NCBI RefSeq assembly: GCF_963921235.1
Contig: NC_086108.1
Location: 15,438,001-15,502,000 of the forward strand
DNA length: 64,000 nt
Source of the DNA: Mobula hypostoma
Taxonomy: Eukaryota
Reading direction: 5' to 3'
In this document: positions 1 through 64,000 of the stretch, in pieces
Position numbering within the stretch: position 1 is the first letter of the stretch
How the letters are laid out: the number at the start of each line of letters is the position of its first letter
Made by a program: the position numbers and the translations under genes
Notes under the pieces: model-generated
Told to the model about the DNA's origin: nothing
Database searches by the model: none
What the model saw: the letters and a program-made list of their open reading frames with translations, nothing else

Positions 1-376
1 CACTAATCACTGGCAGCCAACCAGAAAAGGATCCTTTTATTCCCACTCATTGCCTCCTTCCAATCAGCCAATACTCTAACCATGTTAGTAACTTTCTTGT
101 AATACCATGGACTCTTAACTTGGTAAGCAACCTCATGTATGGCAACTTGTCAAAGGCCTTCTGAAAGTTCAAATATACAACATCCACTGCGTCCCCTTTA
201 TCTATCCTACCTGTAATCTCCTCAAAGAATTCCAACAGGTTCGTCAGGCAGGATTTTCCCTGAAAGAAACCATGCTGACTTTGTACTATCTTGTTCTGTG
301 TCACCAAATACTCCATCACCTCATCCTTAACAATTGACTCTAACATCTTCCCAACCACTGAGGTCAGGCTAACTGG
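1..376 (-). mobile_element. CR1 LINE reverse-transcriptase fragment (continues off the window)
   Basis: ORF 47..358 contains QSQHGF..GKSCLTNLLEFFEE..DVVYL.FQKAFDK. Confidence 0.95.
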
Positions 377-841
377 TTGGGGGGGGGGTGGTCACCAGTG
401 GTATAGGCGTTGCACATACTGTTACCGTAGTCTAGTCTTGTCCCTTGTTGGTTACAATAACATACTTCACCCCTGTTCACATGAAGCAGCTTAAGCGTGG
501 GGGGGGCGATGGTGGGGGAGTTTATACACTCCATTGTAGGTGGGTTAATACTAATCCTGGAAACAGTTGCATTGACAGTACAGTTTCTTGGTTCCTTTAC
601 AGTTCTGGTTTCATTATCAAAGTAAAACGCTGAATCAAACTCACTATGATTGAGGAGAATAGGGCACATTGACAATCCACCTTCTGAATGTGTAGGTCCT
701 TAGAGCACACTCAACAACCTGACCAGTAAGTATGCGATGCATATTCATAACCGAATAAAGTGTTAGGAGTTTTAGTGTTGTGTATACTTCTGCATTTACG
801 CAGAAAATAGATACCCAGGTTACCCAAAACTTAGAATGCAT
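377..841 (-). pseudogene. Endogenous retrovirus env, 5' part (signal peptide + SU), frameshifted
   Basis: Directly downstream of the integrase. Hydrophobic N-terminus MHSKFWVTWVSIFCVNA, then C*VC (TGT TGA GTG TGC at 716-705, a decayed CWVC), then PTHSEGGLSMCPI. Several N-x-S/T sites (NHS, NET, NCT, NAT) and a Cys-rich CYCN..GNSMC stretch. Confidence 0.7.
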
Positions 842-888
842 ATTGGTTACTTAAGGTGGCAAATAGTAAAGATCAAGAGTTCATTCCA

Positions 889-2453
889 TCAGTTTATCAA
901 GCTCTGGTAATCTGCTCCCTGGTCTGGTGACATCACTGGCCTAATGTGCAAGGTTTGCATCCATGCTGGCTTTCCTTGGACCTTTAAAGCCGTCAAAAAG
1001 ACTTGGAATGGACCTTCCCAGCGTACTCCAGGCAGTTCTTTCATCAGTAGGCTCTCACCAGTACCCACACTCCTGGCTGATGGGTCTGACAGTGCAGTAG
1101 TCACGATCTTCTGGGGTTCAAGTACTTGTTGATGAAAACCTTTAAGATCTTATATTAGTTATAATAATGCACCATGTTTACACTCATAATAGGCTGGTCC
1201 TGGACTTATTTTCCATCTGGCATAGTTTGCATTTTGTTGTTTGATTGTTTGTGGTTTTTGTATTGCTGTATTTATGCTCTATTCTCGGTTGGTGCAGCTG
1301 TAACGAAACCCAATTTCCCTCGGGATCAATAAAGTTTATCTATCTATCTATCTATATATAATATGGCTATCCATCTGTTTAATTAAAAAGGGAGGGGTGA
1401 CTGCCAAGTGCATGGTTCATCTGGGGATAGGCCTGTCACACAGTTGGAGTGCAGTGCATTGCCATGACGGCCAGTAGAAGCATCTCTGGCCACTTCAGCT
1501 TGATCTTGTTGCACAACTAAGCTAACCTGTTTTTCGGGGTCCCATTCTGCCTTTCAGCTGCCCTGTGAGATTGAGGGTGGTAAGGGCAGGTGAAATGATG
1601 CTTACACTACAAGATTTTTGTCAAATCCTAGACAATTTAACCAATAATGTGAGGACTGTTATCACTTAAGATTATCTTGGGAATTCCAAAGCTAGGAATA
1701 AATTCTCATAATACAAGTTAACGCCAATTACAGCATCGTTTTTCTTGGTTGGGTAAGCTTTTACCCATGGAGAGAATAAACACAATAACAAGAATTTAAT
1801 CACAACCCATACAAAAGGAGATGCACAAAGGAGTTCTGGGGGAGGGCCCAGGAGTGGAAGATATTGGCAGCGTCTTTTGGGATTATGTCTCTGGCAAATC
1901 ATACATTTGCTGCTACTTTTCTTGATATGGTTGAGCATCTCTCATTTTCGATTATACCCATCATCCTTTATAGTTTTATACATATTGTGCTTTATTCCAT
2001 AAAAGTCTTTTCAGCTACAGATGCCACACACTGTAATTGTTCTGGTTCATTAAAAGAATTTGGAAAGTATTGGCAGCCTGATCACACTGGTTGTGTCCAT
2101 ATGGATCTGCTGTTGCTGCCTTAGTCAGCCCGTTTGTTCCCCCCAGTTATTTCATCGTTCCCGTTAGTATGAGCCACATAGTTTAAAGCAACAATTGGAG
2201 TAAGTAATTGAAAAGCAGGAAAAGATTCACTGTGTTTTATCAGAGTTCAGGAGAGGTGAGAAACCAACAAAAAAATAGTTTCCATTAATCTCCATTGTTA
2301 TGTGCAACACCTAAAGCTAAATGAGATTCAGTGCACCAGCTGCAAGGATGTTAAGGCAAAAAGATTCAGTTGCTTGTGCAGAACAAGAGGGAAGGCAGGT
2401 ACGCCATCTCAGCTGCTATATGAAGTACATACCCCGCAGTTCCACTAGGACTG
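889..2453 (-). pseudogene. Endogenous retrovirus pol remnant (RNase H + integrase), class I / epsilon-like
   Basis: RNase H pieces SAQATE, ALGVAH and VAHTNGNDEITGGNKRAD (~2120-2400). Integrase pieces CMICQRHNP, FSPWVKAYPT and PYHPQS..AERQNGT.KN.L, plus C-terminal RWEGPFQV.LTALKVQGKPAW. Confidence 0.88.
1195..1357 (+). mobile_element. Short LINE 3' tail (Rex/Babar-like) with (TCTA)n end, inserted in the ERV integrase
   Basis: Ends aatttccctcgggatcaataaagtttatctatctatc; flanked by similar ataataggct / ataatatggct. Confidence 0.65.
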
Positions 2454-3880
2454 ATAGAACATGGAACATAGAACACAGAATAGTACAGCACAGTACAGGC
2501 CGTCCAGCCCACAATGTTGTGCCGACCTTCAAACCCTGCCTCCCATATAAGCCCCCACCTTTGATTCCTCCATATACCTGTCTAGTAGTCTCTTAAACTT
2601 CACTAGTGTATCTGCCTCCACCACTGACTCAGACAGTGCGTTCCACGCACCAACCACTCTCGGAGTAAAAATCCTTCCTCTAATATCCCCCTTGAACTTC
2701 CCACCCCTTACCTTAAAGCCATGTCCTCTTGTATTGAGCAGTGGTGCCCTGGGGAAGAGGTGCTGGCTATCCACTCTATCTATTCCTCTTATTATCTTGT
2801 ACACCTCTATCATGTCTCCTCTCATCCTCCTTCTCTCCAAAGAGTAAAGCCCTAGCTCCCTTAATCTCTGATCATAATGCATACTTTCTAAACCAGGCAG
2901 CATCCTGGTAAATCTCCTTTGTACCCTTTCCAATGCTTCCACATCCTTCCTATAGTGAGGTGACCAGAACTGGACACAATACTCCAAGTGTGGCCTAACC
3001 AGAGTTTTATAGAGCTGCATCATTACATCGCGACTCTTAAACTCTATCCCTCAACTTAAGAAAGCTAACACCCCATAAGCTTTCTTAACTACCCTATCCA
3101 CCTGTGAGGCAACTTTCAGGGATCTGTGGACATGTACCCCGAGATCCCTCTGCTCCTCCACACTACCAAGTATCCTGCCATTTACTTTGTACTCTGCCTT
3201 GGAGTTTGTCCTTCCAAAGTGTACCACCTCACACTTCTCCGGGTTGAATTCCATCTGCCACTTCTCAGCCCACTTCTGCATCCTATCGATGTCTCTCTGC
3301 AATCTTTGACAATCCTCTACACTATCTACAACACCACCAACCTTTGTGTCGTCTGCAAACTTGCCAACCCACCCTTCTACCCCTACATCCAGGTCGTTAA
3401 TAAAAATCACGAAAAGTAGAGGTCCCAGAACAGATCCTTGTGGGACACCACTAGTCACAATCCCCCAATCTGAATGTACTCCCTCCACCACCACCCTCTG
3501 CCTTTTGCAGGCAAGCCAATTCTGAATCCACCTGGCCAAACTTCCCTGGATCCCATACCTTCTAACTTTCTGAATAAGCCTACCATGTGGAACCTTGTCA
3601 AATGCCTTACTAAAATCCATATAGATCACATCCACTGCACTACCCTTATCTATATGCCTGGTCACCTCCTCAAAGAACTCTATCAGGCTTGTTAGACACG
3701 ATCTGCCCTTCACAAAGCCACGCTGACTGTCCCTGATCAGACCATGATTCTCTAAATGCCTATAGATCCTATCTCTAAGAATCTTTTCCAACAGCTTTCC
3801 CACCACAGGCGTAAGGCTCACTGGTCTATAATTACCTGGACTATCCCTACTACCTTTTTTGAACAAGGGAACAACATTCG
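2454..3880 (-). mobile_element. Young 5'-truncated CR1 LINE (same family as 21310-22612 and 30597-34652)
   Basis: ORFs 3051..3866 (GVPQGSVLGP, KFADDTK) and 2529..3023; catagaa-type tandem tail at 2454. Confidence 0.97.
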
Positions 3881-4089
3881 CACTCCACTAAAATTTTTCC
3901 CAGTATTGGTTTGGAAGGAAAAGCCATCAAAGCAATATTACATGTGAGTTTATATCAGGTGACATTTTACGACAGACAGAATTAAAATTGTACAAGTTCT
4001 GAAGGACAGTTTGGGAATGGATTAATTAAACTGCATAGACTATAGTGCTGTGCTGGTGGTGGAGGCGGAAACCATCATCATAGTTTCCT

Positions 4090-4140
4090 TGGCCCAAGGG
4101 CATCTACAAGCCCAGTGACCAGGTTGTCCGCAAATGACTA
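4090..4140 (-). pseudogene. ERV gag nucleocapsid zinc-knuckle remnant
   Basis: Minus strand reads VICGQPGHWACRCPW (C-x4-H-x4-C part of a CCHC knuckle). It abuts the CR1 tail and rejoins sequence at ~7250 via a shared ctaa. Confidence 0.7.
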
Positions 4141-5231
4141 AGACCATAAGACGTAGGAGCAGAATTAGGCCATCTGGCTCATTGAGTCTGCTCCACCATT
4201 CAATCATGGCTGATCCTTTTTTTCTATCTCCTCCTCAATTCCAGTTCCTGGCCTTTTCCCCATCACCTTTGATGCCATGTCCAATCAAGAACCTATCAAT
4301 CTCTGCCTTAAATACACCGAACAACCTGGCCTCCACAGCTGCATATGGCAACAAATTCCACAAATTCACCACCCTTTGGCTAAAGAAATTTCTCTGCATC
4401 TCTGTTTTGAAAGGGCGCCCCTCTATCCTGAGACTGTGCCCTCTTGTCCTAGACTCTCCCACCATGGGAAACATCCTTTCCACATCTACTCTGTCTAGGC
4501 CTTTCAACATTTGAAAAGTTTCAATGAGATCCACCCTCATCCTTCTGAATTCCAGCGAGTATGGGTTCAGAGCCATCAAACGTTAGATGTGCTCTGAGCC
4601 CATACAATGCTCCACCAATCTGTGTATCATCGTATGATAACCTTTTCATTTCTGGAATCATCCTTGCGAACCTCTAGACCCTCTACAATGCCAGCATATC
4701 TTTCTAAGGTGAAGGGCCCAAAACTGTTTATAATTCTCAAAGTGAGGCCTCACCAGTGCCTGAGAAAGCCTCAGCATCACATCCTTGCTCTTGTATTCCA
4801 GACCTCTTGAAATGAGTGCTAACATGGCATTTGCCTTCCTCACCACCAACTCAGCCTGCAAGTTAACCTTCAGGGTGTTCTGCACAAGGACTCTAAGTCC
4901 TTCTTCATCTTAGATTCCTAGATTTTCTCCCTTTTTAGAAAATAGTCTGCACATTTATTTCTACTACCAAAGTGCATGATTATGTATTTTCCAACATTGT
5001 ATTTAATTTTCCACTTTCTTGCCCATTCTCCAAATCTGTCTAAGTCCTTCTGCATCCTACCTGTTTCCTCGACACTACCTGCCCCTCCACCAATCTGCGT
5101 ATCATCTACAAACTTGGCAACAAAGCCATCTATTCCATCATATAAATCATTTATTTACAGCATAAAAAGAAGTGGTCCCAACACCGACCCCTGTGAAACA
5201 CCACTAATCACTGGCAGACACCCAGAAAAGG

Positions 5232-5454
5232 GAGGGAGGGAACGTCGACTCAGACCATGAGAGGCCTGCGTTGGGCATTTTCATGCCTTACAAGGTGCAG
5301 ATTGGAAGTCTGTGGGGTGCCACTCCTCGCACAGACTAGAGCAATGTGTGATTAAGTGCCTTGCTCAAGGGCACAGACACACTGCCATAGCTGAGGCTCG
5401 AACTAGCGACCTTGAGATAACTAGATGAATGCCTTAACCACTTGGCCACGTGCC
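5232..5454 (-). mobile_element. tRNA-derived SINE with 13-bp TSD
   Basis: A box TGGCCAAGTGG, B box AGTTCGAGCC, body GTGCCCTTGAGCAAGGCACTTAA, (TCCC)n tail. TSD ca(c/a)ccagaaaagg at 5219-5231 and 5455-5467. Confidence 0.9.
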
Positions 5455-6787
5455 CAACCAGAAAAGGATCCTTTTATTCCCACTCGCTGCCTCCTACCAA
5501 TCAGCCAATGCTCTAACCATGTTAGTAACTTTCTTGTAATTCCATGGGCTTTTAACTTGGTAAGCAGCCTCATGTGTGGCACCTTGTCAATGGCCGTCTG
5601 AAAGTCCCAATATACAACATCCACTGTATCCCCTTTATCTATCCTACTTGTAATCTTCTCAAAGAATTCCAACAGGTTCATCAGGCGGGATTTTCCCTGA
5701 AGGAAACCATTCTGACTTTGTACTATCTTGTCCTGTGTCACCAAGTAGTCCATCACCTCATCCTTAACAATTGACTCTAACATCTTTCCAACCACAGAGG
5801 TCAGGCTAACTGGTCTATAATTTCCTTTCTGCTGTCTTCCTCCTTTTTTGAAGAGTGGAGTAACATTTGCAATTTTCCAGTCCTCTGGCACCATGCCAGA
5901 GTCCAATGGTTTTTGAAAGATCATTTTGAATGCCACCACAATTTCTAACACTATCTCGTTCAGAATCCTAGGGTGCAGTTCCTCTGGTCTGGGTGACTTA
6001 TGTACCTTTAGGTCTTTCAGCTTTTTGAGCACCTTCTGTCTTGTAACAGTAACTGCACCCACTTCTCTTACTTCACACACTACAACATCAGGCATACAGC
6101 TAGTGTCTTCCACAGTGAAGACTGGCGCAAAATACTCATTTAGTTCATCAGCCATCTCCTTGTCCCCCATTATTATTTCTCCTGCCTCATTTCTCTTTTA
6201 TTTTTAACATACTTAAAAATCTTTTATTATCTGTTTTGATATTATTTGCTAGTTTCATATTTCATCTTTTCTCTTCTAATGATTTTTTTTTAGTCACTCT
6301 CTGTAGGTTTTTAAAAAAAACTTCCCTATCCTCTATCGTTCCACTAATTTTTACTTTGTTGTATGCCCTTTCTTTTGCTTTTACAATAGCTTTGACTTCC
6401 CTTGTCAGCCACAGTTGTATTATTTTACCATTTGAGTATTTCTTCATTTTTGGAATACCCACCTCCTGCACCTTCCTCATTTTCCCCAGAAAAGCATGCT
6501 ATTGCTGCTTTGCTGACATCCCTGCCAGCAGCTTCTTCCAATTTACTTTGGCCCACTCTTCTGTCGTAGCACTGTAATTTCCCTTACTCCACTGACATAC
6601 TGCTACATCAGACTTTACTTTCTCCATATCAGATTTCAATTTGACACAATCATATTATGATCACTGGTTCCTAAGTTCTTTTGCCTTGAGTTGCCTAATG
6701 AACTCCGGTTCATTACATAACACCCAATCCAGTATAGTTGATCCCCTAGTGGGCTCAACGACAACTGCTCTAAAAAGCTATCTCTTA

Positions 6788-7130
6788 AGGCTGATTTATA
6801 TTTGTGCGTAATGATTTTTACATTTGTTTCTATGCCACTGTGTTGAGTTTCTTCGTGAGAGACATGGACGAGGAAATGCCTTTCAAATATTTTCGGATGT
6901 CAGCAGGTAGATTTGACGATTTAGTTCATCATCTCCAACCATTTATTTTGCATCAGTGTACAGACATGACGGAGAAAAGCAACTGGAAATGTGTAGGAGG
7001 AAATGCGATGCTAGCAAGCAGACCAATCACAGTTGTTGTGGTCTGCGTCGCTGCGACGCGTGAGTTACATTTTTGGGGAGGTGCATGTCACCCTATGGCG
7101 TACATTTGACGCAGAAGTATAAATTGGGCT
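6788..7130 (+). mobile_element. Internally deleted PIF/Harbinger DNA transposon
   Basis: 22-nt imperfect TIRs (aggctgatttatatttgtgcgt vs reverse-complemented agcccaatttatacttctgcgt, 17/22) with tta/tca flanks. Peptide [27 protein letters not shown] is typical of the Harbinger transposase N-terminus. Confidence 0.8.
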
Positions 7131-7769
7131 TCAGCCTTTCAACAGACTCACTCTCCTGAGATCTATTACCAACCTGATTTTCCCAGTCAGGTTAAAAACT
7201 CCCATGACTAACATAACTTTGCTATTTTGACTCGACTTTTCTATTTCTAAAGATATACCCTTCACAGACGTCCCTATGTTTACCACTTCTGTGCCCACTT
7301 TCTCATTTCCATGTTTGTTGAATCAGGGAACTGTAATGATAATACATTTAGAATAGTAATATCTAAACAACTATGCTGTTCAAAACAAAAATTACCAGTC
7401 ATGAGTGGGTCACATGAGCCATATATGTATATAGCAGGTACTGTTAAAACTGAAGTTTACAGTGAAATTTTAAGCAAAAGTTAATCTGGTAATGATTACC
7501 CAAAAATTGGTCATCATAAACTTAGTTAAATGTAAAACAAAGCTATGTTAAAATAACATTCAAACAGTATAGGACAGTTATCACAATGCTTTTAAAACAA
7601 TGTACAATATTGCCTTATGGTGAAGCAGCCTGGGAAGTCTCATACAATTATTGTCTCCATTCCCCTGAACAGTTTTAATCCTTTGATGTTGTACTTGCTT
7701 GTGGCAATATTGTAAAGCACTCACAATTTTACTTTGATGTTCTCATCTCACACAAGTAACACTATGTTT

Positions 7770-8470
7770 TCCTTTAACCTAGATTGCAACTGATTTACAA
7801 TAACGTTTATTAAGATGGGTGTCTCTGCTTCTAGAGTTAATCTGGAATACATTTGAAAGTATTTAATCACATGTTCTACATATTAATCCACACATGGTCT
7901 CCTGGCTGACACTGTTTTATGCCAATCTGCAACACAAGGGAAACATTTTCTTAAAGCTCCTATTAGATTAATTCAAGGTACATTAAAATCAACAATTTGC
8001 TCATCCCTCCTGCGCCCTTCACCTCCCGTCTCCCATAGTGCTGTTCGGAATCGCCGTCTGTGGCAGGGCACCAGATGACACTAGCCTCACCAAGTAATCA
8101 AGAGGCATCCCTTGGCATGGATTTTGTTGAAACCGTGCTTGGGGAAGGCAGGGTTACGGCATCTAGTTCATTCTCAGACTCTAGTATTAATTGTTTCTTT
8201 TCAAACACTGAGGTAGACACTATTATACTTTGCCTGTTCTTTCTGTGTCTTTTCCTCCTTTGATTTCCGCTCACTTTGACTGTATTTTTACAGGATTTAT
8301 CCAACTGTTTTTGCATTTCACATCTACATAGAACAAACTCAGGCCACCCTACAGTCTCACATTTTCCTTTCTCTAAGAATACATGTGCAGACACTCATTT
8401 AGTCCATTCCACACGCTTCAATTTACTTCCCAACATGCTTAATGCTTTCTGGTACAAGCACATACTGGGA
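7770..8470 (-). pseudogene. ERV gag matrix/capsid remnant
   Basis: GALRKCFPCVADWHKTV....VD*YVEHVIKYFQMYSRL....ILINVIVNQLQSRLKE resembles the capsid major-homology region (~7770-7960). Upstream ORF 8098..8394 has GWPEF. Colinear with the knuckle, pol and env remnants. Confidence 0.6.
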
Positions 8471-8620
8471 TCCTTTAGAGGTCCGAGACAGGCATGCTAC
8501 CAATCACACACACTCTCCCTCACACCTTCACACTCTCTTTCACACACACTCATTCTTCGGAATTCCTTTTTTTAAGCAACACACTTTCCAAATTTTCCTG
8601 TGCTTTGTGCTGGATCTGAT

Positions 8621-8770
8621 CTGGACCACGGCAACACCTCATGTGGGACACCAATCCAGACCACAGCAGCTCATGCAGGATGTCAGTCAGACTACAGCAA
8701 CTTTGTGTAGAACACCACCTGGACCACAGTAACCTTGTGCAGGACACTACCTAGACCATGGCAACCCTGT
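8621..8770. repeat. Degenerate ~32-bp tandem repeat, ~4.5 copies
   Basis: Units start at 8621, 8656, 8687, 8719 and 8751 with c(t/c)(g/a)gacca(c/t)(a/g)gcaac..tgtg.aggacac.ac. Confidence 0.75.
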
Positions 8771-9244
8771 TTTAATGCTGCAGCTTTTCTACATCGGCGA
8801 CTAAGGTGTTGGTGTACCTTGACTACTCCACACATGAGGAAATTTGTGTTCCAATGTCAGACTCAGTCCCTTATTCATATATGAGCAGCAGAGGATTTAA
8901 GACTGATTGACTAGTGGGGCTGAATTCCTTTCTCCCATATAACCAAGCCAAGTGTTAGCCATCTCGGTGGCCACATCCTTCTGTTATTCTTATCACCCAG
9001 TGATTTGCTGATCTCTGCCTCAGAACCCAATGTCAGGCTGTCTTTCAGGAGAGTGAATCCTTGCAAGGTGGCAGGCCCTAGTGAAGAGCCTGGTAAGTCT
9101 CTGAAAACTTGTGCCAACCAACTGGCAGGAGTATTCAAGGAAGGTTGGAAGTTTCCAGCTGCTTCAAAAAAGGTAATAATTAGACCAGTGCCTAAGCAGA
9201 GTAGTGTGAGCTGCCTTAATGACTATTGTCCAGTAGCATTCACG

Positions 9245-9711
9245 TAGAAACACAGAAAACCTACAGCACAATACAGTCCCTTCAGCCCACAAAGCTGTGC
9301 CGAACATGTCCTTACCTTAGAAATTACCTAGGGTTACCCATAGCCCTCTATTTTTCTGAGCTCCATGTACTTATCCAGGAGTCTCTTAAAAGACCTTATC
9401 ATATTCGCCTCCACCACCGTTGCCAGCAGCCTATTCCATGCACTCACCACTCTCTGCGTAAAAAAAAAACTTACCCCTGACATCTCCCCTGTAGCTACTT
9501 CCAAGCACCTTAAAACTGCATCCTGTCTGTTAGCCATTTCAGCCCTGGAAAAACGCCTCTGACTATCCACACAATCAATGCCTCTCATCATCTTATACAC
9601 CTCTAACAAGTCACCTCTCATCCTCTATCGCTCCAAGGAGAAAAGGCCGAGTTCACTCAACCTATTCACATAAGGCATGCTCCCCAATCTAGGCAACATC
9701 CTTGTAAATCT
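9245..9711 (-). mobile_element. CR1 3' fragment
   Basis: ORF 9334..9621 (RGDLLEVYKMMRGID..FFTQRVV.AWN). Confidence 0.92.
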
Positions 9712-11675
9712 TTCCTTTTCAATATTTTTATTAGTTTCTACATAGAAGAATACAGAGTACAAGAAAGTACATATGAAAGGTAAAAAATGATAAGAAAAAA
9801 ACTACCAATTACATTGTACCTATTCATAATAACAATCTCATTACCCCGTATTCATGTAGATTAGTCAATAGATATATTGAAATACACTAATTTATTACAA
9901 AAAAAGAGTCTAACCTCTACCAAGACCGAAGCTGTTTACTAAGGAGAAAAAAAGGCAAAATATCTTCTTGTATAGTAAAAAAATTAATAATAGCCAACAT
10001 CTAAATTTAAACAACAAATTGAGGGCATTGAAAGTTCTGAAAATAATTCAGAAAGGGTCTCCACAATGTTTGAAAGTCTTGATGAGATTCAGAAATTGAA
10101 CAACGAATCTTCTCTAAACCTAAGCATGACATAATGTCACATAACCATTGAGCATGAGTAGGAGAAAAAACAGCTTTCCGTTTAAACAAAAGCGCTCTCC
10201 TAGCTGTAAGAGAGCTAAAGGCCAAAATATGTAAATCAGATGTCTTCAGCTTGATATCTTGTCCTGCAACAATATCGAATAGGGCCGTCAAAGGATTAGG
10301 CTTAAAATTGACTTTGAAAAGTAAAGAAAAAGTTTGAAAAACTTTCTTCCAATATTTTTCAAGACATGGACAAGTCCAAAACATATGAATTAATGAAGTT
10401 TCTCCATTATTATATCTGTCACAGTAGGGAGATATATCCAAATAAATACGAGATAGCTTATCTTTAGTTATATGGGCTGTATTTACCACCTTAAATTGTA
10501 TGAGGGAATGGCGAGCACACAGTGATAAAGTATTAACCAGTTTAAAAATTTCATTCCAAGTTTCCTCAGATATTGATGTCTATGAATCTTGTTCCCAGAG
10601 ATTCTTAATTTTGTCTAAAGGAACATTCTTCGTCTCCAGTAACATACCATAAATATTAGATATTGAACCTTCATGAAAAAGTGTCAAATTAAAAATTACA
10701 TCTAGTAAGTTCTTATCTGAACTTACAGGAAATGTGCATAACTGAGATCTTAGAAAGTCTCTGATTTGTAGATATCTAAAAAAGTGAGTTTTGGGTAAGT
10801 TGTATTTAGCTGATAATTGCTCAAATGAAAAAAGATTTCCTCCAACAAATAGATCCCAAAAACATTTAATACCCAACCTGTCCCATTCTTTAAAAACTAA
10901 ATCAGTCATGGAGGGTTTAAAAAAATTAAGAATAAATGGGGCTAGAAAAGGAAAATCTCAATAAACCAAAATGTTTTCTAAACTGTATCCAGATCCTTAG
11001 AGTATGTTTAACTACTAAATTATCAATTAGTTTACTTACAAATAAAGGAAGTGAGGATCCAAGAAGAGAAATAATAGAAATTAACAGTTAGCTTCTAAAG
11101 AAACCCATACCGGACAGTCTACATGATTAATATAGTCAAAACGTAAGATATCGTATATTAACTGCCCAGTAATAGAACCTAAAATTAGGATAGGCTAAAC
11201 CTCCAGACTTTTTAGGTTTTTGAGGATGGATTTTATTTAAACGAGGATGTTTATTTTTCCATATATAGGAGGATAAAATAGATTCAAGAGAATCATAAAA
11301 GAATTTAGGAATAAAAACGGGTAAGGCCTGAAAAAGATATATAAATTTAGGTAGAATATTCATTTTAATAGAATTAATTCGTCCAATCAGTGAAAGCGGT
11401 GACCAATTTAATGATACCTTTTTTACGTAGTTCAATAAAGTAAGCAAGTTTTCTTTAAACAGGTGTTTGTAATTCTTAGTGACTGTTACACCCAAATAAA
11501 TAAATTGATTCCTTACAATTTTAAAAGGGAGATTAGTATTAATTGATACCAAATTATTTAAAGGAAATAATTCACTCTTATGTAGGTTCAATTTATGTCC
11601 TGAAAACTGGCTAAAACGGGAGAGTAAAGAAAGTACGCAAGGTAACGAGGTCTCAACAAAGTGGGTGATACCTCT

Positions 11676-12504
11676 TGTTACGTACCCCGTAACTGGGTTG
11701 CCAAACCAGCAGAAATGGACCACTTTGTTGGAGTCTGGTTTACTAGAAACTAATAAAGTTTTATTAAAGAAATAAGTAACACAGTACTCTAACCGTACGA
11801 ATATAAATGCAACAGGTTAGCAATGATAAAACACACATGTACACAGAACTAGGGTAATAGGAATCAATCAAGCTCTATCACAGTCTAGAGGTAAAATGAT
11901 CAGTCTCAAGTGACGCAGAGTTCAGTTCAGCTTAGTACAGTTCGCAGTAATCGCTGTTGTGCCGTTGGAGAGAGAAAGAGAATGAAAATTTTGATTCAAA
12001 CAGACCTTTGGTGTTCTTCGCAGTTAGCTTTCGGGCAAACCCTTTTATGTCTTCTGTGGTCACCGACTGTGACCCCCTCCGTTCCGGATATGACCGTTCT
12101 TCCGCGGTGAACCTGGCACCCGGGCAAGGGCGGACACACACACCAGGTTCCCGCCGATCGTCCCTTTTCACCCTGTCAGTCTATGGTCGGTTCCCTCGAA
12201 CCCGACCTCCAACTCGCACCAACTTGTGGGGGCACACCGCTCTTCCAGGGTCTCGTTATCTCATGATCTCGTGGTGTGTGTGCTTTAGCGAACCTGTTCT
12301 TTTTCTCCCCCTGCTGGGGTATCGCCTGTGCATCAAACTTCAAACAGTTCAGGTTCAAAGCAACCGGTCTGTCAATATTCTGAAACGTGTTTCTTTCTCA
12401 TTAATCTCTCTCTTCTCTCTTACTAGCATTTTGAATGTTTCTCCATTGTCTCCCTTATCTCTCTCATCAGCACCAATCTTCTGATAACTTGGTTTGTCGT
12501 CACA
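11676..12504 (-). mobile_element. Solo LTR (829 bp, probably Gypsy-type) inside L1 ORF2
   Basis: Termini TGTTACG...CGTCACA; 4-bp TSD ctct at 11672-11675 and 12505-12508; AATAAA near the minus-strand 3' end. Confidence 0.9.
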
Positions 12505-14440
12505 CTCTCCTTAAAATACCACAGATATCATTAGATTCTCAAAAAGCAATGGCAAGGGGTTTAAAGCTAGATCAAAAAGCAAAGGACTCAACGAACAACG
12601 TTGTCTAGTTCCACGGTGAAGTTTAAATGGTTTGGAATTTTGAAAATTAGTAAGAACCTGAGCAGAAGGAGATAAATAAAGTAATTTAATCCATTGAATA
12701 AAATCTGGTCCAAAATTAAATTTTTCTTCGGTTTTAAATAAATAATTCCATTCAACCCGATTGAAGGCCTTCTCAGCATCTAAGGATATCAAACATTCCG
12801 ATATCTCCTGAGAAGGAGAGTAAATAACATTTAATACACACCGTATATTAAAATGTGAAAATTGGTTTTTAATAAATCCAGTCTGATCATCAGAAATAAT
12901 AGAAGGTAAAATATTTTCAATCCTATCCTACAAGCCAGAACTGTAGAAAGAATTTTAGTATCAACATTGAGTAATGAAGTTGGCCTATATGAAGAGCATT
13001 CAGTTGGATCCTAGTTCTTTTTTAGGATAAGCAAAATAGAAGCTTCATAAAAAGATTGAGGCAAACTACCCAAATTGAAAGAATCCAAAAAGATTAACTG
13101 TAACTGCGGTATAATTAATGAAGAAAAAGCCTTATAAAATTCTCCAGAAAATCCATCTGAACCTGGAGCCTTCCCCGAGTGTAATGAACGTATAGCCTCG
13201 GCGATTTCCTCATAAGAAATGGGTTGATCCATCTGTTTGCAGTTATCTGCAGAAAGTGCACGGATATTTAATTGATCTAGAAAATTATTCATTGCAGTAT
13301 TATCTTCAGGGGAATCAGAACTATAAAGTTTAGAATAGAATTCTCTAAAGGTATCATTTATTTCAGAGTAATTAGTTGTCCTACCACCATTAGTTTTGCA
13401 AATTTCTTTAATTTGTCATTTAACTACAGAAGTTTTTAATTGGTTGGCCAATACTTTGCCTGGTTTATCTCCGTGAATGTAAAATTGAGTTGTATCTTTA
13501 AGAAGTTGAGTTTCAATTGGATGTGTTAACAGAAGATCATATTTAGTTTTAACTTCAACGTGTAGGTTTATGTAATGGAGATGGATTGTACAAGCTGAAG
13601 TTATTTGTCCTTGAATATAGATGATCTAAATGGATGTTTAAGGTAGTAAATGGAGAGAAACTGTTTCCTTTTGTGGAAGAGTTCAATTTGGAACTAAGAT
13701 GTTCAGGATTAATGCCAAGATGCACTCCTTCACACTGAAGAAAATGGACATTTTGAATTTTCTGAAAACTTTCTCTAGAGTGAGCATTCACAACCTAGGA
13801 TCCACATACCCCTTGGTTAATCGTAGGGGTCTATGGCATAAAAAGATTGGAAACTCCTGCTCTAGAGTAATGGGGGATGGAGTGATGAGAGTCTGTTTAC
13901 AACTGAAATATTAGTTTTTTTTATGCAATAGTATGAATGGACATGGATGCAAAATGGAGTTAAAATAGAAATCATTTGAATTGCCATCTCCAATTCCAAT
14001 ATTCCTGATAACTGGATAACGGATGCAGCTCAAAAGTATTTTGGAAAACCTGTTAATACTGCAGAGCAGACAATACAGGCTCCAGATGTCTTAATCTCAT
14101 TTTTCCACTGATTGTGCGGGGCTCAGGAGGAAAGATTGTGAGGAACATTCTGTGTCATTTTCCCTTGTTTAAGTTAACTGGATAGGTAAAATTTTCGTTT
14201 TGCCCTCTTTTTTATTACCTTGAGTATCCTTAAATGAATTCTAGTAAGTTCATCAACTTTTGTCAGTCAAAGTTTCATCTTAATACAAAAGAAATCACTG
14301 CCAGTACTAGAACTAAGGAAATAAAACAAAAATTGCATAGTCAGCAACACTGAAAATATCTGTGAAAAAAGCAACAGATGAAACATTTCAATATGGTGAT
14401 CTTTCATCAGAATAAGGGAGATTTACTTCTTTTGCAATTA

Positions 14441-14907
14441 AATGAAGGGATTAAAAGTAACATTAGCAAATTTGCAGATGACACAAAACTGGGTGGCAGT
14501 GTGAAATGTGAGGAGGATGTTGTGAGAATGCAGGGTGACTTGGACAGGTTGGGTGAGTGGGCAGATGCATGGCAGATGCAGTTTAATGTGGATAAATGTG
14601 AGGTTATCCACTTTGGTGGCAAGAACAGGAAGGCAGATTACTATCTGAATGGTGTCAAGTTAGGAAAAGGGGAAGTACAACGAGATCTAGGTGTCCTTGT
14701 TCATCAGTCACTGAAAGTAAGCATGCAGGTACAGCAGGCAGTGAAGAAAGCTAATGGCATGTTGGCCTTCATAACAAGGGGAGTTGAGTATAGGAGCAAA
14801 GAGGTCCTTCTGCAGTTGTACAGGGCCCTGGTGAGACCACACCTGGAGTATTGTGTACAGTTTTGGTCTCCAAATTTGAGGAAGGACGTTCTAGCTATTG
14901 AGGGAGT
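14441..14907 (+). mobile_element. Internal CR1 RT fragment lacking a 3' tail
   Basis: ORF 14378..14944 (SKFADDTKLGG...LVRPHLEYCVQFWSP) stops abruptly against L1 sequence. Confidence 0.92.
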
Positions 14908-17015
14908 AAAAACAAAGTCCGTTCCAACAGCTAAAAAAACGTAGATGATCACATTTCCATATGTGCGTTTCCTGTTAAAAAAATAATAGGGACCTTAAAA
15001 TTTCTTAATATAAGCAAAAATCTTATTACATTTAACAGGGTGATTTAACCCTTTCATATTAAAACTAAGTAAATTAATAGTTTGGTCCATTTTTAATATT
15101 ATTTAAAGGAAGGGTTAAAATGTAAGTTAAAAACCAAGCCATAAACCTTAAGAAATGGTAACCAAGCAACAAGTTGGCTAAAAATTCGAAAACAGCTTCT
15201 GGGGGAAAAAAAACACCCCTGTCCACCTCCCAAAGAAAGAAAACCCACTAATAGAAAGTCGGCATCTAAGAACTATGGACAACCCCCCCCAAAAAAAACC
15301 TGGTGATCGCTCCAATTACTTTCAAGGTTTTTTATATTCCAACCTAGGCTAAACAATATCCAAATAAATTCAATTGTCGTAGATCAAAAATACAGTATTA
15401 AAAAATACGAAAGGAAATTAGTTACAAAGGTTTACCAAAAGTAAAAGATACAATTATTCATACAGAAAGACATTAAATATTAATCTTATATCTTCATGGA
15501 AAAACAGGCTAAGCAGTTAGCCTTCAAATTTAAAAAATCTTTGTGCTTCAACATTCAAACAAAACCATTTGAAGGATCCATCTTAATAAGATTCTCAGTC
15601 AAACTGGGTAGCCAAGGGACGAGTTATAACCCATATTAAAAAAAAATTCCAACAGAGCTTGTTTAAACTTAGCATATTTCTGCATAACCTCAAGCAAATA
15701 ATCTTCGAGGATCTTAATATTCCACCCTATAACCAATCATGCCCCTTCAACAGGATTTGCGAATTAAATGTTTAATCTTATGTCTTCATGTAAGGAGAAA
15801 CTAAACAGCTAGCCTTTGGATTTTAAAAACTTTTGAGCTTCAACAGATGAGCGGAACCATTCGAAAGAACCATTTTTAAGTGTGATTCTGAGTCGGGCTG
15901 GGTAGTGAAGGGAAGGCTTGAAATCCTTATTAAAAAGTTCAAACATAACTTCTTTGAACTTAATGTGTTCCTGCATAACATCAGGCGAATAATCTTCGAC
16001 AATTCTAATCTTGCGACCATTATAGTCAATCATGCCTCTTCGACGAGATTCATGAATTAAGAGTTCCTTTGTTTTAAATTCCTGAAAACAGATTATTACT
16101 GATCTTGGTCTCTGATTGTTAGGAGGTCTGAACGCAGAGATCTGTGAACTCGATCGATCATAGGCACAGACGTCAAGATCTCCGGAAATAATTCTCGCAA
16201 AAAGTTTGTAAAAAAACTCCATAGGACGATTACCTTTGATTAATTCTTAGACCCGTACTTCTATTTTCTAGGTTGATAGTCTTAACTTTTCGTTGAACTT
16301 CGATTGCTTTTCACAAAGCTTCTGCAATTCATCCACTTCCGTTTCCAAAACCGACAACATTTCTTCATTAGTTTGAATACGTTTAATCATGTTCATTAAG
16401 AGGTTGTTGAATAGAATCCAGTTTAGCATCTATTTGTTAAAATTCAGTGCTGAATTGTTGAAACTTCTCAGAGGCTTCTTGTGTATGGATTTGCAGCAAA
16501 TCCATAATAGAGTCAAAAGAAGCAGGAAGGTTATCTTTTTTAGTACCTCTGGCACTTCTTCCAGCCATAATGAAAGAATATCACACTTAAAAAAGAAGGT
16601 TCAAGACAGGTTGGAAATAGTAAGATAATTAAAGTTGGAGCAACGGCAGAATGCTGTTACTCCATCAACCACCATCAGGAAATCGCATCCTTGCAAATCT
16701 ACAATGATGAATTACTTTGAGAAATTGGTCATGGCTAGAATCTACTCCTGCCTCATCAAGGATCTGGACTTACTGTAATTTGCCTATTTCCACAATAGGT
16801 CTATGACAGACCCATTCTCAATGGCTCTTCACATGGCCTTGGATCACTTGGATAATACAAACACCTATGTCAGGATGCTGTTTGTTGGCTATAGGTCAGT
16901 GTTTAACAGCATAGTTCCCAAAGTCCTGATTGATAGTGGGTCTCTGTACTTCCCTCTGTAATTGGATCCTTGACTTCCTAACCGGAAGCCCACAATCTGT
17001 GCGAATTTCTGATAA

Positions 17016-18878
17016 TAGAAACATAGAAACATAGAAAATAGGTGCAGGAGTAGGCCATTCGGCCCTTCGAGCCTGCACCGCCATTTATTATGATCATGGC
17101 TGATCATCCAACTCAGAACCCCGCCCCAGCCTTCCCTCCGCAGCCTTCCGCCCCTGACCCCCGTAGCCACAAGGGCCATATCTAACTCCCTCTTAAATAT
17201 AGCCAATGAACTGGCCTCAACAGTTTCCTGTGGCAGAGAATTCCACAGATTCACCACTCTCTGTGTGAAGAAGTTTTTCCTAATCTCGGTCCTAAAAGGC
17301 TTCCCCTCTATCCTCAAACTGTGACCCCTCGTTCTGGACTTCCCCAACATCGGGAACAATATTCCTGCATCTAGCCTGTCCAATCCCTTTAGGATCTTAT
17401 ACGTTTCAATCAGATCCCCCCTCAATCTTCTAAATTCCAACGAGTACAAGCCCAATTCATCCAGTCTTTCTTCATATGAAAGTCCCGCCATCCCAGGAAT
17501 CAATCTGGTGAACCTTCTTTGTACTCCCTCTATGGCAAAGATGTCTTTCCTCAGATTAGGGGACCAAAACTGCACACAATACTCCAGGTGTGGTCTCACC
17601 AAGGCCTTGTACAACTGCAGTAGTACGTCCCTGCTCCTGTACTCGAATCCTCTCACTATAAATGCCAGCATACCATTCGCCTTTTTCACCGCCTGCTGTA
17701 CCTGCATGCCCACTTTCAATGACTGGTGTATAATGACACCCAGGTCTCGTTGCACCTCCCCTTTTCCTAATCGGCCACCATTCAGATAATAATCTGTTTT
17801 CCTATTTTTGCCACCAAAGTGGATAACTTCACATTTATCCACATCAAATTACATCTGCCATGAATTTGCCCACTCACCCAACCTATCCAAGTCACCCTGC
17901 ATCCTCTTAGCATCCTCCTCACTGCTAACACTGCCACCCAGCTTCGTGTCATCCGCAAATTTGGAGATGCTGCATTTAATTCCCTCATCCAAGTCATTAA
18001 TATATATTGTAAACAACTGGGGTCCCAGCACTGAGCCTTGCGGTACCCCACTAGTCACCGCCTGCCATTCTGAAAAGGTCCTGTTTATTCCCACTCTTTG
18101 CTTCCTGTCTACTAACCAATTCTCCACCCACACCAATACCTTATCCCCAATACCGTGTGCTTTAAGTTTGCACACTAATCTCCTGTGTGGGACCTTGTCA
18201 AAAGCCTTTTGAAAATCCAAATATACCACATCCACTGGTTCTCCCCTATCCACTCTACTAGTTACATCCTCAAAAAATTCTATGAGATTTGTCAGACTTG
18301 ATTTTCCTTTCACAAATCCATGCTGACTTTGTCCGATCATTTCACCGCTTTCCAAATGTGCTGTTATCACATCCTTGATAACTGACTCCAGCAGTTTCCC
18401 CACCACCGATGTTAGGCTAACCGGTCTATAATTCCCCGGTTTCTCTCTCCCTCCTTTTTTAAAAAGTGGGGTTACATTAGCCACCCTCCAATCCTCAGGA
18501 ACTAGTCCAGAATCTAACGAGTTTTGAAAAATTATCACTAATGCATCCACTATTTCTTGGGCTACTTCTTTAAGCACTCTGGGATGCAGACCATCTGGCC
18601 CTGGGGATTTATCTGCCTTCAATCCCTTCAAATTACCTAACACCACTTCCCTACTAACATGTATTTCGCTCAGTTCCTCCATCCCACTGCACCCTCTGTC
18701 CCTTACTATTTCTGGAAGATTATTTATGTCCTCCTTAGTGAAGACAGAACCAAAGTAACTATTCAATTGGTCTGCCATGTCCTTGCTCCCCATAATCAAT
18801 TCACGTGTTTCTGTTTGCAGGGGACCTACATTTGTCTTTACCAGTCTTTTCCTTTTTACATATCTATAAAAGCTTTTA
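17016..18878 (-). mobile_element. Young 5'-truncated CR1 LINE
   Basis: ORFs 17849..18799 and 16889..17842 cover the RT almost intact; (atagaaac)n tail. Confidence 0.97.
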
Positions 18879-19485
18879 TCTCCTCCTTGCTGATGATCGA
18901 CACTGGCACATCTCAGGGTGTGTGCTTAGTCCACTGCTCAACTCCCTCTATACCCGTGACTCTTTGGCTAGCTATAGCTCAAATACCATCTATAAATTTG
19001 CTGATGATACAACCATTGTGGTAGAATCTCAGACAGAGATGAGAGAGCGTACAGGAGCAAGTTATACCAGCTAGTTGAGTGGTGTCACGGCAAAACTTTA
19101 TACTCAATGTCATTAAGATGAAAGAGCTGATTGTAGACCTTAGGAAGAGGAAGACAGGGGAACATGAACCAATCCTCATAGAGGGATCAGAAGTGGAGAG
19201 AGTTAGCAATTTCAAGTTCCTGGGTGTCAAGATCTCTGAGAATCTCATCTGATCTCAACATATCGATGCAGCTATAAAGAAGGCAAGACAGCATCTATAC
19301 TTCATTAGGAGTTTGAAGAGATTTGGTTTGTCACCTAAAACACTTCAGTACAGCTATTATAGATGTACTGTAGAGAGCATTCTGACAGGCTGCATCACAG
19401 TCTAGTATGGGGGGTGGGGGGGAGGGAGGGCTACTGCATAGGACCGAAAGAAGCTACAGAAAGTTGTAAAGCTCTATTTTGGGTA

Positions 19486-20307
19486 CAGGTTCGGAATCCC
19501 TTATCCAAAATTCTGAAATCCAAAAAGCTCCAAAAACCGAAGTTTTTCTCGCCAACAGCTGACGTCACTCAGGTGTGACGTGGCAGCACTAGCAGAGGCT
19601 GCCAGGTGTCAGTTGTGGCTCAGTGCTCGTACTGCATTTGCTGTTCGCTGATATTTTGTGTTCGCTGTTGACTTTGTGTTTAATTTCACTGTGAAGATGT
19701 CAAAAAGAGCTGCAGATACCCCTATGGGTAACAATGAGAAAAAGAGAAGGAAGCATCTATCACTATCGTTAACGCAGAAAGTGGAGTTATTGCAGAAGCT
19801 TGATTATGGTGTGTCTGTGCGGTGTCTCACTGAAGAATATGGTGTCGGAACTACCACTGTACATGATTTAAAGAAACAGACAAGTTACTGAAGTTTTGTA
19901 GTGACAGTAACGTTCTATATTTATTCCAACAAGTCATTTACCATGTGTTTGATTCAATTCGTTTGAAGCTGTATATTTTTATGTTTTATTGAATGTTTTT
20001 TTCTTGTTGTTATTCCCTAAACAATACAGTATAACAACTATTTACATAGCATTTACATTGTATTAGGTATTATAAGTAATCTAGAGATAATTTAAAGTAC
20101 ACGGGAGGATGTGCATAGGTCTGGAGCTCCGCTGGGTCCTAAAGTCCAATGCACTGAGACAGGTTAAATAAGGGACTTGAGCGTACATGTTTTTTGGTAT
20201 CCATGGGGGGTCCTGGAACCAATAAGGAGGGATTCTGAAATCCGAAAAATTCTGAATTCCGAAATGCAACTGGCCCCAAGGATTTTGGATAAGGGATTGT
20301 GGACCTG
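19486..20307 (+). mobile_element. Non-autonomous pogo/Tigger DNA transposon (Tigger4/Zombi-like ends)
   Basis: TA TSDs; TIRs CAGGTTCGGAATCCCTTATCCAAAATTCT and CAGGTCCACAATCCCTTATCCAAAATCCT. Truncated psq-type HTH MSKRAADTPMGNNEKKRRKHLSLSLTQKVELLQKLD.GVSV..LTEEYGVGTTTVHDLKKQ. Confidence 0.92.
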
Positions 20308-20475
20308 TACTAGCTTCCATATTCTCCAAGACATCTTCAAGGAGCGGTGGATCAGAAAGATGGTGTCTATGATTAAGGACCCCCATCATGCAGGATATGC
20401 CCTCTTCTCTTTGCTACCATCGGGAAGGAGGTACAGAAGCCTGAAGGCATGAACTCAACAATTCAGGAACAGTTT

Positions 20476-20790
20476 CCCCGTTTCTTTTTCCCTAGGCCTC
20501 CCGTCCCATCATCTCCTCCCTTCTCCAGCCTTGTATCCCTTTTGCCAATCAACTTTGCAGCTCTTAGCTCTATCCCTACCCCTCCTGTCTTCTCCTATCA
20601 TTTTGGATCTCCCCCTCCCCCTCCCACTTTCAAATCTCTTACTCTCTTCTTTCAGTTAGTCTTGACAAAGGGTCTCGGCCCAAAACATCGACTGTGCTTC
20701 TTCCTATGGATGCTGTCTGGCCTGCTGCGTGCCACCAGCATTTTGTGTGTGTTGCTTAAATTTCCAGCGTCTGCAGGTTTCCCCGTGGTT
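20476..20790 (+). mobile_element. Penelope-like element 3' pLTR fragment with decayed hammerhead motif
   Basis: Pyrimidine-rich body then agtc-ttgacaa-agggtctcggccc-aaaacatc-gact; same family as 51861-52083. Confidence 0.8.
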
Positions 20791-21309
20791 GAAAAGTCCT
20801 TTAACACAACCTTGGAAAACAAGCTGTAAATTTATTGAACTGAAGAGGGCAGTGTGATCCAGGTCTGGTGGGTTCTTGCGTCAATTACAGAAAAGTCCCA
20901 TCCGAGCTGATTACTTGCCACCTGTGGCAGTCTGTGCAGCAAACTCCAGGGAGCTGGCAAATAAATTGCCATTCAAGTTACTAAACTTCACCCTCTGTTA
21001 TAACAGTTTATCACTTGTATCAGTAAGTTCCAAGTCTTGCCTTCTGTTGTGTAAGTATATGTCTTGTACTCTGTCCTTTTTAGTTTCTCTTTTTTCCAGT
21101 GAGACCCTTTTGATGTTGTCCCTCGACTTGCCTATGTTGGAATCTGTTGCTTTTCCATTTTCTCTGCTTACTAATCTTGCTTATGCTGTGTAAATGTCTA
21201 TATTTTCTGCAGGCATTCGTGCATGTTTGGGTTTTGTGTTGATGTTAGGATTTTCTATTTTGTATTACCTAAATGCATACAAGTATAGCTCTGCACTGCC
21301 AATTATATA

Positions 21310-22612
21310 GATATAGACATAGAATAGTATAGCACAGTACAGGCCCTTTGGCCCACAATGTTGTGCCAACCCTTAAACCCTGCCTCCCATATAACCCCCC
21401 ACCTTATATTCCTCCATATACCTGTCTAGTAGTGTCCTAAATTTCACTAGTGTATCTGCCTCCACCACTGACTCAGGCAGTGCATTCCATGCACCAACCA
21501 CTCTCTGAGTAAAAAAACCTTTCTCTAATATCCCCCTTGAACTTCCCACCCCTTACCTTAAAGCCATGTCCTCTTGTATTGAGCAGTGGTGCCCTGGGGA
21601 AGAGGCGCTGGCTATCCACTCTACCTATTCCTCTTAATATCTTGTATACCTCTATCATGTCTCCTCTCATCCTCCTCCTCTCCAGAGAGTAAAGCCCTAG
21701 CTCCCTTAATTTCTGATCATAATGCATACTTTCTAACCAGGCAGCATCCTGGTAAATCTCCTTTGTACCCTTTCCAATGCTTCCACATCCTTCCTATAGT
21801 GAGGCGACCAGAAATGGACACAGTACTCCAAGTGTGGCCTAACCAGAGTTTTATAGAGCTGCATCATTACCCCGCGACTCTTAAACTCTATCCTTCGACT
21901 TATGAAAGCTAACACTTCATAAGCTTTCTTCACTACCCTATCTACCTGTGAGGCAACTTTCAGGGATCTGTGGACATGTATCCCCAGATCCCTCTGCTCC
22001 TCCACACTACCAAGTATCCTGCCATTTACTTTGTACTCTGCCTTGGAGTTTGTCCTTCCAAAGTGTTCCACCTCACACTTCTCCGGGTTCAACTCCATCT
22101 GCCACTTCTCAGCCCACTTCTGCATCCTATCAATGTCTCTCTGTAATCTTCGACAATCCTCTACACTATTCACAACACCACCAACCTTTGTGTCATCTGC
22201 AAACTTGCCAACCCATCCTTCTACCTCCACATCCAGGTCGTTAATAAAAATCACAAGAAGTGGAGGTCCCAGAACCGATCCCCGTGGGACACCACTAGTC
22301 ACTACCCTCCAATGCGAATGTACTCCCTCCACCACGACCCTCTGCTTTCTGCAGGCAAGCCAATTCTGAATCCACCTGGCCAAACTTCCCTGGATCCTAT
22401 GCCTTCTGACTTTCTGAATAAGCCTACTGTGTGGAACCTTGTCAAATGCCTTACTAAAATCCACGTAGATCACATCCATCACATCTACTGCACTACCCTC
22501 ATCTATATGCCTGGTCACCTCCTCAAAGAACTCTTATCAGGCTTGTTAGACACGATCTGCCCTTCACAAAGCCATGCTGACTGTCCCTGATCAGACCATG
22601 ATTCTCTAAATG
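21310..22612 (-). mobile_element. 5'-truncated CR1 LINE
   Basis: ORFs 21733..22518 and 21473..21727; near-identical to 2454-3880. Confidence 0.97.
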
Positions 22613-24156
22613 CTGACATGCTATATGTAGTGTATGTTTTTGAATTTCCATTTTGTAAGCTTTGTATTACATGCTGGGGTACACAACTTGAGAGTCAAAA
22701 GTATACTCTTAGGGATTTTTAAGTCTCTTGTTCAGAATGCTCTTTGTGCCTACTGAAAGCTATAATCTGTTGTGCACTTGGCTTTTATACAGGGCTTGAA
22801 GGTGTTTGTGAGAGAAAGAGAGACCACATGCAGGGAAACAGAGTGAAGCAGAGCCTGAATCTGGGGAAAGCAGAGATACTGCTCAAACTACTCTAAGACT
22901 GGGGGTGTAGAACTCTAGCAAATTTCTATAGATGTACAGTGAAGAGCATTTCTACTGGTTGCATCACCTTTTGGTATGGAGGGGCACAGGATCAGAAAAA
23001 GCTGCTGAGGGTTGTAAACTCAGCCAGCTCCATCATGAGCCCTAATCTTTCCAGTATTGAGGGCATCTTCAAAATGCAATGCCTCAAAAAGATAGCATCT
23101 ATCATTAAGGACCCCACCACCTAGGGCATGCCATCCTTGAAGGGAAAAGATGAAATGTGAGGGCAAACTAGCCAATAATATAAAGCAGGATACCAAAAGT
23201 TTTTTCAGTTGTATGAAGAGTAAAAGGGAAGTGAGAATTGATATTGGACCACTTGAAAATGATGCTGTTGAGGTAGTAATAGGAGACAAATAAATGGCAG
23301 ATGAACTTAATGGGTACTTTGCATCTGTCTTCTCTGTGGAGTACACTAGCAGTGTACCAGAGGTTCATGAGTATCAGGAAGCAGAAGTGAGTGCAATTGC
23401 TATTACAAAGGAAAAAGTGCTAGGCAAACTCAAAGGTTTTAAGGTGGATAAATCACCTGGACCAGATGAACTACATCCCAACGTCCTGAGAAAGGTTGCT
23501 GAGGAGATTATGGATGCAGTGTCATGATTTTTCAAGATTCACTTGATTCTGGCATGGTCTTGAAGGGCTGGAAGATAGCAAATGTCACTCCACTCTTTAA
23601 CAAGGAAAGAAGGTAAAAGAAAGGAAATTATAAGCCAGTTAGCCTAACCTGAGTGGGTGAGAAAGTTTTGGAGTCTATTATGAAGGATGGGTTTCAGGGT
23701 ACTTGGAGACTAATGATAAAATAAGTCAAAGTCAGCATAGTTTCTGTAAAGGGAAATCTAGCCTGACAAATGTGTTAGGGTTCTTCAAGGAAGTAACAGG
23801 CAGGATGGACGAAGGAGAGGCAGTGGATGTCACTTACTCGGAGTTTCAGAAGGCTTATGATAAGGTGCCACACATGAAGCTGCTTAACAAGTTAATATCT
23901 TATGGCTTTACAGGGAATAAAAGGGGTCTTTTCTGGCTGGCTGCCAGTGAATAGTAGTGTTCCTCAGGGGTTAGTATTGAGACTGCTACTTTTCACATTG
24001 TCAGTGATTTCGATAATGGAATTGATGGCTTTGTGGCAACATTTGCAGATGATATGGAGATAAGTGGAGGGGTAGATAGTGTTGAGGAAGCAATGTGATT
24101 ACAGCAGAACTTAGACAAATTGAAAGAATGGGCAAAAAAGTGGCAGATGGAGTACA

Positions 24157-25216
24157 GTTGACATTTGGGGCCGAAATCCTTTGGCAGGAATAGAGAAAAA
24201 AAGTCCTCCGCCTGGCGGAACTTGTCCTCACTCTCAGTAATTTCTCCTTTGGCTCTTCCCACTTCCTTCAAACAAACGGTGTATCCATGAGCACTCGCAT
24301 GGGTCCCAGCTATGCCTGCTATGTGGAACAGACATGTTCCAAACCTATACTGGTGACTGTCCTGCACTTTTCCTACGCTACATCGATGACTGCATTGGTG
24401 CTGCTTACTTCATCCACTTTGCCTCCAACTTCCACCCTGCCCTCAAAGTTGCCTGGTCCTTTTCCGACCCAGCCTTTCTCAATCTCCCTGTCTCTATCTC
24501 TGGAGACATGTCTATTATAATCCTAAGGACTCTAACAGCTACCTGGACTATACTTCTTCCCATCCTGTTACTTGTAAAAATGGCATCCCCTTCTCTCAAT
24601 TCCTCCACCTTTGCCACACCTGCTCTCAGGATGAAGCTTCTCATTCTAGAACGAAGGAGATGTTCTCCTTTTTCAAAGAAAGGGGCTTCCCTTCTTCCAT
24701 CATCAACTCTGCTCTCAACCGCATCTCATCACTGTTGTGATGAAGTCACACTTGGGTTTGATGAGCGACACCTTGTATTCCATTTGGGTAGCCTCCAACC
24801 TGATGGCATGAACATTAATTTCTTGAACTTCCAGTAATGTCCCCCCAACCCCCCCCCACCACTTCCCATCCTCTTTTCCCTTTCTCACTTTATCCTCTTG
24901 CCCGCCCATCACCTTCCTCTGATGCTCCTCCCCCCTTTTCTTTCTTCCATGGCCTTCTGTCTCTTTCAACAATTTACTTCCCAGCTCTTTACTTCATCCC
25001 TTCCCCTTCAGGTTTCACCTATCACCTTGTGTTTCTCTTTCCCCTCCCCCAGCTTTTAAATCTACACTTCATCTTTTTTTTTCCGGTCCTGCTGAAGGCT
25101 TCGGCCCGAAATGTCAACTGTACTCTTTTCCTAGATGCTGCCTGGCCCACTGAGTTCCTCCAGTATTTTGTGTGTGTTACTCGGATTTCCAGTATCTGCA
25201 GGTATTCTCTTGTTTG
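24157..25216 (+). mobile_element. Penelope-like retroelement remnant (inverted 5' pLTR stub, RT fragment, GIY-YIG tail, 3' pLTR)
   Basis: MSTRMGPSYAC, FLRYIDDCIG and ERHLVFHLGSLQPDGMNINF. 3' pLTR has a decayed hammerhead (ctgctga..gaaatgtc, ~25086-25119). 24157-24203 is a reverse-complement stub of the pLTR. Confidence 0.9.
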
Positions 25217-25226
25217 AGATGGAATA

Positions 25227-25934
25227 AGGTTTGTCCATCGTTATCGATGAAGACCCCGACACCATTAGTACTTTTCATGAGATCGAGTTGCTAGCTCGAC
25301 ACTCAACCCGGCACGGATGGAAACAGTGCCCAGGAGCGGCTCAACTAGATTCAAACTCGGGAACCTTCGCTCCCGGAGTCCGGCGCTGATGTCACTGCGC
25401 CACCGTCCGGCTATTTTGGTGTCGAGACTAGCGCTTGATTTGGATTTAAGTGAGGGAGAGTTGCGCAGCGTCAACCTCACTCTCTGTTCCCAATTCCCAT
25501 CTGGATCCAGTGGCAAGACAAGAGTTGAGACGGCTGGAGATGGGAGTAGGCGCAGTGGATGACCAGGACGTCTTCTGTGTTTTGTCCTGCTCTACATGTT
25601 CCACAACGCTTGCAGAGACTGCCTTCTTGACCGTTGGACCTTCCGTTGGTCTCGTCCGCTCAATCCGCCGGAGTCTGTCTTCACATGCTGGGATAGGCAA
25701 CTCCCTATCTCACCGAGGGTTTGAGACCCATCGGCTACCCTTATCTGGTTTAGCCGGCATGTCGAAGCCATTGCCTGGGGTGTGGCTGCTGTCGCCGCAT
25801 GCAAACAGCTACAGGGAACCACAGGTGAGAACTGAGTTCCAGGTGGGGACCAAAGGTGGACAAACTGCCCTGAGAAGGACGTGACATGTTCCCCCACCAG
25901 AGGTTCTACCCCTCCCTGATGCCCCATACACTCC
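25227..25934 (-). mobile_element. 708-bp non-coding retroposon (RTE-like, tentative) with 14-bp TSD
   Basis: TSD tttgagatg(g/a)a(a/g)ta at 25213-25226 and 25935-25948. GC/CpG-rich and structured, with no recognisable protein. Contains a tRNA-like module at ~25272-25411. Confidence 0.72.
25738..25934 (-). ncRNA. Candidate HDV-like self-cleaving ribozyme (decayed copy)
   Basis: Manual fold: P1 GGAGUGU/ACACCCC, long J1/2, P2 UCUCACCUGU/ACCAGAUAAGG, P3 GGU/GCU, L3 UCCCUGUA, AG-GCAA, P4 UGGC/GCCG, J4/2 GCUAA (catalytic-C equivalent at 25753). Confidence 0.55.
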
Positions 25935-27986
25935 TTTGAGATGAAGTACAATGTTAGAAAATGTATGATAACGCATTTTGGTAAAAGGAACAATAGTGCA
26001 GACTTGACTGTTAACTAAATGGGGATAAGGCTCAAACATCAGAGGTGCAGAGGGACTTAGGAGTCCTTGTGCAAAACTTCCAGAACTTACAGGTTGAGTC
26101 TGAAGGCTAATGCAATGTTGGCATTTATTTCAAGCGGAATAGAATATAAAAGCAAGGAGATAATGTTCAGCCTTTACAAGACACTAGTCAGGTCTCACTT
26201 GAAGTATTGTCAACAGTTTTGGGCCCCATTTCTCATGAAAGGATGTGTTGTCATTGGAGGGAGTCCAGAGGAGGTTCAAGGGATGATTCCAGGAATGAAG
26301 GGGGTTAACACATGAGGAGGGTTTGGCAGATTTGGGCCTGTACTCACTGGAGTTTAGAAGAATGTGCGGGGATCTCATCTCACGGAATGTTGAAAGGACC
26401 AGATAGTGTGGATGTGGAGTAGATGTTTCCTGTGGTGGGGGTATTCCAGAATGAGAGGGCACAGCCTCAAAATTGAATCTTTTAGAACAGAGGTAAGGAG
26501 GAATTTTTTTTAGCCAGAGAGTAGTGATTCTGTGGAATGCTCTGTCACAGTCTGCAGTGGAGGCTAAGTCTGTGGGTATATTTAAAGTGGAAGTTGATTG
26601 TTTCCTGATCGGTCAGGGATTTCAAGGATATGGTGAGAAGCTAGGTGTATGGGGTTGAGTGGGATTTAGGATCAGCCATGATGGAATGGCAGAGCTGACT
26701 TGATGGGCTGAATGGCCTAATTCTGCTCCCATGTCTTATGGTCTTGTGGTATCATTGCTGAGGAAGTGCAGGAGCCTGAAGACGCACTCAGCTTTTGAGG
26801 AACAGCTTCTTCCCTCCACCATTGGATTTCTAAATGGTCCATGAACCGTTCTAAATGGTCTCACTGCTTTTTGCTCTCTTTTTGCACCACAGTACTTACT
26901 TTTTATTTATATTTCTCATTGTTGCTCAAGTATTTTGATGTATGGCACTGTACTGATGCTGGAAAACAACATATTTCAACATATTTCACAATATGCAAGC
27001 ATTTCTTTGTAATTCTTAATGTGATTTTGGAGCCCTTGTTTCCATTCTGAATCACCCCACACTCATTAATTTTCAGTGCATGGATGATACTGGAATGTAG
27101 GAGGTGGACTTTCCATGGAGCATTGGAGGTTGTGATGTGACCTTAAAGAGTTTTATAAAATCATGAAGGGTATAGATAAGGTAGATGATTAGTCTTTTTT
27201 CCAGGATAGGGGTACATAAAACTTAGAGGTCAAAAGTTTAGTGTGCAAAACTTATTAGGAAAAATTTAAAGTGGACCTGAGAGGCGAGTTTTTCACGTGA
27301 CTGTGGTGGATATATGGAAGTGATAAAGGTGGATAGAATTCCAACATTTAAAAAAATTACTTGGACAGGTACTGTACGTAGATAAGAAAGGTTTAAAGAG
27401 ATGCAGACAAATAGGGCTAGCTCAGTTAGGAAACTTGGTTGGCATTTTTGAGTTGAGCCAAAGGGCCTGTTTCAGTGACATTTGTTTGTACACATGGGGA
27501 GATTGAACTCCAAGTCTTTGACTCTTTCAGTGAAGGGTGTGAGAAGTTGAGCCTTGGCCTTGTATGAAGTAACTGGAACACAAATGTCTCCCACTAACTT
27601 GCTCCAGTTTTTCAGTCTGACTCCCTTTCCCACCCCTGGCAGTGAGTGTCCATGACTGGACCTGGCAAGCATGGGTTACCTGGGAGCCATTTCTAAAACA
27701 CTGATTAGAAAATTCAGCTGGAAGACAGCAACCAAATTATGAACAACACAGTGCCACTGAAAGATCATCATACCCTGCTTTAGTGATCTCGTTATTGTGA
27801 TCTGATGAATTCTGTTTATCGATCTATGCATAGAATGTTGGCAGGTTACACTGGGTATTTAATAAACTCAGAGCTATGTAGTATGCCAAATAATCATGAT
27901 TATTGTACAGTTTCAGTGGCTGACCATTTTCATAGCCTCAGAAGAAAACTGCTGTGTTCAAATAGCTTGTTATTTCTCCGTTGCAG

Positions 27987-28152
27987 TCAGAAGGCAGAAA
28001 CCATGGCAGCAGTGTTGACACAATGTATGAAGTGGTGTCACTGCAGAAACAATCTGAGAGGGGTAGAACTGCATCTACAACTGGCTTCATGCTGTATCTT
28101 GGGAGACAAACCAGTGTGACCCTTTCACCCCAGGATGATGAGGAAGAAAAAG
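27987..28152 (+). CDS. rabgap1l: Coding exon of RAB GTPase-activating protein 1-like (linker upstream of the TBC domain)
   Basis: Acceptor ttatttctccgttgcag| and donor G|gtacgt; 166 nt (55 codons + 1). Translates as SEGRNHGSSVDTMYEVVSLQKQSERGRTASTTGFMLYLGRQTSVTLSPQDDEEEK, matching the remembered RABGAP1L pattern SEG..D..YEVVSLQ...SPQDDE. Phase 1 end fits the next exon. Confidence 0.92.
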
Positions 28153-28659
28153 GTACGTAAAGACATACTTTTGTTCTTAAGTAGAGCTTTGAGTCTACTT
28201 GTGAGAAATAGATGCTTGGAAATAAAGATCACCCAAGCCTAATACTGAATGAAAAGTATTTAATTTGGATGTTATTGTTACTTTAAGACCTCATCCTTCT
28301 ATACCTTGCCTACTAAATGCCCATTAAACATAGTATTTGCATCTGATTCCCACTTCCTATAGCAACGCATTCGAGATATCAATCATTCTCTGTGTGGGAA
28401 AACAACTACTCTTCAGGCTTCCTTTAAAACTCTCCCTTTTGAACATATGCCCTCTTGTTTTTGATGCCCTTACTATGGAGAAAGATATTCTGGCTGGGTA
28501 CCGTATCTGTGCCTCTTAGAATCTTCTGTATTAGTATCAGGTCTTCACTTAACCTCCTTTGCTCAAAAGAAAACAAGTTTGGACTACCCAGTCTATCCCT
28601 TTAGCCAAGGTCCTGCAATCCAGCAATCTCCCAACACAATAATATTCTTCATATAGAAC

Positions 28660-29080
28660 TGTTTGTTTGATTTCTCTGGGCTTGGAGTTTAGACGAATGA
28701 GGGATTATCTCATTGAAACCTACCGAATATTGAAAGGCTTAAATGGAGCGGACTTGCAGAGGATATTTCCAATAGTGGGAGAGTCCAGGATAAAAGTGTA
28801 CAGCCTCAAGGACATCCCTCTAGCCAGAGATGTGGTGGAATTTCTTTGATCAGAGGATGGAGAATTTGTGAAATGAATTGCCACAGATGACTGTGTAGGT
28901 CAAGTTATATTGGATATATTTAAAATAGAAGTTCATAGGTTCTTAATAAAGGTGTTAAAGGTTATAGGGAGAAGACAAGAAAATGGGGTTGAGAGGGACA
29001 ATAAATCAGCCATGACTGAATGTCAAAGTAGACTGGTTGAACTGAATGGCTTAATTCTGCTTCTGTGTCTTGTGGTCATA
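28660..29080 (+). mobile_element. Old CR1 3' fragment (other old CR1 ends at ~27090-27475 + and ~28300-28630 -)
   Basis: LEFRRMRDYLIETYRILKGL followed by a CR1 3' UTR. Confidence 0.85.
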
Positions 29081-29179
29081 AAAGCTGATTATTGGTTGAT
29101 TATCGCAGTGTTGTTTGTAAGAGATTGCTGTAGAAATTGGCTGCTGCATTTCTCATACTACAACACTGAACACATATCT

Positions 29180-29344
29180 TTCTTTTTAAATCTTTTTATT
29201 GAATAAGTATACAAAAAGGTAAGCCATATAGGCACTAATACACTGTTGGAATATAATAAAATTACAGGAGATATTAATACAAAAAAAAAGATACAAACAA
29301 TGTAATTTAAACATAACATACTAAGGTAACATAATAGTATACTA

Positions 29345-29390
<46 letters not shown>

Positions 29391-30460
29391 AGAAAAGGAA
29401 AAAAAAACCCCCAAAAAAAACCACCGTGCAACTAACTAAAAGCAAAGCAAAGCAATGGGCTAACTTGGAACCAAGCAGAGTTAAAAAACTTAAAATCACG
29501 TCCTCAATCCCGACCTCCATTAAAAACAGTAAAAAAAAACAAGAAGGGTATATAAATATGGAGCAAAAAAAGAGAAGAAAGAAAAAAAAATTACATTAAA
29601 TGAAAATATTGAATAAAAGATCTCCAGGTCTGTTCAAATTTAAGTGAGAAATCGTAAAGATTGCTTCTAATTTTCTCCAAATTCAAGCATAATATGGTCT
29701 GAGAAAACCAAAAAAAGGTAGTTGGAGCATTAAGCTCTTTCCAATGTTGTAAGATACATCTTTTCGCCATTAAAGTGAGAAATGCAATCATTCTACGGGC
29801 TGAAGGAGAAAGATTACTGGAAATTTTAGGTAATCCAAAGATAGCAGTAATAGGGTGAGGAGAGATATCTATATTTAATACCTTGGAGATAATATTAAAA
29901 ATGTCTCTCCAAAAAGTTTCCAGAGTAGGACAAGACCAAAACATATGAGTTAAAGAGGCTATCTGCCCCGGACATCTATCACAAAAAGGATTAATATGAG
30001 AATAAAAGCAAGCTAATTTATCTTTGGACATATATGTGCACTATGAACAACTTTAAATTGAATTAGGGAATGTTTAGCACAGATAGAGGAAGTATTGACT
30101 AATTGTAAAATCTGCCCCCAGTCATCCACAGAAATGATAGACCCCAATTCCTGTTCCCAATCTACCCTAATCTTATCAAATGGAGCTTTCCTAAGTTTCA
30201 TAATAATATTATAAATCATAGCCGATGCACCTTTCTGACATGGATTAAGGTTAATTATAGTATCTAAAATGTATGTAGGAGGAAGCATTGGAAAAGAAGA
30301 AAGTATAGTACTTAGGAAATTTCTAACTTGTAGATACCTAAAAAAATGTATTCTTGATAAATTATATTTATTAGATAATTGTTCAAAAGACATAAGGGAA
30401 CCATCTAAAAATAAATCCAAAAACCGTGAAATACCCTTAGTCTTCCAAATTTGAAAAGAC
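29180..30460 (-). mobile_element. 5'-truncated L1-clade LINE 3' end
   Basis: ORFs 30013..30474 and 29591..30031 (FFRYLQVR, CDRC..SLTHMFWSCP); AATAAA and A-rich tail at ~29185. Confidence 0.92.
29348..29386. repeat. (TA)n microsatellite
   Basis: Perfect TA run in the L1 3' UTR. Confidence 0.95.
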
Positions 30461-30596
30461 TGAACACATATCAAATATGATGTAATAGAGTAACAGAAAT
30501 ATTCAAAGCAATTTTATTATCGAAGTACATATATGTCATAAATGAATGAGATTCATTTTCCCGTGGGCATACTCAATAAATCAATAGAATAATAAC

Positions 30597-33500
30597 ATAG
30601 AACATAGAATAGTACAGCACAGTACAGGCCCTTCGGCCCACAATGTTGTGCTGACCCTCAAACCCTGCCTCCCATATAAGCCCCCACCTTAGATTCCTCC
30701 ATATACCTGTCTAGTAGTCTCTTAAACTTCACTAGTGTATCTGCCTCCACCACTGACTCAGGCAGTGCATCACACGCACCAACCACTCTCTGAGTAAAAA
30801 ACCTTCCTCTAATATCCCCCTTGAACTTCCCACCCCTTACCTTAAAGCCATGTCCTCTTGTATTGAGCAATGGTGCTCTGGGGAAGAGGTGCTGGCTATC
30901 CACTCTATCTATTCCGCTTATTATCTTGTACACTTCTATCATGTCTCCTCTCATCCTCCGTCTCTCCAAAGAGTAAAGCCCTAGCTCCCTTAATCTCTGA
31001 TCATAATGCATACTTTCTAAACCAGGCAGCATCCTGGTAAATCTCCTCTGTACCCTTTCCAATGCTTCCACATCCTTCCCTTAGTGAGGTGACCAGAACT
31101 GGATACAATACTCCAAGTGTGGCCTAACCAGAGTTTTATAGAGCTGCATCATTACATCGCGACTCTTAAACTATATCCCTCGATTTATGAAAGCTAACAC
31201 CCCATAAGCTTTCTTAACTACCCTATCCACCTGTGAGGCAAATTTCAGGGATCTGTGGACATGTACCCCGAGATCCCTCTGCTCCTCCACACTACCAAGT
31301 ATCCTGCCATTTACTTTGTACTCTGCCTTGGAGTTTGTCCTTCCAAAGTGTACCACCTCACACTTCTCCGGGTTGAATTCCATCTGCCACTTCTCAGCCC
31401 ACTTCTGCATCCTATCAATGTCTCTCTGCAATCTTTGACAATCCTCTTCACTATCTACAACACCACCAACCTTTGTGTCGTCTGCAAACTTGCCAACCCA
31501 CCCTTCTACCCCCACATCCAGGTCGTTAATAAAAATCGCGAAAAGTAGAGGTCCCAGAACAGATCCTTGTGGGACACCACTAGTCACAATCCTCCAATCT
31601 GAATGTACTCCCTCCACCACCACCCTCTGCCTTCTGCAGGCAAGCCAATTCTGAATCCACCTGGCCAAACTTCCCTGGATCCCATGCCTGCTAACTTTCT
31701 GAATAAGCCGACCGTGTGGAACCTTGTCAAATGCCTTACTAAAATCCATATAGGTCACATCCACTGCACTACCCTCATCTATATGCCTGGTCACCTCCTC
31801 AAAGAACTCTATCAGGTTGTTAGACACGATCTGCCCTTCACAAAGCCATGCTGACTATCCCTGATCAGACCATGATTCTCTAAATGTCTATAGATCCTAT
31901 CTCTAAGAATCTTTTCCAACAGCTTTCCCACCACAGACGTAAGGCTCACTGGTCTATAATTACCCGGACTATCCCTACTACCTTTTTTGAACAAGGGAAC
32001 AACATTTGCCTCCCTCCAATCCTCCGGTACCATTCCCGTGGACAACGAGGACATAAAGATCCTAGCCAGAGGCTCAGCAATCACTTCTCTCGCCTCGTGG
32101 AGCAGCCTGGGGAATATTCTGTCAGGCCCCGGGGACTTATCTGTCCTAATGTATTTTAACAACTCCAACACCTCCTCTCCCTTAATATCAGCATGCTCCA
32201 GAACATCAACCTCACTCAAATCGTCCTCACCATCATCAAGTTCCCTCTCATTGGTGAATACCGAAGAGAAGTATTCATTGAAGACCTCGCTCACTTCCAC
32301 AGCCTCCAGGCACATCTTCCCACCTTTATCTCTAATCGGTCCTACCTTCACTCCTGTCATCCTTTTTTTCTTCACATAGTTGAAGATTGCCTTGGAGTTT
32401 TCCTTTACCCTACTCGCCAAGGCCTTCTCATGCCCCCTTCTTGCTCTTCTCAGCCCCTTCTTAAGCTCCTTTCTTGCTTCCCTATATTCCTCAATAGACC
32501 CAGCTGATCCTTGCTTCCTAAACCTCATGTATGCTGCCTTCTTCCTCCTGACTAGATTTTCCACCTCACTTGTCACCCATGGTTCCTTCACCCTACCATT
32601 CTTTATCTTCCTCACCGGGACAAATTTATCCCTTACATCCTGCAAGAAATCTCGAAACATCGACCACATGTCCATAGTACATTTCCCTGCAAAAACATCA
32701 TCCCAATTCACACCTGCAAGTTCTAGCCTTATAGCCTCATAATTTGCCCTTCCCCAATTAAAAATTTTCCTGTCCTCTTTGATTCTATCCTTTTCCATGG
32801 TAATTATAAAGGCCAGGGAGCGGTGGTCACTGTCCCCCAGATGCTTACCTACTGAGAGATCTGTGACCTGACCCGGTTCATTACCTAGTACTAGATCTAG
32901 TATGGCATTCCCCCTGGTCGGCCAGTCCACATACTGTGACAGGAATCCATCCTGGACACACTTAACAAATTCTGCCCCATCTAAACCCTTGGAACTAATC
33001 AGGTGCCAATCAATATTAGGGAAGTTAAAGTCACCCATGATAACAACCCTGTTATTTTTGCACCTTTCCAAAATCTGCCTCCCAATCTGCTCCTCTGTAT
33101 CTCTGCTGCTACCAGGGGGCCTATAGAATACCCCCAGTAGAGTAACTGCTCCCTTCCTGTTCCTGACTTCCACCCATATTGACTCAAAAGAGGATCCTGA
33201 TACATTACCCACCCTTTCTGTAGCTGTAGTAGTACCCCTGACCAGTAATGCCACCCCTCCTCCCCTTTTTCCATCCTCTCTATCCCTTTTAAAGCACTGA
33301 AATCCAGGAATATTGAGAATCCATTCCTGCCCTGGTGCCAGCCAAGTCTCTGTAATGGCCACTACATCATAATTCCATGTATGTATCCAAGCTCTCAGTT
33401 CATCACCTTTGTTCCTGATGCTTCTTGCATTGAGGTACACACATTTCAGCCCTTCTACCTTACTGTCTTTACACCATTTATTCTGCTTCTCTTTCCTCAA

Positions 33501-34652
33501 AGCCTCTTTGTATGTTAGATCTGGCTTTACTCCATGCACTTCTTTCACTGCTGTATCGCTCTGGGTCCCATCCCTCTCGCAAATTAGTTTAAACCCTCCT
33601 GAACCATGCTAGCAAACCTACCTGCAAGGATATTGCTCCCCCTCGAGTTCAGGTGCAACTCATCCAATCTGTACAGGTCCCACCTTCCCCAGAAGAGATC
33701 CCAATGATCTAAAAATCTAAAACCCTGCTCCCTGCACCAGCTCCTCAGCCATGCATTCAACTGCCATCTCCTCCAATTCTTACCATCTCTGTCACGTAGC
33801 ACTGGCAGCAATCCTGAGAACGTCACCCTTGAGGTCCTGTTCTTCAGCCTTCTGCCTAATTCCCGAAACTCACACTTCAGGACCTCATCCCTCTACCTGC
33901 CTATGTCGTTGGTCCCAACATGTATCACGACTTCTGGTTGCTTTCCCTCTCGTAGCAGGATGTCGTGCACTCGGTCAGCGACATCCCGGACCCTGGCACC
34001 CGGGAGGCAACAAACCATGCAGGTGTCCTTCTCACGTCCATAAAATCTCCTGTCTGCTGCCCTGACTATAGAGTCTCCAATGACGACAGCTCTCCTCTTC
34101 TCTGTCCCACCCTTCTGCACCCCAGGGTCAGACTCAGTGCCGGAGGCCCTGCCACCGTGGCTCACACCTGGTCGGTCGTCCCTGCCAACAGTATCCAGGA
34201 CGGTAAACTTATTATTCAGGGGAATGGCTACAGGGGTGCTCTGCACTACCTGTCTGCTCACCTTCGCTTTCCCCCCTCTGACTGTCACCCAATGACCTGC
34301 TTCTGACAGCCTAAGTGTGACTACCTCCCTGTAGCTCTCATTTATGACTGCCTCATTCTCCCTTGTGAGTCGAAGGTCATCCAGCTGCTGCTCCAGATTC
34401 CTTACACGGTCTTCCAGATCGCCCAGCCGTATGCACTTCTGGCAGATGTGACTCTGCGGGACAGGGGCGTTCCCCCAAGACTGCCACATCTCACATGAGA
34501 GGCACATCACCGTCTCAGGGGACATAGTAAAAACTAACTGCGAGCTAGCTTGTCCTCCGCCTCTTTTTGTCGAAGCCTCTTGAGTGAAAACCTCAAAGCT
34601 CCACTCCTTCACTGGCCCACTCACGCTCTGGCCGCTTTCCACTGGCCAGGTG
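30597..34652 (-). mobile_element. Full-length CR1 LINE (ORF1 zinc finger + SGNH esterase; ORF2 APE + RT), inserted in a Rex/Babar tail (~30500-30596, 34653-34980)
   Basis: TSD taataac at 30590-30596 and 34653-34659. ORF1 from ATG 34525 (CLSC..CQKC, VIGDSIVR, HVGTND, DELHLN). ORF2 has YLNARSIRNK, ITETWL, MGDFNFP, GDSDH and KFADDTK. Confidence 0.97.
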
Positions 34653-35942
34653 TAATAACCATAACAAAATCAATGAAATGCCACACCAACTTGGGTTCAG
34701 TCAGTGTACGAACAACAACAAGCTGCAAATAAAAAAGAAAGAAATAATAATAAATAAATAAGCAATAAATATCGAGAACCTGAGGTGAAGAGTCTGTGAG
34801 AGTGAATCCGTAGGTTGTGGGAACATTTCAATGAAGGGGCAAGTGAAGTTGAGTGAAGTTATCCCCTTTGGTTCAAGAGCCTGATGGTTGAGGGGTAATA
34901 ACTGTTCCTGAACTTGATGGTGTGAGTCCTGAGTCTCCTGTACCACCTTCCTGATGGCAGCAGTGAGAAGAGAGCATCTGTGGTTTGTAAATAATTACCT
35001 AAAAACACAATGAAAATTCTAAAAACCTCTATTTTCAGTCTGAAACTTTAACCCTTTCCACAGGTGCTGTCTGACCTGAAATTTCCAATGATTTTGTTTT
35101 TATTTCAAAATTTTGTTCATTTCTTGAAGTGCTACCTACTGCTATGCCCCTGATATCTCTTTTTAATGAATTGTTAATATATTTTAATTGAGGGAGAATA
35201 TTTCAGTTACTCTCTACTTTATATTTTACATCATAATGTTTTCTGTCAATAATTGGAACATATATTTGCAGTCAGTAATTTTTCCCTTTTTACCAGAATA
35301 CAAAGACTTTAATATTCTTGTACTAACATTTTGTTTAGTCCCTAGACGCACTGCTTCTTTAGATATACTTAATTTCTTTAATTACTTTTATACCTAGAGT
35401 TGAACTACTTTTCCTGTGCATATTCAATGCAAATAATTAGTGACTTATTAAAATACTTTTCCTTCCATGCCTTTATATCTTTAAATGAAAATCTGGTAAG
35501 AGTCCCAAATGTTACCCGTTTCTCTTTCCACTGCTGCCTGGCCAGTGTTTCCAGCATTTTCCATGTCGTTTCTAGTTTACCTTGGGTCCTGGTGTGGGGT
35601 TTGGACTTGAAGCGTTGGTAATTCCATTCCCTCTCACAGTTGCTGCTCACCCTGCTGAGTTCCTTCAGCAGATTGTTGCTCCAGGTTCCAGCATCTGCAG
35701 TCTTGGCCTCTGCAGTTATTATTTTGTTCTTGTTTGAATGGTCCTCTATTTAAGTTTCTACAAGTTGTGGTGTGAATTTGTTATTGAACGACTGAAGAGT
35801 AAAATTGGTCTAAAATATTTCAATACCATTGTCTCCAATGCAGCAATTGCTTGGTGTACATCACTAGTTATCTTAACACAACAGGATTGAAGCACAGAAA
35901 TGAGCTATCTGTACTAGTTCTGAATGATTAGTTAGCTGAATG

Positions 35943-36630
35943 TCATAGTCATAGTCATACTTTATTGATGCCGGGGGAAATCGGTTTTCATTACAGTTGC
36001 ACAATAAATAATAAATAGTAATAGAACCATAAATAGTTAAATAGTAATATGTAAATTATGCCAGAAAATTATGAAATAAATCCAGGACCAGCCTATTGGC
36101 TCAGGGTGTCTGACCCTCTAAGGGAGGAGTTGTAAAGTTTGATGGCCACAGGCAGGAATGACTTCCTATGACGTTCTATGTTGCATCTCAGTGGAATGAG
36201 TCTCTGGCTGAATGTACTCCTGTGCCCCCCCAGTACATTATGTAGTGGATGGGAGACATTGACCAAGGTGAGAGTCCAGTTCCATCCCCGCAACATCACT
36301 GGCCTTATGAATGAGTTTGTTGATTCTGTTGGTGTCTGCTACCCTCAGCCTGCTGCCCCAGCACACAACAGCAAACATGATAGCACTGGTCACCACAGAC
36401 TCGTAGAACATCCTCAGTATCGTCCGGCAGGTGTTAAAGGACCTCAGTCTCCTTAGGAAATAGAGACAGCTCTGTCCCTTCTTGTGGACAGCCTCAGTGT
36501 TCTTTGACCAGTCCAGTTTATTGTCAATTCGTATCCCCAGGTATTTGTAATCATCCACCATGTCCACACTGACCCCCTGGATGGAAATGGGTCACCGGTA
36601 CCTTAGCTCTCCTCAGGTCTACCACCAGTC
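35943..36630 (-). mobile_element. Rex/Babar LINE 3' fragment
   Basis: YKYLGIRIDNKLDWSKNT..KKGQS.LYFLRRLRSF; (catagt)n tail. Confidence 0.9.
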
Positions 36631-37577
36631 TCCTTCGAATGAAGTTAGTTTGTAATGTACATTTGACAGTATAATTAATATATCACGTGGTTAGACTTTG
36701 AAGATTATATGATGTACATTCACTAATTGTGACACACAGGTGTAACTAGAAAATTGTCCATTTTCATTCCCCCCATGCTGCAGTTATTCAGTGCCATGTT
36801 GAATTATTATTAATTTGTTCCCTGTCAGCAGATGCTGCTTGTCATTCAATGATAGAATCATACAACACATAAGCAGGCCCTTTGGCTCATCGTGTCCAAA
36901 AACATGTCTGTAAGAATGTTCTTCTATTCTTGATCTATACTTGGTCTTTGCAAATGCAATTCAAGTGACTTTCCCCTGCCTCCATTCTCTCAGGAAATGT
37001 TTCCGAGATGTAAACCACCTCTGAGTGAAAAGGTAAATTGTTGTCATATGTACTGAAGAGCAGTGAAAATCTTTGCTTTGCATTCCATCTACAGTGATCA
37101 TTTCATCACACTAGTGCATTGAGGTAGTACAAGGGGAAGGCAATAACAGAATGCAGATTGAAGTGTTACAGTTACAAAGAAACTAAAGTGCAGGCAGACA
37201 AGAAATGCACCGGCCAAAATGAAGTAGATTGTAAGGACAAGAGTCCACTTTACCATACTAGGAGACCATTCAAAAGTGTTATAACAGTGGGGTGGAAGTA
37301 TTGAACTTGCATTTTGAGATGGGCTCTTAACCTCACAGTTGCATCCTCTGATTCTCTCCTAAACTCTTGTCATAGATCTGTTCTCTCCAGGTATACTGTG
37401 GGGAAAACTTTCTCTTCTCTTACTCTTGTAATTTTGTATACCTCTCTCAGCACCCCTCCCCTCCTACCACACTGTTCCACTCCAAGGAAAACAAACCCAG
37501 TCTCTCCAGTCTCTGATTACTGAAAATAAATCATATTCTTTTTATAGTGTGTAGAACTGCACAGCTGTGGCTTAATT

Positions 37578-38563
37578 ATAAGACCATAAGACAAAGGAGC
37601 AGAAGTTGGCCATTCGGCCCATCGAGTCTGCTCTGCCATTTTATCATGAGCTGATCCATTCTCCCATTTAGTCCCACTCCCCTGCCTTCTCACCATAACC
37701 TTTGATGCCCTGGCTACTCAGATACCGATCAATCTCTGCCTTAATACACCCAATGACTTGGCCTCCACTGCTGCCCGTGGCAACAAATTCCATAGATTCA
37801 CCACCCTCTGACTAAAAAAATTCCTTCGCATTTCTGTTCTGAATGGGCGCCCTTCAATCCTTAAGTCATGTCCTCTCGTACTAGACTTCCCCATCATGGG
37901 AAACAACTTTGCCATATCCACTCTGTCCGTTCCTTTCAACATTCGAAATGTTTCTATCAGGTCTCCCCTCATTCTTCTAAACTCCAAGGAATACAGTCCA
38001 AGAGTGGACAAACATTCCTCATATGTTAACCCTCTCATTCCCAGAATCATTCCCGGACCAAAACTGCCCACAGTACTCCAAGTGAGGTCTCACCAGCGCC
38101 TTATAGAGCCTCAACATCACATCCCTGCTCCTATGCTCTATTCCTATAGAAATGTATGCCAACATTGCATTGGCCTTCTTCACTACTGACTCAACCTGGA
38201 GGTTAACTTTAAGGGTATCCTGTACGAGGACTCCCAAGTCCCGTTGCATCTCTGAACTTTGAATTCTTTCCCCATTTAAATAATAGTCTGCCCGTTTATT
38301 TTTTCTGCCAAAGTGCATAACCATACACTTTCCAACATTGTACTTCATTTGCCACTTCTCTGCCCATTCTTCCAATCTATCCAAGTCTCTCTGCAGACTC
38401 TCCGTTTCCTCAGCACTACCAGCCCCTCCACCTATCTTCGTATTGTCAGCAAACTTAGCCGCAAAGCCACCTATTCCATAATCCAAATCGTTGATGTATA
38501 ATGTAAAAAGAAGCGGCCCCAACACGGACCCCTGTGGAACACCACTAGTAACCGGCAGCCAAC
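37578..38563 (-). mobile_element. CR1 3' fragment (same family as 54307-56248) with internal deletion, nested in older CR1/Rex remnants (~36850-37570)
   Basis: ORFs 38019..38525 and 37718..38071; taagaccataagac tail. Confidence 0.95.
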
Positions 38564-39636
38564 CAATAATTATACAATTATTATTGTATAAAGGTGTAGC
38601 ATAACCTTCCTCCTCTTATATTCTGTCTGCTGGCTAATGAACACAAGTATCCTGTGCCACCTTCATATTATCTACCTGTTTCTACCTTTGTTCATACTTG
38701 TTTCTCAATGGTTTAACAGAATTTTTGCCCAGGTCAGTGTAAGCTATTACTTAGTATAAGTCCACCTCCTGTGATGTTCAGCTTGATCATCGGTTTTTAA
38801 ACCCCATAACCACTTTTACAATAATAACTCCCAGATACCCCCTATTTTGCCCAAAATTATCAACATAGACAAAATGAAACTGAATGTTTTACCTGAAGTT
38901 TTCTTAAGTTAATGCTACCAAGGGATGTAGAACCAGGAACAAAGGTTTACCTGCTCAATGATAAAACACTCCCTCCTCCTATCCTTCCTCTACCTGAAAA
39001 AATCAGGTTGGTAGAAGAGGGAAGAAGTACTGTCATTTAACAATGGACAGTAACAAATCAAAACAAGTAGTAACAATGGCACCGAAGAATCTTTGCATCA
39101 GAGCTATAGCAACTTGTGTTCAATCCTACTGCTTTGTGGAATTTGATTTATCTTCATGTGACTGTGGGTTTCCCCCAATTTTTCTGGTTTCAGAATTGTA
39201 TGACACAGAATCAGCTCTTTTCACACCATGTCCACACCCACACAATGTAGGCTACTATGTCTTGGCAATCCAAGTGCTCTGGCTTCCTCCCATATCCCAA
39301 GGATGTGGAAGTTGTGGGTTAGTTAGCTGCCATAAATCACCCCTACTGTATTGTGGTAGAGTATGGGGATGGGAGTTTGGCTGGGAGTGTGGTGGTGATT
39401 GGAATGTGAGGAGGAAAGATTGCAGGAAAAGTCACTGAGGAATAAGATTGTTCTGTGAACTAGAATTGACACCAAGTTGAAATTGCTTTCTATGCCCTAA
39501 GAAAATTGTGAAATGTATTAATTAATGTTCGAGGGTCACATAGTCTTGCACACTAATAACTGGGATGAGACCACTGGATCTATCATTTAGAAACCTTAGC
39601 AAAAGAAATTGCAATGAAACTTCCAACCAATTGTTT

Positions 39637-39950
39637 GGGCAACATGTGGTGCAGCAGACAGTGCTGCTGCCTGGCAGCTCCAGCAATACTGGTTCACTCC
39701 TAACCTCCAGTGCTGTCTGTGTGGAGTTTGTACATTATCCCTGCGGCTGCCCCAGCTTCTCTGATTTCCTCTCTCATTCAAAGATGTGCTAGTTGGTAAA
39801 CAAATTGTGTATTGCCTTTAATGTAGGTGCGTGTTTGATTCTGGGGGGGGATGGGCAGGGAGAAGAGAATAGGTCATAGGGAAATGTGAGGGAATTGGAT
39901 TGATCGGATTCCTACAAATTCCTAAGAATAGATTAAACAGCCTATCCTGT
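39637..39950 (+). mobile_element. Old V-SINE / HE1-like SINE
   Basis: tRNA-like head (tggtgcagc..ggttcactcc) then tgctgtctgtgtggagtttg..tttcctc V-domain-like core. Confidence 0.7.
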
Positions 39951-41859
39951 TTTATAAGAAAATGGGAAATAGTTTTTAGCTGCATTCTCAAACAGGAGAA
40001 TGTTTTAATTTATAGTATTCACCCCCTGCCAATGGGCTACCTGTTTTTATGGATGTGAAGGCACGGGAGAGGCTAGAGGAAGTGAAATGAGGTAGCTGGT
40101 ATTGGTTTATTGTCATGTGTACTGAAATACAGTTAAAACAGTTTGTATGCCATACATGTAGAAAAAAGAGAAAGAAAATGCAAAATATAGTGTTGCAGCA
40201 AGAGAGAAAGCACAGTGCCAGTAAACAGAATATGCAAAGGCCATGATGAACTAAATTGGCAGATTAAAAGTTATCAAGTCTGATAACAGCAGGTCTGGAG
40301 ATCAGTTGTTCTTGGTAAATGGAAGATTACTAGTCCTCTAAGTAGATTTAAGAGAACATTGTTAGTAATTCTGATGCTTACAATTTGTCCCTTCCCCTTG
40401 AATAAATGTGTGGTGCAGCACAGGCAGTGATGGTATGAGCAATCCTGATTTGTAACCGCACACCTCTCTTTCTCCCAAGTCTCTGACTGAATGGGGGCAA
40501 GAAGAGAAACTTCCAAATGTTTAATTTAAATGATGCACCCACCTTTCTAAAGAGGTGTTTTAGGGGTTTGATGACCCCATTTTCTTGTGAAGTTTGCTAG
40601 AAACTAAACTCTTTGAGACTGAATGGCGCCATTTTGAACCAATACTTAATTTAAGTTGCTGTCACTCGTATTCCCTAGACCAAAGAAACCTTGTAGCTGA
40701 AGGACAGCTAGGGGAGCATATCCATGCTGTAGCTTTATTGCACCTTTGAAGGAGCAGAGGGAACAAGCCCCTTAAAATCAATTGTAAACTGCCTCATATC
40801 TCAAATGGTGTCTTTCAGCAACACAACATACCTCTCTCCTTCAATTCCTCACAGAACGTCATAGCCATTTTGTCCCTTACTGTGCCCATGCCTCTACATT
40901 AGCAATTCATTAGACTGATGGTGGTGGAAAACAGAATTAAAAATCACCCAGAATGTTGTCTCCAGTGAGCAGGAAATAAGTGAAAGTAAAAAAATTAAGG
41001 AAATGAAAAAGAGAAATAGAAATGGGTGTATAAAAAGGATTACTAATGATGGTATGATGACATTGCAGATAGGAGCTACAGATAAATGTGTATTGAATAG
41101 TTCTGCATCATTAATCAGGCATATTTAATCAGAGGGAAGCTGGCTGATAATATATCATAGGAAATTAAAATTTGATAGCTTTGAATATACTGTATGAATG
41201 AAATTGGGCCAAAGTATTGCAGCAAAGTATTGATTTGGCAGCTGAAATTAAAGCTGCTTGGAAGGATGGGGTTAATTAAAACAGTTTGTTTCATGATTTC
41301 ATTGAGTTTCCAAGTCACTCCTGAATTGGTTTAAAAAATGGTAAATGGTTTCTTATTAAGTGTTGGATTCAAACACAAGCACGTCACCTATAAATTTTCT
41401 GACAATGCAAGAAACATAGGCAGGCATATTACCCTTTATTTGGGGAAAGAAGAATCTGCTTTTCAGACCTAGTTAGATATGGAACTCATGCAATTGCTGT
41501 ATTGGTATTCTCTTAAGAGAATGGCTTAATCATGGGCTCCCTGATTCACATGTAGCCATGAATTGTCTGCCAAAAACACACTCTCAGTTGTTCATTATCC
41601 AAATGCAGAATATTACAGATGCTAGAATTAAAAAAAATATATAATGACAGATCAGAAGCAGGGTTCTCGCCCAGTTTGGTGACCTTGCATTGGAAGAAGT
41701 TAGAGAAGAAAACAGGTAAAGCGAGCAATGAGATGAGACAAGTGGGAAGTGAATAATGAAGGTAGAAGGCAGGAGATATTATGTGACAGAAGCGATGGCA
41801 GTGTCAGGTGAAAGCAAGCAGCTGCAGCAGCTGGCAGAAAGGGGGCTGTGGCTCAGAGC

Positions 41860-42395
41860 AGAATCAGAATCAGGTTTATTATCACCAGCATGTGTTGTGA
41901 AATTTGTTAACTTAGCAGCAGCAGTTCAATGCAATACATAATACAGAAGAAAAAAATAAAATAATAACGATAATAAATAAGTAAATCAATGACAGTATAC
42001 TTATATTGAATAGGTTAAAAGCTGTGCAAAAAAACAGAAATAATACAGACTAAAAAAGTGAGGTAGTGTTCAAGGGTTTAGAAATTGGATGGCAGAGGCG
42101 AAGAAGCTGTTCCTGTATCACTGAATGTGTGCCTTCAGGCTTCTGTACCTCCTACCTGATGGTAGCAGTGAGAAAAGGGCATGCCCTGGGTACTGGAGGT
42201 CCTTAATAATGGACACTGCCTTTCTGAGACACCGCTCCTTGAAGATATCATGGGTACTCTGTAGGCTAGTACCCAAGATGGAGCTGACTAAACTTACAAC
42301 CCTCTGCAGCTTCTTCTGGTCCTGTACAGTAGGCCCCCCTGGTATCTGGTACAGACAATGATGTAGCCTGTCAGAATGCTGTCCATGGTTCACCT
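41860..42395 (-). mobile_element. Rex/Babar LINE 3' fragment
   Basis: ORF 42118..42393 (SIIKD..PGHALFSLLPSGRRYRSLKAH); (cagaat)n tail. Confidence 0.9.
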
Positions 42396-42704
42396 GTAAC
42401 TGTATGCTGAATTGGCTGATGTTCGATCTAGTGGGCTATAACGTACTAAGTCAAAAGCTGGGCTGTTGTTCTCACAAATGTGTGCAGAGGTCAAAGAGGC
42501 ATAGAAAACCACAGTACAGAAATAGGCCCTTTGGCCCATCTAGTCCATGCCAAAATATTATTCTGACTAGTCCCATTGACCTGTACCGGGACGAAAACCT
42601 TCCATACCCCTCCTATCCAAATTTCTCTAAAGTGTTGAAGTTGAACTCCCATTCACCACTTCTGCTGGCAGCTCATTTCACACTCTCTTCACCCGCTGAG
42701 TGAA

Positions 42705-44660
42705 GAGGTTCAAAATAAAATGTATTATCAAAGTACATGTATATCACCATATACAACCCTGAGGTTCATTTTCTTGCAGATGTACACAATAAATCCAATA
42801 TTCATAATAGAATCAATGAAAGACCACACCAACAGCTGTTGTGCAAAAGACAACAAACTGTGCAAATACAAAGGAAATGATAATTAAAAAATAAGCAATA
42901 AATATTGAAAACATGACATGAAGAGTCCTTGAAAATGAGTCCATAGGATGGGGGAACAGTTCAGTGATGGGGCAAAAGGAATTGAGTGAAGTTATTCCCT
43001 TTGGTTCAATAGCCTGATAGTTGAGGAGCAATAACTGTTCCTGAACCAGTGGTGTGAGTCCTGAGGCTCTTATACCTTCTTCCTGATTGCAGCAGCGAGA
43101 AGAGAAGATGATCTGGGTAGTGGGGGTCCCTGATGGTTGGTGCTGTTTTTTATGCGACATTTTCGTGTAGATGTCTTCAATACTAGGGAGGGTTTTACCC
43201 ATGATGGCCTGGGCTGTATCCACTACTTTTTGTAGGATTTTCTGTTCAAGGGTGTTGGTGTTTCCGTACAAGGCTGTGATACAGCCAGCCAATATACTTT
43301 CCACCATGCATCTATAGAAGCTTGTCAGAGTTTTAGATGTCATGCAGAATCTTCACAAGCTCTTAAGGAAGTAGAGGCACTGTCATGCTTTCTTTGTAAT
43401 TGCACTTACATGCTGGGCCCAGGACAGGTCTTCTGAAATGATAACACCTCTGACACCCCCCCCCCCCCCCAGTGAAGACTGGCTCGCGGACCTCTGATTT
43501 CCTCCTCCTGAAGTTAATAATCAGCTCTTTAGTCTTGCAGACATTGAGTGAGGGGTTGTTGTTCTGGCACCACTCAGTCAGATTTTCAGGCTCCCTCCTA
43601 TATTCTGATTTGTCACTATCTTTAATTCAACTTATGATAATAGTGTCATCAGCAAACTTGAATATGACCTTGGTGCTGTGCTTGGCCTCATAGTCATAAG
43701 TACAAAGTGAGTAAAGCCTTGTGGTTTATCTGTGCTGATGGAGATTGTGGAGGAGATATTGTGCTAATCTGAAATGACTGGGGTTTGCAAGTGAGGAAAT
43801 CGAGGATCCAATTGCACAAGGCAGTATTAAAGCCAAGGTCTTGAAGCTTATTGATTAGATTTGGAGGGGTGATAGTATTGAATGTTGAGTTGTAGTTGAT
43901 AAAGAGCAAGCTGATGTATGCACCTTTGCTGACCAGATGTTCTAGGGTTGAGTAAAGAGCCATTTAAATGGCATCTGTTTTGGACCTGTTGTGCTGGTAA
44001 GCAAACTGGAACAGATCCAAGTTTCTTCTCAGTCAGGAGTTAATATATTTCATCACCACTCTCTCAAAGCACTTCATCAGTATGGATCTAAGTGCTACTA
44101 GATGATAGTCATTGAGTTAGGTTACCAGATTCTGCTTGGGTACCGGTATAATTGAAGCCTGTTTGAAGCAGATGGGTACTTCAGTCTTCGAAGCGAGAGG
44201 CACAAGATCTCAGAGAACACTCGAGCCAGTGGATCAGTACAGATCTTTAGTACTTTGCCAGGTACTCTACCTGGGCTAGGTGCTTTCTGTGGGTTCACCC
44301 TCCTGAAGAATACTGTCATTTTGGCCTCAGAGATTGAAATCACAGGATCATTGGGAGCTGTAGGAATTTGTGATGGTTCCTCTATGTTTTTACGATCAAA
44401 GCAAACATAGAAGGAATTGAGCTCATCTGGATGCCAAGCCCTGTTGTCACCTGCCCTGCCATAGCTGTTGAACATCCTTCATTGCTTCAAGTTTAGTCTG
44501 GAATTGCCCGTGAGATGGCTTTCTGGAGGTCATATCTCTTATAGCTTTCTTGGTTGCCAAACTTGAATGCCTCTGATCTGGCCTTCAGCAGATTGTGGAT
44601 CTCATGGTTCATCCAGGGCTTCTGGTTCGGGAAGACTGAATGATTTTGTGGGGAAATGCT
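42705..44660 (-). mobile_element. Rex/Babar LINE RT remnant nested in a CR1 3' fragment (42500-42705 + 44670-45230)
   Basis: ORFs 44122..44475, 43694..43963 and 42813..43343; CR1 ORF 44660..44884 on the other side. Confidence 0.88.
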
Positions 44661-46914
44661 CATCTATGACTGTTCCACCTCATGTTCCCCTTAAACATTT
44701 CACCTTTCACCCTTAACCCATGACCTCTGGTTCTAGTCTCACCCAACCTCAGTGGAAAAAGCCTGCTTTCATTTACCCTATCTATACCCCACCTAATTTT
44801 GAATACCTCTATCAAATCTCCCGTCGTTCTCCTACGCTCCAGGAAATAAAATTGTAACCTATTCAGCCTTTCCCTATAACTCAAGTCCTGGCAACATGCT
44901 TATAAATTTTCTCTGCACCCTTTCAATCTTTTGATATCTTTCTTGTCGGTAAGTGATTGGAGCTGCACACAATTAAGTATCACCAATGCTTTATATAGCT
45001 TCAACATAACATCCTGACCCCAGTAGTTAGTACTTTGATTTAGGAAGGTTAATGTACCTGAAGCTTTCTTTATGACCCTATCCCCTGTGATGCCACTTTC
45101 AAGGAATTATGGATGTGTATTCCCGGATCCCTCTGTTCTTCTGCATTCCTCAGTGCCCTACTTTTCACTGTGTAAGTCCCACTCTGGTTGTCATCCCAAG
45201 TTGCAACTTGTCTGCATTAAATTCCATGTGGTCTTTGATAAACTCCTGTCTTTACACCTCCATAACAGTAAAGGCCTGAAAAATAATTCCCTGGTTCCTT
45301 CTGGTGACTAGTCACACAAGTGAATTGAGAAAAACAGAGGGTATTGAATTGGGACTGAGGTGAACAGATGGTAGAGTGCATTTCCTTTGTAAGGAAACAA
45401 ATTGAAGAGTTAATCTTCCTTGTTTATTTTCATTAGCTCAGTCCACCTCTTCACAAAGCACCCTCTCCATTTTTCATTGTAGGATTAGCAATGAAAGGAA
45501 AAAGCTCGTCTGTTTCACTGCCTGAAATTGTATTTGCAGGATGTTACTGTGAAATGCCCAGGTGCTAGGGAACATAACCCAGATGCTTGTCAATGGGCCT
45601 CATTTGAGTATGAAGGACCTTGTGTAGAACCAAGCAAAGAAGCTGTCCTTGACATCTCAGTTTGCAGAAAGAAAAGTGATACATATTCCAAATGCATGCA
45701 TGTAATTGCAACTGTTTTGTAGACTGATTTCAGTATTTGTGAAACTAGCCCAATAGCTGTGCATTTGTTTCATCTGGGGTTAAATTGGACATATCCAGTA
45801 TAACTTCACTTGGAATAAATGGACAGGCAGTGAAAATCTTGTCAAGTTTCTGCACTAAGAATAGAGCTTAAGATAACGGGAACAGTTATTTGTGGAGTTT
45901 CGTGACTGAACTAGAAAGCAAGTGGAGCCTGTCAGGATTTTCTGTGAAGCTTGAGATCATGTGGGTTATTAGGCAATTGGTTAAGGCCAATAAAAAGAAG
46001 TTAGATTTAAACATTGTGTGAGTGGACAGAGTTAGAATGGGGAACTGAGGCTTTAGTGAGAAGAAGCAGAGGATGGGCTGAAGTTTCTGTAAAAATTTCC
46101 CTTCCTTTATTAGTATTTAGCTGGGGTAGTGAATTTGGATCCCAGGTCAATGAGGTGCTCCTGCAGTCTCCTTGATTGCTACATCTGTGAGGAGTGCATC
46201 TGGGTGCAGCTCCTTACAGACTGTTTTATTGAACTGGAGTTGGATGATTTTCAGCTCATTCGTGAGAATGAGGAGGTTTTAGATAGGACCTACAAGAAAA
46301 TTGGCACACTAAGTTACAGAGGGGTAGCTGAGTGACTGTCAGGAGAGGGAAAGGGAACAAGTTGACAGTGCTGTGTACCCCTTTGGCTGTGCCCCTCAAT
46401 GCAAGTATACCACTTTGGATATTGTTGGGAAGGGGTGACCTATCAGGGGAAAGCTGTAGCAGCCAGGTCTCTAGCACTGAGTCAGGCTCTGTGGTTCAGA
46501 AGCGAAGGAAGGAAAAGAGGGAAGTGGTGGTGATAGGGGATTCATAGTTAGGGGAGCAGACAGGAGATCCTGTGGGCGTGAAAGAGATACCCAGATGGTA
46601 TGTTGCCTCCCAGGTGCCAGTGGCAGGGCCAGGGACATCTCAGATGAGGTCCATAACATTCTTAAGGGGGAGGGTGAGCAGCCAGAAGTTGTGGTTAATA
46701 TTGGTCGCAACAACATTGGTTAGAAAATGTATGAGGACTTGAAGAAAGACGATAGGGAACTTGGTAGAAATCAGAAAATCAGAGACGTCAGTCGTCTCTG
46801 AATCGCTGACTATGCAATGTGCCAGTGAGGGTAAGAATAGGATTATTTGGCAGCTGAATGCGTGACTGAAGATTTGGTGCAGGAGGCACAGATTCAGAGC
46901 TTTGGGTCATTGTG

Positions 46915-47207
46915 ACCTCCATGGTAGCGTAGTGGTTAGCGCGATCTTATTATGGCTCGGGCATCAGAGTTCGGAGTTCATATCTGATGTCGTCAGTAAG
47001 GAGTTTACACATCCTCTTTGTGAATGCATGAATTTCCTCCAGGTGCTTTGATTTCCTCCCACGTTCTAAATCGATACCGGTTAGTAGGTTATTTGGTCAT
47101 TGTAAATTGTCTCATGATTTAGCTAGGATTAAATCAGTAGGCTGCTGGTAGCATAGCTCAAAGGGCTGAGGGGCCCTATTCTGGGCTGTATCTCTAAATA
47201 AATATAT
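46915..47207 (+). mobile_element. V-SINE-like element
   Basis: tagcgtagtggttagcgcg A box, ggagttca B-box-like, tttcctccaggtgct..tttcctcccac core, ctgtatctctaaataaata tail. Confidence 0.8.
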
Positions 47208-47340
47208 TTAGAGGATGTAAAGGTAGACATGGTGTGTAGGCTGACTGTGAGAAAGAATTAAGCAATGAATAAGTCAAAATTGCAGTCATTTGGGTGGGTT
47301 GAAGTATGTGTATTTTAAAGCAAAAAGTGTCAGGAACAAG

Positions 47341-47953
47341 TGTTAGCATTCATTTCAAGAGCTCTAGAATACAAGAGCAAGGATGTGATGCTGAGGCTTT
47401 ATAAGGCACTGGTGAGGCCTCATCTTGCGTATTGTGCCCCTCATCTTAGAAAAGATATGCTGGCATTGGAGAGGGTCCAGAGGAGGTACACAAGGATGAT
47501 TCCAGGAATGAAAGGGTTATCATACAAGGAACGTTTGATGGCTCTGGGTCTGTTCTGGCTGGAATTCAGAAGGATGAGGGGGGATCTCATTGAAACCTTT
47601 CAAATGTTGAAAGACCTAGACAGAGTAGATGTGGAAAGGATGTTTCCTATGGTAGGAGAGTCTAGGACAAGAGGGCACAGCCTCAGGATAGAGGGGTGCC
47701 CTTTCAAAACAGAGATGTGGAGAGATTTCTTTAGCCAGAGGGTGGTGAATTTGTGGAACATTGCCACATGCAGCTGTAGGGGCCAGGTTATTGGGTGTAT
47801 TTAAGGCAGAGATTGATAGGTTCTTGATTGGACCTGGCATGAAGGCCGGGAACTGGGGTTGAAGAGGAGATTTAAAAAAAAGCATCAGCCATGATTGGTG
47901 GAGCAGACTCAATGGGCCAGAAGGCCTAATTCTGCTTCTATGTCTTATGGTCT
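47341..47953 (+). mobile_element. Younger CR1 3' fragment nested in the old CR1
   Basis: ORF 47340..47804; tgtcttatggtct tail; aagtgt on both flanks. Confidence 0.92.
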
Positions 47954-50900
47954 AAGTGTGATAAACTTAGAGCATGGGTCAGTACATGGAACTATAATGT
48001 TGTGGCCTTACAGAGACTTAGCTGTTACAAGGGCAGGAGTGGCTGCTGAATGTTCTGGGGTTTAGATGTTTCAAAAGGGACAAGGAGGGAGGTAAAATAA
48101 GTGGGAGAGTGGCATTGCTGATCGGGGATAGTATCACAGCTGCGGAAAGGGGAAGACGTCGTGGAGCGATCGTTAACTCATTCCATGTTGGTAGAAATCA
48201 GAATTAGAAAGGTAGCAATCACTCTATTGTGAGTATTCTATAGACCCCCTAATATTGATTGGTACCTCCTTAGTACAAAGATATAGATTGGGCCAAATTT
48301 ATTATGTGTGTCCAGGAAGGATTCCTGACAGAATATGTAGACAGGTTGACCAGGGGAGAAGCCATACTGGAACTGGTACTAGACAATTAACCTGATTAGG
48401 TGACAGATCTCTCAGTGGGTCAGTATTTTGGGCACAGTGACCGCAACTCCCTGACCTTTACCATATCCTTTAACAGGGAAAGGAGCAGTTGGTGTGGGAA
48501 AATACAGTATTTAAATTGAGAGGGCAAATTATAATATTGTTTGGCAAGAACTTGGGAGCATAGATTGTAAACAATGTACTCTGAAAAAAGGCACATGGAA
48601 ATGTGGAGCTTGTTTAAGGACCACTTGCATGGTCCTTAAACAAGCTCCACATTTCTTATTGAAGCAAGCAAGAATGGTAGGGTGAGGGAACCATGGATGA
48701 TCAGAGATGTGGAACATCTAGTCGAGAAAGAAACTTACTTAAGGTTTAGGAAGCAAGGATCAGACAGGGCTTTAGAGAGTTACAGGTAGCATGGAAGAAA
48801 CTTAAGGATGGATAGGAGAGCTAGACGGGACATACAAGGGCCTTAACGAGTAGGTTAAGAAAAACCCCAAGGCATTGTAAACATACATGAACAGGAGGAT
48901 AACTAGAATGAGGGTAGGACCAATCAGAGATAAAAGGGGAAACGTACCTGGAGTTGGAGGAGGTAGTGGAAGTCCTTTAGTGAATACTTAGCTTCAGTAT
49001 TCACCAGTGAGAGGGACCTTATCGAATGTGGGGACAGTGTAAAACAGGCTGATATGCTGGAACATATCAATGTTAAGAAAGGTGATGTGCTGAAACTTTT
49101 GAAAAACACTGGGATAGGTAAGTCGGTTGGGCTAGAAGGGATATACCCAGGTTGCCACAGGAAGAGATTGCTGCAACTCTGGTGATAATCTTTGCATCTT
49201 CACTGGTCACAGGAGTGGTATCAGATGATTGCAGGGTAGCAACTATTACTCCTTTTCTGAAGAAAAATAATAGGTATAACTTTTGGCAATTATGGACCAG
49301 TGAGCCAGGCAACAGTGGTGGCAAACTACTGGAGAGAATTCTTAGAGACAGGATTTACTAGCATTTGGAGAAGCACAGTCTGATAGGGGTAGTCAGTAAG
49401 GATTTGTGAGGGGTAGGTTGAAGAAGTGACACACAAATTGCTGAAGGTAGAGCAGTGGATGTTGCGTATATGGATTTTAGTAAGGCATTTAACAAGGTTC
49501 CTCATGGTACACTCAGTCAGAAAGTCAGGAAGCATGACATCTAGGGAAATATGACTGCGTGGATTCAGCATCAGCTTGCCAACAGAAGGCACAAGGTGGT
49601 ATTAGATGGACGTATTCTGCCTGGAGGTTAGTGGTAAGGGAGTTATTGGGAGAATATCTAGGGATAGGATGTATGTTCATTTGGAAAGGCATGGCCTGCT
49701 TAGGGACAGTCAATTTGGCTGTATAGGTCAGGTTTCATCTTACAAATAACTGAGTTTCTTTTGAGGAGTTGATAAAGGTGCTTAATTATGGCCATTGATA
49801 TTATGTGTATAGACATTAGCAAAGTATTTGATAAGATTCTTCATGGTAGGTTGATTCAGAAGATAAAGATAGGATCCAAGGTGAATTGTCAATTGTAAGT
49901 TTGGATTTGGAACTGGATTGTCATAGAATTTACAGAGTAAGGGTGGAAGGCTGTTACTCTGACTAGAGGTCCATGACCAGTGGTGTTCCATAAAGGATCA
50001 GTGTTGTGACCTCTATTGTTTATGATATATGTCAATGATTAGGATGAAAATGTAGATGGGTGGATTAAAGTTTGAGGATGATACCAAGATTGGTGGATTC
50101 GTGGACAGTGTACAAGATTATCAAGGAATGTGGTGGGATATAGATCCATTACAGATACGAGTAGAGAAGTGGCAGATGGAGTTTAATATGGGCAAGTGTG
50201 AGATGTGGCACTTTGGGAGGTCAAATGAAAGGAGAAAGTATACAGCTAATGGTAGACTGCTTAGTACAGAGGGATCTTGGGGTCTAGGTCTACAGTTCGC
50301 TGAAGCTGCAAGGTAGTAAAGAAAGCATCTGGCATGCTTGCCTCCTTTGGTTGGAGTGTTGAGTATAAGAGTAAAGAAGTCATGTTGCAGCTGTATAAAA
50401 CTTTAGTTAGACCACATTTGAAACATTGTATGCAGTTCTAGTTGCCTCATTTATAAGAAGGATGTGGAGATTGTGGAAATGGTCCAGTACCAGTTTACCA
50501 GGAGGCTGTTTGGATGAGAGAGCATGAGGTACAACAAAGGTTTGGATAAACTTGGGTTATTCTCCCTGGAGTTTTGGAGGCTGAGGGATGAACTGATAGA
50601 GGTTTTAAAAATTATGAGATGCAGAGATAGAGTAGTTAGTGAGAATTTCTTTCCCAGGGTAGAAAATCAAAGCACTAGAGAACATATTTCCGAGGTTAAA
50701 GGCAATGTGACTGGCAAGTGTTTTTTTACGCAGAGTAGCAGGTGCCTGGATGGGTTACCGGGGGAAGTAGTGGAAGCAGGCTATTTGGTTGAGTGAGACT
50801 TTTAGATAGATACATGAATACAAAGGTAACCGTAGGATATGGATGATACACGGGGTGGGGGGGGGGCATTTAACATAAATTGACGTCAAGATTGGCACAA

Positions 50901-51374
50901 CACCATGGACTGAATACACTGTCCAGTGCAGTACTGTTCTATGTAATTACCGTTTGCCAAGAGAATGCAGAGGTCTATTACAGAATTCTCTCATCTTACA
51001 TATACTAAATCCGTATTGGGAACTGACCCTTCAATGGGGTAGGTTCAGCCGGTCTCCTGAGAATTGGGAACCAGGTGAAGTTTGTGTCGTCCCTTGGAGT
51101 TCAAGGGACAGTAGTGCGATAACTGTGCTGGAAACTGGAATACTGGAACTGGGGCAGGAATACTCAGGTAAATCTAACAATAGGCATGGGCATTGGGATA
51201 GAAGATGTGCTTCATTTAGTTGCAATAGCTTGCACCCAGAAGGTATTTAACTGCTTCCCATTGATGCTTTGGCCTTTTGTTGACCCTGGATTTTCAAAAT
51301 CAGATAGAAAGAGACCATTCATTAAGCCTGGTGAACTATTTTATGAACTTAGATGCTTTTGTGTGATGTCAGCG

Positions 51375-51620
51375 TTGTCTTAGTGGGGAACACTGTTATA
51401 GTTTAAGTCCTAATCCAGGGCCAGCATGTGATCTGGGCTAACAGTCCTGTACAGTACCAAGGAAGTGTTGTTCTGAAACGAATGTGGTCACTTGGATGAG
51501 ACATTAAACTGAGGCTTCAACTTCCCCTTGATAGATCACAGGTGTGTTTTCCTTGATGCCCCTAGCTGCACAAATAATTTCTGCTATAATTTGATGTATG
51601 AAAGTTGGGCTCTTAAAATT
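51375..51620 (+). mobile_element. Ancient DeuSINE-like remnant
   Basis: gtacagtaccaaggaagtg...ggatgagacattaaactgaggc resembles the remembered Deu-domain core. Confidence 0.5.
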
Positions 51621-51860
51621 ATTAAATTTAAAGTTCTTAACTGACAATCTTAATTACTTTAGACTAGTAAATGAATAATTATAAGCTGGACAATCTAAAC
51701 TTTGCACTGCAATGTCTTGGTATCTAATTTACTAGGTGTCACTAACTTATCCCGTGCTCATTGTCTAAAATATGGACCTTTTGTGCTATGTACCAAACAG
51801 AGCATCCAAATTAATCATGCTCTTCTGTTGGCCAGTTTGAAACTGACACCTCAAGGTCAA

Positions 51861-52083
51861 ACAACAGGAATTCTGCAGATGCTGGAGATTCAAGCAACAC
51901 ACATCAAAGTTGCTGGTGAACGCAGCAGGCCAGGCAGCATCTGTAGGAAGAGGTGCAGTCGACGTTTCAGGCCGAGACCCTTCGTTAGTCCTGACGAAGG
52001 GTCTCGGCCTGAAACGTCGACTGCACCTCTTCCTACAGATGCTGCCTGGCCTGCTGCATTCACCAGCAACTTTGATGTGTGTT
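51861..52083. mobile_element. Penelope pLTR fold-back insertion (90-bp inverted arms) with 13-bp TSD
   Basis: Arms 51896-51985 and 51994-52083 (1 mismatch), 8-nt loop; TSD acctcaaggtcaa at 51848-51860 and 52084-52096. Confidence 0.92.
51987..52022 (+). ncRNA. Minimal type I hammerhead ribozyme (Penelope-type)
   Basis: AGUC-CUGACGA-AGG-gucucgg-CCU-GAAA-C-GUC^GACU: full catalytic core, stem I AGUC/GACU, stem II AGG/CCU, palindromic ACGU minimal stem III. Predicted cleavage after 52018. Confidence 0.85.
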
Positions 52084-52407
52084 ACCTCAAGGTCAAGTTT
52101 ATTTGTCATTCAACCGTACACATATACAGCTAAAGAAGACATTATTCTCTGTGGCCAAGGTGCAAAACACAATGCATACAGTCATAGACAGAGCATATTG
52201 TTACAATCCTGCACAGCGAGTCACAAAACAAAACTTAGAATAGTACAAGGCCCTGAGTGGTGTGGCCTGAAGATCGACGTAAATGCAAGGTAGATGTTTA
52301 TGTAAGACAGGATAATGTTACTGGCACCATTATAATAAAACTAAGCAGTTGTATGAATATATGAAACAGCAGGAAAAAAAGATGAAAAGTGACCAGTGTA
52401 GGATGAT

Positions 52408-52526
52408 AAACAACAGGAATTCTGCAGATGCTGGAAATTCAAGCAACATACGTCGAAGTTGCTGGTGAACGCAGCAGGCCAAGCAGCATCTATAGGAAGA
52501 GGCGCAGTCGACGTTTCAGGCCGAGA
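52408..52526 (-). mobile_element. 119-bp Penelope pLTR insertion with 14-bp TSD
   Basis: TSD cagtgtaggatgat at 52394-52407 and 52527-52540; same family as 51861-52083. Confidence 0.92.
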
Positions 52527-53430
52527 CAGTGTAGGATGATGGTGTGTCTGTGACCTGGTGTTATAGTTGCAGTTTCCCCACTCTCAGCTAGGTTGAAAAT
52601 ATAAAAAGCAAAAGTTTCTTCATCAATCCTAGTTGCATCAGATTAGCATTCATTAACACTGGTTTTAACTCTCAAGAATGAATATATTGGTAGTTTTTAA
52701 ATCATGTTGAGGATGTTTGTAATTGCATGTATTAGTACTGTCTGTTTAAATTAATTTGCACCTCAGAATACAGTGCCTGTAAAAAGTATTCACCCCCCCA
52801 TGAAAGTTTACATGTTTTATTGTTTTACAACATTGAGTCACAGTAGATTTAATTTGGCTTTTTTTTGACACTGATCAACAGAAAAAGACTCCTTCATGTC
52901 AAAGTGAAAACAGACCTCTACAAAGTGATCTAAATTAATTACAGATATAAAACACAAAATAGTTGATTGCGCAAGTGTTCACCTCCTTAAATATGACACA
53001 CCAAATCATCACTGGTGCAGTCAATTGGTTTTAGGAGTCAATTAATTAGTTAAATGGAGATCACCTGTGTGCATTCATGGTGTTTCAATAGATTGTAGTA
53101 AAGATAGACCTGTATCTGGAAGGTCTAATTGCTGGTGAGTCAGTATACTGGCAAAAACTATACCATGAAAATATAAGAACACCCCAAGCAACTCCACAAA
53201 AGGTTGTGGAAAAGCTCAAATCAGGAGATGGATGCAAGAACATTTCCAAGTCACTGAATATCCCTTGAAACATTATCAATCATCAAGAAATGGAAAGAAT
53301 ATGGCACAGCTGTAAATCTGCCTAGAGTAGGCCATCTTCAAAAGCTGAGTGACCGTGCAAGAAAGGGACCAGTGAGGGAGGCCACCAGGAGACCTATGGT
53401 AACACTGGAGGAGTTGCAAACTTTAGTAGC

Positions 53431-56400
53431 TGAAGCTCCTTCAATAATTCCAAAAGACTGAAGTAGGGTAAATACTGAAAGGCTTTTATTTGCAGTAAGA
53501 CGTGACCTCCATGCTGAGTGTCTGCCCCGGTCTGAGGGGGAGGAGCAGGGCGAAAACACCTTTATTCAGGGGTCTGTGGGAGGAACCACAGGGGCAGTCA
53601 GCAGAGGGGCGTGTCCAGACAGTTAACCCAGTTACAACATATATATATGGTTTACCACATTCACCCCTCCTTTTTTTAAAAAGAGTCCCACGGGGTGAAG
53701 TGACTGACAATATTTACAAGAAGTATATTTACAGGTCAAGTCTATCAGGCGGTCGAGTCCGTCGCTGTGATCTACGTAGCGCCGGTGGTGATTGCACCGG
53801 CGACGGTGGTTGTGCTGGCTCCGGCCTGACTTGAGGTGTCAGCACGTTAGGCGTCGGTAATCCCTCGTGTGTGTGCCCGGTATGGGAGTGTCTGTGTAGG
53901 GCTTGGAGTGCGCGGTGACTGGTGGGTATACATGCCGGTGGATACGGGGTTAATAGACCACAGAGTGTTCAGGGTAGGGGCCCTGTGCTCCTGCGGGTGC
54001 CAGGTCGCGGATGGAGACTGTGTCCTCCCGCCCATCAGGTAAAACCACATAGGCATACTGGGGGTTCGCATGAAGTAAGTGAACCCTCTCGACCATCGGG
54101 GAGTATTTATTGCTTCTTGCATGTTTCCGGAGCAGCACTGGCCCCGAGGACGTCAGCCAAGTTGGTAGGGTGGTCCCAGTGGACGACTTTCTGGGAAAAG
54201 AAAAGAGTCGCTCATGAGGGGTGGCATTGGTGGACGTGAATAACAGGGAGCAGATGGAGTGGAGTGCCTCGGGAAGGACCTCCTGCCGGTGGGATACTGG
54301 CAGTCCATAAGACCATAAGACAAAGGAGCAGAAGTCGGCCATTCAGCCCATCGAGCCTGCTCCGCCATTTTATCATGAGCTGATCCATTCTCCCATTTAG
54401 TCCCACTCCCCCGCCTTCTCACCATAACCTTTGATGCCCTGGCTACTCAGATACCTATCAATCTCTGCCTTCAATACACCCAATGACTTGGCCTCTACTG
54501 CTGCCCGTGGCAACAAATTCCATAGATTCACCACCCTCTGACTAAAAAAATTTCTTCGCATTTCTGTTTTGAATGGGCGTCCTTCAATCCTTAAGTCATG
54601 CCCTCTCGTACTAGACTCCCCCATCATGGGAAACAACTTTGCCACATCCACTCTGTCCATGCCTTTCAACATTCGAAATGTTTCTATGAGGTCTCCCCTC
54701 ATTCTTCTAAACTCCAAGGAATACAGTCCAAGAGTGGACAAACGTTCCTCATATGTTAACCCTCTCATTCCCGGAATCATTCTAGTGAATCTGCTCTGTA
54801 CCCTCTCCAATGTCAGTACATCCTTTCTTAACTAAGGAGACCAAAACTGCCCACAGTACTCCAAGTGAGGTCTCACCAGCGCCTTATAGAGCCTCAACAT
54901 CACATCCCTGCTCCTATACTCTATTCTTCTAGAAATGAATGCCAATATTGCATTCGCCTTCTTCACTACTGACTCAACCTGGAGGTTAACTTTAAGGGTA
55001 TCCTGTACGAGGACTCCCAAGTCCCGTTGCATCTCTGAACTTTGAATTCTTTCGCCATTTAAATATAGTCTGCCTGTTTATTTTTTCTGCCAAAGTGCAT
55101 AACCGTACACTTTCCAACATTGTACTTCATTTGCCACTTCTCTGCCCATTCTTCCAATCTATCCAAGTCTCTCTGCAGACTCTCTGTTTCCTCAGCACTA
55201 CTCCCCTCCACCTTTCTTCGTATTGTCAGCAAACTTAGCCACAAAGCCATCTATTCCATAATCCAAATCATTGATGTACAATGTAAAAAGAAGCGGCCCC
55301 AACGCGGACCCCTGTGGAACACCACTGGTAACTGGCAGCCAACCAGAATAGGATCCCTTTATTCCCACTATCTGTTTCCTGCCAATCAGCCAACACTCTA
55401 TCCACGTATGTAACTTTCCCGTAATTCCATGGGCTCTTATCTTGTTAAGTAGCCTCATGTGTGGCACCTTGTCAAAGGCCTTCTGAAAATCCAAATATAC
55501 AACATCCACTGCATCTCCCTTGTCTAGCCGATTGGTAATTTCCTCAAAAAATTGTAATAGATTTGTCAGGCAGGATTTTCCTTTAAGGAGTCCATGCTGA
55601 GTTCTGCCTATGCCTCCAGGTACTCTGTAACCTCATCTTGACAATCGACTCCAACAACTTCCCAACCACCGATGTCAAGCTAACAGGTCTAATAATTTCC
55701 TTTTTGCTTCCTTGCCCCCTTCTTAAATAGCGGAGTGACATTTGCAATCTCCCAGTCCTCCGGAACCATGCCAGAATCTATCGACTTTTGAAAGATCATC
55801 GCTAATGCCGCCGCAATCTCCACAGCTACTTCCTTCAGAACACGCGGGTGCATTCCATCTGGTCCAGGAGATTTATCTACCTTTAGACTATTCAGCTTCC
55901 TGAGTACTTTCTCTGTCGTAATTGTGACTGCGCACACTTCTCTTCCCTGCCACCCTTGAGTGTCCGGTATACTGCTGATGTCTTCCTCAGCGAAGACTGA
56001 TTCAAAATACTCGTTCAGTTCCTCTGCCATCTCCTTATCTCCCATTACAATTTCTCCAGCATCATTTTCTATCGGTCCTATATCTACTCTCACCTGTCTT
56101 TTACTCTTTATATACTTGAAAAAGCTTTTAGTATCTTCGTTGATATTATTTGCTAGCTTCCTTTCATAGTTAATCTTTTCCCTCTTAATGACCTTAATGA
56201 CCTTCTTGGTTTTCCTTTTGTAAGGTTTTAAAAACTTCCCAATCCTCCCAGTCCCTTTGACCTGAGGGCTAAGAGTGTGGCTTTCCACACTGTGGCATTC
56301 TCCTTCTCCACCTGTCCATTCCCCCGGGGATTATAGCTTGTGGTCCTATTAGTTGCAATACCCCTAGCCAGCAGGTATTGGCGCAGCTCGTCACTCATAA

Positions 56401-59001
56401 ACAAGGACCCTCTGTCACTGTGGATATAGCATGGGTATCCGAACAGAGTGAAGAGCTTGTGCAGGGCTTTTATAACTGACGTGGTAGTGGTGTCGGGGCA
56501 GGGGATGGCGAAGGGGAACCTCAAGTACGCGTCGATAACGTTAAAAAAGTACACATTGTGGTGGGTGGAGGGAAGGGGGCCCTTAAAGTCAACACTCAGT
56601 CGCTCAAAGGGGTGGGTGGCCTTGATGAGTTGTGCCTTTTCGGGTCGGTAGAAGTGCGGTTTGCACTCTGCGCAGACTTGGCAGTCCCTGGTCATCGTCC
56701 TGATCTCCTGAAGGTAGTAAGGCAGGTTCTGGGCTTTCACGAAGTGGAAAAGCCGGGTGACCCCCGGGCGGCAAAGATCTACATGTAGGGCGTATAGCAG
56801 GTCGATCTGCGCGCTGGCACACGTTCCCCGGGATAGGACATCGGAGGGCTTGTTGAGCTTCCCAGGCCTGTACATGATGTCATAGATGTAGGTGGAGAGT
56901 TCAATTCTCCATCTCAGAATTTTATCATTTTTGATTTTGCCCTGCTGTTGGTTATTAAACGTGAATGTGACTGAGCGCTGGTCAGTTAGCGGGGTGAACT
57001 TTTTGCTGGCGAGCTAGTGCCTCCAGTGCCTAATAGCTTCCACTATGGTCCTGGCCTCTTTTTCACCGCGGAGTGCCGAATTTCAGGGCCTTGAAGGGTA
57101 CGGGAGAAGAACGCCACCGGTCTTCCTGCCTGGTTGAGGGTAGCAGCCAGTGCAAAGTCGAATGGCCTCATCCACCGCATGCATTGCTGCTTTGGCATTG
57201 TCCCTTTTTATGCGGCTGAAGGCCGCGTGGGCCTCGGCTGAGAGGGGGAATGTGGTGGACTTGACCGGGGGCGGGCCTTGTCTGCGTAATTAGAGACCCA
57301 TTGGGTGTAATATGAAAAGAAGCCCAGGTACCTCTTGAGGGCTCTGAGGGTGTTGGGAAGAGGGAGTTCCAACAGGGGGCACCTATGGTTGGGGTCAGGG
57401 CCAATGACTCCGTTCTCCACAACACGCCCAAGGATAGCAAGTCGGGTGGTCCCAAACACACACTTGTCCTTGTTACAGGTGAGATTGAAAGCTTTGGCCA
57501 CTTGGAGAAATTTTTGGAGGTTGTTGTCGTGATCCTGCCGGTCGTGACCGCAGATGGTGATGTTATCCAGATATGGGAACGTGGCCTTCAGTTGGCACTG
57601 GTCCACCATCCATTTTGAATCATCCGGTCCATTTCCCTCTGGATACACCATTCGTGACTCCGAAGGGGACGCACAGGAAGTGATAAAGCCTGCCATCTTT
57701 CTCGAAGGCGGTGTAAGGGCGGTCCTCTCAGTGGATGGGGAGCTGGTGGTAAGCGGATTTTAGATCTATGGTCGAGTACACCTTGCACTGTGCTATCTGA
57801 TTGACCATATCCGCGATGCGGGGTAGAGGGTACACATCGAGCTGTGTGAACCTATTGATGGTCTGGCTATAGTCCACGACCATCCTATTTTTCTCCCCGT
57901 TCCGAACAACGACCACCTGGGCCCTCCATGCACTTGTACTTGCCTCAATGACCCCCTCCCTGAGCAGCCGCTACACCTCCAACTTAATGAAGTCCCTTGT
58001 GCTGTACCTCCTGCTTTTAGTTGCCACAGGTTTACAGTCGGGGGTCAGGTTGGCGAACAGTGGTGGGGGAAGGATCTTGAGGGTGGAGAGGCCGTAAGTG
58101 ACGTCGGTAGTGCGGCAGTTGGCATGGTGTTGGGTGGGATGTGCAGGTCGGTGTATGTGTGTGTGGTCAGTAGCGGGGTATGTGACGTATTCCTACAAAA
58201 CTGAGGATTTGCGACAGTGATTGGTGGGAGGGGCCCATCATACTGCATTGTCACGCTTTTCAGGTGGCTCTGGAAGTCGAGTCCCAATAGCACAGGGGCA
58301 CACAGTTGAGCCATGACCAGTAACGTAAAGTCTCTATATTCTGTGCCCTGCACCACTAGCGTTGCTACACAACCCCCCCGGATGTCTGTTGTATGCGACC
58401 CAGAAACCATGGCAACCCTCTGACTTACCGACCGTATCGTGAGTCCGCAAAGCCGCACCGTCTCCGGGTGGATAAAACTCTCCGTGCTGCCTGTGTCAAA
58501 CAGGCAGCTTGTACTGCGCCCCTCCACCAGGATGTCCGTCATTGACCTTGCGAGCTGGTGGGGAGCGCTTTGGTCGAGGGTCACGGAAGCCAGGGTTGAG
58601 TCTCTGTCTTGGTCCGTCACGGTGTGGTGCCCCGTGAGCACCCGTTGGTCGTAGGCGGTGGAAGCAGGCCAGTGTTTGAAAGCATTTCCAGCTTCAGGCG
58701 TTTGCGGATCGAGATCTAACTTGTTGGGTCTCAGAGCATGTTCCATGCTTTAAAATTTACTGCAAATAAGATTGAAGCTCCTTCAATAATTCCAAAAGAC
58801 TGAAGTAGGGTAAATACTGAAAGGCTTTTATTCGCAATAAGACGTGACCTCCATGCTGAGTGTCTGCCCCCGGTCTGAGGGGGAGTAGCAGGGCGAAACA
58901 CCTTTATTCAGGGGTCTGTGGGAGGAACCACAGGGGCAGTCAGCAGAGGGCCGTGTCCAGACATTTAACCCAGTTACAACATATATATATGGTTTACCAG
59001 A
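53431..59001 (-). mobile_element. Gypsy LTR retrotransposon: 229-bp LTRs (53431-53659, 58773-59001), gag largely deleted, PR-RT-RH-IN
   Basis: LTRs differ by about 6 substitutions and 2 indels (manual count). 5-bp TSD gt(a/g)gc at 53426-53430 and 59002-59006. PPT AAAAAAAGGAGGGGTGAA before the 3' LTR. Motifs LFDTGS, RMVVDYS..STIDLKSAYHQ, FPYLDN, SVDFKGP, HSDRG and YNPRGNGQVEKEN. Confidence 0.96.
54307..56248 (-). mobile_element. 5'-truncated CR1 inserted in the Gypsy integrase
   Basis: TSD cagtcc at 54301-54306 and 56249-56254; ORFs 55689..56288, 55198..55509 and 54397..54810. Confidence 0.96.
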
Positions 59002-60539
59002 GTGGCTGAGATGGAAGAGGCTGTGCATACAGCAACTGTTGCCTGGTGCTTTACCAGTTGCAGCTTTGTGAGAGACTGGCAAAAAGAAGCCACTGTCTGG
59101 AAAAAACCTCACTTGAAATCTCGGCTAGAGTTTCCCAGAAGGCACGTGTGAGACTCTGAGATCAGCTGGAAGAAGGTTCTATGGTCTGATGAAACCAAAA
59201 TTGAGCTTTTTGGCTATCAGACTAAATGCTATGTTTGGCTTAAGGCAAACACCGCATATCATAAAAAAAAACCCATCCCTACCATGAAGCATGGTGGTGA
59301 TTGCATCATGCTGTGGGGATGCTTCACTGTAGCAGGCCCTAGAAGGCTTATGAAGGTAGAGGGTACAATGAATGCAGCAAAATACAGGGAAATCCTGGAG
59401 GAAAACATTATGCATTCTGCAAGAAAACTGCGACTTGGGAGAAGATTTGTTTACCAGAAAGACAATGACCCTGAGCATGAAGCCAAAGCTACACAGGAAT
59501 GGTTTAAAAACAACAATGTTAATGTCCTGGGGGGGGGGGCCAAGTCAGAGTCAAGCCCTCAGTCCCATTGAGAATTTGTAGCTGGACTTAAAAAGGGCTG
59601 TACAGTCACGATCCCCACGCAATCTGACAGAGCTTGAGCAGTACAGTATTGTCAAGAAGAATGGGGAAAGATGGTAGTGTCCAGATGTGCAAAGCTGATA
59701 GAGACCTATCCACATAGACTCAAGGCTGTAATTGCTGCTAAAGGTGCATCTACTAAATACTGACTTGAAGGGGTGAGTAATTATGCAATCAGTTATTTTG
59801 TGTTAATAATTGTAATAAATTTAGACTAATTTGACAGGTTATTTTCTTTTGATCAGTGTCAAAAAAGCCAAATTAAATCTACTGTGATTCAATGTTATAA
59901 AACAATAAAACATGAACACTTCCAAGGAGGGTGAATACTTTTTATAGGCACCGTACCTGACTTTCCCCGTGGAACCTTTCCGTCTCAGAGCTAATGATTG
60001 TGTTTTAAAAATATTTTTCTGTGCCCTTGTCTGTTGTTCTGCTGTCTTTACAAATTGACGGTTCAAAATCCAACAGATGGTAAAAATGTTTATGTTGCAG
60101 TGCTGCTAAGAGTTGCTTTAATTGAATGAATTTGGATTGATGGAGGTGTGTATGATATAATGGTTTCAACTGTTACTGTAGGTGTAAAACTTGCCTGCAT
60201 TCACCATGCTTACATGATCAAGCCTATCATCGAATTCAGCAAGGTGCCACAAGTGGGAAGTATTTAGCTATCACTAATTTATCAGGTGATTAAATGCTAT
60301 CCACTTATTCCCACTCATTGCCCTTTCACAAACCCCTGAAAATATCCCACTTCATTTAGCATTGTTGAAGGTTGGTAAGTGGCTGGATGCAGCAATCCTT
60401 TCTCAGTTGCTGAGGGAACCAAAAATGAAAATAACAGAGACGTAATCAGTCTTTCAATCTGCATTGGGTATAGAATTAGTGTGGATGAAAGTATAGTCTG
60501 TCGCATGACATGGTAATTCAAACAGGTAATGAGATAAGA

Positions 60540-62315
60540 TCACACAATATAACATTGATGGAATAGTCATTGGAAACCATTATCATGGACAGAATAACCT
60601 GTAGTTTAAAAAGTATAGATTAATCAAGGCAAATCAATACAGATTTCTTAAATATTTCTGACTAACTTCACAATTATTTGATGGGCTAACAGAGAGGGTA
60701 GATTGGACCATGTAGTAAATATCCACATGGACTAGAACTATTTGACTAAGTGCTGTAAAGAAAATAAAAGCCCAAGGAATTACCAGTAAGAGGCAGTTTA
60801 GATGTATAGGCCAGTTAGCCTGGCTTCAGTGGCTGGGAAGATGTTGGACTCTATTATTAAAGATGAAGTTTCATGACTCATGATAAAATAGGTCAAAGTC
60901 AGCAAGATTTCCTTAAAGACAATCTTGCCTAACAGATCTGTTGGAATTCTTTGAGTAAATAACAGGCATTATAGATAAAGGAGAGTCTGTGGATGTTCAA
61001 GCAACACACATAAAAGTTGTGGATGTTGGTTACTTGGATTTTCAGAAGGTGACAAGGTGCTGCATGTGAAGCTGCTTAACAAAGTAAGAGCCCATGGTAT
61101 TACAGGAAAGATACTAGCATGAATAGAAGATTGGCTGACTGGCAGAGGGAATGAGTGAGAATAAAGGGGGCTTATTCTGTTTGGCTGTTGGTGACTAGGA
61201 GTTAGAGTTGGGACCGCTTCTTTTCATATGATAGGTCAATGATTTGGATGACAGAATTGATGTCTTTGTGTCAAGTTCATGGACGATACAAAGATAGGCG
61301 GAAGGGCACGTAGTGTTGCAGAAGCGGGGAGTCTGTAGAAGAATTTAGATTGAGAGAATATGCGAAGAAGTGACAGTTGGAATATATATATAGGGAAGTG
61401 TATGGTCATGAACTTTGGTAGAAAGAATAAAGGTGTAAACTATTTTCTAAACAGGGAGAAAATTCAAAAATCAGAGGAGCAAAGGGACTTGGAAGTCCTT
61501 CTGCAGGATTCCCCAAAGGTTAACTTGTTGGTTGAGTTGGTGGTAAGACAGGCAGATGTTAGCCTTCATTTTGAGAAGACTAGAATGTAAGAGCAAGATG
61601 GTAACCCTGAGGCTTTATAAAGCATCAGTCAGACCTTGGAGTATGATGAGCAATAGTTGTTAGTTTTTTCAGTCTTGGTCTGTCCTGTGTTTTGTGATAT
61701 CACACCGGAGGAAATATTGTATAATTTCTTAATGCATGCATTACTAAATGACAATAAAAGAGGACTGCGTGTCTTCATAATCATAATCATTTTGAGCGCC
61801 TTATCTAAGAAAAGATGTGCTGGCATTAGAGAGGGTCCAGAGGAGGTTCACGAAAATGATTCTGGGAACAAAAGTGTTAACATATTAGGAGTGTTTGACG
61901 GCCCTGGGCCTGTACTCGTTGGAGTTTAGTAGAATGAGGATAGATCTTATTGAAGCCCATCAAAAAATTGAAAGGCCTAGATAGAGTGGATGTGGAGAAG
62001 ATGTTTCCTATAGTGTGTGAGTCTATGACCAGAGAGTACAGCCTCAGAATAGAGGTACATCCATTTAGAGCAGGGATGAGGAGGAATTAATTTCTTTAGC
62101 CTGAGGTTCGTGAATCTGGAATTTATTGCCACAGGCAGCTGTGGAGGCCATCATAGAGTATATTTAAAGTGGAGGTTGATAGGTTCTTGATCAGTAAGGA
62201 TATCAAAGGTTATAGGGAGAAGACAGGAGGATGGGGTTGTGAGGGTAATAAATCAGCCATGATGAAATGACAGATGACTTGAGGTGTTGAAAGGCCTAAT
62301 TCTGCTCTTATGGAC
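60540..62315 (+). mobile_element. Old CR1 RT/3' remnants with a nested LINE tail (~61650-61790) and a 20-bp Penelope micro-insert
   Basis: GKCMVMNFGRKNKGVNYFLN.EKIQKSE.QRDL and a CR1 3' UTR; nested tail ends aataaaagagg..(cataat)n. Confidence 0.85.
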
Positions 62316-63878
62316 ATGAAGCGAAGAATTAATTGTTTTGTCGCTAGCCCATTGAGTTCATGCCAACTCCTTGGTGAGGAACCCCAGCAGTCTTATTTCC
62401 CTAAGAGCCCTGCATCTTATCCTCCTTCACAGGTGTATCAATTCCCCTTTAGTTTCTTTGCCAGTAACCTCCATTAGGAAGCAGTTAACCTATCTGCATG
62501 TCTCTGAGATATGTGAGGAAGCTGGACCAAGTTATTGTTCCCTTCAAATCTCATCTCCCATTCAATTTGGCCAAAACTCATCCTCCAAATTATAATATCT
62601 TATTCCAGCTTTCTCCCTGTATTCCAGGCATTATGTCGTGAACACTGAAACAGAGAAACTTCGCCGAGCCTTTATAATGCTCTGTTTCTGTGTCCAAATC
62701 ATGTCTGGATTATTGTCATGTATACAAGTACTGTGAGGTAACAGATACAATGCAAAACTTGTAGGAACATTGGTACAGACAACACACAAAAATATAAATT
62801 ATCCAATACAGTAAAAATCTGTGGGGGGAAAAACACAATTGAAGATTGATCCATAGTAGTCCAAGAGGTGATGTGTACCTGATGTTTGCAGGAAAGTAAC
62901 AACTTCTGACAGCCCAAAACCTGCCACAAATATTGACATTACCAGGCATTCATATAAAGATAGACACATTTCCAGGATTGTTGTAAATATAGGTCCAATC
63001 CTGTTAACTGCTTGTCGATATTAACACATGCAGAGTCAAACCTTCCTTGATGTAATATTTGTTTTACCTGCTGGTGTGTGTTGATCATCAACTTGCCCCT
63101 GATTCAATCTCTCCAGTATATGTAACTCCTCTCTGTTTATTTGCTCAATATGAGTAGTTTGCCTAAGGCAGCAGAGTGGTTTAGGAAGATTGGGAGCATG
63201 AGACAGAGGTTGTAGATTAGCTTCATGCAGCTTGAGGCTGTGTCAACTTGATCAGTGACAGTAGGTCAAGGGAATATCAAAGCTAGAAGAGGTCATGGGT
63301 GATGGAACTTGCAAGTAAGTCAACTATGGTGGTGAACAGTGCTTACCAATGGCTTATTGAAACATTTAAAACCCACCCACATGGACTCCAGGGAGCTGCT
63401 TTCCCCACTGCCTTGCCTGAGGTAACAACATCAGTTGTCTTGTTCCTGCTACATCCTAATGAATTAATGTCCCAATATTTTCAATTTTAAAAAAACTTTG
63501 AGAAAAGACTGTTGTACAATATAGAAACACAGCGTGTCAGGCTGCAGCTATGGGGAGAAGAACAGTTAATTTTTCAGGCGGATGGAACTAAACACTCCAC
63601 TGATTTTTGGGCAGGTTAGAAAGATCTGTGGAGGTGGCAGTCAAAGATTTCCATTTAAAATCACTTCTAATATGACCTCAACTTTAGAAGCTTTATTGAA
63701 GGTTTGCCCTTGGGCAATAACTGTCAAATGGTGAAATCAACAATATAATAACGACACCAAAATCTCTTCAACTTTTTGCCCTCCCATATCCCAGCACCTT
63801 GAGACCCCAGGTTAGAAGTAGACAAACTGCACAGCTGACCCACAGCTGAAATAGTCTCTCCTTCTCTGCCTCTCACAG

Positions 63879-63972
63879 ACAGTGATAATGAATTGTCGAG
63901 TGGCACTGGGGATGTTTCCAAAGAGTGTCCTGAGAAAATCCTGGAATCATGGGGGGAATTGCTGCAGAGATG
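63879..63972 (+). CDS. rabgap1l: Next coding exon of RABGAP1L
   Basis: Pyrimidine-rich acceptor ctctccttctctgcctctcacag| and donor TG|gtgagt; 94 nt. With the split codon G|AC it reads [46 protein letters not shown] fits RABGAP1L rather than RABGAP1 (recalled as NDEPLLSGSGDVSK). Confidence 0.95.
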
Positions 63973-64000
63973 GTGAGTAGCACAGCCAACCATGTAGAAG

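Follow-up and report, generated by a model that had tools for sequence, protein, structure and literature searches.

A predicted HDV-like ribozyme, probably with a hairpin in L3, heading a decayed RTE-derived element of Mobula hypostoma

An HDV-like ribozyme is predicted at the decayed 5' end of an RTE-derived element in Mobula hypostoma. It likely has an additional 6-bp hairpin at the 3' end of L3 and likely cuts just before the first base of the element (G+1), a reading which we consider probable. Flanked by 9-bp exact target-site duplications (TSDs), the element occupies positions 25934 to 25222, minus strand, of a 64,000-nt stretch of contig NC_086108.1 (the window, to which all five-digit positions refer); it is a single decayed copy from a large family (Table 1). 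It has been established that this family comprises thousands of copies, that 5' ends lie at G+1, that TSDs are present, that there is an autonomous parent with the same head and tail, that the core bases are conserved and that compensatory changes distinguish its lineages.

Ribozyme layout in the window copy and its family

L017, a real genomic copy identical to the majority sequence of 74 copies across 197 nt, served as reference for folding and descriptor work. This copy matches a strict descriptor of the nested double pseudoknot, with P1, P1.1, P2, P3 and P4 in canonical order, and the pair counts agree, upholding the HDV-like layout proposed in a first-pass annotation of this DNA; the strict version is passed by 27 of the 74 copies and failed by the window copy, which passes a relaxed version only. 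The 7-bp P1, which starts at the cleavage-site purine, is paired at 7/7 positions in L017 and in two metagenomic RTE elements (L213 and L234), and at 6/7 in the window copy. Among the 74 copies the J4/2 C is kept in 73, U20 in 73, G25 in 67, and the two G residues of P1.1 in 59 and 72.

Table 1. Coordinates of the element and of its predicted ribozyme parts in the window
Feature	Position	Strand	Remark
5' target-site duplication, 9 bp exact	25935..25943	-	
P1 5' strand, GGAGUGU	25928..25934	-	the element begins with G+1 at 25934, the predicted cleavage site
J1/2 domain	25834..25924	-	closed by a 10-bp P1.2-like stem (fold of L017)
P2 5' strand	25821..25829	-	
P3 5' strand, GGU in the window copy	25818..25820	-	GGC in 52/53 other copies
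8-nt HDV-type part of L3, UCCCUGUA	25810..25817	-	U20, C21, C22 and G25 equivalents
Hairpin at the 3' end of L3	25787..25809	-	6-bp stem and 1 linker base
P3 3' strand GCC, followed directly by P1 3'	25784..25786	-	each base 53/53
P1 3' strand, ACACCCC	25777..25783	-	
P1.1 3' strand and J1.1/4, AGGCAA	25771..25776	-	AG here; GG in most copies
P4/L4	25755..25770	-	two-sided changes in 2/4 pairs
J4/2, GCUAA	25750..25754	-	C at 25753 predicted to be catalytic
P2 3' strand with one bulged C	25740..25749	-	
Remaining RTE 5' UTR	25417..25739	-	ends in a helix 5' arm able to pair with the 3' tail (duplex prediction)
tRNA-like SINE	25272..25411	-	occupies the place of the ORF in the full-length element
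RTE 3' tail	25222..25267	-	
3' target-site duplication	25213..25221	-	

The predicted L3 measures 26-28 nt in the hairpin-bearing sequences (28 nt in this family) and 31 nt in the window copy, the usual HDV-like L3 having about 7-8 nt. That of the CPEB3 ribozyme counts 7 nt (bioRxiv 2022.09.22.508989, excerpt). It had been anticipated that standard searches would miss such a ribozyme, and this was borne out: a descriptor allowing an L3 of at most 9 nt and no insert gave no match in L017, Rfam returned 0 matches at E<=10 for the same copy, and around the window copy it returned only four weak and unrelated matches, with nothing relevant.

All motifs named in the first-pass annotation were recovered in place on the minus strand by a sequence check, including the C at 25753. 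Its attribution of four A-C oppositions to G-to-A decay also holds, the same sites carrying G in 40, 45, 51 and 53 of the 53 other full-length copies used for base counts at defects (core-base counts refer to the 74 copies): 40 at position 3 of the element (25932), and 51 and 53 in the P2 3' strand at 25744 and 25742, respectively. At position 3, A recurs in 10/53 copies and is therefore not purely private decay; copies with U153 (30, of which 15 were parsed) have this A in 3/15 against the background of 10/53, so that within-family covariation of P1 shows no enrichment. The one-base bulge reported in P2 is present, but it is common to the distant RTE ribozymes L223, L226 and L248 near the P3 end of P2 and hence does not reflect decay. 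As for P3, to which two G-U pairs had been assigned, U at 25818 is C in 52/53 copies, and the P3 favoured for the family is a Watson-Crick GGC/GCC. With pairs lost in P1, P1.1 and P2, the window copy is probably slow or dead.

Genomic copies, 5' ends and the parental LINE

In the genome, 3,575 first-look candidates were obtained with the ribozyme stretch as query, and a core pattern gave 1,834 exact matches (912 + 922) versus 0 for its control. The sets used to define 5' ends were chosen by downstream sequence in order to avoid selecting for full length. In the short set, 22 of 29 copies align from positions 1-5 and seven are truncated at 35-227; after removal of one duplicate, 21/28 reach positions 1-7. 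Long copies behave similarly, with 20/29 reaching positions 1-7, one beginning at 12 and eight truncated, which confirms, for most copies, the earlier claim that they start at G+1. The flank upstream of G+1 is unconserved, no base being common to more than 11 of the 21 short copies.

The same genome contains a second short family, F2 (L292-L327; 50 pattern matches), which is older and more diverged. F2 has the same ribozyme layout, including the hairpin, and differs in L3, P4 and the 3' tail. A supposed hairpin-less family in Mobula hypostoma was discarded, its six matches being F2 copies with differing individual deletions.

The ribozyme derives from an autonomous RTE LINE of the same genome, represented by copy L181, which was found by way of locus L005 and another RT query. 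Downstream of its UTR, this copy has a frameshifted ORF that matches an APE-RT protein of 1129 aa (that of L161, over residues 22-1127, in three frameshifted pieces), and it has the same tail at its end. In the short copy L016, positions 1-517 of the element share 94% identity with the 5' end of L181 and positions 519-563 map to its 3' end (tail 84% identical; the tail is also 83-86% identical to the L161 family), and the short element thus consists of the first 517 and the last ~45 bases of the LINE, placed between TSDs. The internal UTR of L181 has 417 candidates in the genome. The claim of a non-autonomous family is therefore upheld, but the ribozyme is not special to it, since it also heads the autonomous L181. 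Two other routes to the parent were abandoned, as the RTE families found through DUF6451 were unrelated to the element and a pattern designed to detect the end of an RTE ORF next to the tail gave 10 matches, none of which proved on inspection to be an ORF end.

By eye, the UTR and tail resemble RTE-3_AMi in the available part of the PMC5786205 supplement (the 25417..25739 region being similar to RTE-3_AMi 147-292). The RT tree contained no named RTE reference. The RTE-clade label expresses this resemblance together with the 1129-aa ORF of L161, which carries Pfam Exo_endo_phos (PF03372) and RVT_1 (PF00078), an APE endonuclease and an RT in one ORF being the domain layout of that clade.

A young related RTE family (L161 and L164-166; members about 96% alike, with an ORF of up to 1129 aa) is without the ribozyme, and since this family has spread, RTE mobility does not require the ribozyme. 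Its members share the downstream UTR and tail with the ribozyme-headed RTE. L161 and L164 begin with a captured piece (L161:381-530 and about 395-500 of L164) whose translation resembles methylmalonyl-CoA epimerase (E 2e-12 to 3rmu_A), and L165 and L166 have another leader; the differing leaders look like 5' switching. Other RTE families of this genome (L101, L108, L117, L118, L174 and L176) open their 5' UTRs with a conserved structured motif of another kind, which ends in a short hairpin and then CUAA and in which the HDV descriptor found no match.

Metagenomic relatives and covariation

Among 77 metagenomic RTE 5' regions, the strict descriptor matches 3 loci in sense and 0 on the reverse strand, and the relaxed descriptor 11 in sense versus 4 on the reverse strand. 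Convincing ribozymes with a short L3 (7-8 nt) head five of these contigs (L223, L226, L236, L248 and L284), and two others bear the hairpin, L213 with an L3 of 26 nt and L234 with one of 28 nt. The 3' strand of P3 abuts that of P1 in all seven, which form P3 with GCG/CGC, ACC/GGU, GCC/GGC or GGC/GCC. Long-L3 matches in L238, L253, L265, L281 and L286 were treated as chance, given that the relaxed descriptor matches 4/77 on the reverse strand. L214 and L220 are readings by eye and not descriptor matches; L220, a close sequence relative, was read as AGC/GCU around a 7-nt loop without the hairpin. In viral contigs, 0 loci were found by pattern and 0 by protein. On a quick RT tree, in which 66 of 92 loci were retained, the hairpin needs at least two gains or losses, a distribution that fits loss or swapping of 5' modules.

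Covariation was assessed over five sequences (L017, the window copy, L303, L213 and L234), which are few and related and for which the structure was drawn from one member; 92.6% of cells pair and 8/41 pairs are changed on both sides, namely one in P1, four in P1.2 (of 10 pairs), one in P2 and two in P4. None of 500 shuffles was as high, a control that is not a probability, and slid partners pair at 32-48%. When P1.2 is left out, 4/31 pairs are two-sided, a level reached by 10/500 shuffles. The P1 5' strand of L234 is misaligned in this alignment and pairs 7/7 on separate reading. In P3 and the hairpin every cell pairs, yet no two-sided change occurs among the hairpin-bearing sequences, the sole pair change of the hairpin being one U-A to U-G; for this reason the hairpin rests on conservation, this U-G change and energy.

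Placement of the hairpin, rival readings and proposed action

For the extra sequence, the best reading is a hairpin within L3, with a GGC/GCC P3 that abuts P1. Our own descriptor accepts two registers for L017, this one with a 28-nt L3 and another in which GGC pairs with GCU and a 20-nt insert separates P3 from P1. The latter had been the main reading of the first-pass annotation, with P3 closing an 8-nt loop and an altered crossover, and it is supported further by the GCU kept in all hairpin-bearing sequences and by L220, in which GCU forms the 3' strand of P3 in the by-eye reading. Nevertheless, it depends on a G-U pair, the invariant GCC has no partner in it, its P3 has a pair probability of 0.00 in L017, all five short-L3 relatives have a P3-P1 junction of zero length, and the GCU of L220, paired with AGC, lies directly on P1 3' and so takes the place of GCC. 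Constrained energies point in the same direction, the L3-hairpin register being more stable in 5/5 sequences by 1.3-5.8 kcal/mol. An insert between P3 and P1 is therefore improbable, and the L3 hairpin is favoured because its P3 is fully Watson-Crick, its P3-P1 junction has zero length and its energy is lower in every sequence; the annotation had itself offered a hairpin-expanded L3 as an alternative, and it is this alternative that fits better. It follows from a hairpin within L3 that the pseudoknot connectivity is canonical and that L3 alone is enlarged, so the variant topology formerly proposed is not retained. Nor is the insert length of 23 nt (25806-25784, minus strand), as the family insert is 20 nt and a 3-nt duplication at 25798-25796 is private to the window copy, being absent from 53/53 other copies. 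In run X9, a single low-depth contig appears to link GGC and a 7-nt loop directly to GCC.

Whether such a fold arises by chance or has lost its activity must also be considered. Nested-only folding energy is no better than that of shuffles (z -0.92 for L017 and -0.17 for the window copy), and support therefore comes from topology and comparison, not from stability. These z-scores near 0, together with the failure of the window copy under the strict descriptor, could suggest chance pairing in a GC-rich repeat; on the other hand, the strict long-L3 descriptor matched 1 of 3000 dinucleotide shuffles of L017 and 0 with P1 at the first base, a slightly stricter one gave 0 matches in 848,360 bases of RT-containing loci, and four helices carry two-sided changes, so that this explanation is already largely refuted and we give it almost no credence. 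A more serious possibility, although still an unlikely one, is that the structure is a non-cutting relic or a protein-binding or protective 5' module, in which the L3 hairpin has disabled or slowed catalysis and an internal promoter sets the 5' end. Protection of the 5' end has been reported for R2 ribozyme folds (PMC13708176, excerpt), a transcription start at G+1 would equally give 5' ends at G+1, and the recent spread of the ribozyme-less RTE relative is compatible with this scenario. Alternative folds are likewise predicted: in the ensemble of L017 the probability of P3 is 0.33 and that of the hairpin about 0.4, and the unconstrained fold of the L3 segment (L017, -9.3 kcal/mol) ties up the G25 equivalent. 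Against it, the catalytic C, G25, U20 and the P1.1 bases are kept in four lineages in which P1, P2 and P4 have changed in concert, and the element begins exactly at the first base of P1.

In a self-cutting HDV-like ribozyme with an L3 hairpin, the reading which we prefer, P1, P1.1 and P4 would be stacked against P2 and P3 as in HDV, with C25753 as the putative general acid and G25812 involved in metal binding. Because the last L3 bases are exposed in the HDV structure, the hairpin would be directed from them away from the core. The roles of C75 and G25 in the HDV ribozyme are treated in the available text of PMC13635239, and L3 belongs to the active site of that ribozyme (PMC4908430, excerpt). 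By analogy with the ribozymes of R2, L1Tc and RTE elements (PMC6765202 and PMC3774820, excerpts), cleavage just 5' of G+1 would free the element from read-through transcripts, and the RTE protein, recognising the 3' tail, would then copy the cut RNA. The P1 5' sequence (positions 1-7) is repeated at element positions 10-16 in 48/74 copies (window 25925-25919; L017:1511-1517), where pairing within the P1.2 stem is predicted to conceal it. If it were exposed, this repeat would offer a cut 9 nt downstream; the P1.2 stem may thus draw P1 and P2 together while concealing the duplicate P1 strand, and may also speed folding as in drz-Agam-2-1, whose P1.2 domain and extended P2 accelerate cleavage (PMC4908430, excerpt).

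The resemblance to known HDV-like ribozymes concerns the order of the pseudoknot, G+1 at the start, UCC..G in L3, a two-pair P1.1, C-N-A-A in J4/2 and a long J1/2, whereas L3, which has 7-8 nt in HDV/CPEB3 and in the five other RTE ribozymes, is enlarged here by the hairpin. A structured, stem-closed J1/2 beside an extended P2 is likewise found in drz-Agam-2-1, for which the available text of PMC4908430 describes added domains in J1/2 only and none in L3. The fungal HDV variants also represent an active class overlooked by earlier descriptors, but they have an E-loop in P4 and one extra P2-P3 base and no L3 hairpin (PMC5640933, excerpt). An L3 hairpin is not described in the available parts of PMC13708176, PMC9901934, PMC4870747, PMC10879173, PMC5640933 and bioRxiv 2022.09.22.508989, and a literature search, which did not extend to Webb 2009, Webb and Luptak 2011 and Ruminski 2011, gave no match for an L3 insertion in HDV-like ribozymes. 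Within the excerpts consulted, known natural insertions lie in J1/2 and P4, and the L3 hairpin would be the new part. Retention of an L3 hairpin in distant retrotransposons would broaden the architecture that the HDV fold tolerates and would imply that short-L3 searches undercount these ribozymes. More tentatively, and with less than even confidence, it may be proposed that an active HDV-like subclass exists across several RTE lineages, in which L3 is a third site for peripheral domains, the hairpin is functional as a cleavage-tuning folding switch or as a handle for the RTE protein, and the whole is a swappable 5' module that passes between RT lineages and has been missed by structure searches.

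Elements made of a parental 5' UTR and 3' tail without an ORF have likewise been described as RTESINE1/2, WALLSI3, MAR4_MD and RTE-N_Lch (PMC5786205, excerpt) and as R2 SIDEs (PMC6765202, excerpt). A ribozyme is expected at the 5' ends of the bipartite RTE derivatives in the available text of PMC5786205, and when four short motifs were compared with the accessible part of its supplement, the UTR motif was matched and the ribozyme was not. In contrast to these bipartite RTE elements, the window subfamily carries a tRNA-like SINE behind the ribozyme. This SINE is present in 10/58 copies examined and sits at the UTR-tail junction, where it and the ribozyme-headed element are mobilised together; it also occurs free in L110, L122, L124 and L169. 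It bears putative A and B boxes, and ARAGORN found no tRNA in it. In the window (25423-25417 with 25267-25254) and in L181, L164 and L213, the last part of the shared 5' UTR block is complementary to the beginning of the 3' tail; full-length elements of different lineages show this with different sequences. The loop of the resulting hairpin is empty or filled by the SINE in short elements and holds the ORF in the parent, and in this model UTR-tail pairing may explain the two-part RTE derivatives.
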